Source: Xylographa opegraphella (Eukaryota). From it: a stretch of DNA of 64,000 nucleotides. Under the pieces are notes generated by a model that saw nothing but the letters and a program-made list of their open reading frames with translations, was not told where the DNA came from and ran no database searches. The translations under genes and the position numbers were made by a program. Positions 1 to 64,000 of this stretch are shown here, piece by piece (within the stretch, counting starts at the first letter, position 1; each line of letters starts with the position of its first letter). Where the stretch lies: positions 248,001-312,000 of the forward strand of contig JALDZX010000016.1 in the NCBI GenBank assembly GCA_022813865.1, read 5' to 3'.

Positions 1-248
1 GCCCCGTATTCTCCAGCGTTGATATCTCCGCCTGAGTTGGAATGCTGTCAGACGTCCGTCGCCGAAGCGGTCAATCGACGACTGCCTACATGTAAAGTCG
101 CACTGCCCCTTTGCACTCTCAGATTATGTCCACGCCCCAAGATTTTGCCATCCTTGGACACAAGACAAGCTCCAATGGGGACGCCACCCTCCTTTGCACT
201 AATATTGGCTTCATCTATGGCCGCGAGGAGTCCGGGCTCATTGTCCAT
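1..248 (-). CDS. FCY1: Cytosine deaminase, 5' part (gene runs off the left edge)
   Basis: ATG at 248: MDNEPGLLAAIDEANISAKEGGVPIGACLVSKDGKILGRGHNLRVQRGSATLH. A GT..CTGAC..AG intron at 89-32 is followed by AEISTLENTG, giving the HxE zinc-deaminase motif as in yeast Fcy1. Confidence 0.93.
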
Positions 249-1129
249 TGCCAAAGACTGATGTGCAACCGATGCCGTGGATGAATTTGAATATAAATGC
301 AAGAGTCTGCTACTATAAATCTGGTAATAATTTACGGGTGAAATCTTACTCTCGTACTAAGGCATGAATGGTCACCTAAGCGAGTCCGTCATGGGATTCC
401 AATCGACACTCGTTGTTGGGCAATCTTTTCGAGTCCTTGAATTGTTAGACGATATGGATCCTAGGGTTTGAACTCGAGCTGCTTCCACTATATCAACGAC
501 TGAAGCTCCGGATCGGATTGGTCATCGGAGTTTGATTATATCTACCATAGGCTGTGGGACATGATCATTTCAGTGCCGAGCTCAATGGATGCTGCAAGGC
601 GAAGCACACTGACACAATAGGCACCATCGTACGAGTAAAGTGAACATTGATTAATTAATTGTGAGCCTGAACACATACTGCGTATTACACGTGAATTGCC
701 AGTGATGGAATTCGATATTGAACAACGAATCGTGCTCCCGAGTAGTACTAGTCCCTGTGGTGCAACGTCCTGGGCGGTGGATGACGATGGTGGTAAAGGT
801 TCTAGCCGCTATCTCAGCCGCAGAAATGCGTAGAAGCACGGCGAATCGTCTTGGTTACCGAATGGGGGTAAGCGTGATTGCCTTCCACAAGCCAAGGCTA
901 ACTGGGCTCTGACTTTCAACAACTTTGATGATTTTTCCTGAAGTGAAGATCCTAACAATACTGATTCACTTCGGCCACTGCCTGTCAAGTCACCGAGCAC
1001 CTCCACTGGGATTTATCTTTCCCCACCTATCTTCGCCGCCTCGGACGCAACTTATCGTCACAGAATAATCCTATACCACTTCTTTCTTAACATCTATCTC
1101 CGGTCACAAACTTGGGAAATCGTGTCAAG

Positions 1130-2810
1130 ATGGTGAAAGAGACGAGGTTTTACGACCTATTAGAGGTAGGATTGCTTTGCAAATGCTCCAGAGGATCTTA
1201 AGTTGGTAGCTTAAGTTGATTCGCGCTCACAGGTCCCGCCAACGGCGTCAGACGCTCAGCTGAAGACTGCTTACAAAAAGGGCGCTTTGCGGCATCATCC
1301 GGGTGGGTTCTACTTTCTCGAAGGTTAACCGAGTTTAACTAATACTATACACGGCAGACAAGAATCGTGACAATCCAGCTGCAGCAGAAAAATTCAAGGA
1401 CATCTCCAAAGCCTATGAAGTCCTTGCAGATCCTCAGAAGCGTCAGGTCTATGATCAGTATGGCGAGGCCGGTCTTTCAGAACAAAGCGGTCCGGGTGGC
1501 ATGAATGCAGAAGACTTATTCTCACAATTCTTTGGTGGTGGAGGCCTAGGCGGTATGTTCGGAGGTCAGATGCGCGAGCAAGGACCCAAGAAAGCTAGGA
1601 CTATTCATCACATCCACAAGGTCACACTGGAGGATATCTACAATGGAAAGACTTCGAAGTTGGCTCTACAGAGGTCGATCATTTGTCCAGATTGCAACGG
1701 TCGAGGAGGAAAAGCTGGTGCGGTCAAAACGTGTACGGGCTGTCATGGTCAAGGCATGAAAACGATGATGCGACAGATGGGACCCATGATTCAGCGCTTT
1801 CAGACAGTATGCCCAGATTGCCAAGGTGAAGGTGAGATGATCAGGGACAAGGATCGATGTCGGCGCTGCAAGGGCAAGAAAACTGATGTGGAGCGCGAGC
1901 TGCTCTATATACATGTTGACAAAGGCGTACCGAATGGTTACAAGATTGATCTTAACGGCCGGGGAGATCAGATGCCTGGTCATGACAATGGTGACGTGCA
2001 ATTTGAGATCGAACAGAAGCCGCATTCTCGCTTCCTTCGCTCCGGAGATGATCTTCGACATGAGGTCCAGGTTTCCTTATACACTGCCATAGCTGGGGGA
2101 ATAATCTACATAAAACACCTGGATGCTCCTTCGACACGATGGCTGGAGGTTGTGATCAAGCCAGGAGAAATTCTAGTGAGCAGTAAGATCTGTTCTTTGA
2201 TTCTTTCCTGGTTCATCAGCTGACACTCACAGATCATACAAGGAGAATAAAAGGTCAAGGGATGCCGTCTATGCGTCATCACGCTCCCGGCGACATGATC
2301 GTCAAGTTTTCTATCCAGTATCCAGAGAAGATACCAGATTTAAGCCCGGTTCAGAAGTTTGGCCTCAAAACTCTCCTGGGCATGCGTCATGAAACTGAAA
2401 CCGTAGCTGAAAAAGAGATGAGAGAGAAGTGGGAAATGGAGTATGTCACGAGACTGGAAAACTTGCGACAGCAAGAAATGAAGGACAGACGTGCCGGGAA
2501 GCACGTCATGCTTGTCAAAGAGCTCGAACCAACAGACGACAAAGATACAATGGATGTTGATGGTGAGTCTAAGAACCAGAAAACCGCTGAACCACCTGCA
2601 CCAGCTGTACTCGAAGGTGTTGGGAATGAGCGTGATCCATTGTCTGCCGCGATCACACCGGCCGAAAAAGAAAGCTCTCTCATAGAAACCGTTCTACTCG
2701 GAGATGTTAGTCAAAGCGATCCCCGGTCCAACGGCAGTATGATGGACGAGGAAGACGAGGAAGATGGCGCGCCGCAAAGTGGTGAGCGGGTACAATGTGC
2801 TTCGCAGTAA
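1130..2810 (+). CDS. YDJ1: Type I Hsp40/DnaJ co-chaperone (Ydj1/Mas5 type), multi-exon, with C-terminal CaaX box
   Basis: MVKETRFYDLLE start; HPD motif formed across an intron; G/F region; four CxxCxGxG-type repeats (CPDCNGRG, CTGCHGQG, CPDCQGEG, CRRCKGKK); ends ERVQCASQ*. Introns at about 1166-1232, 1303-1357 and about 2180-2232. Confidence 0.93.
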
Positions 2811-5007
2811 ACGCAAAAGTCCACCTTCGCGTACTGAGCTTGCATGTCGCCGGTCGAGCTCTTATGTAGTCGTCTATCCTCAAGATGACACGCAGTTCGA
2901 ATATCGCTCTCGGTGTTCAAGACCCCGTCCTTTGACTTTGGACCATCTGCGTTGGAACGGACGACTGCTCACCTAAATTGACGTCCCATCCGCACTTCTA
3001 AGCTAAATCGATCTTTGCACGACTGAATGCATTATTGTTTTTGAATGCTGGCAGAAATAGCGGCCATATGCCATTTCATGGCGCGATTGGCACTCCTCAT
3101 TATTCGGCTGCGGATGATCTTTGTTGTGTGTGCGAGGCGTTCAGAGGGCATATTAGAGGGTTTGGTAGTAGAATTTAGAACTCCGCTGCTTACCTAGGTA
3201 CCTTAGCTTGCTATCATGTACTGCAAGTCTGCGCTTATAATGCCTGATACGAATGTGGTGGGTGTGCAGTCACGTGATCGTCCGGATACGATAGCTGGCT
3301 GATACATACGCTCGCCTTTCCCTTTCGTACCCTGTATTGATCAGCCTTCGAATGTCTCCAATTGCATTCGTGTGCTGGCTTGAATGTTATTCATACATGT
3401 AACACGATTGTTAGATTCTACGTAAAGCCCCGAGGAATGCTTGACTTGAGGCAATACTGTCAGATGCTGAGCTTGATCGATCGGATTCGTGGTCATGGTT
3501 TTACCTCTGCTGTGTTTTGTCCTAATATCAACACGAAATTTGTTTGATGCATTTCTGCAACATCTATAAACTATACTGTCTCATTTTGTGATGTGCTTCG
3601 TGAATGACCCTTGCAAGACTTGGCTCCCAGTACGAGTACCATGGTTATGCACCGTGGGGAACGTCAATGATCCTTCTTCATGAGCTTGCCTCTGGTAGAC
3701 CTGCGAGCCATTGATCGGTGTGCAAATTGACGGGCTCACCACGCGGTGTAGGGTAGATAGAGATGTGGATGGTTTGACATGGGATGGTCATCAGTGTCCA
3801 GCTGGAATACTTTCCTTTCAGATATGTCAGTCCTACAAGCAATCCTGTATAGTTGTACACTTCATATCAGCAGTCTTCAGTCACTTCCCGGCTGGATGCT
3901 TTGGTTTCCTCGATGATGCCGTGTGACCTAAGCGTGATGGGTTACCGGAAGGGTATGGCCATATGATGTTCTAGCTGGAATCACATGGACCATACCAGGA
4001 ACACATATTGCGACTGAGACTTCTCATATTTATGATATGCTAACTTGGATATTGTTTAGGATATCACCTCATCTATGGGCGAGCGCATATGCAACACGCT
4101 CTTCCGAGGACGGCTTCATCGTGCTTGGATTTATATCCAGCGACCAACGACGACGATGTCTCGATATGGGTATAATGCTTACACAGCTGTTATCTGCGTT
4201 CTTTCCTCATAACCTTATCACTCATCCACTGGAACAGTGCAAAGCAAACACGTGGCAGGCAGATCCGATCAGGTCGTTCGTGTGTTAGAATCTAGACCTT
4301 GGTTCGGATAGTGATAATTCTTGAAGTTGACGGTGGTGCATCATGTACAGAAGAGATTCAGCGGGTATGGATAAGCAGACAAATGCTCAATTGTGACTAT
4401 CTTACACATTGATGATACAGTCGAGAGTTCATTGTGTTCTCTGTGTCCGAGCTTCCCCAATCCACTTCCAGATGTCTGGCTTTGTCTTCAATCTTGGCAA
4501 TCGAGGCCGTAAGGGAGATGAACCCGTTCGACATATACCATGTAACTGGTGATTGGATATGTTTGCACGTCTCGATAATGGTAGACACTATAGAGAACCA
4601 GTATCACAGACACAGACAAACAGGACTGAGGGCCAAAGGACATGTGCCACGCCTTATCCCAGCCGCCAGTAGAGCAAGCTTGATGAAGACTGGCACTTAC
4701 TTGCGAAGTAGGCTCTGACGCGGAGAGCAGATGAGAACTTTGGGCTTTTAGCCTTTCTGGAACAGTGGCGGTACTTCCTCTGCTTTTCATGCTGTTTCGA
4801 AAGCCAGAATAGAGCTTGAGAGCAGAGGTATATCTATGGCATGGCTAAATGGAGGATCATTAAATTGCGGCGTTAAAATATAATCCTTCGCAATATCTCG
4901 ATCGCGAACGTACTGAACACTAAAGGCCGTTCTCTCCCTGATATTTAATATTTCTGTTAAAAGGTTGTAACACATATTCTCTCCTATTTATATTTTGAGC
5001 TCAGTAG

Positions 5008-5091
5008 ACGAAGTAGCTCGTGTGTATTAAGCGGCTGGCGTACGCATCACCCCCATCAAAGCGGCCGTTTAATACACACGAGCTCCTTCGT
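5008..5091. repeat. Imperfect inverted repeat/hairpin (30-bp arms, 24-bp spacer)
   Basis: acgaagtagctcgtgtgtattaagcggctg (5008-5037) matches the reverse complement of 5062-5091 (acgaaggagctcgtgtgtattaaacggccg) at 27/30 positions. Confidence 0.9.
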
Positions 5092-5218
5092 AAGCTCTTG
5101 TCGACTAGAAACCGTCTACAGACCTGGAATTTTACCGAGAGTGGAAATACTTATATATAGTGACAAAAACTGCACAGTTTCATTCGCATCAAGGAAAAAG
5201 ATTGAATGCGATACATCA

Positions 5219-6268
5219 TCAGCTTGCCATGTGCATGAAATGCCGATCCACAGCACCAATATCTGGTGATGCGTCTTCTCTGATCAAAGCCAGTTTCACA
5301 TGTGGCGTCGTAGAAAACCAGCCAACTTCCAAAGAGCAACATATAGAGCGACTAGCACATCTTTGGCACCATTTATAAATGGTCTTACGGAAGGTGATAG
5401 AGCTACCGTTTTTCGTTGCCTGTATAAACGTTTCATTTCTGTTGAGTGGTGCGCATTCAGTGCTCCGTTGAATCTCAAAGGTTCTGGGTGCATTAATTCC
5501 CAGTGAAGCCGCGCTAATCGGCGGAGTATAGAATCGTATTCCGCTATTTGCACCGTAGTAGCACATCTCGTTGTCAAATGGACAACTGGAATTCTCCACC
5601 ACCATGTACGGTATTTGGGGTTGTACAAAGAAATTGCATCCGTCCTTGCCATTAGAGTCGCCGTAGCAATTCTTGGCCCAATTTGCACTGTCAAGTTCTG
5701 CTTCGTACGCGTAGGGTAGAATACTCGTGTGCCAGTCTAAAGGAACTTCACTTGGTGCAAGCATAGCTGCAGGTAGGTACATTCCACATTGTGGTGAATT
5801 TGAGAGCATTGCCCTGTTTGAAGCCAAATGGGCAGTAAAGACGCCGCAGACGACTGCCGCCATGTAATACAAGATACCACAAGATCCCATGAAAAATTAC
5901 CGATAAATCTCGCTCCACGGATTGAGACGCTGACCAGCATTCGACAATGCTATTTGACCATCAAGGAAGCGCAAACTGAGTTGGAGGAAGGCCCAGCCAA
6001 AACCCTCGGCGGAATCTCCTTGCACCAGTCGAGCATCTTTGTAGAAGAAGACGCGAAGCGCCACCGCTGCTAATCTTGCAAGAGCCAGGGGAACCACGGT
6101 GGCCATCAGGTTGGTTAGCACATACGACCAGGAGTCGGTCACAAGCAATTGAGTTTCTAGATGCTCGTTAACACCTCTAACGATTCTCTGACCAGATTAG
6201 CGTCTACGTAGCCCTATGTTTCTCGAGTAGTCTGTATAAAGTCCGGTTTTGATCTCGGTGGTCGACAT
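5219..6268 (-). pseudogene. Fungal hypothetical membrane/Cys-containing protein, probably disrupted
   Basis: ATG near 6268 (MSTTEIKTGLYTDYSRN), hydrophobic segments, then PQCG..WAKNCY..CNFF..SCPFDNEMC..SLGINAP..TECAPL. The ORFs 5897-6148 and 5219-5890 are in the same frame, separated by TAA at 5899-5897. No convincing C-terminal half after about 5390. Confidence 0.5.
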
Positions 6269-7499
6269 GCTGAGCCTAGGCGAACCATATCTCACCCTCT
6301 ATTCACTGACGACTGCAAGGAGGGAAGGGAGCTGAGTATGTAAAGTAATCTTGGTGGTCAGGCTGAGCCAGACAGCTTCCCGACATGGTCAGATACGCTG
6401 TAAATAGGCTGAGCGACAGTGCGAAACACGACGACAACAACGACAATTCAGCTGCCGAGCGCCAGAGAGATCAGCCTCGAGCTTGCATGCAGCTATTGAC
6501 ACCTCGTTGGAAAGCGCCGGGAGGATGATCTAATCGGTGTCAGTTTCTCCTTCGGCCTTTCCGCCTTAAATAGATAAGAAGCTGAACAAGGATTGCAAAC
6601 TCGTTGAAGGATGAGACGACGTGATAAAGGCAATCAGGCTTAGCTGCCTTAGGTCACAAACCCTTAAGGCCGAAATGAGGCAGAACACATTACCACTAAC
6701 CAGATCGAGCAAGCGCTGGGGTCGGTTATCATTAGGTAGTTAGTGCCGGCGTCGCAGACAGGCGTATTCAAACCACGCCACCCAGATTACCGTACAAGCT
6801 TCCCACGACACCATACCTACGTTTACAGGAACCATCCATACGCAGCCGGGGGAAGATACAGAACTCACAACTTTCCTTTTAGTACGGCGGGTCGTGAGCA
6901 GAAAATGTAACACGCATAAGGGTAAGCTTTTACTGCGATACCATCTCGATATGAGCCAGTAGCGTTAATCTACGGAACAGGATTGAACATGAGGCACAGA
7001 TGAACGGCATTCAACAAGCCAAATGTAATTTCGTCTTATCACATACGTTTTACTGGCTGCGTGCCACGTCGACAACCCCAAGCTATGCATATCTTAGTGC
7101 TCCGCAGCCTTGCCGGCTATCACGAGGATCAGTGCCCTCAAAAGCCTAGAACGCTCAGCCTTCTCGGATTTCACAACACTCGGCCTCGCTGGTGCGGGAG
7201 TTAAATGATTTGACTGTCCCATCTTGGAAACTACAGAAACGTGGCGAACTCTTACACATCTTGTCTTAGCAAAGTTGGTAACGCTTTCGCATGTGGATGT
7301 TGCCTTAATGGTGGCGAGATCACTTCGTAGGTCCGAGTTCGAATGCTTATTCTAACGTTTTGCTGATAAATGGAACTCGACAGCATATATTAGATTTGCC
7401 CTAATAATGATCTGCGTGCCCTAGGACTATCCAGCGCCGAGGATGTACTCTCAGCGATAGCTTCCGATCCCAGCGCTTGCGAACCATATTTCAACCAGT

Positions 7500-7865
7500 A
7501 TGACTGTGTCCGTGAACCTAGATTATCCGCCTATCGGCACACTATCATACATGACAGCACTTCCCTCGACGACGGGAACCTTGATACCTTCCGATACCGG
7601 CGTAATCATCACGACTCCATTATGTGGCTCGACATGCGTCCTGACGCTTGGTGCGAGCCTAACAACCATTATCCCATTGCAGTCAACAGCTGCCGATAAC
7701 CCCGGTGGTGCGACTCTACCAACCAATATCCCATTGCAGTCAACAGCTACCATTAAGCCCGGTGGTGTAACGGGGACTTCGAGAGGAACCAGATCAATGG
7801 GCAGCGCTTCTGGTTCCATCGGCATATATCTGTTTATGGTGTGTATCACGATTTTCTGGGCTTAA
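7500..7865 (+). CDS. Thr/Ser/Pro-rich small protein with GPI-anchor-like C-terminus (5' exons unresolved)
   Basis: Low-complexity S/T/P sequence, duplicated IPLQSTA..PGG unit, and small residues followed by a hydrophobic tail (GSASGSIGIYLFMVCITIFWA*). No signal peptide is visible. Confidence 0.45.
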   Translation: MTVSVNLDYPPIGTLSYMTALPSTTGTLIPSDTGVIITTPLCGSTCVLTLGASLTTIIPLQSTAADNPGGATLPTNIPLQSTATIKPGGVTGTSRGTRSMGSASGSIGIYLFMVCITIFWA

Positions 7866-8182
7866 CGGATCCGCGTTCTACTTGATTGGAGGCATTTCAT
7901 AAGGAAATTCTTGTACTGGCGTCGTGGTTGCGGTCAGTCATTGTCTTTCCCGAGTTTTTGCTCATTGCAACTGCTATAATGTGTACGTAAGAAAATCGTT
8001 TCGTAGTTTACAGTTCTAAAGAATTGCCATAAAGTATTTTTTGAAGAAATGTTCGCCCGGCCCTACTTAGTCTAGATAATAGAGTTCCTGGCCTTTGCAT
8101 CCCGACGGAGCTCTCCTCGTCCATGTCTCAGAAGACTTGATCAGAAGTTGTTGGTCGGCTCATTTCCAATCCTTCGGCGCGC

Positions 8183-8413
8183 TATCCCTTAACGTGGTCG
8201 TTCTGCAACAAACTTAGCGACCAATCAGGGCGTCGATAGCCGGCATATTAAGCATAACTCCGACCAATCAGAACTTCCAAATTCACTGGAAAAACTCGGC
8301 CCTGATCATCGATATTCTGATTGGCCGTAAAAGTGCTTACTATAGCTTTCACTACCAGTTTGATTGGCTCAATTTGGCCGCTAAATTTGTTAGTACGACC
8401 ACTTTCAGGGATA
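8183..8413. mobile_element. Degenerate foldback / MITE-like element flanked by TA
   Basis: Left end TAtcccttaacgtggtcgttctgcaacaaacttagcgaccaa resembles the reverse complement of the right end, TAtccctgaaagtggtcgtactaacaaatttagcggccaa. Inner arms also pair (aagca..cgaccaatcagaa / aagca..cggccaatcagaa). Confidence 0.6.
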
Positions 8414-8566
8414 ATCCTACAAGCTCCGCTGCACCCTTGATCTCTGCCCAAGCTTGAACTCAATCCAAAAGTCCTCTCCATCAGAAAACCCATCGCGCCT
8501 GGAAACAGAGGGTAAAATCGTCTCCACACGTTGAATCCGCGTCCTGTGTCATATGAACTGCGTACT

Positions 8567-11500
8567 ATGCGTGCTGCGGTTCCTAATGTACGTGGAGCAT
8601 TATACCGCTGCAGATACCACTCATCTTTGAAGCATCACGCATTGCTGCTTTGCTGTTTTGACGGTCGAAAGAATCATGCTCTGTCTGCATCGCCAGTATG
8701 GTCACAGTGCCAGTCAAGGGGAGCGAAATCCAAAGCCACCGTGAAGATTCGAGATCTGCCACAAGGCCTGTTGGAGGGTGGTCTTCCCACGCTGGAAGAG
8801 CGTTTGGATGATCCTGTATACCCTACTGTAATCCAGCAGGCTAAGATGAACATGCGGAAGTTTGAAAACTGTGTAGTACTAACCAGAATGGGAGGATTCT
8901 ATGAAGTGCGCTGGCAATAATGCAACATAGTTATTATAACTGACCCATGCTGCAGCTGTACTTTGAACACGCTGAAGAGTATGGACCACTCCTCAATCTC
9001 AAGGTTGCCGCAAAGCCGACAACTGTCGGCCCTGTACCAATGGTCGTAGCCACGGTCTTTTTCTATAATCGTTGCTCTTTACTGACATTGCCTCAGGCCG
9101 GGTTCCCATTCTTCCAACTGGAAAGGTTTCTTAAAATCTTAGTCTACGATCTGAACAAATACGTTGCGATCAGCGAGGAATTCCCAAACAATGTTTCCGA
9201 AAAGGTCAAATCCGGTGGCCTTCTTTTTGATAGGAAGGTCACGAGAGTAATTACTCCAGGGACTTTAGTTGACGAGAAATTCATGGATCCTTATGAAAAT
9301 AACTTCATCCTTGCTTTACATCCCGAGCCGTCGGATCAAGAAAGTCCTCTCCGAACCAGTGGGCTCGCAGAAGGAAGTACATCGGGAGCAAGTGCAAAGC
9401 AAAGAGTGGGGCTAGCCTGGTTAGATCTGTCTACTGGTGCTTTCTTTACACAGCTTACTACTCTTGATCTGTTACCAGCTGGGATTGCTCGTATTAGAGC
9501 TCGAGAGATTGTGCTCAGCAAAACAATTGATAATAACATGAAGCAACACATACTTACGCTTCTTGGCCACGAGCAGCATCTCGTCACCTGGCAGCCAGGT
9601 CTTCCAAAAGACAAATGTATATCTGATTGGGATCCAATGTTTGAGACGCCTGTTTCCAACACAGAACAAGGTAATTTCACTGAAGTCGAAATATTAGCAG
9701 GAAATATACTGCTTGAATATGTCAGCGACAAATTACAGGGACGTGCTATGCAGCTGCAGCCACCGGTCAAAAGGCACGAAGCCGAGAACATGTGTATCGA
9801 CAGGAATAGTCTACGAGGTCTTGAGATCCTCGAAACATTCAGAGATGCTACTGCAGGAGGCAGAGGCAGCTTGCTGCATGCAATGAGACGAACGGTAACT
9901 AAAAGTGGAGCACGACTCCTACGGGAACGCTTAGGTGAGTATCAGCGTTGAGTCGACTCCGTCTCAGAATTGCAATGCTCAAGTGATGGATGTTATTCCA
10001 CTGTAGGCTGATCTAATACTAGCATCTCCATCGATGTCTTTGGATATCATTAACCACCGACTAAATCTTGTCGAGAGATTTCTGCGAAACCAGTCCCTCA
10101 AGGAAGACATCACCAATCTACTTCGCCGCACGTTTGATTCTCAGCGCCTTGTCCAGAAATTTTCTCTTGGTAGAGGCGACGCAGATGATTTAGTTAGCCT
10201 GCAGAGGACAGTGGGAGCCACAGAACGTATTGCCAACGTATTAGGCGAGGCACTGGATGAGGAGATTGGCTTTGATTCCACGGAAGTAGATACGAATGAC
10301 TGCCTGTCTCTGGTATTGAAAAGTCTATCACTGGAAGGGCCTAGTGAATTAGCACATCGTATCTCCGAAGCCATTGATGAGGATGGCCTCGTGGCAAGTC
10401 ATCGTGAGGAGCGAATCCAGAGTTCCGGTGTCATAACAATGGCGCAGGAAATTCTCAATCAGGAAGGCGGCGAGGAAGACCTTCAGGCGATGTCTCAGGT
10501 CCTTCGATCGAAGACTGTAGCCAAGTCGTCAAGTCCAACAAGTGACGATGAGGGAGATTTGTGGATTATGCGCCGCACTGCAAGCCCAATACTTCATAGG
10601 CTGCATGAAAGCCTTGATGCACTTCGCGCCGAAAAATTGTCATTGACTACCCGATTGAGGGACGAAATGAAGGCTCAAAGCTTGACACTACGATGGACTC
10701 CTGGGCTCGGTCATATCTGCCATGTCAAGGGTATCAAGGATGTTCGCGCCTCTTTGACGAACCACGGCTCTGCACGCAATGGAAGCACGACAAAGTCAAC
10801 TCGTGCGTTCTACTTACCAGAGTGGTCGGCTTTGGGTACAAGAATGGATCAAGTGAAGATGCAAATGCGGTCAGAGGAGCAGCGGGTTTTCTTCGAGCTT
10901 CGACAACTCGTTGTGACCAATTTAGTGAAGCTTCGGCGCAATGCAGCTGTGCTCGATGAGCTAGACGTTGCGTGCTCGTCAGCTGTACTTGCCGCTGAAC
11001 AAAGCCTCGTTCGACCCATTTTGAACAATGGAACAGTCCACAAGATCGTTGCTGGAAGGCATCCGACAGTCAAGCTTGGGCTTGAAGAACAAGGACGAGC
11101 GTTCATCAGTAATGACTGTTTTGTTGGGGACAAGCAGAACGTCTGGCTCATCACCGGTCCAAATATGGCGGGAAAGAGTACATTTCTGAGACAAAACGCC
11201 TTGATCTCGATATTGGCTCAAGTCGGTTCCTTCGTACCTGCAGAGCATGCCGAGATGGGCATTGTTGACCAAATGTTCAGTCGAGTTGGATCAGCGGACA
11301 ATCTTTTTGAAGATCAGTCCACATTCATGGTCGAGATGCTCGAGACTGCCTCCATCCTAAAGCACGCAACGCCTCGATCCTTCGTCATCATGGATGAAGT
11401 CGGCCGAGGAACAACTCCCGAGGACGGCATTGCAGTTGCCTTCGCAAGTCTACATCATTTGTATCACACGAATCACTGTAGAACTCTTTTTGCAACCCAT

Positions 11501-11809
11501 TTTCATGTTTTGGCTGACATGACTAACGACTGGAATGGGGTGGGCTGCTACTGTACCGATGTGTCCGAATCGTCTTCCGGGTCATTTTCTTACGTGCATC
11601 GCCTTCGTCCCGGCGTCAATAGGAGATCACATGCCCTGAAAGTTGCCAAGCTTGCCGGTATGTGCATTGCTGCTGCTTTTGTTTTGTGCTTATCAAATCT
11701 AGGTATGCCCGACTCTGCGATCGACGTTGCGGCTCAGGTGCTCAATTCCTTTCGAGGGGCAGCAACCTTAGAGCCTGAGAAGCAAGCCCAACGTGCCGCG
11801 AGAGCGTGA
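8567..11809 (+). CDS. MSH1: Mitochondrial MutS-family mismatch-repair protein
   Basis: Arg-rich presequence-like N-terminus; domain I motif LTRMGGFYELY (spliced); VTRVITPGTL; GLAWLDLSTG; Walker A ITGPNMAGKSTFLRQ; STFMVEM; IMDEVGRGT; LFATHF. Introns at about 8907-8955, 9043-9096, 9935-10022 and 11658-11702. Confidence 0.95.
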
Positions 11810-12281
11810 GGTCACGGTGATCGAAAAGGCAACTATGTGCCGCCGGGAACATCTGGATACGATAGTGGGAAAAACTTTCACGCTTTGATCAGGATGATGA
11901 ATGGCTCTGCAGCTTCAGGCAACTACATCAACCGAAGCGGTACTGAATGCTGCAGTGTAAGCAAGCTGTTTTTGGGGCTAGAGAAGCATAGCTAACTTCC
12001 GCAGTCTACCAGCGATGACACGGCTTCATTGGACAGCATCGCGTGAAGCGTGGCGCCTTGGTCATATTCGAGACTCGCCTGGGAAACCTTTTCGTTGAGC
12101 GCCTGACACTGCGCAAACCATCGACTCGGTATGAACTTAGATGGACATCTTCCACCTTCTGAAGTCCCTGTCTTATAGTCATTCATTGGATGAAGGAAGC
12201 TTCGTGGACAAATGTAAATTTCTTCTCTAGCGGCTTCCATACCTCGACCCTACCAAGCATTCATTGATACTGGTCTATCGA

Positions 12282-12734
12282 TCAACGGCCACGCTCTGTA
12301 CAAGCTGCCATCTCCGGATCCGCGTGCAGCGCTCGAAGATATACAGACACATGCACCAGATCCATGTGTGACGGCCGGAAGAACTTGGCCTTCCAGTCAG
12401 GCAGTCGGGCCGTGTCAACACCACATCTTGAAGGCAAGGCGTCGATGTCGTCGTCGAGGGGGGAGGGGCGGAAAATGTCTTGGAGGATATGCTGGAGATG
12501 GGCCGTTGAACGAGCGGGGCGCAGGTGCGTGGAGCCAGAAGGAGTTGGACGATCGATTGAGGGGATTGAGAGTGGTGGTGGTGGTCGGGGGGTGTTTGTT
12601 CGAAATGGCTTTGCTTTTGTGAACTTGGTAGTTGAGGACGGATAGATGATAGGTCCGATCGTACGTCTAGAAGCAGGCAATGAATACCCCGGTCTCCGCA
12701 AAGCTGGAGGTTTGCTTCTCACTCACAGAGGCAT
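12282..12734 (-). CDS. Hypothetical small Pro-rich protein
   Basis: 146-codon open frame. A possible ATG plus GTGAGT donor near 12730 and a TAG acceptor near 12667 would join in frame. No recognisable domain. Confidence 0.3.
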
Positions 12735-13084
12735 ACAAGGAAGCCCGCTCGGATTGATAAGCACTTTCTCCATAACTTCACAAGCCCCCTTTCACCCTGT
12801 TCGGGGGCGATACTATTGCGTGACGGAGCTTCATGTTCTATGGCTGGAGCTCTTTCGCGGTCTGGAGACTAGTAATCTAGTTGTCGATAGATGCTGAACT
12901 TTGTGGGCCGGTGAGGCCAAGTTCTCCGGCCAGGGATGTGGAGGAATGCGGAATGGGTAGAAGGGCGCTCATGGAGTATGGCCACTGCAAGATACAGTTT
13001 ACGTTACAGGTTCACGAACAGGGAAGCCCAGAAATGCTCATGGTTCCCTGCAGTGATCGTTCCGCATGCACCAACTCCCAGCAC

Positions 13085-16000
13085 CTAAAGATCCGTCTCA
13101 AAATCCAGCCGCTGCTCGCGCTCCCACAGCCGATTCGCAGCCGCGATAATAATCCCAGCCTTGCCCTCCAACTTCTCTAGATACCTCACCTCCTCCTCAC
13201 CATTGATCTTCGACCTCTTCGGCTGCGCCAAGATCAGCACGGGCACGAGGTCCTTACTCTCCGCCGTCGCAACCGCTCTGATGCTCTTGAACCCATTCTC
13301 CCAGAAAGCGCGAGCCATGCGACTCTTGACGAAGGGGATCTGCGCGAGCTCCAGCAGGTCCGATTTCGCGCCCGCTTTCAACCGGTCGCTCATGTGTTCG
13401 AGCACGGACCGCAGCATGCCCCAGCCCATGCGTTCGCAGAATTTGATCATACCTGCGGCAAAGCCTTCGGAGGTTTGCGCGAGCGTTTGCACGAAGCCCC
13501 GCGCTGTCTCGTACTTCCGGGCTACGACGTAGACCGGAACCTCGTTGCAAAGGTCTCGTAGTTGGAATGCCGCGTAAAAGCGTCGGTAGATCCGTGCCGT
13601 GTCCTTTTCTTGCTGCGAACGTTCCGGGAGCTGCTTCCCACTGTTTGCCCTAATGAACGTCAGACCGCATAATGAAAGAAAAAGAAATTCTAACGATCGC
13701 TTACATCCTGTTCACGAAGCCAGGATCAACACCGCAGAACTGGAGGACTCGTAAGCCACTTTTGTCCAGACCGTCGACCTCTTTTCTGAACATTTGCCAG
13801 TTGATGTCACCCAGACCTGTGGAATGAACCGGCGTGAACATATAGAAGACATGCATATCTCCATCTAAGACGAAATTCTTAAGTGCTCGTTGGAACTCTG
13901 CATTCACAAAGATGCCGTCCTCCGGTGTAAGGGAAGATGCAACAATAGCCTGGCCCAGCTTGGTTACCCTGTAGGTCCCATCCTCGTCTAAGAGAACGAG
14001 TTGTGAATCAAGTAGGTCTTTTATGGTTGTCTGTACCATATCATTGAGGGCTTCGCGATCCATCGTATGATAAACCAGAGTCCGTCGGATATATTCCTGC
14101 ACAGCGTCCGGGTGAGTTGCAAGCCGAACAGCGATGACTTCAAGGAGAGCCCTACTAAAATGAGTAAATAACAGAAGTAGCACACAAATGGTAATACCTC
14201 TTGATGCCTCGCTTTTCCGGCGTCAAGCAGCTCTCTACCCCTGGTAGCTCGGCTTCGAGCAATTGTCCAACTTCTTCAAGGTCTTGCTTCTCACAGCAGA
14301 CATAGCTTTCTCCAAGCTCGTCCTTGCCTTTTCGGCCAGCTCTACCTCTCATCTGCCGCCTATAATAGATTAGTGCGGTGTAACGTATAAGATAGAACTA
14401 TACCTACAGCATTGCTGGTGCCACAAGGTCTCTGCCCATTCTGGCTCCTTGGAGAATGACACGTCTTGCCGGTAAATTGATCCCAGCAGCAAGGCTACAC
14501 GTGGCCACAATGACTTTGAGGACCCCATTGTCATAAGCTTCAGCAATTATATTCCTTTCCTCTGTCGTAAGTCCGGCATCTACATATATCAGCATTGAGT
14601 ATAATATACAGAGGCAAGTCCATTATACGTACGGTGGAAGGCGACTCCTCGAATGATGGTTCTTTCTAGTACTTCGTCTAGACCCACGGGTAGGCTCCTC
14701 AGGTTACTCAACACTTCTCTCCTAGAGTTCATGTCGTTTTCACTGCAATCCTGAGCTGGCAGCATCGCTTGAGAAATAAGGTTTGCTGTGCTCTGGCATG
14801 ACGCTCGACTAGCACAAAATACTAGAACAGCATATCCGGCTCCTACTGTCTCCAATGCTAGAGCCAAAACTGTATTAGTCATAGGCTTCGCCAGTTCCAT
14901 ATGTTGCGATTGTTGCACAACCCGATGTGGAGTTTGCATTGCCTTTGTTCCAGTAGTTTTGAGCTGGCTTGCGGTCTTGAGGAATGCACCAGATGTCGAG
15001 ACGGAATAAACGTCGTTGTCGTAGACAAGATATTCCTCGATCGGGACCGGTTTATATGCTGATTGAAAGAACTTTGCGCCGAGCCATTTTGCAAGTGTTT
15101 CAGTGTTCTGTCTCAATGCTTTAGTACGAGAATGGCAATATTCGATTTATACTGACCGACAATGTAGCACTCATGCCTACCAACTGCGTTGCTTGCTCTA
15201 TGCTGAGAAGCTTTGTAGCCATCAGCTCCATAAGATAACCACGATGATCGTCGTCGATCATATGAAGTTCATCCAGAACAACAATTCCAAGATCATTTAT
15301 AGTGCAGCCCTCGATTGCCGTATTGACAAGGGTATTTGCCTGATAAACTTAGTCCCATTAGGGTTTTACTTGTGGAAGATGCCGGACCTTACCTTTTCGA
15401 TAGTACAAACTGCGATGTCGACATCCGCCCAGTCTTCACGAGCCTTACTGCCCCCGAAGAAGCCAGCGACACGTATGAACTGATGAGCCGAGGACCTAGG
15501 AAGTTGCCGGGGCTCATTAGAGCTCGGGTGCTGGGTGTCGTGTTGTTTCTCGACGCCTTCCACAACTCGTCTGAGCCATTTAAGCTTCTCCTGTACTAAA
15601 GCCACATAGGGTAACATTAAAATTGCCTTCTTGTTTTCCAGCACTCTCTTCAGCATCAACACATCTGCTACGAGCGATTTGCCACCACCTGTTGGAGCCG
15701 TATAAACGAGATTTTTCTCACCTGACAAAAGACCTCGACCTAGCAAGCAAGAAGACTGCCATGGATAGATGCTGTTGATACCTAGAGACGCAAAATTCTG
15801 CACCAATCTTTCCGGAAGACCATAGCAGGAGTGCTTTAGAGACAACAACGGGTTTTGAGAAGCAGCAGGAGTCGACGCAGCCAGCTTCCGTTGAGTATAT
15901 ATTGTCGGCCCAGCTGATGGAATGTTGCTAACATTGCGGATGTCACTCGCCTTGAGGCGACTGTAGTTTGACGACTTGTCCAGACATGGCCGTTTGAAGC

Positions 16001-16160
16001 CGTGACCAACATTGTTGGAAATTTCTCCCAGGACCTTTTGGTTCTTGTGATCATTTGGCAAGGAATTGTCAAAATCATGGGCCCGTTTAGCGCCCGACAC
16101 TGCTGGCACGCTATATCTTTGCTGTTTCAATAGGTCAACAGTGGTCGGGATCTTCTGCAT
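13085..16160 (-). CDS. Ski2-like SF2 DNA helicase, HELQ/Hel308/Pol-theta helicase-like (no polymerase domain)
   Basis: IYPWQ Q-motif; Walker A APTGGGKS; VVLDELHM; GMSATL; GVAFHHAGLT (spliced); ATCSLAAGINLPARRVI; QMRGRAGRKG; C-terminal helix-hairpin-helix region LLELAQIPFVKSRMARAF. Multi-exon. Confidence 0.9.
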
Positions 16161-17224
16161 CTTGCAGACCGGGCGAATGACCTGCAGCAAACAAAGCTTC
16201 CGCAATCAGCATAGAAGAGATGGTGATCTTGCGAACATAAAGGCGGCATGCACGTGCTACAGTGGTGCTGGCAAAGGCGCAGTCATGTTGAAAGCGAAGT
16301 ACGTAAAAGTAAACAAGGCGAGGCCAAGGCAAGGCTACGGCTGGAAAAGGCATGGCGCCGTTCCCGGCGATACTTAGTTCCTGACGCCAATGCCCCAAAA
16401 GGCCAGCTCCGACGGCAATGGAGCCACGCATTCTTGCCCTTTGATGCTGCATCTCATGCTTATACGTAGAATGAACCCGAGGGACTGCTGCACGTCTGCC
16501 TGACGAAGATATCCATAGTATTTTCGGATTAATCGACTCCCTCACCCATTTGTGCAGCGGCTCTGGATCGAGCTGACAGGGGCTCGACGCTGACGAGGTT
16601 AATGTGCGGTAGAGTGACACATGGAGGCTTTTATCGAAGGGAGTCTTTCAACAGAGACTGGTAAATTGTGAATGGGCATGACGCATCTCATCAATAGCAA
16701 AACGCGAAGCCTATTTAGAGCTGCAACAGCGGATCGCGCCGCTCAAGTTGTTGGGTATCCTATTGTTGCAAGTCGAACAATAGTGGCGCGAATAGAACTT
16801 TAGAACTTTAAGGTACGGTAGGAAGAATAATCCCGGCAGCATAGTAACTAAAGACCCTTCCGCTTCCATGCCATCTACCCTCCTTCCTCTCCTCCGTCCA
16901 CCCACACTCTTTGTCGCAGCTACACCCTTGGCTTTTCAGAAATCCCTTGCCTTGTCCCATTGCTTTGCCATCTGCTGAACAAATCATTCTTCTGTTGCGC
17001 AAGTGCCCGCCGCTCCTTCGGTAATCTCTCCGGTTTTGGATTGCATGCCCCATTTGGTCGCTGCAGGACGAAACCTCACCAGACGCTGGCTCATCGTCGT
17101 CAGTGTCGAGGAAGCCTCACTTCACCGCCGACCGTATCCAATAGCTACCGCTTGTAGCATGCGGTCACGAGAAAATATCGTATCATCTGTATTGTCCGCC
17201 TACTGGGGCCTGATTGGCTAGAGG

Positions 17225-20200
17225 ATGGAGGAGCCGCCGCAGCGAGATGGCAGTCCTGCCGTGATAGGTCAAGATGCTGAAGGTAATGGGCAGAATCCTA
17301 GCCATGAAGAGCCAGAGACAACTAAGTCGAGTCTAATGGTAACTCGCGCTACCAACAATACCTCTGACCGCGCCGAGACCTCCACTGCACCTCAGGATCC
17401 ATTGCCCAAACCGTCACGACAACCGACTGCTGCCTCGTCTCCAAATCCTGCCTCGGGTCTCAACGTTCCGGCCTCGGAGTCGCAACCTATGACAGCCGTA
17501 TCATCTACCTCATCATCGGTTCCCACGATGCAGGCTTCAAGTAACAACGACGCGGGCGGGCCGTCGCCTTACGGCACAAGATCGCGAAATCGTGCTGGGA
17601 CAAATCGGATAAACTACGCAGAGGATCGTGAGATGGACAACGAATACGAGTGGTCCTCTACTAAAAAGGTCTCCCAAAATGCTTCGACTACCCCAAGTTC
17701 TGCACAAGCGTCAGAAACCGACAAAACTTCCTCGTCCGCCAGGCGGCGGTCGCTTCAAGGTGCAGCTCCTTCGACCTCGACCAGGTCGAATGGCCCCGTT
17801 GCCGCTGCATCAAAGGACCACATCCCTGGAATGTCGAGCTTTTCTGTCAACTCCGACACCAACGGAGCATCTCACCCCCAATCGAAGAAGCGTAAGGCCC
17901 CTGGGGCTCATGCTACGAATTCACAACCATCGCCACAAAACTCGGCCTCCACATCGACCAGGCTGGCACACCATGCGCCACCCGCTTCTGGGACAATCAG
18001 AGAGACAAATATGCTCACTTTCGAGACGTCGCAGGGATATCTGAAGCATGGCAAATTAGTTGCCGACGACGGAACGCGGTTGGGCATCAATGGTAAGGAC
18101 CACTATTATTGGAGATTTTCTACTTGGAGATCTCAATTGTCAATCTCTTTTGACGGAAGAAAAGATGTTGCTAACTGGGCTCACAGATTATGTCTATCTG
18201 GTCTGCGAACCTCCAGGGGAGCCCTATTACATTGCTCGTATAATGGAGTTTCTACACTTCGAGAATGACACAAATATGCCCATTGAGACCCTACGCATAA
18301 ATTGGGTATATCGTCCGCGAGACATTGGCCGGAAGGTCAATGATACCCGCCTGGTCTATGCCTCCATGCACTCAGACACCTGTCCACGTCAGTCACTGCG
18401 AGGAAAATGCCAGGTACAACATAGGGACAAGATCGCCTCAATGGAGGATTACCGGAAAATGAAAAATTGCTTCTACTTCTCACAGATGTTCGATCGTTAC
18501 ATGCGCCGATACTACGATGTAATACCCACAAATCAGGTCATCAATGTGCCGGAACGTGTGAAGAAAGTACTCGACGAGCGATGGACTTATGTGATTGTTG
18601 AGACTGGGCGTGGCAAGGAACTAACCGGCGCCATCAAGTCCTGTAAGCGATGCTCAGGGTATTGTGCAAGGTCAGTTTTACGCCACGATCCGAAATGAAA
18701 AGTTTATCTAATCGTTGGAAAAGTAATGACTCTGTCGACTGTGCAATGTGTAAGAACACATACCATATGAATTGTGTTAGGCCACCTTTACTGAAAAAGC
18801 CGGCGAGAGGTTTTGCTTGGTCTTGTGGTCCTTGCAGTCGTAGGCAAGAGCGGAAGCTAGAAGCACGAAATACACCATTGGTAGGTGAACGAGCCCTGGA
18901 TGGCGAGGAAGAAGAGTACATAGATGAAGACGAAGAGGAACATGCCGCAGTCTCAAATCAAACGACTGGCAGTAGCCCCGAGAACGCTGGAGCCGAGAGC
19001 GGCTTGCGTCCCGCTACCACAGAGCAGTTGGCACAGGCCAAGCTCTGGCCCTACAGGTACCTAGGAATCCACTGCAAGGTTGAAGATGCGCTTGATTACG
19101 ATGACCGAATATACCCGCGTGCTATATCGCGTCTCGGTCCACGACATCAAGCAAACGTGATCAATTGGCATGGTCGACCTATAGAGTACGTTAAGCCTGC
19201 CGATATCAAAAAGAAGTACATGAAAGGCAGCAGTCACAAGAAAGATGCAAAATTATCCAAAGACACAGTTTCAGCTCTCGAAGCAGAGAAGCTGTCAAGG
19301 GAGAAGAGGCCGAAGTGGGTACTTGATGAGCCTCCTGGATTTGTACATCGTGGAGAGGATCATCCCAATGGTGATCCCGCGAATACGGCTAGAACTTGCT
19401 TTCGGATTCCTGAGGTGGGCGAAAAGTCATCTCGAGGTCAGGACCACAATGACATCCAGCAAAATGAGCAAGTGATAGACGAATATATGAATCGAGCGAG
19501 AAAGTTTGCCCCTTCGCTAGGACTACCTGAGTATTCAACGAATTTCTTAGACAAAGCTTTACAATATCTGTACAACAATAATCTTGATGCTGAAGCGGCA
19601 TTTAAACAGCTTCAAGCTGTTGACCTCCGAAAAGACCTCAAAGAACCCAAGCTTAACAAAGAAGAAGTGAAACGATTCGAAGATGGGGTGTCGAAATATG
19701 GAACGAATCTTCATGAAGTTACTAGACATGTCGGAAAACCTCAAAAGCACGGTGATATTGTTCGATTTTACTACATGTGGAAAAAGACGGAGCGTGGAAA
19801 GCAGATCTGGGGTAATTTCGAGGGACGAAAGAATAAGAAACCGACAAAGCAGGTCGAGGGGGCACTCGTTGATGATGTTGCAGATGATGTTGATGATTCT
19901 GCGTTTGACAATGACAAAGCTGTGGTCCGCAAGCGAGGGTTCGAGTGTAAATTCTGCTCTACAAGGCATTCACGATATTGGAGACGTGCGCCTGCAACTG
20001 CCCCCGGCACCACGGTACTTGCTGATCCTGTTACTAAAGGTGGCAAAGACAAAGGCGTACATCTCATGGTTGCGCTATGCCATCGATGCGCTGGACTCTG
20101 GAGGAGGTACGCAATCCAATGGGAGAATATCGATGAAGTCGCGAAGAAAGTCGCTCAGGCAGGCGGTAGAGCCTGGAAGCGCAAAATGGATGAAGAACTC

Positions 20201-22669
20201 CTCATTGAGCTTATCAACGCGAATGAAGCAAGCTCGGTGGGTATGAGCAGTACTGCTGTCGCCGCTGCTGCCTCCGTGGGCATCGACATTCCTTCCTCAT
20301 TAACCATCCAACCAGAGCAAGAAGCGGCTCGTAAGAAGTTGAAGATGGGCATGGATAAAGAGCTTGCCCCACAACCACTTATGGCACAGCCAGTCGAAGT
20401 TCCCAGAAAGAAGGTTGTTGAGAAACCTCCAGAGCCTCCTCTTGCTCCTGATCATCCCAAAATCAAGATCCTTCCCTGTTTCGTATGCAATCAGATGGAA
20501 CCCTCCGGAGAAGAGCATTTTACTTGTCGTCATTGCAGGTTAACCGTACACCGCAACTGCTATGGCATTCCAGCAGGCCGGTCACCCAACAAGTGGACTT
20601 GTGACATGTGTGTCAATGATTCGAGCTGTCAGCTATCGACATCGTATGAATGTGTTCTATGTCCTGTTCGGTACAATGAGTATGAACTCATGGAGCCACC
20701 AAAAGCTTCCCACAAGAAGAAATCGGATCGAGAGCGTGAAAAAGAGCGACTCGAGAAAGAACTAACTATCGACGCCATCGACCATTACAACCGCAAGCAG
20801 AACGAAGGGGGCCGACCCCTGAATCCTCGAGAACCACTCAAGAGAACGTCCGGGAACAACTGGGTCCACGTCGTCTGCGCGGTTTGGACGTCTTATATCA
20901 AGTTTGGAAGTGCAGAGCTCTTAGAACCAGCTGAAGGAATCGGCTCAATACCGCAATCCAGGTACGGTCAAGTCTGCAAGCTTTGTAAAACTACTGTAGG
21001 AGTCTGTACCACTTGTCACAAGTGCTCCGCCACGTTCCACGTTAGTTGTGCTCAACATAATGGACTGTCTCTGGGATTCGACGTTACACCTGTGAAGAGC
21101 TCGCGCAAGGATGTCATCAATACCATTACTCTCGGGAATGAAACTGGCAATGTTGAAGCTGTAATTTATTGCAAGGATCACGCGGTCAAGGCAATCCTAC
21201 ATCCAATGTCCGAGTCCATTGAAGGGTCTACCAACAACGCACTGCAGCAATTTGTGCGGAATTTCAAACAAGCCGATCTTTCTTTGACCGGAACGGTCCG
21301 TAAGGCAGCTATCATCAGCTCGTTTATGAGGTCCAGTCCTCAAGGGACTTCTACCAACGGTCATAGGTCGTCTATATCCCACATTCCCAATATTGGCGTC
21401 AGCAACTCCCCAGCGATAACGGTCACAAGAAGCTCAAGGGTCTCACCGACTGCAGTAACAGTTAAATCAGAAGAATTCGACGAAGATGGAGACCGAGTGG
21501 TCCACCTGAACGAATTGATAAATATTGAGCCTTTTGCAAAGGAGTGTGCCTCTTGTGGTACCGACGTCAGCCCCAAATGGCATGACAAGGGCACAAACGA
21601 AATACCTAACTCCGACGGCTATAGGTCTGAAGCAGATGCTGCTGAAAGTTGCCCAGAACAGCAGAACTCGGAAATCAATGGCATGGCCGACAAGGTCAAT
21701 ATCAATGAGAACAATAGTGTTAGCTCCGGCAGGAACATTGCGGCAGATGTTACGAGCTTACCCAATGGACAGGTGCCGCATAGACGCGAGCTGCTAGGCA
21801 CTGAGGGACAGACGGGGATGCCTAGGATTTCGCCTCGCGCGTCGCTGATCGCAACCATTCCGTCCACAGATCCCGTGGAGGTTACTCCAGAATATCTGTG
21901 TCACCGATGTCACCTGAAGAAACTAAAGGAACCCGCGCCGTCGCCGATAGCGAAACTTCGAGACCCGTCCGTGGAGCGGGCTGCCCCTCCACTTCCCGAC
22001 GATATTCAGATCGTGGAACCACGTGCTCCGTCGCCACCTCCGTGGGTACCAGTCTCTGCCATTCGTCCGATACATCCGGAATCATGGCCAGCCCAGCCGC
22101 CTCCACCGTCTGGTGGGATGATGCGACTTACCAACGGCGTGAACCACTCGCCGCCACAGCATATGATCGCTCAAGCCCAGCCACCATATGCACCACCGCC
22201 TCAAGCGCATTACCATCTGAACGGGTACGACCATCGTGACCAGCACCTTGGACCACCGATGCCGCACCCAGTGAACGGCGGCCCACCGCTTTACCAAGGA
22301 CCGCGAGCAATTCCGGGGCCGATGCAGCATTCGCCGTATCCTCCTCAGGCACACAATCACGAATCAGCTCCGTATGCGCGACCCATGCCCAACGGGACTC
22401 GATCGCCACCGATCCACTACCGCGTCGCCCAAGCCCCTCCGGGGCCGCCTCGAGCAGCGGAGAATCCGTTCGAGATGCCTCACACGGCCCGCGCCTCTCC
22501 TCGGCAGCATTATTACGGGCCGCACGGCGGCCCACGGGTACGCGGACATGACGAGCGGCCCGAAACGCCGACAGAGGGAGAGCGGCGGAACGCGGGCTGG
22601 GGGCCGAGCGACGGACCGATGACGAACGGGGCCAGTGCCAGTCCTTCGCTGCGCAATTTACTCCATTGA
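17225..22669 (+). CDS. SNT2: BAH/PHD/SANT chromatin protein, Snt2-type E3 ubiquitin ligase
   Basis: BAH domain (DYVYLVCEPPGEPYYIARIMEF..RINWVYRPRDI), PHD (CAMCKNTYHMNCVRPPL..WSCGPC), ELM2/SANT-like region (SRLGPRHQA; VRFYYMWKKT), second PHD and extended PHD (WVHVVCAVW..FHVSCA..YCKDH). Two introns near 18093-18186 and 18671-18723. Confidence 0.92.
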
Positions 22670-24144
22670 GAGGGCACGGGTGGAGGGCTTTCACCGGCGT
22701 TTTGGCTTCGGGAGCGTGGTTCGCGAAGGACGGGAGTTCCCGCTCGAGCTAGCCGCATCCAGGTAGATAGATGGGTCTTGGGGGGGAGGGGGGCGGCAAG
22801 GGCGGTAAGATTGGGAGAAAGTAGTCGATATGACGGATTACGTTATGTAAGATACTATTAGTGCCATATGAATGAAATGAAGGGGGTGACGGATCAAGAT
22901 GCATATGAACCCCGTGGCCAAGAGTGATCCCAGCCGCTGTTCTGGGGCCTGGGTAATGAGTACCGAGCGCCTTTTTCCTTTTTCCTATTTTCCCCCACGA
23001 GGAAGCTGAACACATGCATCTGGAGGTCCTACCTAATCATGCAAGCTTTCCGAAGCATCAGAATGCCCCCGTGGGGCCCGTGGGAATTCGCATGACCAGC
23101 TGCCGCATCCTGTCCGCATATAGATCGACCTGCGCAGCCACGGGCATTGAACCTAATTGATCCATGCTGCATCGATCGAGACCCAGGAGCATTACCAAGC
23201 ATTGGAGCAGGACCCGTCGTCTTGGCCCAATCAGGTCGACCTCTACGCGATGGGTGACAGCAGAGGAGGTGGGACGGGTCACGAACTCCCTGCTGTTTGT
23301 GGACGATTATCTCCGTACGGAGTGTGTTCGAAACACGCCTTCGACGAGGTCAGGAGGGAGGCCGGTTTGCTCCCCATGCTACCGTAGCCTCGGCAGAAGC
23401 TTCCTCCAAGTTGGTACCTTCTGCTGAGCTGCCTCTCCAGGGCCAATCAGCGCTCTCGAGCTCACGTCACCACGCACCTCCCGCTCCGAGCTTCCGAGCT
23501 TGCACCGATCGGACCTAGTCTCCCAGTTCGCCAGATCACGCAATATCGTGGCCAAAGAACATGATTGTCGAATTCTGACCCTACGACACCGCAATTGAAG
23601 CACGCCACGAAGGTCAAGGGCAGGAGAAAGGCTATGAGGCATCAATTGGCTCCAATGCTGAAATTTCACGCCCACCCTCGTCTGGGACCCCGATCCAATC
23701 ATGGAGCTCTTCCACTGCACCTACCGGACGCCTCGCCTCGCGCTTTCCTGTAGGCCGAAGCACGTGGTGGTCGGATGGTCTTGATGATCAGGCATTGACT
23801 ATTGTACGATTCCTCTGCTGTACCCGCTGTTTGTCCTCTCCAGTGCCAGAGCTTTGCTGGCTCGCGGCAAACACATGACTGGTTCCATGCCCCCTACCTG
23901 GTCAGAAGTTTATTTAAGAAGAATCTCTCAACCCCCCCTACCCCGGCTCTTGGCCTCGTCAGATCAACAGGTTAAGGCTTTGCCAGCCTCAATAATACTT
24001 CGCCATCTCCTGCCCTTCTTCTAAAGTCGCCGTGATTGTCGCTCTGCTTTTTCTGCGCGCCTCCGAAGGTCCGCTGAGGGCCTTGGCACGGACGGTCTGG
24101 AGCGAATTGTCGCTCGACTGCTGAAGAGCGAGGAATAGCGAACC

Positions 24145-26884
24145 ATGGCAGCTCGCCAAGAGGGCATGCAGACTAAACTTGGGCACGGATTGGCAAAGGT
24201 TCTAGGAATCAAGCTGCATTATCGTGAGCCCTCTGGCAAGGAGAAATTGACTCGCGGCGAATCCGTTTTCTCCGTGTCCAGTGCAGATACCTACGTGGAA
24301 GAGGAGCCCACCGTCGGCGAGTGGCTGCGTGAAATCACCCCCACGAGTCGCCAGTGTTTGCTCTACTTCTGGAATCTGTTTCCTTTCCTCCACTGGATTG
24401 GGCGATACAATGCTCAATGGCTATTCGGTGATCTGGTTGCGGGTGAGTCATCCTTGGCTCATATCAGGCAGTGCAATGTTGACCCGAAGATGTCAAGGTA
24501 TCACTGTTGGCGCTGTGGTGGTGCCGCAGGGCATGGCCTATGCAACTTTGGCCGGTCTGCCCCCTCAATTCGGCCTTTATTCGTCCTTTATGGGTGTCTT
24601 GGTGTACTGGTTGTTCGCGACGTCGAAAGACATCACCATCGGGGTGAGTGGCTTACGTCCGCTTGTCGGATGTAACGTATAGCTTATGATCTCTAGCCTG
24701 TCGCGGTCATGTCAACGATCACAGGCAACATCCTGGCCAATATAGCTATCACCAATCCTGATCTCCCCGGTCACGTTGTCGCTTCCGCGCTCTCTCTTGT
24801 ATGCGGTGCCATCATTTGCTTCTTTGGCTTGATACGTGCTGGGTGGATCGTGGACTTCATCCCCTTAGCCGCGATTGCTGCGTACATGACCGGCTCGGCA
24901 CTTAACATTGCATGTGGTCAAATCCCTACCATGTTGGGCCAGAGCGGTTTTTCAACAAGAGACTCCACCTACCTCGTCATCATACACACACTGCAGTACC
25001 TCCCCAAGTGTAAGATTGACGCAGCAATGGGACTGACGGCTTTATTTTTGCTTTATGTTATCCGAAGCGCTTGCAAACATGGAGCCCGAAGGTATCCGAG
25101 CAAAAAGAAGTGGTTCTTCTTCGCACAAACATTGCGTACGGTCTTTGTACTCTTGCTCTACACCCTGATCAGCTGGTTGGTGAACAGAAATCACCGAGCC
25201 AAGCCAATCTTCAAGATTCTGGGCACGGTCCCAAGAGGTATTGAAATCGTCATCTAGAACTGCCGAGTGAGCTAATATGGTATCCAGGTTTCCAATATGC
25301 CGCGGTACCCGTTTTGAATAAGACTATTATTAGCAGTTTTGCAGGCCAGATTCCGGCATCTGTCATCGTTCTGCTCATCGAGCATATAGCCATCGCGAAA
25401 TCATTCGGCCGCGTGAACAACTATTCAATCAACCCATCACAAGAGCTTGTGGGTATCGGCATCACCAACATTCTTGGTCCATTTCTCGGGGCTTATCCAG
25501 CCACCGGATCATTTTCAAGGACGGCCATCAACTCAAAGGCTGGTGTTCGAACGCCGCTGGCTGGAGTGATTACCGCCCTTGTTGTTTTGCTGGCTATCTA
25601 CGCCTTGACTGCGGTCTTCTTCTACATCCCTAGTGCGAGTCTCTCCGCCGTCATCATCCATGCCGTTTTTGATCTGATCACCTCACCCAACACTCTGTAT
25701 CAATTCTGGAGAGTCTCGCCGTTAGAAGTGATCATCTTCTTTGCGGGCGTCCTTGTTACGGTCTTTTCGAGCATTGAGAACGGAATCTACACAACCATCA
25801 TTGTCTCCGTTGCCGTGCTCCTCTTTCGCGTGGTGAAGGCCAAAGGTAGGTTCCTTGGCAGGGTCAAGGTCCACTCAGTCGTTGGCGACCGTCTTGTGAA
25901 CAATGACGGTCAGGTTGGAGACGGGTACGGCGCAATGTCAAACAAGCACGACAGCTCGTTACGTAACATCTTCCTGCCCATCGAACATAACGATGGGTCC
26001 AATCCACAGGTCGATGTGGAATCGCCTTACCCCGGTATCTACATCTTCAGGTTCTCGGAAGGCTACAACTATCCCAACGCCAATCACTACCTCGATTACA
26101 TGGTCGCCACCATCTTCGCCGAAACCCGCCGCACCAATCCGGATAACTACCCTAGGATCGGTGTAAGGCCTTGAAGCACAGTCCTCTCCCTCATATTCTC
26201 TACTGACACACCTTTCAGGACCGCCCCTGGAATGACCCAGGCCCACGACGGGGCCAGCCAGCAGCCGACCACTCCGACCGCCCTACGCTCAAAGCCATCA
26301 TCCTCGACTTCTCCTCTGTCAACAACGTGGACATCACCTCCGTGCAGCACCTTGTCGACGTCCGTAACCAACTCGACTTCTACACTGCTCCTAACCGCGT
26401 CGACTGGCACATGGCCTGCATCAACAACCGCTGGACCAAGCGAGCGCTGGCCTCTGCCGGCTTCGGCTTCCCTTCGCCTGACGATCTCGCCCTCACGCGG
26501 TGGAAAGCCATCTTCTCTGTCGCCGAGATCGGCGGCTCCACCTCCGCGGCTGCCGTGGCCGAAAGCCGGGACATTGAACGCGACCTGAGGCGCCGGCTGA
26601 CGGAGGCGGACGTCGAGGCGGCGCGCAGCGAGCGGAGAGCGGGCGGCGATGGGATCAGCCGGCAACCCGAATCTCGGGGCGAGAGCAGCGAAAGCGGCGA
26701 GTTCGCCAAAGATCTCGGCAGCGCCAAGGCGTACGCGGGACAGGCGGCCAAGGTGGCGGTCGTGCACGGACTGAACCGTCCGCTGTTCCACATCGACCTG
26801 ACGAGTGCGTTGCAGAGCGCCATCGCGAACGTCGAGCGGAGAGGCGAGCTGGAGGCAAAGGGCGTGGGCACGGGGCCAGCGTAG
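24145..26884 (+). CDS. SulP/SLC26 sulfate permease with C-terminal STAS domain
   Basis: GDLVAGITVGAVVVPQGMAYA..LPPQFGLYSSF..FATSKDITIGPVAVMS; EHIAIAKSFG; YPATGSFSRTAINSKAGVRTP; STAS region IYIFRFSEGYNYPNA..IILDFSSVNNVD..PLFHIDL. Similar to the Sul1/Sul2/SB/CYS-14 family. Confidence 0.95.
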
Positions 26885-28374
26885 GCGCAGGAATCACCGT
26901 TTGGATGGGGCTTGGGAGCGATTCATGACTTCGGACGCGGGTTTGGTTGAGCTACTGATCTTTCTCTGTACAACTGGTGGGAACAGATTGCTAGAGAGCG
27001 GCCTTGGAGCCTATTGGCATTATGTACATGTAAGCACTGCAACACCAAACCCATTTTTTATTTGTGTTTGATTATACCAAGCCAAACACCATTATCATCC
27101 GTTTCCTTTTCCCGGACGGCTATTTCCTCGACTGTTTGCCCCATACACCAGTGGAAAGATATCTTTCCCACAAATTAAATACATGTCCTGCCTTAGGCTG
27201 CTTATCAAGAAAAAGCAATTGGGCAAACTCTCCTGCCGTCTCATGTGCTTGTTGATTCCGTGCCTCGATAATCTGGAGTCCACGTAGCAGGCTCCTAAAG
27301 AAAGAAAGGAATTTGTTATACCTTTTCGATAGTTCGAAGGAAGGGCCAGAACTTTGGTGGTACCTGCTTGCGGTCATCGGGGATCGAAAAGCTTGGGTGC
27401 GTTTCATGATACAATCGTCATGGTTCGGTTCTCCTTGTATAGCTGATGGATGAAGCCGAAGCCCCTTTGGCCCATTTCCGGTGCTTAAGACGTTTGAGAT
27501 GTGCCTTTTTTTTATATATATATAAAAAATAGGTGATGTTGCTTCCTCGGAAATTTAGAAACGAGAGCTGGTGACGTTTTTCGAGGGCGCAGAGCCCTTT
27601 GAAGGCGGTACGCATCATGTTCGAGTTTCGAAAAATGGTTTGGCGCTTTTCATTAGAAGCCGTGATGGGCTGCGCTACCATCAGAAGGTACTCCGTAAAT
27701 TACGATGAAAATACACTCTCTGCACAAGAGTTGTCACGACTCCGTGGATCTGTGCTGCAGGATGCTCGGGTATTGAGAGGGAGGCCTGGCGGTCGCAGTT
27801 GTGATGATGCCTTGCACCTTAGTCTATCATACATATAATATGGGCAAAGCTCCTCCCTCTTCCTTCCCGGTGGTGCCTGTGACGCCAGACTTATGGGCGA
27901 TCGGTTGTCAAGAAAGCTTGTCACGCTCCTTCTGCTTTATTGGTTGCGATTCTTCCAGAGGGGGGGTTGCAACACGGCGAGCGTTCGGTAATCGACACGA
28001 CTCCCGGATCCGGAGCTCGAACCGACGGCAAGCTCCCCGGTCAAGGTACCCGACGACCGCTGATCCTGATTGGAAGGTGCTTGTTACTGCTGATTGCTGA
28101 TTGCTCAGCATTCCTGACCCCTCCATCGACGAGGGCATTGTCAGCAATTGTCAATGCTGAGTCGGCCAGCGTGCGCGCTAGAGAGAGTGCTATCGGGACT
28201 AGCGCCACGGATTGTCTTCTGCTTGCGGCCCCACTAGCACGAGTATATGAAGGACAAACATCCCACCCTCCGGAGCTTCCCTTTGGCACAAAAGTGACCA
28301 CGGACATCCAACCGCTCAATCTTCTCGTCCATTGCATCATCTAGACCTGCTTTCCCATCTTCCCATCACTCATC

Positions 28375-29306
28375 ATGGCTCCCAAGATTGCTATCATCTA
28401 TGTGAGTCGCCCCCACCAAGCTCGAGACTCGCTTCTCGAGCTCTGTCTCGGGAGTGAAAGGGTGCTCTACTAAGACGAGCCTGTGTAGTATTCGATGTAC
28501 GGCCACATCAGCCAGCTCGCCAAAGCTGAGCAGAAAGGTATCGAGGCTGCTGGGGGCAAGGCCGACCTCTATCAGTAAGCATACCGTACCCAGCATTGCT
28601 CACATTCCGTCCCGCTCCTACATTTCGAATATTCTTTTCAGAAAGCTTTGTACGTTGAAGTAGCTGACGTTTTGGTGCGTAGAGTGGAGGAGACTCTGCC
28701 AGCGGAAGTTCTTGCTAAGATGTACGCTCCTGGCCAAGACAAGTCTGTTCCGTTCATCACCCCAGCCAAACTCGAGGGTGCGTCTCATGCTCAATGCTCG
28801 AAAACAACTTGAAGAGGGTATTATCTGACGAGGCCATAGAATACGACGGCTTCCTCATGGGCGTCCCTACCCGGTACGGCAACTTCCCCACCCAGTTCAA
28901 GGCCTTCTGGGACCACACCGGCGCACAATGGCAGTCCGGTGCCTATCACGGCAAATACTGCGGTGTTTTCGTATCCACAGCGACTCCGGGCGGAGGACAA
29001 GAAAGTACCGTCATAGCCACGATGAGCACATTGGCCCACCACGGCATAATCTACGTGCCCGTTGGCTACAAGAACGCCCTCGCTATCCTCGGAAACTTGA
29101 CAGAAGTTCGCGGCGGCACCCCATGGGGCGCAGGAACCTTTGCTGTACGTTGTCCTGATCCTGACCATACCAGACATCATTGCTGACCGCATGTTCTTTC
29201 TTATTTCTAGGCCAGCGATGGCAGCCGTCAGCCGACAAAGATGGAGCTCGAGCTGGCCGAAGTCCAGGGCAGAACCTTCTATGAGACGGTGGCCAAGACC
29301 ACATGA
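28375..29306 (+). CDS. Flavodoxin-like NAD(P)H:quinone oxidoreductase (WrbA/Pst2/Ycp4/Alt a 7 family), about 200 aa, 5 exons
   Basis: [16 protein letters not shown] (FMN loop); V(E)[95 protein letters not shown] (29304-29306). Confidence 0.95.
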
Positions 29307-29549
29307 CTAGATGGCGGAGCAGCAGCCGGCGGTACGATCGTCCAGCCGCCGGCTCAGTCGGGACCTCCACACGGAGCGACGGCTGGAACAACGAATGGAA
29401 CGACAAACGGAACGACGGGGGTGTCATCTGGGGAGGCGAAGACTACGGCGCCGGCGACATCGTCGACGCCACAGCAGCCAGCAACTACAACGACGGAGAA
29501 GGAAAAGGATGGGCCGTGTGGTTTGCCAGCGAAGTGTTCGATTTTATAA
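29304..29549 (+). other. Predicted stop-codon readthrough extension of the flavodoxin-like gene, ending in a CaaX box
   Basis: TGA CTA G, then 80 in-frame sense codons LDGGAAAGGTIVQPPAQSGPPHGATAGTTNGTTNGTTGVSSGEAKTTAPATSSTPQQPATTTTEKEKDGPCGLPAKCSIL, then TAA at 29547-29549. Confidence 0.8.
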
Positions 29550-29872
29550 TTAGTGGATTCCCCAATACATTCGAAATGATGCGTCGTGGTGCCTTGATGG
29601 TTGCCTGCTGGACATGCTATGCTGTTCAGTCGGTCCGTGTAATTACTGTTTCGTCAAGTTCAAAGTAGCCATTTGCACTCTACAGCTTCGGCCATTGATA
29701 TATCGCTTATTCCAATATTCAGACATGGAACCGTTGGCCACGAAGATCCATTGCAGTTCCCACAATTCCATGCACTTAACGTACATCCCATATTTCCAAT
29801 CCTCCAGCTCTGCACCAACTCCCTGTCCCTTCTCCTCATCCACGCCGCATACCTCGGCAGGCGCCCCTTTCT

Positions 29873-30170
29873 TCCTCTCTCTCTCTCTCTCTCTCATCGG
29901 TGCATCAGAAAGTCGTGTTTCGATGTGCTGCCGAATCACCGGGGGATAAGGGGGACTTGGGTAAGGGGTTTATGGGAGGGAAGGGAAGGTGGGCGTGGGG
30001 GTTTGGAGGGTTTGGAGGGTGCGGGGTGGGATAGGGATAGGGATAAGGATAGGGAGAGGGAGAGGGATTGGGATTGCTGTGGTGCTGTGGTACTGTGGTA
30101 TGAGAGGGAGTGGGGTGGAGGGGTGGAGGGGTGGAGGGGTGGGAGCAGGGATTGGTTGGTGGAGTTAGTA
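29873..30170. repeat. (CT)n microsatellite followed by a G-rich low-complexity tract (gatagg and ggagggg-type repeats)
   Basis: ctctct run at about 29875-29895; dense GGG tracts at 29941-30145. Confidence 0.8.
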
Positions 30171-30562
30171 GGTAACCCGACGTACTGGGGCTTACATGTA
30201 GGTTCTACACATATCATGTACTTTAGGGTACCTCTGATATCAATTGTCCTTTTGTTCCAGTGGGTAAACCCTCCGTTAGTCCCCATGGCATAAAGTGAGT
30301 GGTTGGTACACTAGCGCGTCGCGAAAACGCGCAATATGTCTTAGCGCACTAGTGCTCCTGGCTGTCGTTTATCAAACACCAAGAAATACAAGAAATAGCT
30401 CGACGTCCTTTGGGATTTTGCTGAACGGCGGAGACACGTAGTCGCGGCTTGTATTTCGCTCGCACCGTGTATGCCTCTCGGCATCAATTGACCTCCAACA
30501 CCCAGTCCCCGTCCCTTCCCTCAGAGACGACCAGGCCCCGCCGGCCTCTCGAACCCATCCGA

Positions 30563-31891
30563 ATGGCTACTCACGTCCCCAACCTGCACCCTCCCGCGCC
30601 CACAGCAACAACAGCCGCGCACCTCACCTCCCCCCGAAGCACGCGCACCCTCCGCAAGCTCCAATCCGCGCACGCCCTCTCCTCCAACTACACTGCCGCC
30701 GGCAATGCCCCGTCGCTGATCGCCCAGCAGCGACAGCTGCAGCATCACAAGTCGGCCATCTTCCGAGACCCGGGTCCGCCGCCGTCGCAGGGCCAATCCC
30801 GAAGCCGGATGAGAGCCGATAGCGAGAGCGCTGCTGCTGCGGAGATGTCGGGCGCGGGGGGAATGTCGAAGCGGACGGCGATGGCGAGGAAGATTAACGG
30901 GGAGGATGGGAACGCTAAGGAGGAGTTGGAGGCTTTGGTGCGGCAGGGGCCGAAGGGCGATCTGTCGAGGAGTTTGGCGTCTCTGCGGCGCTCGGTGCTG
31001 CTCGATGGGTTGGCAGCGGACAGCGATGGCATGGTATAGTTCCCCCCCTCCCTCTCTTCTCCCCACCGGCGGTGCCTGACCGACGCTCTCCAGTCCCAGC
31101 TGCGCATCTACGTCTGGCTCATCCTGCTGAACGCCCCCCCCCTCCGCACCGACGCCTACCTCGCCCTCATCCATCGCGGCGCCTCCCCCGCCTACGCCAA
31201 GATCCGCAACGACACCTTCCGCACCCTAGCCACGGACCCGCTCTTCAAGCGCCGCGTCAGCGAAGCCTCCCTCATCCGCCTCCTCAACGCCCTCGCCTGG
31301 ACGCTGCACGACGCGCACGCCGTCGCCAGCACCAGCAACAACACCAGCGCCGCCCCTGCCCCCGACCCAGCCTCCATCTACCTCCAAGGCATGAACGTCC
31401 TCTCCGCCCCCTTCCTCTACGCCGCCCGCTCCGAAACGGAAGCCTACGTCCTCACGCAGCACCTCCTCTCCGCACACATCCCCGCGTACACGCACCCCAC
31501 CATGCCGGGCGTGCACCGCGGCCTCGCGCTGCTGGACCGCGTGCTCGCGCTCATCGACCCCAAGCTCGCCGCCCACCTCGCCGCCGCCTCGCTCGCGGCC
31601 AACATCTACGCCTTCCCCTCCGTGCTCACCCTCTGCGCCTGCACGCCCCCGCTGCCGGAGGTGCTCTGTCTGTGGGACTTTTTGTTCGCGTACGGCGTCC
31701 ATTTGAATGTGCTGGCTATTGTGGCGCAGTTGGTGCTGATGCGGGAGGACTTGTTGGCTGTTGAGAGGCCGGGGGCGCTGTTGAGGGCTTTTCCGCCCTT
31801 GAGGGCGAAGAGGGTCGTGCAGTTGGCGGTTAGTTTTGTGGGCTTGTTGCCGGGGGGCGTGTATGAGGAGTTGGTGGTGCATGTGAGGTGA
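30563..31891 (+). CDS. BUB2: TBC-domain GAP, mitotic exit/septation checkpoint protein (Bub2/Cdc16)
   Basis: RTLRKLQSA N-terminal motif; intron 31034-31092; SQLRIYVWLILL..YAKIRNDTFRTL (IxxDxxR) ..YLQGMN (YxQ) ..IYAFPSVLTLCACTPPLPEVLCLWDFLFAYG. Confidence 0.92.
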
Positions 31892-32273
31892 TTGGGGGAT
31901 GGGGGGACGGGGGTGGGGAGGAGGCATGCTTGTTGTGGGCTAGGAGCATGGCTGGCTTGGGATCCGGTGCTGGAAACCCACGCCCGGTGGAGGACAAGGC
32001 TATGGTTTCGCTCCTCTTGACACAAGGGCGTTCGGCAGGCTGGGACCGCGGAAAAGTGCCTGCTGTATGGAGGACCAGAATCTCGGCGAGCGCGAGCAGG
32101 GAATATCGCGCACCAGGCGCCCGCCGTGTTATCGCACGAAGCGCGAATAGTCACCACGCTTCACATTTACACATCCAGCCAAAAGCGCAATGCGAGGTAT
32201 TCAGACCGTTTTAAATGCTCCACGATTGCGCCGACTATGCTCTATGAAACCCGGCCCGCCCACTACTTTCCCT

Positions 32274-33778
32274 TCACCGCTGATGCAGTTTTTTGATCCG
32301 CGTCGCGCCCTCGTATACGCCCCGATCGATGGCGGCCGCGACCGTCAGGGTGCCGCCGATGACGGCACACACGCCGGTCAGGAAGCCGACGAAGGACTTG
32401 GAGCGCTCTTCGCGATTGATCACTTTCATGGGGGAGATATCCTGCCTCGCAACGCGTTAGCGACCCAGCAAGGGGCGGGGACGGGGGCGGGGGCGGGAAA
32501 AGACGGACGTAGGAGAAGAAGACGCCGGGGATGCCGCCGCGGGCGTGCAGGCGCTCCTTGTGGCCGTCGGCGGCGTCGGAGCCGCCGCCGAGGCTGCGCT
32601 TGTGGCTGGTGACGGAGTACTGGTGCGTTTCGATGCTGCCGTCGTCGCTGTGGCCGTGGCGGCCGAGGGGGGTGAGGTCGGAGGCGGAGGAGGAGGCGCC
32701 GAGGCGGGTGGGGAGGAGGTTCGTGGCTGTGGCGCCGAGGGGGATGTAGGCGGTGGAGACGACCTTGACGAAGTACATGTAGTTGAAGGCCGGGTCGGTG
32801 GTCGCCTGGGCGGTGGCGTCGAGCGGGTTGAGGTGGTGGTTCGTCCAGGGCAGGGAGGCGCCCAGGTTCCGGGCCGCCTCCGCTGGGAGTTGGGGCCCAA
32901 AGCGCAGCTGGTGGATCTCGTGCGTAAAGGTGTGGCCGCCGTCGACGGGGCTCTCGAAGTAGTTGTTCAGGTCGTGCACGTGCATGTTGCCGTTGCTGAA
33001 GCTGCGCCCGGGCGCGATGTGGAAGTTGCCGACCACCTTGTTCACGCGCAGGCCGCCCTCGATGCGGCAGCCCTCGTGGCGCTGCGAGTCGAGCCGCTCG
33101 CCGTAGTGTTCCCGCTCGCATTGCTCGACGTTCTCGCCACGGCCAAAGGCCCACGACACGGACGCGTACGCTTCCCGCACCTCCTCGCACGTGTTGCAGC
33201 AGCCGGCTTTGATGGCGTTCGGAGGCGCGGTGGCGCCGTAGCAGCCGCCGCAGTAGTCCGGGTCCAGGTGCAGGGCGACGTCGTCTTGGGAGTGGCTGGC
33301 TTGGGTTAGCATGTAATGGGATCCTTTGTCGGATTCAGGGGCGCTCGTACAGGTCGAGTGCTTTGACATCGATGACCTGTCCCCCTTCGGCGACGGGCGC
33401 CAGGCGGACTTTGCTCACGCCGTGCATCACGCCTGTTTGCTGCTCGCCGGAGACGTCCATCACGTCGAGGGAGAGGAGCTCGCACGGTACTCGGGGAAAG
33501 GATATGTTGAGGTGTATTTCCATTTTCTCCCCTTGGGAATGGCTCATTAGCAATGGCTACCGCAAGGAGATACAGGCCCTCCTACCTCTTCCTTTGTCAA
33601 CGATCAGTTCTGGCAGCACAACGACCCGTCTGTAGTCCGCCCATTCTCCCCACACGAGGTAGAGCACAATAAGCAGCGAAGCTATCGTGACAATGCCTCC
33701 CGAAGTCGTCCGCACTCGCGCATCCTCCACCGTTTTGGTGAAGGCATCCAGCCGTGTGAACCTCGACTTTGCAGGCAT
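32274..33778 (-). CDS. ERV46: ER-derived vesicle protein Erv46 (ERGIC3 family)
   Basis: MPAKSRFTRLDAFTKTVEDARVRTTSGG; PCELLSLDVMDVSGEQQ; YCGGCYGA..CCNTCEEVREAY; EGCRIEG..VNKVVGNFHIAPG; GIPGVFFSY|DISPM..CAVIGGTLTVA..KKLHQR*. Confidence 0.95.
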
Positions 33779-34522
33779 ATTGTTTGTGTCAATTGGCAAT
33801 AACTGCCCACGGTCCAACCAACTCCCCTATGCAGCGGTCTTGTCGCTGCAGCGCAGGGCACGTGGCGCAAGTGTGTGCGGCGAATGCAGAGAAGAGTGAA
33901 GGCTTAGCTATACTTTGGAATGTAGAGGAGATCCTCAATCGCTACTCGGGACGTGGATAGAAATGAAGTGTACAGAAGTCATGGTGAGCTGCACTGTCCA
34001 AGCAAAGGACACTATTATTATTGAAAGCCTCAGCCCAGCTCGGCCGATCAACGGCGTGAAATGTCTAGTCCGTTTCTTACCTAGTGCCGAGGATTTCTTG
34101 ACTTGGCCTAGACCCGTCCTACTCAACCCTACGAACGTATTTCTCGCTTTTCATTGTTTGACAGGACTTGCTCCACTTTTGAGATGATCGTACCTCTCTG
34201 TGCACCATATCCATCTCTGCTATATACCCAAGGAGCTACTCTAACCATGATGGTCGTCTTTCTTTCTATGCGAATTGTATATTGTGTGGTTCAGCCAAGT
34301 GTGGCACACTCAGTCCACCAGTATTTTATAATGCTGTTCTCTTTGGGTATGCCATTGTTGTGGGAGCTGATTTCTCCCCCTGATCTCTGTCCTTTGTTTC
34401 CTACTTGAATTGGCCGATTATCGACGCATCCGTCAAATGGCACCGTCCATCCTAAGGATGCGTTGACATCTAAGCACTATCCATGAATGTGATAATTCAC
34501 TTGCTGTATTTGTACTACAACG

Positions 34523-37174
34523 ATGCCATCTCATAAGGAGCATCATATTCGGCACGGAAAGATGAGTCACGGCAACAGCCAAGGGGATGGCGGCAACGGT
34601 AGAGGCTATCATGGCAAACATAAACATCACCGCGACGGAAACCATGGTGCAAATGGAGGTGGCTATCGTGGTGACAATGGAGGCGGCTATGGGGGTGGAA
34701 ATGGAGGCAGAGATCGCGGTGGCAATTGGAAGGGCAATGGCGGTGACAATAGTCGAGGCAATGGTCGAGGCAACAGTGGAGGAAACGATCGAGGCAACCA
34801 TCGAGACAACGGCAGAAGCAACGGCGGAGGCCACAGCAGAGGCCATAGCAGAGGTCACAGTAGTGGCCACAGTAGAGGCCACAGCAACGGCCACAGCAGA
34901 GGCCACAGCAACGGCCACAGCAGAGGCCACAGCAACGGCCACAGCAGAGGCCATAGCAGTGGCAACAGTAGAGGCAACAGCAGTGGCAACAGTAGAGGCA
35001 ATGGTGGAGTCAATGGCGGTAACATAATTCGTCCTTACAGACACTGACTTGGTTGACAGAATGATAGGAAACGGGGGCGACGCCATGAGCTGGGAATCCT
35101 ATGGCTCCGACAATCCTGGTTATAAGCAGAACGGCAACAACACGCACAATGGTATGAACCCACCATTGATTCGTCTCACAGACACCACTTCCCTATAGAA
35201 GCCAAAGTCTGAAGATATCTAATGCTGAGATACATGCTATAGGAAATAACAACAACGATAATAATTACCGCGGCAGCAATAATAAGCATCGCGACAACAA
35301 TAATAACAAATACGTTGGTGACTATGACGAAATAGAGGTGCATGGCCTTGAAGCCTCCGATCTATACACGACACGAGGTCCACAAGCGACTGGTAGAGCA
35401 TTCAAAGATTTCGTGGAGACATCTCAATTGAGGGGGACACGCATTCTGCGGGTAAGTCCAGCATAAAGCACCAATGAACCAGCACCAGTTTGATATCTTA
35501 CTGCACACTGCTCTGGTGAATGGGATTTTTGCAATTTGAACAGTCTGGGTAGACCAGTCTTACAGGTGCATATACACGTATTGGAACCTTCACTAATCTA
35601 TCATAGTGGAGATGGGAAGGACCGCAACTCGTTCTCGACGTTCATCCAGATTCTACACAACGGATGCAAAGCCTGTCTTGCAACTTCGAAGAAGTGTGTC
35701 CTATTGTTTGCGTGCACAGGGGTCGAATAACTGCGAATGTTTGGCGCGGACAAACAGCGCCAGTCTTCAATGCGGACGAGTTAAAGAGAATGCTTATTAT
35801 GCTTCGAAAAAGATATGACCCAAACAACAGAGCACTGGATCTATCATCTCTGGCAACGGATCCCGACCTTGGCACCATTTACTCAAGGAATAGGACAAGA
35901 TTCTTCAATGAGCTTATGCAGATCTGGCAGAATTGCGGAGAGTCTACTCCTCTTCTCATTAATTTATCGCGCAATGCCTTCACTAATCTAGATACTGTGT
36001 CAACAGTTACTCAGAATTTTCCGGATCTCAAATATCTTACCCTTGCAAACAATCTCTTTATGACTACGGAAGCTATATCACCATGGGGGTGGGAATTACG
36101 GGATTTGGAACAACTGGACGTCAGGGGAAATCCATTCATGACAAGAAATACGGGCTGGGGCCAGGACATACTTCTGTCGTATCCCAGACTGACCCATCTG
36201 AATGGTGACATAGTGAGAACGGAGGACGACGCATGCGCTGCACAAGAAACTCTAGTGCCAATTCCTCCAATCGCTCCCGTGTCACAGGCCAATAGCAGTG
36301 CTGAGGTATTTCTAAAACTCTTCTTCCCCTGTTACGACCAGGACCGTTCTAGTCTCGTTGGACAATATTATGATGCAGATTCGACATTTTCAATCATTAT
36401 TGACCGACATGGCCATCTCGCTCCGGGACATCCACCGGCAACTTGGGAAAATTACACTCGGAAGCAAAGTATAATCAAATTTAGCTATTCACCACCGCCA
36501 AGAACACTTGAAGCCATCGAAGGGCCGCAGAAGATTCGTGAATGTTGGAATGTTTTGCCGCGCACAATTCATCCGGACGTTAATTCGCAGTTATATAAGT
36601 ATAGGTATGAGGAAGAGGAATACGTACCAGAAAATGTGGTACGTGCCTACATTATTTTGATACGAGGAGAATTCCAAGAGGTTGCTAGCCTCATCGGAAG
36701 CACCACAGTGTTTCGGAGCTTTGATCGTACTTTCGTGGTCGAACCGGTTTCAAGCTATTACCAATTTCGAATCATCAGCGATATTCTCGTGATATCGCCC
36801 TACGCGGGTGAGGTCGGAGGTGCGCAAACAAACGCAAGAGCTACATCGTACGAGCAGACCATGATCGGCCCCTACATGGCACCAGCCAAGAACTATTTCA
36901 TTAACATCACAGTCTCGCCCGGCTTTGGAGAGCATCGGATCGGAAAGACCAGTGTGGAGGTAGAGAGGGAGAAGCTCGCGCTGGAGCTCAGTCGGAGAAG
37001 TAGGGTGACGTTGGCGTACTCCAAAATCGTTTTGGAAAGATGTTCTTGGTTATTGCAAAACGCGATAAAGTACATGGAACGCTCACAGGTAAATTGCCGA
37101 GTACTCTTGACACGATTAGATTCATGTGGCTAACGAGTTTGCAGGCCGAAGTACCTCGGGAGCACCGCTTATAA
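34523..37174 (+). CDS. Divergent Mex67/NXF1-like mRNA export factor (RG-rich N-terminus, RRM-like, LRR, NTF2-like, UBA/TAP-C)
   Basis: LRKRYDPNNRALDLSSLATDPDL; LRR repeats (INLSRN, LTLANN, LDVRGNP, YPRLTHLNG); NTF2-like region (FFPCYDQDR..YYDADSTFS..LPRTIHP..RGEFQE..RSFDRTFVV..IISDIL); UBA-like ELSRRSRVTLAYSKIVLERCSW. Introns at about 35151-35241, 35452-35607 and 37089-37144. The 5' start (34523 or 35061) is uncertain. Confidence 0.8.
34829..35003 (+). repeat. 12-bp tandem repeat (ggccacagcaga / ggccacagcaac variants) encoding GHSR/GHSN/GNSR
   Basis: Directly visible tandem units, about 14 copies with variation. Confidence 0.9.
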
Positions 37175-37715
37175 TCGATAGTAAAATAGGCTGGTCACGC
37201 GTCGCGAAGAGGGTATTATCATAGGAATATCAGAAAACGTACGAGGTTTCTAGGGTTCGGTGACCTATTACAGTACAGAACCTCCAGTATCTGTCTAGTA
37301 TAATAGTTCGCATACTAAATAGCTATTGAAGAATAAGCCAATATAAGTACCTCTGCGGTTCACGAGTCTTATTCGATATTCTGCCAGAGATAATTGGCCT
37401 CCGTAAGCCCCCTTTTTCTTACAGATGAGCTCGTACGAAATATCTTTCTGTACGATATCTGACATCGATATACACCTATGGCAACACGAAATTTGATGTC
37501 CGTAAGATACCCAGAAGTCGCAAGATGCGCCGAATTTCTGTTGATTCACAATGGCCTTCCTAACTTAGCATCTTCATCGTCATAGCGCACCACCAGCGAT
37601 CCATGCGCAGACTAGGTCCTCCACCCTAAAATATAACCACATTCTACATCTCGACCACCTCCCTTCACCATCACCCTACATCAGCAACACCACCCACCCC
37701 CTCTTCTCAACCACC

Positions 37716-38843
37716 ATGCCCCCCCCAAAAATCCACACGCACCCCTCCCCGCGACACACCCTCCTCCCGCACCTCCTCCCCCTCCTCCCGTCCACCCTCC
37801 CCCTCGTGCGCCGCCTCCAATTCCACTTCCAATCCCCGCACGCCACCGTCCTCTGCACGCTCCCGCCCTCCACTCCCCCCACCACGCCCCCACCCCCCTT
37901 CGCGGCCCTCTACGTCGACCGCTCGCGCGCCCCCGAAACCGAATGCTGGCTCTTCTCCACCCACGAGCTGCCCACCCCCGCTCCGCAGAACGCAGCCGCC
38001 GCGCTACCGCACTTCCTCGCCCTGCTTGGCGAGATCCCGCACTTGCCCCTCCCGGCCACTTACCCCTCCACGCAGGACCCTTCCCGCCTCCTCCTCGGAG
38101 CCGTCCACCGCTCCGTGCTCGAAACCCTCGCCGGCTCGCCCCTCGCCCCGCACGCGGGCAAGAAAGTCATCTCCGGCCCCGGCGCGGCGAGTGCGACTGA
38201 CGAGTGGCGCGGCTCCGCGGCGGCGTCGAGCGGCTGCGTGCGGGGCCACACGGTGGCGTACCAGAAATTCCTGTTTGAGTCGGAGACGGTGGCGCGGGCG
38301 GCGGCGGGGGGGGATGGGTCGGACGGGGAGCCGCTGCTGGGGGTGCTGGGGCTCGAGTGGACGAGCGTGCGGGAGGGGGAGTACGGGCTCGTGGCGAGCC
38401 GGACGGAGATACCGCGCAGCGGGCGGACGATGAGGCTGCTGGGGAGTGTGGGCTTGCGGCGGCGGCGGCGGCGGCGGCGGCAGGAAGGTGGAGGGGGCGC
38501 GAGCGAGAGAGAGGGGGAGGGGGAGGGGCAGCTCGTGGCGTGGGCGTTCTTGGGGCCGGATGGGTCGTTGACTAGTTTGCATGTGGAGCCGGAGTTTCGT
38601 GGCCGGGGGCTCGGGAAGCTGGTTACGAGGAGGCTGTTTGCGCTGTTGGGCGAGGGGGGGAGGGGGTCTGGGTTTGAGGACGTGAGGGAAGGGGAGGAGT
38701 GGTGCCATAGTGATGTGGCGACGGATAATGCGGGGAGTATCGGGGTGGCGAGGGGGTTGGGTGGGGAGGAGGGGTGGGAGTGTTTCTGGGCGTGGGTGGA
38801 TTTGGAGGAGGTGGAGAGGATGAGTGGTGCACTGGATGGATAA
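37716..38843 (+). CDS. GNAT-family acetyltransferase (FR47-like C-terminal domain), intronless
   Basis: YVDRSRAPETECWLFST; LVAWAFLGPDGSLTSLHVEPEFRGRGLGK (acetyl-CoA motif A); HSDVATDNAGS. A (GCG)n tract at about 38455-38480 encodes poly-Arg. Confidence 0.88.
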   Translation: MPPPKIHTHPSPRHTLLPHLLPLLPSTLPLVRRLQFHFQSPHATVLCTLPPSTPPTTPPPPFAALYVDRSRAPETECWLFSTHELPTPAPQNAAAALPHFLALLGEIPHLPLPATYPSTQDPSRLLLGAVHRSVLETLAGSPLAPHAGKKVISGPGAASATDEWRGSAAASSGCVRGHTVAYQKFLFESETVARAAAGGDGSDGEPLLGVLGLEWTSVREGEYGLVASRTEIPRSGRTMRLLGSVGLRRRRRRRRQEGGGGASEREGEGEGQLVAWAFLGPDGSLTSLHVEPEFRGRGLGKLVTRRLFALLGEGGRGSGFEDVREGEEWCHSDVATDNAGSIGVARGLGGEEGWECFWAWVDLEEVERMSGALDG

Positions 38844-39114
38844 GATTGGTGAGATGGACATGTCTGCACGACGGCAACTATCTGCAGGTCGAATCTTGGA
38901 GAACAATGTTTCACACAGTACACAAACAGGCGGTACTGTGATGTCAATATCGGTATCTACATATCCTCATCCTCCTGCGACACTCACGCCACGTGTCTCT
39001 GCCACTATAGGATACCCAAATCAAACCCACGTGCACCATATCTCCATATATGGCAGTCACTCTTTACAGCATCATTCCACTAGAACGCCTCATTTCATAA
39101 AAAACTTTTGAGCC

Positions 39115-42100
39115 TTAAGTATGCCCACCAATAAAATCACTCCACCGCCGGACTTCGGCGGGGATGCCCTCTTTGCGTGGTAGCCTCTCGCTCATGCACC
39201 GCGCGAATAGCAGTGCGGTCTAGTCAATAGGTCAGCATCACATTCAGAGTCCAGGATCGAAGCACAGAGATTCATACCTTCGGCTCCATAAACAGTGGCA
39301 CGCCAAAATCGACCGCATTCCTCCTCATGACATAGTCCTTGTCCAATAACGTCTTCGCGCGCTGGCTAGCCAGATTGAAAACGCCACGAATATCGTACTT
39401 CAGGAACACTTCTCGTAACGCCCTCTTATCTTCGACTGGGAATTCGATCACCTCCACCGAGACCCCATCTTTCGCAGTCGATTCAAGGTGCTGCTTGACT
39501 TCCGCGTCTGCAGCGTAAAGCTTGTAGCCCAAGGGTTGTAGGTAGTTGACAATAGCGGAAAGTTCGGGCTTCGAGACATCCCCGCCGAAGAGCAATCCCT
39601 CACCAGGCTCGGGCATACGGAAATTCATAGTAGACTGGAGAGAAGTCCAGTACGCCTCAACGAGGTTGGCGCCGAAGCAGGCGATCTCACCAGTACTGGA
39701 CATCTCTACACCAAGGAAAGGGTCCGCTCCCGCGAGGCGTGTCCAGGAGAATTGAGGTACTTTGGTGGCGAGGTAATCGCGCTTGATGGCCATCAAGTCG
39801 ACAGGCTCGGGTACGTCGCGGCCGATGAGGGCTTTTGTGGCAACCTCGATGAAGTTGGTGCCAAGGACTTTGCTAACGAAGGGGAAGGAGCGGGAGGCAC
39901 GAAGGTTACACTCGATGACTTTGAGAGCGGGCTCACCACCGGCTGGGTCGTCGGCTTTGATGATTTGCATGTTGAAAGGGCCGGTGATACTCCATGCTTT
40001 GGCGACTTTCTCCGCAATAGCTTTGACGCGGGCCATAACAGAGGCATCTAGGCTGGCTGGAGGAAGAACAAGTGTAGCATCGCCGGAGTGGACACCGGCA
40101 GCCTCGACGTGCTCACTAACGGCGTGGACAATGAGTTTGCCTCCAGAGCCCACTGCGTCGACGTCAATTTCTTGAGCACCTTCGATGAACTTAGTAATCA
40201 CAACTGGGTGATCGCCTGACACAGCACTGGCCGACACAAGCTTGTCTTTGAGCTCGTCTTGGCTATGGATGACACTCATGGCTGCTCCGGAGAGCACATA
40301 ACTTGGTCGCACGAGGACTGGGTAGCCAACCTCGTCTGCGAACTTTTCAGCCTCGGCATAGGATGTAAGCTCCTTCCATGCTGGTTGATCCACTCCGATA
40401 CTGTCAAGGATTGCTGAGAACTTGTGACGATCTTCGGCTTTGTCAATATCTTGAGGGTCGGTTCCAAGCACATGTGCTTTGCCAGTCTCTTGGAGCCTGA
40501 GGGCAATGTTCTGTGGCAATTGACCACCAACAGAGACAACCACTCCGCTTGCTGACTCGAGTTCGTAAATATCCATGACGCGTTCGTAGCTCAGTTCTTC
40601 GAAGTAAAGCTTGTCGGCGGTATCGAAGTCGGTGCTATAAGTTTCCGGGTTGTACTAGGGAGAGGTCAGCACATCTCTTGTAAGTATCAAGAAAGTACGA
40701 AAATTTAAGACTTCGAAGAGTGCAGGTGGTAAAACTGCCTTCAGTCCGGCGGTAGCCCTTTACAGGAAGACCCTTGACTTACGTTGATCATTACGGTTTT
40801 CTTTCCCATATCCTTGAGTGCCAGAGTTGCATTGACCGCGCACCAGTCGAACTCCACAGAGCTTCCAATACGGTAAACACCACTGCCAAGAATGATGATT
40901 CCATGGTCATCAAAGCTCACATCGTGAGAAGTCGCATTATATGTTGTATACAGATAATTTGTATCCGCTGGGAACTCAGCTGCAAGTGTGTCGATCTTCT
41001 TGACAAAGGGCTTTATACCGAAGCCTTTTCTTCTCGCACGGACGTCGTCTTCACTGCTCCCTACGCACATTGCAATCTGCTTGTCGGAGAAACCCATTTT
41101 CTTGGCTTTGCTAACGAGGTCCTTCTTCAGGCCAAAGAGACTTCCAATGTCTTCTAGCTCATGATATACATCGACAATGTTCTGTAATTTGTACAAAAAC
41201 CATTTATCGATTTTGGTCAGCTCGTGAACTTTGTCAACTGAGTAGTTTTCATGAAGCATAGCCTGCCCGACAGCCAGCCATCTTCGGTCAGTGGGATTTT
41301 TGAGAGTATCATCAAGGTCATCAAAGTGGTCGCCCTGGAAGCCCACATACTTAGGATCCACTTGACGGATAGCTTTCTGTATAGACTCCTCGAAAGTTCG
41401 ACCAATCGCCATAACCTCGCCAACCGATTTCATTGAGCTACCGATATCCCGCTTGACATGCTGAAACTTGCTTAGATCCCATCGAGGTATCTTAGTTACT
41501 ATGTAGTCAAGACTTGGTTCGAAGTTAGCCGTAGTAGTCTTCGTCACAGCGTTTGGTATTTCTGGTAGTGTATAGCCCAGTCCAATCTTCGCAGCAGTGT
41601 ATGCAAGGGGATAACCAGTAGCTTTCGATGCTAATGCAGATGATCGCGATAGACGAGCATTTACTTCAATAACCCTGTAATCGAGACCGTCAGGCTGAAG
41701 GGCGTACTGGCAATTACACTCGCCGACAACTTGGAGATGGCGAATGATCTTGATAGCGGCAGTCCTCAACATATGGTATTCCTCATCGCTCAATGTTTGA
41801 CTAGGTGCGACGACAATACTGTCACCGGTATGCGTACCTAATGGATCAAAGTTTTCCATGTTGCAAACCGTAATGCAATTGTCGGCAGCGTCTCGAACGA
41901 CTTCGTATTCAACTTCTTTCCAGCCCTTGAGAGATTTCTCAACTAGGATCTGAGGTGATAGGGTTAACGAACGTGAGGAAAGATTCCTTAACTCCTCTGC
42001 GTTATTGGCAAACCCAGATCCAAGACCACCCAGGGCATAGGCTGCTCTAACAATTACCGGGTAACTGATCTGTTCAGCAGCAGCAAGGGCTTCATCCACT

Positions 42101-43063
42101 GTGGCACAAGCGAGCGATTCTGCGATAGGAATATTGATCTCCTTGAGGGCCTTTGCGAAAAGGTCGCGATCCTCACTTGTCTTGAGTGTCTGGATACTGG
42201 TTCCTAGAACCTTGACGCCGTAGCGCTCCCATATACCCATATCTTCCATCTTCACACCAAGATTCAGGCCGGTTTGTCCGCCGAATGTCAGCATTACACC
42301 GTCTGGTCTTTCACGTTCGATGACATAGGTGACATATTCGGGAGTGACCGGAAGGTAGTAGACCTCATCGGCAAGCTTATGGTCTGTCTGTATCGTGGCG
42401 ATATTGGGATTGATGAGGATAGATTTGACATCGGCTTCCTTGAGAGCTTTCAAAGCCTGCGATCCTGATACGAGGAACCACGTGTTAGCTATACCCGCTC
42501 CCACAGTTCTAGGATTTGAAGAGCAGTCGCTTACCTGAATAATCGAACTCGCCAGCTTGTCCAATGCTTAATCCTCCACTACCAATAACAAGCACTTTCT
42601 TCACATCGACGAGGTTCTTTCGTCCTGAAAGAACACCGCTTGAAATGTAAGCTTTCGCAGAAGGCGGTTCGTCGCCAGTGATATGGCAAGAGCTTGAGCT
42701 CGAAAAGAGTCGTGCGGCGTTCAATGATGACGGAAAATATTTTTTGGCAGTCAATCTTTGAGACAAGATAGCATTGGAACTAATCGACGAAAAGAGCCGC
42801 GCAGATTGTGTCATAGACCGAGTTGACTTCAACCGCGCCGATCCCACGGAGGGTATATTTTCGCCATATGTATGCTGAGTGTTCGAGCATGACGAAGCTC
42901 TCGTCCTGGATGACGCGGACGAGAAGGAACTCGTCGAGTATGATAGTGTGGTAGACGATGTTCGGAGCGTAATTGACGAGAATGAAATTGTCCGAGATTG
43001 GAAGGGGCAGCGTGGCTTGAGAAGTTTGGGCGGCTGGACCCCCAGACCTCTGACGGCCGCCAT
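39115..43063 (-). CDS. CPA2: Arginine-specific carbamoyl-phosphate synthetase large subunit, mitochondrial precursor
   Basis: S/R-rich presequence; [95 protein letters not shown]; second ATP-grasp half; ends [11 protein letters not shown]. No glutaminase, DHOase or ATCase domains. Confidence 0.96.
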
Positions 43064-45594
43064 GGTTGATCGGGCGCAGAAAGAAGCAAGCAGTAGTCTT
43101 GGGGTCAATTGGGCCTCTCTTCTTGAAGCCGTACGCTATATTGTGCACTTATCGCAGCTTCAGAGCGGGTGCAATGGCATGCACATAAGACTAGCACAGG
43201 TGAACAGCTAGCCGAATAGATAGCAGTGCATGCCTGGCTCGTCACTCAGCTGGATCTCGTGAAGCCAGAGGGCGGAAGAATGCACAGACATACACGGAGG
43301 ATGAGGGAGCGTCGAAAGGCGATATGAGAGGAGGGAAGAGGAGCAATTGAGAGAAAAATTTCTCTAAGTCGCTGCACCTCCAGACTTTTTTTTGCTCAAG
43401 CTTCTGACTGACTTTCGAAGCCTTACTGCGGGACCGCCAATCTTTAGTGGCCGCGAAGCGTCTTGGCGTTCTAGCGGGGACGGCTGGACAGGGATGTCGC
43501 AGCGATACCGGGCACGGCGTGCACGTGACAGACAGTTCGGGTTGTTTAGAACCACCAGGTCTACTTGCTCTTCGTCCTAAGTACAGTTATTGCACTGCAA
43601 GCTTATGCTTGACAAGCCCTCGAACTGTTTTTAGATTATCCGAAGCACCCCAGTGCGTCCTGGACAATGTAGGTATCCTCCGTACTCAGCTAAAAGAGCC
43701 TCTACGCTGCTCCCATTGCGAAGCGTTCCATACTCCCCTGAAAGCAAGAATCCGGCATGAAGTATTGTGTCGAAGAAGACTTCGTTCTTGGATACCACTC
43801 ATTATTCCTAGTGCCCTCACTTGCCCCCTCACCCACCATACATTTTCCTCATTCTCGAGTGAAAATGTTAAGTACCGGTTAGTGATCAGCTTGGTTCACT
43901 TCTCATGTCCATTGACGAGCGAGCTCATATGAGAGAACAACAAGATCCTGGACGTCTTTGGTGGAGCGCGTGGGCCGATGCAGCTTCCCAGCACTTTCCA
44001 CTATCTCCTGTGGCATGAGAAATTCGTCCCCCTTTCTGAGCCATCTGCATCTCCATTGAATAAATTACACGCCACACAAAAGCACATCGTGGCAAGCTAC
44101 GGCTCTGAAAGCGGGAATATTCGAAAGATGTTTGCGATGATCACGAAGAAGCATTGCCATCTGTTTTTCAGCACTTGTCTTTGTCGTTCAACCAATGAAG
44201 TGGCTTCCCCTGGAGACGATGTCGTAAACAAAACGGGCTTGGTATACACCGCGCTTTTCACAGCGTGGTAGCTCAAGTTGGCGAATAAACCCCATTTCGA
44301 GCTCATCATCAAGAAGGTTTGCCTTCTAAGTACAGCAAAGTGAGGCAGATATTAACGAGTGACAGAGAGCAAAGCTTGGTCAAATACCTGCGAAATTCCG
44401 CCAGTGAAGAACTACAGTATGAAGTACCATGATACTGGACAAGAATTCAAGTCTGCCTCCTTCACAAGAACGACTCACCATTCTACCATGTCCAAGTATA
44501 TGCTTCTTTCCCCTTTAGTGCGCCATTAATGTACTATAGGTAGCACGCACAGCATCATTGCCAGGCATTCTAAATGAGATAAGTGCCGGACCGTATCCTT
44601 TTTTGTGGAATTGTCAGGAGACAGCAGCCATTATATGCGAGCCGAAGTGTACATTATCTATTCGGCATAGCACGAACATAGCTACCATCTGTTGAACGCG
44701 CAGCAATGCACCCTCATCTCATTCTAGTGCGACGATTTCAAGGACGTTCATTCATCTTCGATGTCGAAGTCAAAGTCAGCCTCGCCCCAAAAAAATCCCT
44801 CACGTGACTTGTGGCTCGTACGCAAGATTTCCAAAGCGACATCTGAAACACAGGGTTGGCATGGAAAGACCCAAACAGACGACGATAACACCGCCAAGAG
44901 CTCACAGGGCCAAACCAACGAAACAAACTGCCCAAGCTCCCCAATTGGTATGCGCAGAAAACAAAAAGCCGGTGTTGCAGGATTCCGGGACTTCCAAACC
45001 ACATGCACAGCCAAGAGCTGAAGAAATGTTTTCTTAGTGCCGCACGGTCCGAGCTTTTTGCCACAACACCAGCCACGGACTAGATCCCAAACGGGTCAAG
45101 GTTCCGTCGCACACGATGCATCCACAGTACAATGGACTCGGGGAGATGTGTGGTGGTGATTTCGAGATGGCGGCTGGAATTGTTGGGCTTGCTTGGAGGA
45201 ATGGGGAAGGAGAGCCCCGGGGCGTTGAGAGGATGGGTCAATGGAGCGTAGTCTAAACTCCATACAGGCAAATCAGGGCTGTATATCAAGGACCGGGTTC
45301 GATGCTTGTTGCAGTAACAGATTGTAGTCTAGTATAAAATCCAAACGCCGCTCCCCGCGGGTGTCATGCCATCCCGGGACAAAAGAAAAATCGCCAGTGC
45401 TCCCCACGCTTCCTCCTTCTCGAATGCTGGATCAAGTTTCCGACACCTACAGAACCGGACAGCCTCCCGACCCTCCATTCCAACCACCCCAGACTGCGAC
45501 TCGAGTAATTCCGTCAAGCACCCAAAACCACCCAGCCCAGCCATCCGCCACCTCTTCTTCTCACCCCCGTCCTTTCGCCCAAACGGACATCCCA

Positions 45595-46173
45595 TCAAGC
45601 ACCTTTCCGATGTATCCTCCTCACATGATCGAGCATATTATCTCGCCGCGAGAAAATACGCTCACAACCCTCCCACTCGCACGGGACGCCAGGGTTATGC
45701 TTGGCCTCGTGCCTGGCCCTGTCCTTCTTGCTGGAGAAGCCGCCCTCGGTGGCCTGGGCGCAGCCGTCATAGCGGCAATGGTAGCTCTTGCTGTGGCGGT
45801 TAAAGTGCTTGCGCAGGTCACACGGCCGGACGAAGACGGCCTTGGACGCGCACCCGGGGTATGCGCAGCGCCAAGATCGCTGGTCGCTGTTCAGGAAGCC
45901 GTAGTTGTTGAGATCGTGCGTGTGGGGCGAGGTGGAGCGCGAAGGCATGGCCGAGGGGGTCAGGGAGGTGCTGCTGCCGGAGGGACCCGGTATGCCCAGT
46001 GCCGGTGACCGGGACGGCTCCGGGTGGAAGTAGTCGAGGCCGTTGGGAGCGGTGTGCGCGTGCGTCCAGTGGGAGTTGTCGTCGACCAGGAGGTGGTCGT
46101 TGAAGAGACGTTCGGCGTTGGCTGCGTCGCCCATCAACGCCTTCTCGGCTTCGGAGGATAGGAAGCCTGACAT
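45595..46173 (-). CDS. Small C2H2 zinc-finger protein (three fingers)
   Basis: WRCAYPGC..DLRKHFNRH, YHCRYDGC..DRARHEAKH, VPCEWEGCERIFSRRDNMLDHVRRIH. An in-frame TGA lies two codons upstream of the ATG. Confidence 0.88.
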   Translation of the reverse strand: MSGFLSSEAEKALMGDAANAERLFNDHLLVDDNSHWTHAHTAPNGLDYFHPEPSRSPALGIPGPSGSSTSLTPSAMPSRSTSPHTHDLNNYGFLNSDQRSWRCAYPGCASKAVFVRPCDLRKHFNRHSKSYHCRYDGCAQATEGGFSSKKDRARHEAKHNPGVPCEWEGCERIFSRRDNMLDHVRRIHRKGA

Positions 46174-48373
46174 AGCTCAAAAAGGGGCCGCTCGATAGGG
46201 TGCTGATATAGTAGCTGATTTGGTGAGTTCTTAGTGGACCTAAGATTTGTGAGCATGAGTATTGATACTAGAGAATGTACGGGGGACGGTGGTATATGTA
46301 TCGCAATCGGCATCACTTGTACAGAGCAGAGATATTGATGCATCGGCCTCATCCGTAGGAACGGTTACGAGTTGGGTAGTGCCGGAGCCGTCCCACGAGG
46401 GTGGAGTGATAATCCAGAAAGGGGCACTGTCATACGTGCCACGGGATCGGGCTCAAGGTTTTGGTATTCCTGTTGCATCTTTGAGCCACTGAGGAAAGCC
46501 TGAGGAAGGAACCGTTCCAACGGAAACCGTCAAGATATACGTATAGAGGGTGTCAAAGAAACAAACCGATCGGTTCTGCTGGGCTGAGTTGTTCTTGACC
46601 ATGAATGTTGGCGACTATGCCCGCAGTTCAGAAGATCGCTAATGCAGGATGGAGCAATCCACGTGGAAAAGCGGGTGTTTGGACAGGAAGAGAAAGATCC
46701 GTCCTTGCGTATAGCCTTGTATCAAACTCCCGGCTATACATCTTCTTAGGGAAGACGAGGCGAACCAGTCCTGGTTGTTGGATTTCTTGGCACCAGATTT
46801 ACCTGTAAGAGCCGGACGCTATGAAGAAGTGCAAGTCTACGACGCTGCCAAGAACGGAAGTGGCCGAGTCAGGGTCGACATCGACACGAGGTCTAGTGAG
46901 CGAAACTGCATCCTCGACATAGTCGTATGCCGCTGCCTATTGTGGTAGGATCTCTCGGACACGTGCTCCTTTGGAGGCTGGAGACAAACTGTCGGTCTAC
47001 CCGGTTCCTCCATGTCTCTTCACGGTGGCTGAGTGCTATTCACTTCTTTCCCAGAATCCGTGGTCCTGGAGATGAGGATGAGGATTGCTTCAGATCGTTG
47101 ACATGAATTACAGCACGATTTGTGCTGTAGGCGTAAGCAACACAAAGTCGACCATATCCCGCGAGATAAGAGCTTTTGATGGAATTCTGTTGGCCGCACT
47201 TCAGAGCTGAGAGCTCGGCATAATTTGTGAGGGAAAAGATTGGTTACCATTTGACAAGAGTGTAAAAATTACCACAAGCTCTAGCCAGCTAGCTAAAAAG
47301 CTCAAGGCCCTCATGATATGTACCTCTTAGGTGGTAGTTACTCGTGAGTCCACCCCTATGCGGGTTTGTTGACATAAAGAGAGCGCATGTCTTGATCGAA
47401 GTCAAGCGCTTGCAGACAGATGGTCCCGGAGTACTCGTGCAGCTCAGTCGAGCCGGTGCTCCATATCGTGGTGCAATTGCGGTGAGGATCAAACATCGGC
47501 GAACTGCTGAAGAGGCTGATGTATTCTGGGCGTAGAAGAGGGATGGCACCAAAATTAGCTTAAGGCGTCCCACTAGTCACTGGCTGAGGTAGTCGATACA
47601 ACGCCAACCTGCCGAGCTGCCCTAGGCGTCTGTCGAAGTAAGCACTAACGAGTGAGCCGCAATCGGTTCGATATCTGAATTTTCGTCTATTACATAGGTA
47701 GCCATAGCCCTGCTATTGAATTAACGAAGACGCAATAATGGGTTAGAAATGATTGGAATGTCAGAACAGTAAACGTGTGAAGGTAGATCTACTCGGTACG
47801 AGGCACACGAACTGAAGCTCTGCGAACCTTTACCCATGGTCGAGATCGACGGGGCTTCCGCCAGTAGCAGATTGCAATCCAATATTGGATGTCCGGCCAC
47901 GTTCCATAGCGACCAACACCAAGGAGCCGCTGTATCAGCTTGTCATGCTGAGAATTTCCGGCCAGGCAACAGCCAGCTTCGTTGGTCCCTGAGCGAGATT
48001 GTGGTGGATTGCCTACCTGACATATGACATACATCTGTCATCATGTCAAAGATCCCCAAAGTGTAAAGTTGTGGTAATCTTATCATTATTCTCAGATAGT
48101 AGAGTGCACCCAAAAGGCTCTATACTTGAGACCTTTTAGAAAGGCTGTTGCCTGTAGCTTTAACAGACTCTCCAGGAGGTACCTCTGCCCTAACCCATGT
48201 AATGCCGCTGGCCCTGTCGACAACACCATTGCAGTGGATATCTTAAACTACCTGATACAACTCCAGATTGAATGAGTTCTGTCATAAGAATCGTGACCTC
48301 ATCAGCAAACCCGGATAACATAAGATACAATGAATTACAAGAATTTTGTGTAATACAGTAAGGAAAGAAACTT

Positions 48374-50152
48374 TCAGCCACCAAGTCGGCGCCGACGCCC
48401 CTTATTTCCACCTTCAGGGCGCTGTGCCAAAACATCCCTGAGCTGTTGATCGTCTTTATCTTTGCCGGGATGGTGGCCCTTGACATGCCTGATTCTATGG
48501 TCAGCATTCTATATTGAGCCCCAGTACCAGATAGATTGCACCTTTGTAGATTATCTGGTCGAGGATACTTGTGTTCTCTTTCTGGACAAAATGGGCAGAT
48601 ATACCCTGGGGATTGATGTACCAATCCGTGTCTGATCATTTCGTTTTTCCGCTTGAAACCTTTTCCGCCTTCAGCGTGAGTACAACCCTTCACTGGACAA
48701 TAATGTGGGCGATCTAACGAGTGCACGTTTGCATGCGAACTTTGCTATGTCAGCCAGAATCTTCCCCGGGTGCGGAAGAGCATCTTACTTCAAAAGATAC
48801 TGAGTTTGGAATAGAGGTGCAGTACACCCAGCATAGTCGCACCTAAAGCCTCCTCCCACTGTCGGGGCACTTGCGTCAAGAGGTGGTAGTATTGGTCGAT
48901 CTCCGTCAATACTCATTTGGTCTCCTTTAGGTGAGGTTTCGTTGCTGAAGCTGCTTACACTTGGAAGACTTTCTGCTGAGAGTGGTGTGTGCACTTCACT
49001 TTGGGGGGTCATGTTATTGATTGAAAATTGTCGAGCATATTTTCCAGGGGGAGACATGGTTGTAGGATCTTGGCTATGACGATATACATCCCGGGGAGAG
49101 GCATCACTCACAGTACTGGCCGGTGAGGGTTCTGTAGTAGGATAGCCGTGATGAAATTGAGAATTTACCCTTGACTGCAAGGAAACGAAATGAGGGAATG
49201 AAGGAGAATTCTGAAGCGGATTGCCCGTAATTCTTAGACTGCGGTCTAGGGGAAGAGGCCCGTCAACCAAGGAACCTAACTTAGAATGTATTGAGGGTAA
49301 GTTTTGCAGACCTACAGGCGAATTTGCTGATTGGGGTGGACTATTCTGCATCGCTGGAAGGATGTTCAAATGGGAGCCTTGCGGGTTGGGTATCGTGTAT
49401 TTACTTAGAGTAGCAAGTGAATCATCTTCGGCACTGGTCGAACGATCATCCTGCTGGCTATACGGTCCAGTATCATCAATCAGAACTTTTGTCTCAGATG
49501 TGTTCATCCGGCTTGTGAGGTCCTCCATTTCGGCGATCTGCTCTCCTCGTGGTAATGCTTTTTTGAATTTGGTAGCATCGAGAACGCCATTCAATCGTGG
49601 GGTCAGTGGTCCGGTATGGATCTTTGGTCTGACCCGCAGACGCTCGGGAGACTGTTGCCGGCGTTTGTTGTCAATTTCTGTTAAGCTGATAGAACGATTC
49701 GATTTCTGGGGATACTGATAGCTTTTCACGAGCAGGCAAGATTCGGAGTCTTCCGGAAACCTTGATGCTTCTGTCGCCAGTTGCACTAGCGCAGACTCAT
49801 TGCTTGTATCTCCGCAGTTCATTTCAGGTTCGGAGGTACAGATATCGCCAGTGTCTGGGCAATCACCATCCAAAGGTCTTTCAACAACTTGGGCCGCCAG
49901 GTCAGGACGCTGGTAGTTTGCCATTTGGTTGACAAGAACACCGTCCCCTTGGGTACGCTTGTGTTTCTTCTTCACGAACTTGCGTCCAGCTTTGTATGAT
50001 CGAGGCTTGGAGCTTGTATCACTTTCGGAGGATGAGATGTACGCCGGTGGTGGCAGAAATGAAGTATCGGGCGAAGGAGTACCCCCTCCAAATGGGACTT
50101 CATCTAATTTCTCTTGTGGGGTATCATCGCCGTCGTAGTAGGGGTCCGCCAG
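48374..50152 (-). CDS. C2H2 zinc-finger transcription factor, 3 exons; start codon unresolved (possible CUG at 50152)
   Basis: FRCDYAGCTAPLFQTQYLL|NSHANVHS..RPHYCPVKGC..GFKRKNEMIRHGLVHQSPGYICPFCPEREHKYPRPDNLQR|HVKGHH..QRPEGGNKGRRRRLGG*. The long S/P-rich first exon is open from 50158. Confidence 0.88.
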
Positions 50153-51221
50153 CTTCGCTTATCGTGGCAGAGAGGCTCTGCGTCCTCTCCGCGCCCAAAA
50201 TGGAATTCGGTTAGATTGCTTGGTCCTGCAAACGAGCAGCTACTCGTGTCGGCATTCAAGAAATCCCATAAGACCTGTAGAGCAAAGGTCGGCGCTGTAT
50301 GTATGAGCGCAGTCAGCTTCTGATGCAAGGACCGGATCTTGTATGTTCATCCTCGATTTGCAACAATACATGCATACCAGCAAAATTAGAATAAGAGCGT
50401 AGAGGCACAGAGGAGGGTGCCTGTGCGAGGAATATGAAATACATTGGGTAAACGAACTCTTCCCCCTTGAGATATTTCCACAACAACAATTCATTCTTAA
50501 TTTCAGAAACTTTCAATATTGCCGAAGCATTGCCATTCGAGTCTTTGTGCGAAAATCATGGTTGATGAAAATGTATTACAGTCATTCATTGGCTAATTCG
50601 CCAATATGGTTCGACAGTTTCACAAACATTTAACAGGAAGTTCATATAGGTAATTGGACAGTGGGCATTCGAATGTCCAAGGCAACAAAACGATAACAAA
50701 ATAACAGAAGCCAGGACTTGAGTCATTTGGCTGCCTTCCAGTACATATAGTTCTGTTCTGCTATAGCTTCATACGGCAACATACATATCATGAAATCACC
50801 AACAATTGTGTCCAGAGTCGGAAATGGTGAGACATGGAGGGAAGGAATAGGAAATGCGCCGCGAGAGAATGATTATCGTACCTGAAGATTCTTTGGTCAA
50901 GCTAATTGTCTGTTCCCAGAGCCTCAAAAGCTTATTAGTGAGCCTCTTTCATATTGAATTGCTGGTCGCGCGTCGAACACGATAAGCTGCGATATGTGGG
51001 AAGTGAGATGCCGCAAGTTATCGAAAGTTGATTCGTATAGTGAATAGGAAGACGAGGCTGCGATCCTGCGCACTAGAGAAGCTGGTGATGTGGGAGCGCT
51101 CACTATCCTTCCCGTGTGGCTCTTTGAGCTGCGGTCCAGACTGGTCGATTTTAAGTGATGCTTGCGACACGGAGGCGATGGCACGTTTTGTGGAAAAAGA
51201 CGAAGAAGAGGAGAGCACGAA

Positions 51222-51265
51222 GATGCAAATGCGAATGCGAATGCGAATGCGAATGCGAATGCGAC
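51222..51265. repeat. (ATGCGA)n hexamer microsatellite
   Basis: atgcaa followed by about 6 tandem atgcga units. Confidence 0.9.
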
Positions 51266-52397
51266 TTCACATTGGGATAGTGACAGCTAGCCCACTTATC
51301 AGCCACCAGTCTTGTGAACAGCACTTCCAGGGCGTAGAGGGGAGTGGGTGGCCAGTGAGAGCACGGCGATGCGGCTCTCGAGAGGTGGGCCGCAGCTGCA
51401 CGTCGATGGTGGGGCGACTGCATTCGATTGGGCGGCGGGAACGGGTGGCTCGACAGGGGGGAGGGGCTCTGTCGCAAGCGGATAGACCAACTGGCCGTGG
51501 GGGGGGGCGATGGGGGAATAGGGAATGGTTTGGGGGGGAGCCCCGAGACGATGCGTGGCTGCGGCTGAGTCTATCGACACGCTGATTCGGTAGAGGGAGG
51601 GAGCACAACGTCTCGACTCCCGTAGACTCTCATTTACATTTCTTAGTTAGTGGATGAGTAAGGGGCGATTCCGTCCGGAGTGCACCACGGAAAGATGCTA
51701 TCGGCACGACCTCCTTGGTCCCCGATGATCATATTCGATATCCCTATTCACGTTCGGCTTCGCAAGACATTCCGCGCATAATCTGTCATCGACATTGCGC
51801 TCTTGGGGAATCGCTGTGTACGGAGTATTTCGTCCAGGGCTGTTCGATTGACTATCTCGAGACTATTCGATGCTCCTGATCTCACGTCAGCGACCAGAAT
51901 GGAGGAGCTTGGAGCACGCTCCGTCACACACTGAGCAAAAGAGATTTGTTCACCGCCCCATCTTGATAGTCTACGAATGGTGCACGGCCTAGTCTACATG
52001 AAAGCCGAATATGTTGCTCTTCCGGACGTCTACATGGTACGTAGGAGCACTAGAATGATTCGGAAGACCGGTCACTGCTGCACCTCTTCAGATGCCAAAC
52101 CAAATGGAATGTCCAGAAACCTTCTGCAAAAGCCAAGGGCAGCTCGGCATCGGATCTTGCATATGCTGATCGATGTATCAGTTTCACTTTCTCGCCAATC
52201 AAGCACATTGCCCATTTAATCACGCGAACGCCCATAATGATGCATAATGTAAAACGTTTAAATTGTCGTAGACACATGAAGCAGTACGTAGCATCGCCAA
52301 TACATCAACAATCGCATGCCTTGCTCCAACCATACGCAGATGTAAAATATTCTTTGCAGTAGATAGTATATACATCACATGCACCAGGATCCATCCG

Positions 52398-53576
52398 TTA
52401 ATTGCTCATGATAGGCAGTACATGCTTCGCCTTCTCCGCTGCGGCGGTTGCAGCCTGTTGCAGCTTGGCTGACCTAAGGCGCCGTACATATGCGAACAAA
52501 AGAACAAAGAGGATTTCCATTCTGTGAAGAAGTTAGACCTATACTCGTTGCCTGATAGGACGGTCAAATACCTTTCCTTGGTCATCATCAATAGACCTTG
52601 CACCAGTACTCCTTTTGTGATTTGGGGAACAATGCCCTTGAAAAGTGCCAATGGGCCTTCATTTTCGATGATGAATTTCATCACTTCCACGAATGATTTA
52701 AAAGGCTTTCCCTGCCTTGCGGGTGGAGGTCTGGATTGAAGACCAACCTTCGCAACGATCAATGGCTGTGTCACAATCGTTGCAATCGACTTCGACAATG
52801 CTCCTAGAACTGTGAGCTGTCAGTAGTGTGAGCAGATATACGTCTGGAGTGTGATCCGTACAGAATGCCTCAAGTGGCCTCAAATGAGTCTTGCCCGGGT
52901 AAAGAAGGTCCTTCAATCTCTGATAAGCACCATACGTAATTGCTGGATTAACCACGAGCACGAGGCTGGCTTTCAGTCCACGCCACAACCCTGTCCAACC
53001 ATCGTCGCTATTTACCACTTCTCGTCCGGTATCAAGTAACCCTTTTCTGTCAACTTTTGGCTGCGTCTGTTGGCGAGTAGTCACGACCGATACTGGTATG
53101 GTGAACAGCTGCGCTACTGCGCCCGCCACAGCGCCCAACGATAGCTCTATTGCAGTAGTGGGAGATTTGGGTAGAGCCTGAGTAGATAAGTATAGTGTCC
53201 GCACAACGGAATACCAATAAAAGTATGCGAAGTTCGTAGACGCTACCCCGATCAAAGCGCCATTGATACCGGAGTAGAGCCCCATCACGCCTTCGTCATC
53301 AATGATTTTATGTAGTGCGTCTATCGTGGATGTGTAATGCACATTATCAACCGTCAATGGAGTAGGGTCGTCTGGCTTGCGCTTGATTTGTACTTGAAGA
53401 CGAGTCTTCACGCTAATATTTCTGTGGTCAGTAACCATTGTGTGGGGATTTGAAACACCACGTTCAGCTTACATATCCAGAGGGTATACGAGTGCATTGG
53501 CCATAACAGCGCCCGTTGCGCCGGCCAGTGCATTACCCCATGGTGGCAGCGGTGGCTGCCTGGCTTTGGCAGCCAT
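52398..53576 (-). CDS. ANT1: Peroxisomal adenine nucleotide transporter (mitochondrial carrier family)
   Basis: LPPWGNALAGATGAVMANALVYPLD|IVKTRLQ; ASTNFAYFYWY; FTIPVSVVTTRQQ; GLKASLVLVVNPAITYG; TQPLIVAKVGLQ; LFKGIVPQITKGVLVQG. These give three carrier repeats. Confidence 0.9.
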
Positions 53577-54006
53577 AATACCACGAGCCTTCGGATATTT
53601 CCCACGTCAGTCCTTCTGATCGCTCAACTAGAAGCCCTGTTTTTTCCATCAACAATGCGGACAATGGACAATAGCTGACAGGAGAGCTTGAACAAGGGCA
53701 GAGAAGTCTGACGACTGACAGTGGAAGCAAAACACCGAGACTGAGTAAAGAGCTTGATTCGCTCTGCACACTTCAAGTCCGCGCAAAGCAGACTCGATAG
53801 ACTGTTGAGGCAATTGTGATATTTGTATGTGGTTACCGCAGGCCCTGGAGACCAAATGACATAAATCTCCGGACTGCCCGCATGCCGTCACATGCCGAGG
53901 CATTGAACTGCCAGCGCTAGCAAGGTAGAGCCCTGTATCCGCTCCAGGCCCGAGGCCGTTCTTGCCCTCCTTTCAATCGGCTTTCTTGGTAGGTTAGCGA
54001 GTGAGG

Positions 54007-56840
54007 ATGCTCATGGAGAATGCTTGTCAAAAACTTCAAGTAATATCTGTGCTGCAATCTCCATCATATACACGCTTATGATGCTAGGCAGCAGAAGAGC
54101 GTATTCGTACAGCTGTTGGCTGGAAGGATGCCTACGACGTCATTCTCGTTGCTGTTGAAGACTGTCTTCAGGTTCTGAAATTGACCGAGGACAAGAAGAA
54201 GAAGAAAGAACTAGAAGAGAAGTGCAACAAACTTCTCGACCAAGCTCATCATATCAAGAACTCTGAGCAATGGACACCCAAGCAGGGGATGACCGTCGAA
54301 CTATGCCAATCGCATGCTCATGCTATGGTTCCGAAACAACCGGTCTCTACTCGTGTGCTTTCAAAGCGGGAACAGATCATCATACTGAAGGGTTCCAAGC
54401 TACATGGCTGCATCTATCCAGAATGGACAGGCTCTCCTTTGCCCGAGGAATTTGACCTGAAAGCTGGTGAGCTGTTCACGTATGTTACATATGCTTCGAT
54501 CAGTGGAGTATCTATCGCATTTTAGATAATGATGTGCATTCTAATTGGACCAGAGATAGCACAAACTTTGGTTTCACACCAGCACAATTAGATGTCTTTG
54601 CTGGCTGGCGAAGACCGCATGAAGCACTCTCAGTCGAGGGTCTTAAAACAGCCAACAATGATGCACGGGGTATAGCACCTACAATGGTCCCCAGCGGTGC
54701 TACCGATCTTGTGCAAGACATGACTGGCGATTGCTCACTGGTGGCTAGTTTGTGCGCCGGCATGGCTAGAGCTGAAGCTGGACATCCTAAGGTAATGTGG
54801 TTCATATAACTGGGAGTCATTTGACTGATTCGGCTAGGTGATCTCTTCTTACATGTTCCCTTATGATTATGAAATTATGAGACCTGCGAAGTCGCCGAAT
54901 GGGAAGCACATTTTTAAGATGCAATTCAATGGCGTTTTCCGTAAAGTCGTTATTGATGATCGTCTGCCATCCTCTCAAACCCTGAGGTCGTTACATGTCC
55001 TTGATAGGAATAACCCCGGACTTCTATGGCCGGCTCTTCTGGAAAAGGCATATTTAAAAGTCATGGGCGGATACGACTTTCCGGGTAGCAATTCCGGCAC
55101 GGATATATGGATCTTGACAGGCTGGATTCCTGAACAATTGTTCCTACAAAGGTACAGTTCTGCTTCGTAATGAGAGCTCTGCGTTTCACATTCTGACATC
55201 CCGGGTGTAGTGATGACATCGTCCCAAGTGGATTGTGGCGGCGGGTCATGAACGCATACACTGGTGGTAATGTGCTTATTACCCTCGGGACCGGCAAACT
55301 GAGTCGTCACGAAGAAAGAGAATCCGGACTGGCTGGGGAGCACGACTATGCTGTGATCAACCTCAAGGAAGAAAATGGTCGTCGAAGCTTCCTCATCAAA
55401 AACCCGTGGTCAGAAGCTAGTAGCTGGAAGGAAATCAATAATACGAAGCATATAGACGCAACACCTGAGTCTGACAGAGCTACTGATGAAAGGTCAAAAA
55501 CAGTAAGGCCAGGGACTTTTTGGATGGAAATCAACGATATTTTCCAACATTTCGAAACTATATATTTGAGCTGGAATCCAGCCTTCTTTTCTCACCGGCA
55601 AGATATTCACTTCACGTGGAAGCTGGATGCCACACGAAGTCCGACAGGCTCTTTTCACCAGAATCCACAATACATTGTACGCTGCCAGGAAGGCGGTACT
55701 TTGTGGCTTTTGCTCAATAAACACTTCCGTGAATCTGATGCTCGAAGCGATGGAGGTCTGACTACGCATTGCTGCCCTATTTCTTTCTTGAGCTTGTATG
55801 CATTCGAAAATGACGGTAAAAGAGTATTCACAAGTGATGATTTTCTAAGCAGAAGTCCATATGTGGACACTCCGAACACTCTTTTAAGACTCGAGTTACC
55901 GCCCAAATCGATCTATACCATCGTGATTTCCGAGCAAGACATGCCAATCTCAGATCATAATTTTACCCTATCTGCGTTTTCAGAAAATCCAATCACTCTT
56001 TGTCAAGCCGAGGACAACTATAGTCATTCGGTGATCCAAAAAGGTGCATGGGCACTGTCGACGGCTGGGGGTAATTCTAACAGTCCAACATACCATACAA
56101 ATCCACAATATGTCATTGAATTATCACGTTCCTCTGACCTAGCACTATTTATCGAGGCTGAGGATGAAGATATTCCGGTACATGTGAAACTCCTTTGGCT
56201 GGAAGGTAAGCGCGTCTTGGAAGTAAGGGCCCACGATACCGTCGGAGACAGTGGTGAATACCGAAATGGATCTGCTTTTGCAAAGATTCCTGACGTCCAG
56301 TCCGGAACTTATACTCTGGTTTGTTCAACATTCAAGCAAGATCAATTTAGCAAGTTCTCATTGTATGTACATTCCATGTCGAAGTGCTCGATGCGTTATA
56401 TTCCTCTGGCAGAAGCTGGACGACTAGCGTGTACAGCACCAACAGCTTTGTTTACGGCAGGACTTAACCGTCTCTTAACGCCCTTGAGTACTTCACGTAT
56501 CACAAGACTACGAGCACAGGCTCGTATTATAACTTTACCACCTGCCTTTCGATCACCTATGAGAATGGCTATCGAATACGGTCAAGGTCCCAACAAGAGA
56601 GTGCTGTCGATTACCGAGGACGGGAACTTCAAGGACACAACTTCGACGCTACACACAGGTGATATTGATATCTTGCCTCGAATGTGTCAAGATCAAGGTA
56701 TTTGGCTGGTGATTGAACGCGCTGGCGGATCGTATATACAGTCGACTGAGGAAGTGTGCATTGAGATCCTGGCTGATCATCAGATTGGTTTCGGGCCTTG
56801 GGGAAAGGAGATGGATGAACCAGTGGAACAGCGCACATGA
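54007..56840 (+). CDS. palB: Calpain-like signalling protease of the pH-response pathway (PalB/Rim13)
   Basis: Catalytic residues: DLVQDMTGDCSLVASL (Cys), GEHDYAV (His), IKNPW (Asn); FNGVFRKVVIDDRLP; LWPALLEKAYLKVMGGYDFPGSNS; tandem domain III (NPQY; GAWALSTAGGN). Start at 54007 or 54013. Confidence 0.93.
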
Positions 56841-57275
56841 CGAAGTCCTTGTCAACAGTAGAACCAGGCTGCATTTGAGGAAGCTTGTATCAGTAAATGG
56901 CAGCTGTTCTATGTCTGGCATAATGGCATCCGGCCAATCTACCAACTTATAATCTCGTAGAAGAAATAACTGGGATGCTCAGGTGCAAGTGACACAGCAA
57001 AGGAGTGTATTGACCAATTTGTACAAGTTACATCTTTCGGGTGTCGGACATGCCAAATCGTTGCAGGGAACATGACATCTAGGATACGGAACCTTACCGT
57101 AGCGAGTCCATGATCCTGTTGGGAAATGTCTCGTGCATCAGATCACAATCGCACTTGCCAGAATGACTTCTAAAGGGCTACTATCTCAGCTTGATGCTGT
57201 GATGAGCTTCTTCTGCCTTCATGGAATGATATGATTATATTTTCCATATTTTTTGATTCGTAATTCTGTCCTGAT

Positions 57276-58377
57276 ATGGCGTCCGAAAATACAATCCACT
57301 TCATAAGGGCGCTATCACGGTAGGAATGCTGCGCCCTCTATTTTGAACCTTTATTTTGACATACTCTTCTAGTCTCATTGGTTGGATTTAGTACGTTTTC
57401 TTGCATCGGTTCCTCCTAATCTCTGTCGTCTGACAGCGGTTCTCGTACAACAGCACCCTCGCCTGGTCGCTCTCCTTCTATCCCCAACCACTCCTAAACC
57501 TCCGCCGCGGTTCCACAACCGGCTCCACCATCGACTACGTTATTGTCAACGTCCTCGGCTTCACAGTCTATACTCTGTCCAACTCTGCGCTCTTGTTTTC
57601 CTCTCACATTCGCGCACAATATGCAGCGCGGAACCCCATTTCACCAGAACCAACCGTCAGGGTGAATGACGTGGTATTCGGCGCACATGCGATTGTCCTG
57701 AGTGTAGTCACTTTGAGCATGTTCTGGGGGAAGTTGTGGGGGCTTGAGCAGGGAGGAAGACGTGGACGGTGGAGGCTCAGCAAAGGCGCTGCCGGCATAA
57801 TGGTGGGAGTCCTGACGGGTGTGGGGTGGGCTATTGTCCGGGTACTTAAGGACAAGGATGAGGCTCAAGTGGGAGGGTGGGAGTGGATCGATGTAGTAAG
57901 TACTACTTGTTTGAGAGGAAGGCGGATAAGAGGATGAGCTTTCGGCCGTTCTACCACCTTGAGATGTCAGGGTTGACATGGTATTTACTTCCGCAGGTAT
58001 ACGCTCTTGGATACGCGAAACTCGTCATCACTGTCGTCAAGTACATTCCACAAGCATGGGCGAACTACAAGCGCAAGTCGACCGAGGGATGGAGCATTCT
58101 GCAGATATTGCTGGACATAACTGGGGGAGTGCTATCGATTACGCAGCTATTGATCGACTCAAGCTTGCAGGGCGATTGGTCCGGGGTTACCGGAAATCCA
58201 GTCAAGCTGGGGCTTGGAAACGTGAGCATCTGTTTCGATATTTTGTTCATAACCCAGCATTATTGGCTCTACAGGGGTATCCGCGGAGGCAAGGGGGAAG
58301 AGGACGGTTGGGCGAGGGAGGAGGATGAGGAGAGTAGGAGTCTGTTGGACGAACGCAACGATAGCGACGAGAGATGA
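57276..58377 (+). CDS. Cystinosin/Ers1-like PQ-loop vacuolar transporter
   Basis: [21 protein letters not shown] (first PQ loop); [59 protein letters not shown]; acidic tail ending with an EESRSLL dileucine motif. Confidence 0.92.
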
Positions 58378-58676
58378 ATGGGAGAAACGAAGAGGAGAAT
58401 CATGTACATATTGATCCATGGGCTGTACTATTGAAGACTACCCACGTAGTAACGACAAAGCTGAGGACTTCTTATATTTTTCATGTTCCATAACCTACAT
58501 GAAACGAGCAAGCTGGCAGTTATCAATATTCGAACTTTGGTACTGCGCATGCTGCGAGGCTGCCAAAAACCCTAGACGCACTAAGTTTTCCGTAAGCGAG
58601 CCCGCGAAACCTCTCCACATCGAAATTCCGATCGCAGACATCGGCGTACCAACATCAACGACACACCACCGTCGCG

Positions 58677-59092
58677 ATGGCCAGTGAGTCACTTCCTTCT
58701 GCCAGACATCGGAAGCACACCATGCTAATGATCTCTTCCATAGAATCAAAGAACTCCTCGCAACATAACCAAAGCAAAAAAGCTCACCGTAACGGGTCTG
58801 TCCTTCCCAGTCACAGTTTACTCCGTCATGGAGCCAGATATCTATGTTCTTTAGATTTTGGCTAATCGGCATCGCGATGTGTAGTATCAAGAAGCCAAAG
58901 ACGCACCGCTATCCTTCGCTGAACGGCACCGACCCCAAGTTCCGACGGAATCATAGGCATGCGCTGCACGGGACAATGAAGGCTTTGGTAAGTTTTGCGC
59001 CTAGTTACAAGGAGAATGAAATCGAGACCGCAGCAGAAGGCTGACTTCTGGCGTAGAAGGAGGTGAAGGAGGGTAAGAGGGATGCTGCATAG
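58677..59092 (+). CDS. RPL29: 60S ribosomal protein eL29, 4 exons
   Basis: Spliced MA|KSKNSSQHNQSKKAHRNG|IKKPKTHRYPSLNGTDPKFRRNHRHALHGTMKAL|KEVKEGKRDAA*. Confidence 0.96.
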
Positions 59093-59787
59093 AGGGGACT
59101 CGGATGCGGAGGGCATACCCCGATGGATGAGTTGATGGCATGTGCGGACTTCGTGCTATATGTTGCGACAACTACACACGACAACAATCCAAAGATTCGA
59201 CTCGGGCGCTACTTCTGTTTTTGACACAACGTGCCATCTTGTCCATTTTGCCGCCGCATTTCATTTCCAAGTCGCCTGCGGATTTCTTTTCCATATGATA
59301 TTGTATATGCTTCTTTTGATTCGTTCAGAGCAGTTTGGCCAGGCATATGTGTGTACAGCTCCGGTTGCTCTTCCCATGCACGGCTGCTGAAGGATTATAT
59401 TCTTTACGTGCCGATATTGATCCCCAGACCCTCTCATTACCAAACACCCTCCGTCAATCACACAATGGTGAGAGGGTGCATGGAGATTGGGCCACACCTT
59501 TCATCGGCATTCTTACTGATATACAATTTCTAATGGCAGATAAAATTCTGATCACGGAGTTGATATAGTGGCACGCTTTCTCTCCTCCCGAAAAGTGGCG
59601 TGTCAGCTATCTAGACTCCAAGGCTTCATAAGACCATGGCTTGCAGAAAATCAGTTGATATGAAATTGCTTAATTCTATATGCTGTATCTTTGAACTTTG
59701 TAGACCTGATTCCACTAGCACCACGCCAATTCAAAGTTCTCAACGGCACGAAACGCTATGTACATGCAAGTATGCCCTTCCAATCCA

Positions 59788-61403
59788 TCATGGCCCATGC
59801 TCGCCCACCTTCCAGACCACCAGTCTCCTATCAAACCCTCCGCTAACCACCCACTCCTCCGTCTCCTCCCCCACACCCACCCACCCGGCCCACACACTCC
59901 TGACCTTACTCCCCGCCTCGTGGCCCCCTTTCAACAGCGCCACCACCTTCCCCGTCCGCACCTCCACCCCCCTTAACACCCCATCGTCGCCGTTCACCCA
60001 CACCCCCGACCCGTCCGGCCGCCAGCACACCTGCGGCGTCGAGTACGGCGTCTGCGGCGCCAGCGTGTTGACATGCAGCTGGATGGCCACCTCCTCGCGG
60101 TCCTGGCGCGCCAGCACGGCGCGCGTTTGAGCCGCCTGTGTCGCGGGCGCGGCGGCGAGGGGCGCGTTGGTGCTCGAGGTTGGGAAGAGCAGGCGTACGA
60201 GAAGCAGCTTCATGTGCGGGACCGCGGAGGTGGCTACCGCCAGGAGGGTGGGGTCTGTGGGCGAGAGGGCGAGCGCCGAGGGCGAGAAGGCGATCCATGC
60301 GTTGCTGTGTGGGGCGAGGTTCTGCGTCCCAGCGAGGGTGAGGGTCGCGGTCGTGGGGGTCGGCGTGTGGACGCGGTAGTAGTGCAGCGAGGTGGAGTCG
60401 CGGCGGGTGACGACGAGGAAGAGGGCGTGCGCGTCCGGGTCCTGGGCGAAGAGCAGGGTCTCCGGGTTCGTGGGCAGGGTCAGGACCGCGAGGGGTTCGT
60501 GGAGCGCCTCGTACGCGCCATCGGCGGAGCGCGCCAGGATGTGCAGGTGCACTTTCGCGTCCCAGCCGGCGGTGGCGAGGAGGTCGCGCCCGTTGCTGCT
60601 CCAGAGCGCGGCTTTGACGACGTATTTCTTGTGGTCGCGGCGCTCGTCGAGCGCTTGGCGGAGGTGGTGGTCGTAGAGCACTACTTGGCCGGACATGCCG
60701 GCCGTGATAGTCTGCAGGCGGGTGGTGCCTAGGCTGAGGCAGGAGAGGATGGGGGAGTCCTGGATGTGGGTGAGGGAGTCGACGAGGGTGAAGGAGCGGT
60801 CGGTGGCGAGCAGGTGGAGGCGGCGGTCGGCGGAGGAGGCGAAGAGGAGCTGGGTGTCTTGGGGCTCGCCGGTGGGGGAGGCTTGCTTGAAGGTCTCGAC
60901 GGAGACGTGGAGGAGGTTGGCGGCTGTGGGGAGAGTAGTGACCATGGTAGGTTCAGATGGGGCTGCGAAGGTGTGAGTAATGGACTCCGAGATATGACTG
61001 AGAGGATTGGGGAGATTGTGTATAGGACGTGATTATACGAAAAGACATTTGTAAACGAATATAGACATAGTAAAAGAGTAGAAAATACGGCATATGCAAA
61101 CGCACCCGGTACGGTCCATCCCTTTTCTCCATCCCCGTCTGCGAATTTCTCAAACCGCACGCTGAGATCAAAGACTTTCTTCTCCTCGAGGATCTTCTCG
61201 ATCGTGAGATCTCCCTTCTCTATACTTCCGGCATCGGGCTCCAGGCCCGCCTCGGAGATGAACGCATCCAGTGTCTGTGTCCAAAGGCTTTGTGTCAGTC
61301 AGCTTTGTGGCTTAGACGACTGGATGGCATATCTAACTTGGTTGTAGTGATTCGCCTTCAGGAAGCGAGCTACAATGATCGCAGGAGAATCTACAGCTGG
61401 CAT
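59788..61403 (-). CDS. LisH + WD40-repeat protein
   Basis: MPAVDSPAIIVARFLKANHYNQ|TLDAFISEAG (LisH-like); WD repeats: ASSADRRL, TAGMSGQVVLYD, DHKKYVV..ATAGWDAKV, GHEAGSKVRSV..VSGGFDRRLVVWK. Confidence 0.87.
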
Positions 61404-61799
61404 CTTCGGAAAAGTGGCAAATAGAATTTTATGACGAGGTTAGATTGCGCTTCGGAGACATGTACTAATCTACTTGTAACTCCCATTTACTTCAGGTATT
61501 GGTAGTTGTCTCTTCAATTTAATGGTGATGTCAATCGTGGAGGGGATATTGATTAGGGCTTATCGCTTATCGTAATAATCAAGTTTACCAACAACCATAA
61601 CTGATCATGTATCAGATTCAGACGAGTTATTCGTAACTCTAAGAGAACTGTTGTGCTAAGATGTCATGGGCAGCCGCTATAGGCTCGCCCATAGGGTATC
61701 TATCGCAGTCCAAGGCCAAATAACTCGCAAGCCGAAGGAGGAAAAGCTTTTGAAGAACGCATGAAAACATAAGGTAGACCGAACACGCCCAGTGCCGAG

Positions 61800-63299
61800 T
61801 CAATAGAACATGTCTTCAGCACGATTTCTCTTCCCACCTCTGCCATGTAGCCTCTCGGCAAAGAGCTCTTTCCCGGCATTTCCCACCTTAACTGGAAACA
61901 ACTCCTTCACAGCACTGCCTGAAGAGACCCCATTCGCAGTGCCACGAATCGAAAAGCCCTTATCCACCTGCTTAGAAGCCCCTTTAATGCTGAAGCCACC
62001 GCGCTCGAGATTCTCCAGGTCTTCTGCGATAGGGTCGGGGTCTGTCGGCCTAAGTCGACCGTTGTTGGTTGACTGATCCACCGCGCCATCCACAAAAGGT
62101 ACAGTCATGCCGTTGGCGAATAGGTCTGCTGTTTCATCTGCTGCATCGAAAGCATCAGAACGGCGATGAATACTGATACCAGCTTTGAGGGGAAATAATT
62201 CCTTCTTAAGATTTGTAGCCGCCTTCTTGTTTGGGAATAGTTCTTTGCTGTTGGCAGAAATACCTCGGATCTGATGTCCAACATCGACAGTGGCAGCCTT
62301 TGCTGGAAACAACTCCTTGTTTCTGTTCGCCTGTGGGAAGGGATAAGGGTCTCTCGACTCGTAGCGTGGGGGAGGTGTTCGTTTCCTAACGTGCCGGTCG
62401 CGACCGTCTCTATCCGGTGATGCACTTCGGTCTCTGGATCGAGGATGGTGGTTGTTCTTCGGACGATATGAGCCTACACGACCGCCTGAGCCTGTACCTG
62501 AGGACAAGGACGACCGGGAGTTTCGTCGACTTGATGTACCACACCGTCCTGCGACAGCATCTGCATCGTCGTCATACATTGAGGCCGTGAAACCTTCAGC
62601 AACATCAATATTTCTCCTGCGCCTATGTTCTTCATTTCCATAACGCTTCCTCCGATATTCATCCCCAGCCCTACTTCCTCGCATGCGTCTTTCCCTTGGA
62701 TCGTGCTCTGGATGCATCAAGTAAAACCTGCTGGATTCGTAGGCTTTCGGTCGCTTTTGGTCTGTAGTGACAGCAATACGTACTTTCAAATCCGACCCAG
62801 GGTGAGTAGACAGTGGCTTCGCTGCACGTAGCTGTAAAGGATGCAACAGTGCGATGTCTCCATCTGACTGTAGACTGAAACTTGCAAGAGCTTCTTCGGC
62901 TGTACTTGGTGCTCCGTAAACAATGTTCGCTGAAGTATCGTCCACCCATTCAATTCGAGAGGGAGGATGAGCTGAGTAGTTTTCCATCGAGAATGTGCGA
63001 ATGTCATTTGTGGTAAGGTCATCGAGACCCCGTATGTGAACCTTGTGAGGAACAGACTGCTCAGCAGTGATGTTTGACAGAAGCTGAGATGACTGAGCAT
63101 TTTCAGATGGAACTTCGGAGGACGGGACTGGCGCATAGCCCTGGACTTATCATTAGCCAGCCAGCTCGCAATGTTCACATCAGAAGGGTTGGGCACTCAC
63201 CACTTGCATAGGATCAGTGAAGTCCGGACCCAGATCAATATCTATATCCATGTCCATATCCGTATCCATAGCCACCAGTGCTGTTGAGACCTCCATCAT
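61800..63299 (-). CDS. NCBP3-like (DUF2414) RRM protein
   Basis: MDMDIDIDLG N-terminus; VPHKVHIRGLDDLTTNDI..RIEWVDDTSANIVY; SRFYLMHPEHDPRER; R/S/D-rich region; repeated KELFP motifs; ends RAEDMFY*. Confidence 0.8.
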
Positions 63300-63533
63300 G
63301 ATGGATGTAAGTGGTGAAGTGGTAATGCGAGTAAATAGCTGTGAAGAAGATCTTTATGTAGAGCAAATGAAGAGTGAAGCTCCGATAGAAGCTCCAAGAT
63401 CCTCGAAAATATCGGCCAATCGGAGGAACTAGAACCCGGAAGCCGTAGCGCGATTATCAAACCCAAGAACTAGGAACGTCAAAGGTAAAGTAAAAGGCAA
63501 CAAACAGAAACTCCGAACGCCCAAAGCCACAAT

Positions 63534-64000
63534 TCAGACCCTGATTCTCTTCGATCTGATAGTATCGCTAGAAACATGGGTGGCATCAGGGCTATATTCG
63601 TCGTCATCTTCGTCGCGCTTTCTCTTCGGCTTAGGCGCATGGTCAGGGAGCGAAGGTGGTAGGTCTTCGAGTTCTTCTTCATCGAATTCTTCGTACTCGT
63701 CTCCGTTAGCTTCTTCGTACTGGTCTCCATCAGCTTCTTGGTGCTCTTCTCTATTTCCTTCTTCATACTCTTCCGTATCAGCGTTTTGGTGCTCTTCATC
63801 AGCAGCTTGGTACTCTTCTCCATTGCCTTCTTCATGCTCTGCTCCATCGGCTTCTTGATATTCTGCTTTACCCCCTTCTTCGTACTCTGCTTCATCGTCT
63901 TCCGGGTACTCTTCTTCACCATCGCCTTCTTGATACTCTACTTCATCGTCGTCATTTCGAAGGTCAGCCTCCATACACTCGGTGCAGAACCAACGCCCAG
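63534..64000 (-). CDS. C-terminal acidic repeat region of a gene extending beyond the right edge
   Basis: Open frame with about 8-aa quasi-repeats (EEYQEADG-like), followed by the basic KPKRKR motif and ending RSKRIRV*. Confidence 0.65.
   Translation of the reverse strand, partial: GRWFCTECMEADLRNDDDEVEYQEGDGEEEYPEDDEAEYEEGGKAEYQEADGAEHEEGNGEEYQAADEEHQNADTEEYEEGNREEHQEADGDQYEEANGDEYEEFDEEELEDLPPSLPDHAPKPKRKRDEDDDEYSPDATHVSSDTIRSKRIRV

Follow-up and report, generated by a model that had tools for sequence, protein, structure and literature searches.

Probable readthrough of a conserved UGA-CUAG stop predicted to add a CaaX membrane anchor to a flavodoxin-like quinone reductase of Xylographa opegraphella and related Pezizomycotina

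A flavodoxin-like quinone reductase gene of Xylographa opegraphella ends at a TGA codon behind which the same frame continues for 80 codons up to a CaaX box. Among related loci, the stop codon, the nucleotides following it, the frame and the terminal motif are conserved, the tail changes as coding sequence does, and the stop is retained in mRNA-like contigs. Most likely, programmed readthrough of the UGA yields a minor, prenylated and membrane-anchored isoform, which we consider the best reading of the comparative data; in this way, a small fraction of the enzyme molecules probably carries the extension and is held at a membrane. From these patterns we infer that readthrough takes place and how efficient it is, as well as lipidation and localisation of the product. 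The initial annotation had proposed that this one gene makes both a short form and a putative prenylated, Ycp4-like form by recoding, and the comparisons described below lend support to that proposal. The stretch of DNA analysed, called the window here, comprises 64,000 nucleotides (contig JALDZX010000016.1, positions 248,001 to 312,000), and all coordinates refer to it. Its relevant features are as follows.

28375..28401, + strand: exon 1, starting at the ATG, with donor GTGAGT (splice check: the five-exon product equals P0003)
28489..28574, + strand: exon 2, with the adjoining intron ends ...GTGTAG and GTAAGC... (splice check)
28683..28777, + strand: exon 3 (splice check)
28840..29144, + strand: exon 4, core of the FMN_red / flavodoxin-like fold (Pfam PF03358, E 1e-8; splice check)
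29211..29303 (exon to 29306), + strand: coding part of exon 5, C-terminal helix, ending ...FYETVAKTT (translation, splice check)
29304..29306, + strand: TGA stop, the proposed readthrough site (sequence, translation)
29307..29315, + strand: stop context CTAGATGGC, in which CTAG (29307-29310) corresponds to the UGA-CUA(G) readthrough motif
29307..29495, + strand: low-complexity linker rich in G/A/T/P/Q, tail codons 1-63, whose length and sequence differ between relatives (alignment A2)
29385..29417, + strand: short tandem repeat in the linker, encoding GTTNGTTNGTT (read from the sequence)
29496..29546, + strand: conserved tail end EKEKDGPCGLPAKCSIL with a charged cluster, a Cys (29517-29519) and the CaaX box CSIL (29535-29546) (alignment A2)
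29547..29549, + strand: TAA, the second stop, directly after the CaaX box, which would end the extended isoform (sequence)

The gene lies on the plus strand and is of the five-exon WrbA/Pst2 type, with introns of the form GTRNGY...YAG. Splicing of the exons gives a 202-aa product identical to P0003, which carries the NCBI name "Minor allergen Alt a 7 [Xylographa opegraphella]". Exon 4 alone matched PF03358 (FMN_red) with 35.3 bits against a cut-off of 24 (E 1e-8), and P0003 has precomputed PF03358 and PF00258 assignments. The spliced product has 4149 relatives at E <= 1e-20, and family motifs are kept in alignment A1. By these matches, the product belongs to the WrbA/Pst2 type of flavodoxin-like proteins and is a predicted NAD(P)H:quinone oxidoreductase. 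Of the 122 related proteins that were collected, 115 are short (202-208 aa).

Directly behind the TGA, the 80 in-frame codons (29307-29546) read LDGG...EKEKDGPCGLPAKCSIL and the tail closes with ...GPCGLPAKCSIL-TAA. The coordinates and letters given in the initial annotation for the stop, the CTAG and the open frame up to the TAA match exactly, and the tail indeed contains no Met, as its claim of a frame lacking an ATG implied. Domain and tail are thus split by the TGA in the window and do not form one uninterrupted reading frame as in a constitutive Ycp4-type gene. A separate assembly of the probable source run, which is not independent data, showed 0 differences over 28840-29650, so that the TGA does not stem from an assembly error. 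Comparison with contigs from two further runs of the same study (80% likeness) gave short matches over conserved exon parts and none over the tail. No Pfam domain was found in the tail, the best match (E 0.7) being noise. In the predicted structure of a related long form, the helix reaches the stop position, residues 205-250 have pLDDT values below 50 and the linker is predicted to be disordered; the tail is predicted to be unstructured.

To place these features in a wider set, metagenome contigs were searched: 598 stretches matched, 421 of them were confirmed as relatives, and the best 80 were kept, giving 79 loci. The C-terminus could be placed in 78 of the 79, corresponding to 70 distinct sequences, and contigs were assigned by their best match to named proteins (54-85% identity). 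Among these 70 distinct loci from the best 80 of 421 relatives, 36 have a TGA followed by an in-frame tail of 44-99 codons that ends in C-a-a-X, and in 35 of the 36 a second Cys, six residues before the CaaX Cys, completes a C[GS]...C or GPCGLPxKC-like motif. When loci with an in-frame CaaX tail and no second stop are considered in the same set, the stop is TGA in 36 and TAA in one. The nucleotides behind the TGA are strongly biased, with C at +4 and T at +5 in 34 of the 36 each, A (24) or G (10) at +6, A at +8 in 31, T at +9 in 30 and G at +10 in 34. TGA-CTAG is complete in 20 of these loci and TGA CTA GAT GGC is exact in 12. Of the 33 loci that lack an in-frame CaaX tail, just 2 have TGA-CTA, one of them on a contig that stops 25 nt past the stop codon. 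In L006, TGA-CTAGAT is kept, yet the extension has just 15 codons and no Cys. No sense codon occupies the stop position in any of the Pezizomycotina-like loci compared as DNA, which argues that the TGA is not a private mutation.

In alignment A2 (34 sequences), the terminal motif G-P-C-G-L-P-x-K-C-a-a-X shows little or no variation, and frame, stop and this 12-residue motif are kept across loci whose linkers cannot otherwise be aligned. The models of Agyrium rufum and Letharia lupina, which belong to other orders of the Lecanoromycetes, end in GPCGLPFKCV[VI]L. The initial annotation had proposed to check Pezizomycotina orthologues for the TGA-CTA context, for a frame that stays open up to a C-x(5)-CaaX end, and for substitutions of the coding type; the outcome agrees with its proposal, as TGA with an in-frame CaaX tail is present in 36 of the 70 loci, 34 of them with C,T at +4,+5, and the close pairs differ in the manner of coding sequence. 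Ten matches of a profile search over 1.84 billion representatives were looked up, and two of the tail-bearing ones among them come from named genomes; a word-indexed search of 5.8 billion proteins with the Agyrium tail alone (P0042, residues 196-277) returned its self-match only, the motif being too short for E-values.

Counting every route by which it can be reached, the tail is present in 41 of the 70 distinct loci (best 80 of 421 relatives) and is not universal: to the 36 loci with an in-frame tail behind TGA are added L065, L023, L025, L069 and the constitutive L068, while 27 loci have no tail and two further contigs end too early to be judged. Six Sordariomycete-like loci (L007, L014, L023, L025/L027, L038 and L065) offer a terminal-intron route, in which a GTGCGT donor overlaps the stop and is followed by a CTAAT/CTAAC branch-like site and by a frame-keeping acceptor leading into the CaaX tail. 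As the tail of L023 is in another frame and that of L025 lies behind a second stop, splicing is the sole route in these two. Yeast-like loci carry the tail constitutively, in the manner of Ycp4, with the end ...KFCGICTIM in L068 and in P0166/P0167; intermediate ends, ...KFCGLNCIVA (L024) and ...KFCGVKCVIV (L047), stand behind TGA-CTAG. The readthrough reading is refined by this comparison, as the Sordariomycete-like relatives reach the tail by way of the terminal intron and not by readthrough.

The existence of this intron route raises the question of whether the tail of the window, taken as real coding sequence, is joined to the enzyme through rare alternative splicing in which the stop is cut out, rather than by readthrough. 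NCBI models for Letharia, Agyrium, Variospora and Coniosporium do skip the stop to reach the tail; however, they cut at differing places and two of them lose part of the conserved helix, as forced predictions would. Of 37 TGA-tail sequences, only 3 have a GTRNGY donor in the interval from -30 to +12 around the stop, and the window has none there. An alternative intron was sought in the window among frame-keeping GT...AG candidates, and only weak donors (GTCAGC, GTCCAG and GTGGCC) were found, the use of which would delete much of the conserved C-terminal helix. Furthermore, 11 contigs of 1.0-1.6 kb, which are intron-free, unlike the window and related genomic loci, show an uninterrupted series of ATG, 203-204 codons, TGA and tail, followed by another 89-468 nt; we call them mRNA-like on account of their lack of introns. 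These contigs, all of the TGA-CTN type, retain the stop, and splicing therefore does not bypass it there; a bypass by splicing, named in the initial annotation as an outcome that would speak against readthrough, is contradicted by them as far as relatives are concerned. Splicing would also leave the conserved TGA and the CT at +4/+5 unexplained, and we regard it as unlikely to be the way in which the window tail is joined.

A different objection is that the region is an untranslated 3'UTR element, or is translated only as noise, its frame and CaaX-like end having no function in a protein. The frame in the window is indeed unremarkable: 686 of 5000 dinucleotide shuffles of the 240-nt tail also lacked an in-frame stop, and all three plus frames are open over 29311-29549. 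The window has 1286 ORFs of 30 codons or more when counted from stop to stop; 57 of them end in C-x-x-x-stop, and only one ends in C-x(5-7)-C-x-[ILVM]-x-stop. Significance from the window sequence alone was rejected because of the shuffles, and it is the comparison across related loci that carries it. In this comparison, frame 0 of the tail loci stays open for a median of 63 codons past the stop, compared with 0 and 8.5 codons for the other frames, and it is the one that stays open longest in 28 of the 36 TGA-tail loci. The tail dN/dS (Nei-Gojobori) is 0.08-0.33 in 14 of 16 close pairs, so that the coding-type substitution pattern anticipated earlier is indeed present. Differences at the three codon positions number 46/31/94 (summed by hand over six non-overlapping pairs), biased towards the third position. 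Gaps in the tail keep the frame, the UTR beyond diverges faster, and the nucleotide identity of the tail lies between those of the CDS and the 3'UTR (for example 0.83/0.76/0.57 for CDS/tail/3'UTR in the pair L003-L004). The absence of the tail from 27 of the 70 distinct loci (best 80 of 421 relatives) also speaks for this objection, but where the tail occurs, frame, stop and the 12-residue motif persist despite unalignable linkers, and the same peptide end is kept even when access is by an intron or by constitutive fusion. By these comparisons, the tail evolves as coding sequence in the frame of the upstream ORF, and a non-coding or noise origin is very improbable.

Removal of the stop by A-to-I editing (UGA to UGG), with the long form made only from edited transcripts, appears slightly less probable still. 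Such a change would keep the frame; however, fungal A-to-I editing prefers U before the edited A, and the A concerned here is preceded by G. Editing would not explain the conserved CTAG past the stop either, and the mRNA-like contigs show TGA and not TGG, although editing confined to a particular stage would still be compatible with them. Stop-loss editing giving C-terminal extensions is reported for Fusarium (PMC13123824, PMC11169179). Finally, the gene might normally specify a long protein that is cut short here by a sequencing error or by a nonsense mutation private to this genome, a view for which the long tail-bearing models deposited for a few species might speak. It can be practically dismissed, as TGA stands at the same position in 36 distinct tail-bearing loci, a sense codon is seen there in none of the Pezizomycotina-like loci compared as DNA (contrary to what the initial annotation had allowed for), 115 of 122 proteins are short forms of 202-208 aa and the second assembly of the probable source reads shows 0 differences.

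The end of the tail is that of a putative CaaX substrate. C-x-x-x-stop was found in all 37 tail-bearing loci counted, the window having CSIL-TAA, and each of the 21 distinct CaaX boxes has I or V at a2. The X residue in the 37 tails is L in 16, M in 9, S in 4, A in 3, Q in 2, I in 2 and V in 1. Leu at X directs CaaX proteins to geranylgeranyltransferase I (GGTase-I), and M, S, Q or A directs them to FTase; I or V, which occur in 3 of the 37, are atypical for the CaaX enzymes. The window tail thus has the Cys position, the aliphatic a2, the permissive X and the upstream Cys as a candidate second signal that would be expected of a substrate. In the Lasallia pustulata model, KKKKKKK precedes CEIQ in place of the upstream Cys.

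Under the readthrough reading, most ribosomes would stop at the UGA (29304-29306) and release the soluble 202-aa enzyme. With UGA-CUAG acting as a weak-termination context, a minority would insert an amino acid and translate 80 more codons, adding a disordered linker followed by ...GPCGLPAKCSIL. The terminal CSIL would then serve as the CaaX box and be prenylated, the expected enzyme being geranylgeranyltransferase I, and the Cys six residues upstream might provide a second membrane signal, for example through palmitoylation. One gene would in this manner supply the enzyme both as a soluble isoform and as a membrane-anchored one that resembles Ycp4, and a few anchored subunits might, as the initial annotation suggested, hold whole tetramers at the membrane. 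RNA structure downstream of the stop that could stimulate readthrough was considered as an additional element and is unsupported by the z-scores: the window has z = -1.29, and no consistent structure was seen among the 37 sequences (mean z -0.83; 6 of 37 below -2; mononucleotide shuffles).

Previous studies describe UGA CUA(G) as a weak termination context that serves dual targeting in fungi (PMC4207609). The cryptic PTS1 signals of glycolytic enzymes, MDH1 and LDHB share with the present gene the stop codon, the short 3' context and the principle that a C-terminal extension on a minor isoform directs it to another place, and, as proposed here for the tail, readthrough and alternative splicing have replaced each other in the evolution of PTS1 systems (PMC4207609). 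However, a lipidation motif after a long disordered linker is found here instead of a peroxisomal tripeptide, the predicted target is a membrane surface, and the extension is much longer (44-99 codons). Ycp4 of budding yeasts belongs to the same enzyme family and has the same build, namely a WrbA-like domain, a low-complexity tail of ~60-100 aa and a Cys-rich CaaX end. Its tail is constitutive and resides in a separate paralogue, whereas in the present gene a TGA stands between domain and tail and the long form is proposed to arise in small amounts by recoding. In C. albicans, Ycp4 carries a ~90-aa extension with a CAAX end (PMC4556627), which together with the constitutive tail of L068 (ending FCGICTIM) strengthens the analogy drawn in the initial annotation, and palmitoylation is stated for Ycp4 of S. 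cerevisiae (bioRxiv 10.1101/2023.04.27.538084; 10.64898/2026.07.20.739559).

Prenylation signals behind stop codons have been predicted for one readthrough extension in Drosophila (PMC3840789) and for that of Arabidopsis MT1C (bioRxiv 10.1101/2021.11.09.467898), and human readthrough extensions were screened for them (PMC4359377); in the text available from these three sources, they stand as single-species predictions without follow-up or conservation analysis. Compared with such genome-wide screens, the tail described here is conserved across classes of Pezizomycotina and bears a coding signature. The large delta antigen of hepatitis delta virus is among the closest known systems; it is viral, the protein is unrelated to quinone reductases, and its stop is removed by RNA editing and not by ribosomal readthrough. 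In the open-access and bioRxiv literature searched, no prior description of readthrough-encoded prenylation in the flavodoxin-like family was found.

We also lean, with less confidence than for the gene itself, towards a wider reading, according to which: an ancient, hidden membrane-anchor module belongs to one flavodoxin-like quinone reductase gene of the Pezizomycotina and is translated in most lineages only through readthrough of a conserved UGA-CUAG; this would be the first conserved recoding event that adds a lipid anchor; and ascomycetes would use three interchangeable routes to the tail, namely readthrough of the stop, a terminal intron that is either kept or spliced out, and gene duplication with fusion of the tail (Ycp4). 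The interchangeability of the routes would imply that the anchored-to-soluble subunit ratio of a tetrameric antioxidant enzyme is under selection at the plasma membrane.

Flavodoxin-like quinone reductases maintain the ubiquinone of membranes in its reduced state and shield fungi from lipid peroxidation, and those of yeasts act at the plasma membrane and eisosomes (PMC4556627; bioRxiv 10.1101/2023.04.27.538084); the mechanism by which they are recruited to the membrane is stated to be unknown (bioRxiv 10.1101/2023.04.27.538084). If the readthrough reading is correct, a conserved CaaX tail behind a stop codon would provide filamentous ascomycetes with a direct anchoring route, would show that readthrough in fungi serves lipid anchoring as well as peroxisomal import, and would mean that the protein family to which the names minor allergen Alt a 7 and Cla h 7 were given has a proteoform that annotation has missed. 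It would also account for recurrent annotation errors, both the introns forced over the stop in several deposited models and the dozens of orphan ORFs of 43-120 aa in metagenome protein sets.

The X. trunciseda model includes the tail in frame; 53 of 77 residues are identical, and a gap of 4 residues at the linker repeat (29385..29417) keeps the frame. This model reads ...CGLPEKSS... and then continues, lacking a terminal CaaX, an end that may be explained by a predicted donor inside the Cys codon.

The gene that carries the stop lies on the forward strand of the window, and splicing of its five exons reproduces the deposited protein. The relevant features are as follows.

28375-28401, forward strand: exon 1
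28489-28574, forward strand: exon 2
28683-28777, forward strand: exon 3
28840-29144, forward strand: exon 4
29211-29306, forward strand: exon 5
29304-29306, forward strand: TGA stop, with CTAG directly 3'
29547-29549, forward strand: TAA closing an in-frame tail of exactly 80 codons, which ends ...EKEKDGPCGLPAKCSIL

The spliced product (202 aa) shows full identity to the NCBI protein "Minor allergen Alt a 7 [Xylographa opegraphella]", from a lichen-forming member of the Lecanoromycetes (order Baeomycetales), and exon 4 alone matches Pfam FMN_red (PF03358, E 1e-8). This match and this identity mark the gene, at the sequence level, as a WrbA/Pst2-type flavodoxin-like quinone reductase. The initial annotation had described a stop at this TGA followed by CTAG, and then 80 further open codons ending ...EKEKDGPCGLPAKCSIL and TAA; every element of that observation was found on reading the sequence. 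Over positions 28840-29650 the window showed 0 differences from another assembly of what are probably its own source reads (a run that is not independent data), so the TGA is no assembly slip. From the window sequence by itself, the open tail is not beyond chance: it is T-poor (31 T in 240 nt), all three forward frames are open across it, and 686 of 5000 dinucleotide shuffles of it lacked an in-frame stop. Among the 1286 stop-to-stop ORFs of the window, 57 have Cys at the fourth-last position and one has a double-Cys end.

An alignment of 48 orthologues (A1) was used to scan metagenome contigs. The scan matched 598 stretches, 421 of which were confirmed as relatives, and the best 80 of these 421 were taken, corresponding to 79 loci. 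In each, the conserved C-terminal helix was followed to its end and reading continued past the stop; this worked for 78 of the 79 (L061 runs off its contig), and collapsing eight near-duplicates left 70 distinct loci. Contigs were assigned taxonomically by best match to named proteins.

Classes of the 70 distinct loci (from the best 80 of 421 relatives)
TGA and an in-frame tail of 44-99 codons ending C-a-a-X: 36 of 70
TAA and an in-frame tail (L065): 1 of 70
TGA without in-frame CaaX: 14 of 70
TAA or TAG without in-frame CaaX: 19 of 70

No tail was seen in 27 of the 70 (again from the best 80 of 421), which probably include paralogues and other lineages. An upstream Cys accompanies the CaaX box in 35 of the 36 TGA-tail loci, mostly as E-G-P-C-G-L-P-x-K-C-a-a-X. 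Of these 36 loci, 34 have C at +4, 34 have T at +5, 24 have A at +6 and 10 have G there; the complete TGA-CTAG occurs in 20 and the nine-base context of the window, CTAGATGGC, in 12, with A at +8 in 31, T at +9 in 30 and G at +10 in 34. Where an in-frame CaaX tail is absent (33 loci), TGA-CTA was seen only twice (all counts from the best 80 of 421 relatives), and one of these contigs ends 25 nt past the stop. L006, a locus on an mRNA-like, Pleosporales-like contig, is an exception to this coupling of context and tail: TGA-CTAGAT is kept (stop at 685) and the extension has 15 codons and no Cys. No consistent RNA structure was found 3' of the stop among the tail loci and the window.

UGA-CUA(G) is described as a weak termination context by which fungi and animals make minor extended isoforms (PMC4207609). 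Structure prediction places the end of the C-terminal helix of a related long form at the stop position and gives pLDDT <50 for residues 205-250; the tail is predicted to be disordered. The conserved context, a tail with a textbook lipidation signal and this predicted disorder lead us to read the locus as one of programmed UGA readthrough, which probably yields a minor, prenylated, membrane-anchored isoform. Most of the product would be the soluble form terminated at UGA, and the minority readthrough product would carry a flexible 60-residue leash with a predicted end that is prenylated and possibly also palmitoylated. It is plausible that a few such putative anchored subunits tether whole tetramers. 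The window gene would be a single-gene counterpart of the yeast pair formed by short Pst2 and long, tail-bearing Ycp4.

Other routes to the tail exist. Six loci (L007, L014, L023, L025/L027, L038 and L065), whose best named match is a Chaetomium protein (Sordariales, 63-84% identity), end ...G-A-stop, with a donor GTGCGT overlapping the final codons and the stop. A branch-like CTAAT or CTAAC lies 45-70 nt downstream, and joining the donor to a candidate acceptor would bring the CaaX tail into frame, with terminal introns of 60-96 nt. Splicing is the only route to the tail in L023, as its tail is in a different frame, and in L025/L027, as a second stop lies in between, while L007, L014 and L038, in which an open frame follows a TGA, could use either splicing or readthrough. 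Within the 37 TGA-tail sequences (window included), a donor-like hexamer at -30 to +12 of the stop is confined to these three. That a rare splice over the stop joins the tail in X. opegraphella is unlikely, since the window is without splice signals for it and the conserved stop context would be left unexplained. In the yeast-like locus L068, the tail is constitutive and ends ...KKFCGICTIM; L068 and the short L018 are neighbours on the yeast-like contig Ga0160505_102407, the same adjacency as that reported for C. albicans PST3 and YCP4 (PMC4556627). At the stop-equivalent position, the related proteins P0166 and P0167 have G and P0141 has W (one yeast-like 90% cluster, ending NKFCGICTIM), the latter being either a stop/sense polymorphism among close relatives or a true TGG. 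Two loci bridge the two motif forms, L024 (...KFCGLNCIVA) and L047 (...KFCGVKCVIV), both behind TGA-CTAG.

In alignment A2 (34 sequences), the linkers are essentially unalignable between groups, and alignment holds throughout at the stop column, at the L-[DHQ]-G that follows it and over the final 12 residues. TGA-tail sequences with tail identity of at least 55% and nucleotide identity <98.5% gave 16 pairs, and Nei-Gojobori dN/dS was 0.08-0.33 in 14 of them; of the remaining two, one has saturated synonymous sites and one has only 10 differences (dN/dS 1.4). Tail differences at codon positions 1/2/3 were 46/31/94 (summed by hand over six non-overlapping pairs). When the last 150 nt of the CDS, the tail and the 120 nt after the tail's stop were compared, nucleotide identity of the tail was intermediate (0.83/0.76/0.57 for L003-L004; 0.90/0.85/0.70 for L009-L013), and between L036 and L044 all seven gaps in the tail have lengths divisible by three, unlike those in the UTR. 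These comparisons indicate coding-type evolution of the tail. That it is non-coding or arose by chance is very unlikely, being contradicted by dN/dS, the A2 end motif, the frame-keeping gaps and the identity gradient.

Eleven contigs of 1.0-1.6 kb carry an unbroken frame from ATG (MAPK...) through 203-204 codons to TGA, then the tail and 89-468 nt. Judging by the absence of the introns that are present in the window gene and in genomic relatives such as L044 and L058, they look like spliced mRNAs with the TGA retained. A-to-I editing of stop codons, described for some ascomycetes, could also give a long form, but it too is very unlikely, as the mRNA-like contigs have TGA and the CTAG conservation would be unexplained. 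A private nonsense mutation is hardly credible given TGA in 36 of 70 distinct loci, all tail-bearing (best 80 of 421 relatives).

Named relatives show how gene models treat the tail. The deposited X. trunciseda model (447 aa) is mis-predicted, with introns retained and the tail happening to be in frame; its tail matches that of the window at 53 of 77 residues, with one 4-residue gap in a short tandem repeat. Models of Agyrium rufum (Pertusariales; ending ...GPCGLPFKCVVL) and Letharia lupina (Lecanorales; ...GPCGLPFKCVIL) leave out the stop, and some of the conserved helix with it, to arrive at the tail. Five NCBI fungal models (P0002, P0042, P0070, P0127 and P0132) reach it via retained introns, or via predicted introns that remove the stop together with some of the conserved helix; where the junctions fall varies by species, which suggests gene-caller artefacts chasing the coding potential of the tail. 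In the 268-aa Lasallia pustulata model (P0060), the helix runs straight into the tail, and a lysine run precedes a CEIQ end (KKKKKKKFPDKCEIQ), polybasic instead of an upstream Cys; these recall the two kinds of "second signal" of Ras proteins. A search of 1.84 billion representative proteins with a profile spanning helix, stop and tail (E <= 1e-3) gave 43 matches, 1 unrelated and about 38 with the tail end, most of the latter being orphan ORFs of 43-120 aa from metagenome gene callers. W-L occupies the stop position in nine matches, which we infer to be TGA translated under a code-4 model.

In the open-access and bioRxiv literature searched, no paper connected readthrough with WrbA, Pst2, Ycp4 or other flavodoxin-like proteins. 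Readthrough extensions that carry prenylation signals are described there as unvalidated single-species predictions for one Drosophila gene (PMC3840789) and for Arabidopsis MT1C (preprint bioRxiv 10.1101/2021.11.09.467898), and human extensions were screened for such signals, which were not pursued there (PMC4359377); no mention beyond these three was found in that literature. The class of mechanism is already known; as far as our searches reach, the novelty lies in the kind of signal appended, in its being conserved and in three interchangeable ways of reaching it.

Several loci depart from the common pattern. L069 (stop at 2153 of the locus), kin of the TGA-CTAG loci L020 and L072, has TAA-ATAG and, 31 codons further on, another stop in frame, yet retains a ...CLPKGCTIL end in the same frame; this looks like a tail decaying after loss of its readthrough stop, or an undetected intron. 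The lichen-like L062, L063 (stop at 2370) and L073 (stop at 1451), with 74-75% identity to the window protein over the best segment, have TGA-GTGCATGGC and a 21-codon extension ending TAG, and no Cys-rich end was found within 750 nt in any frame; their tail seems to have been lost or replaced. Within the window's own linker, a 12-nt tandem repeat at 29385-29417 encodes GTTNGTTNGTT; one unit of it (4 residues) is missing from the X. trunciseda tail. About 320 nt 3' of the tail's stop lies a CT dinucleotide run (29866-29893), followed at 29900-30300 by purine-rich low-complexity sequence in which several frames are open on both strands.
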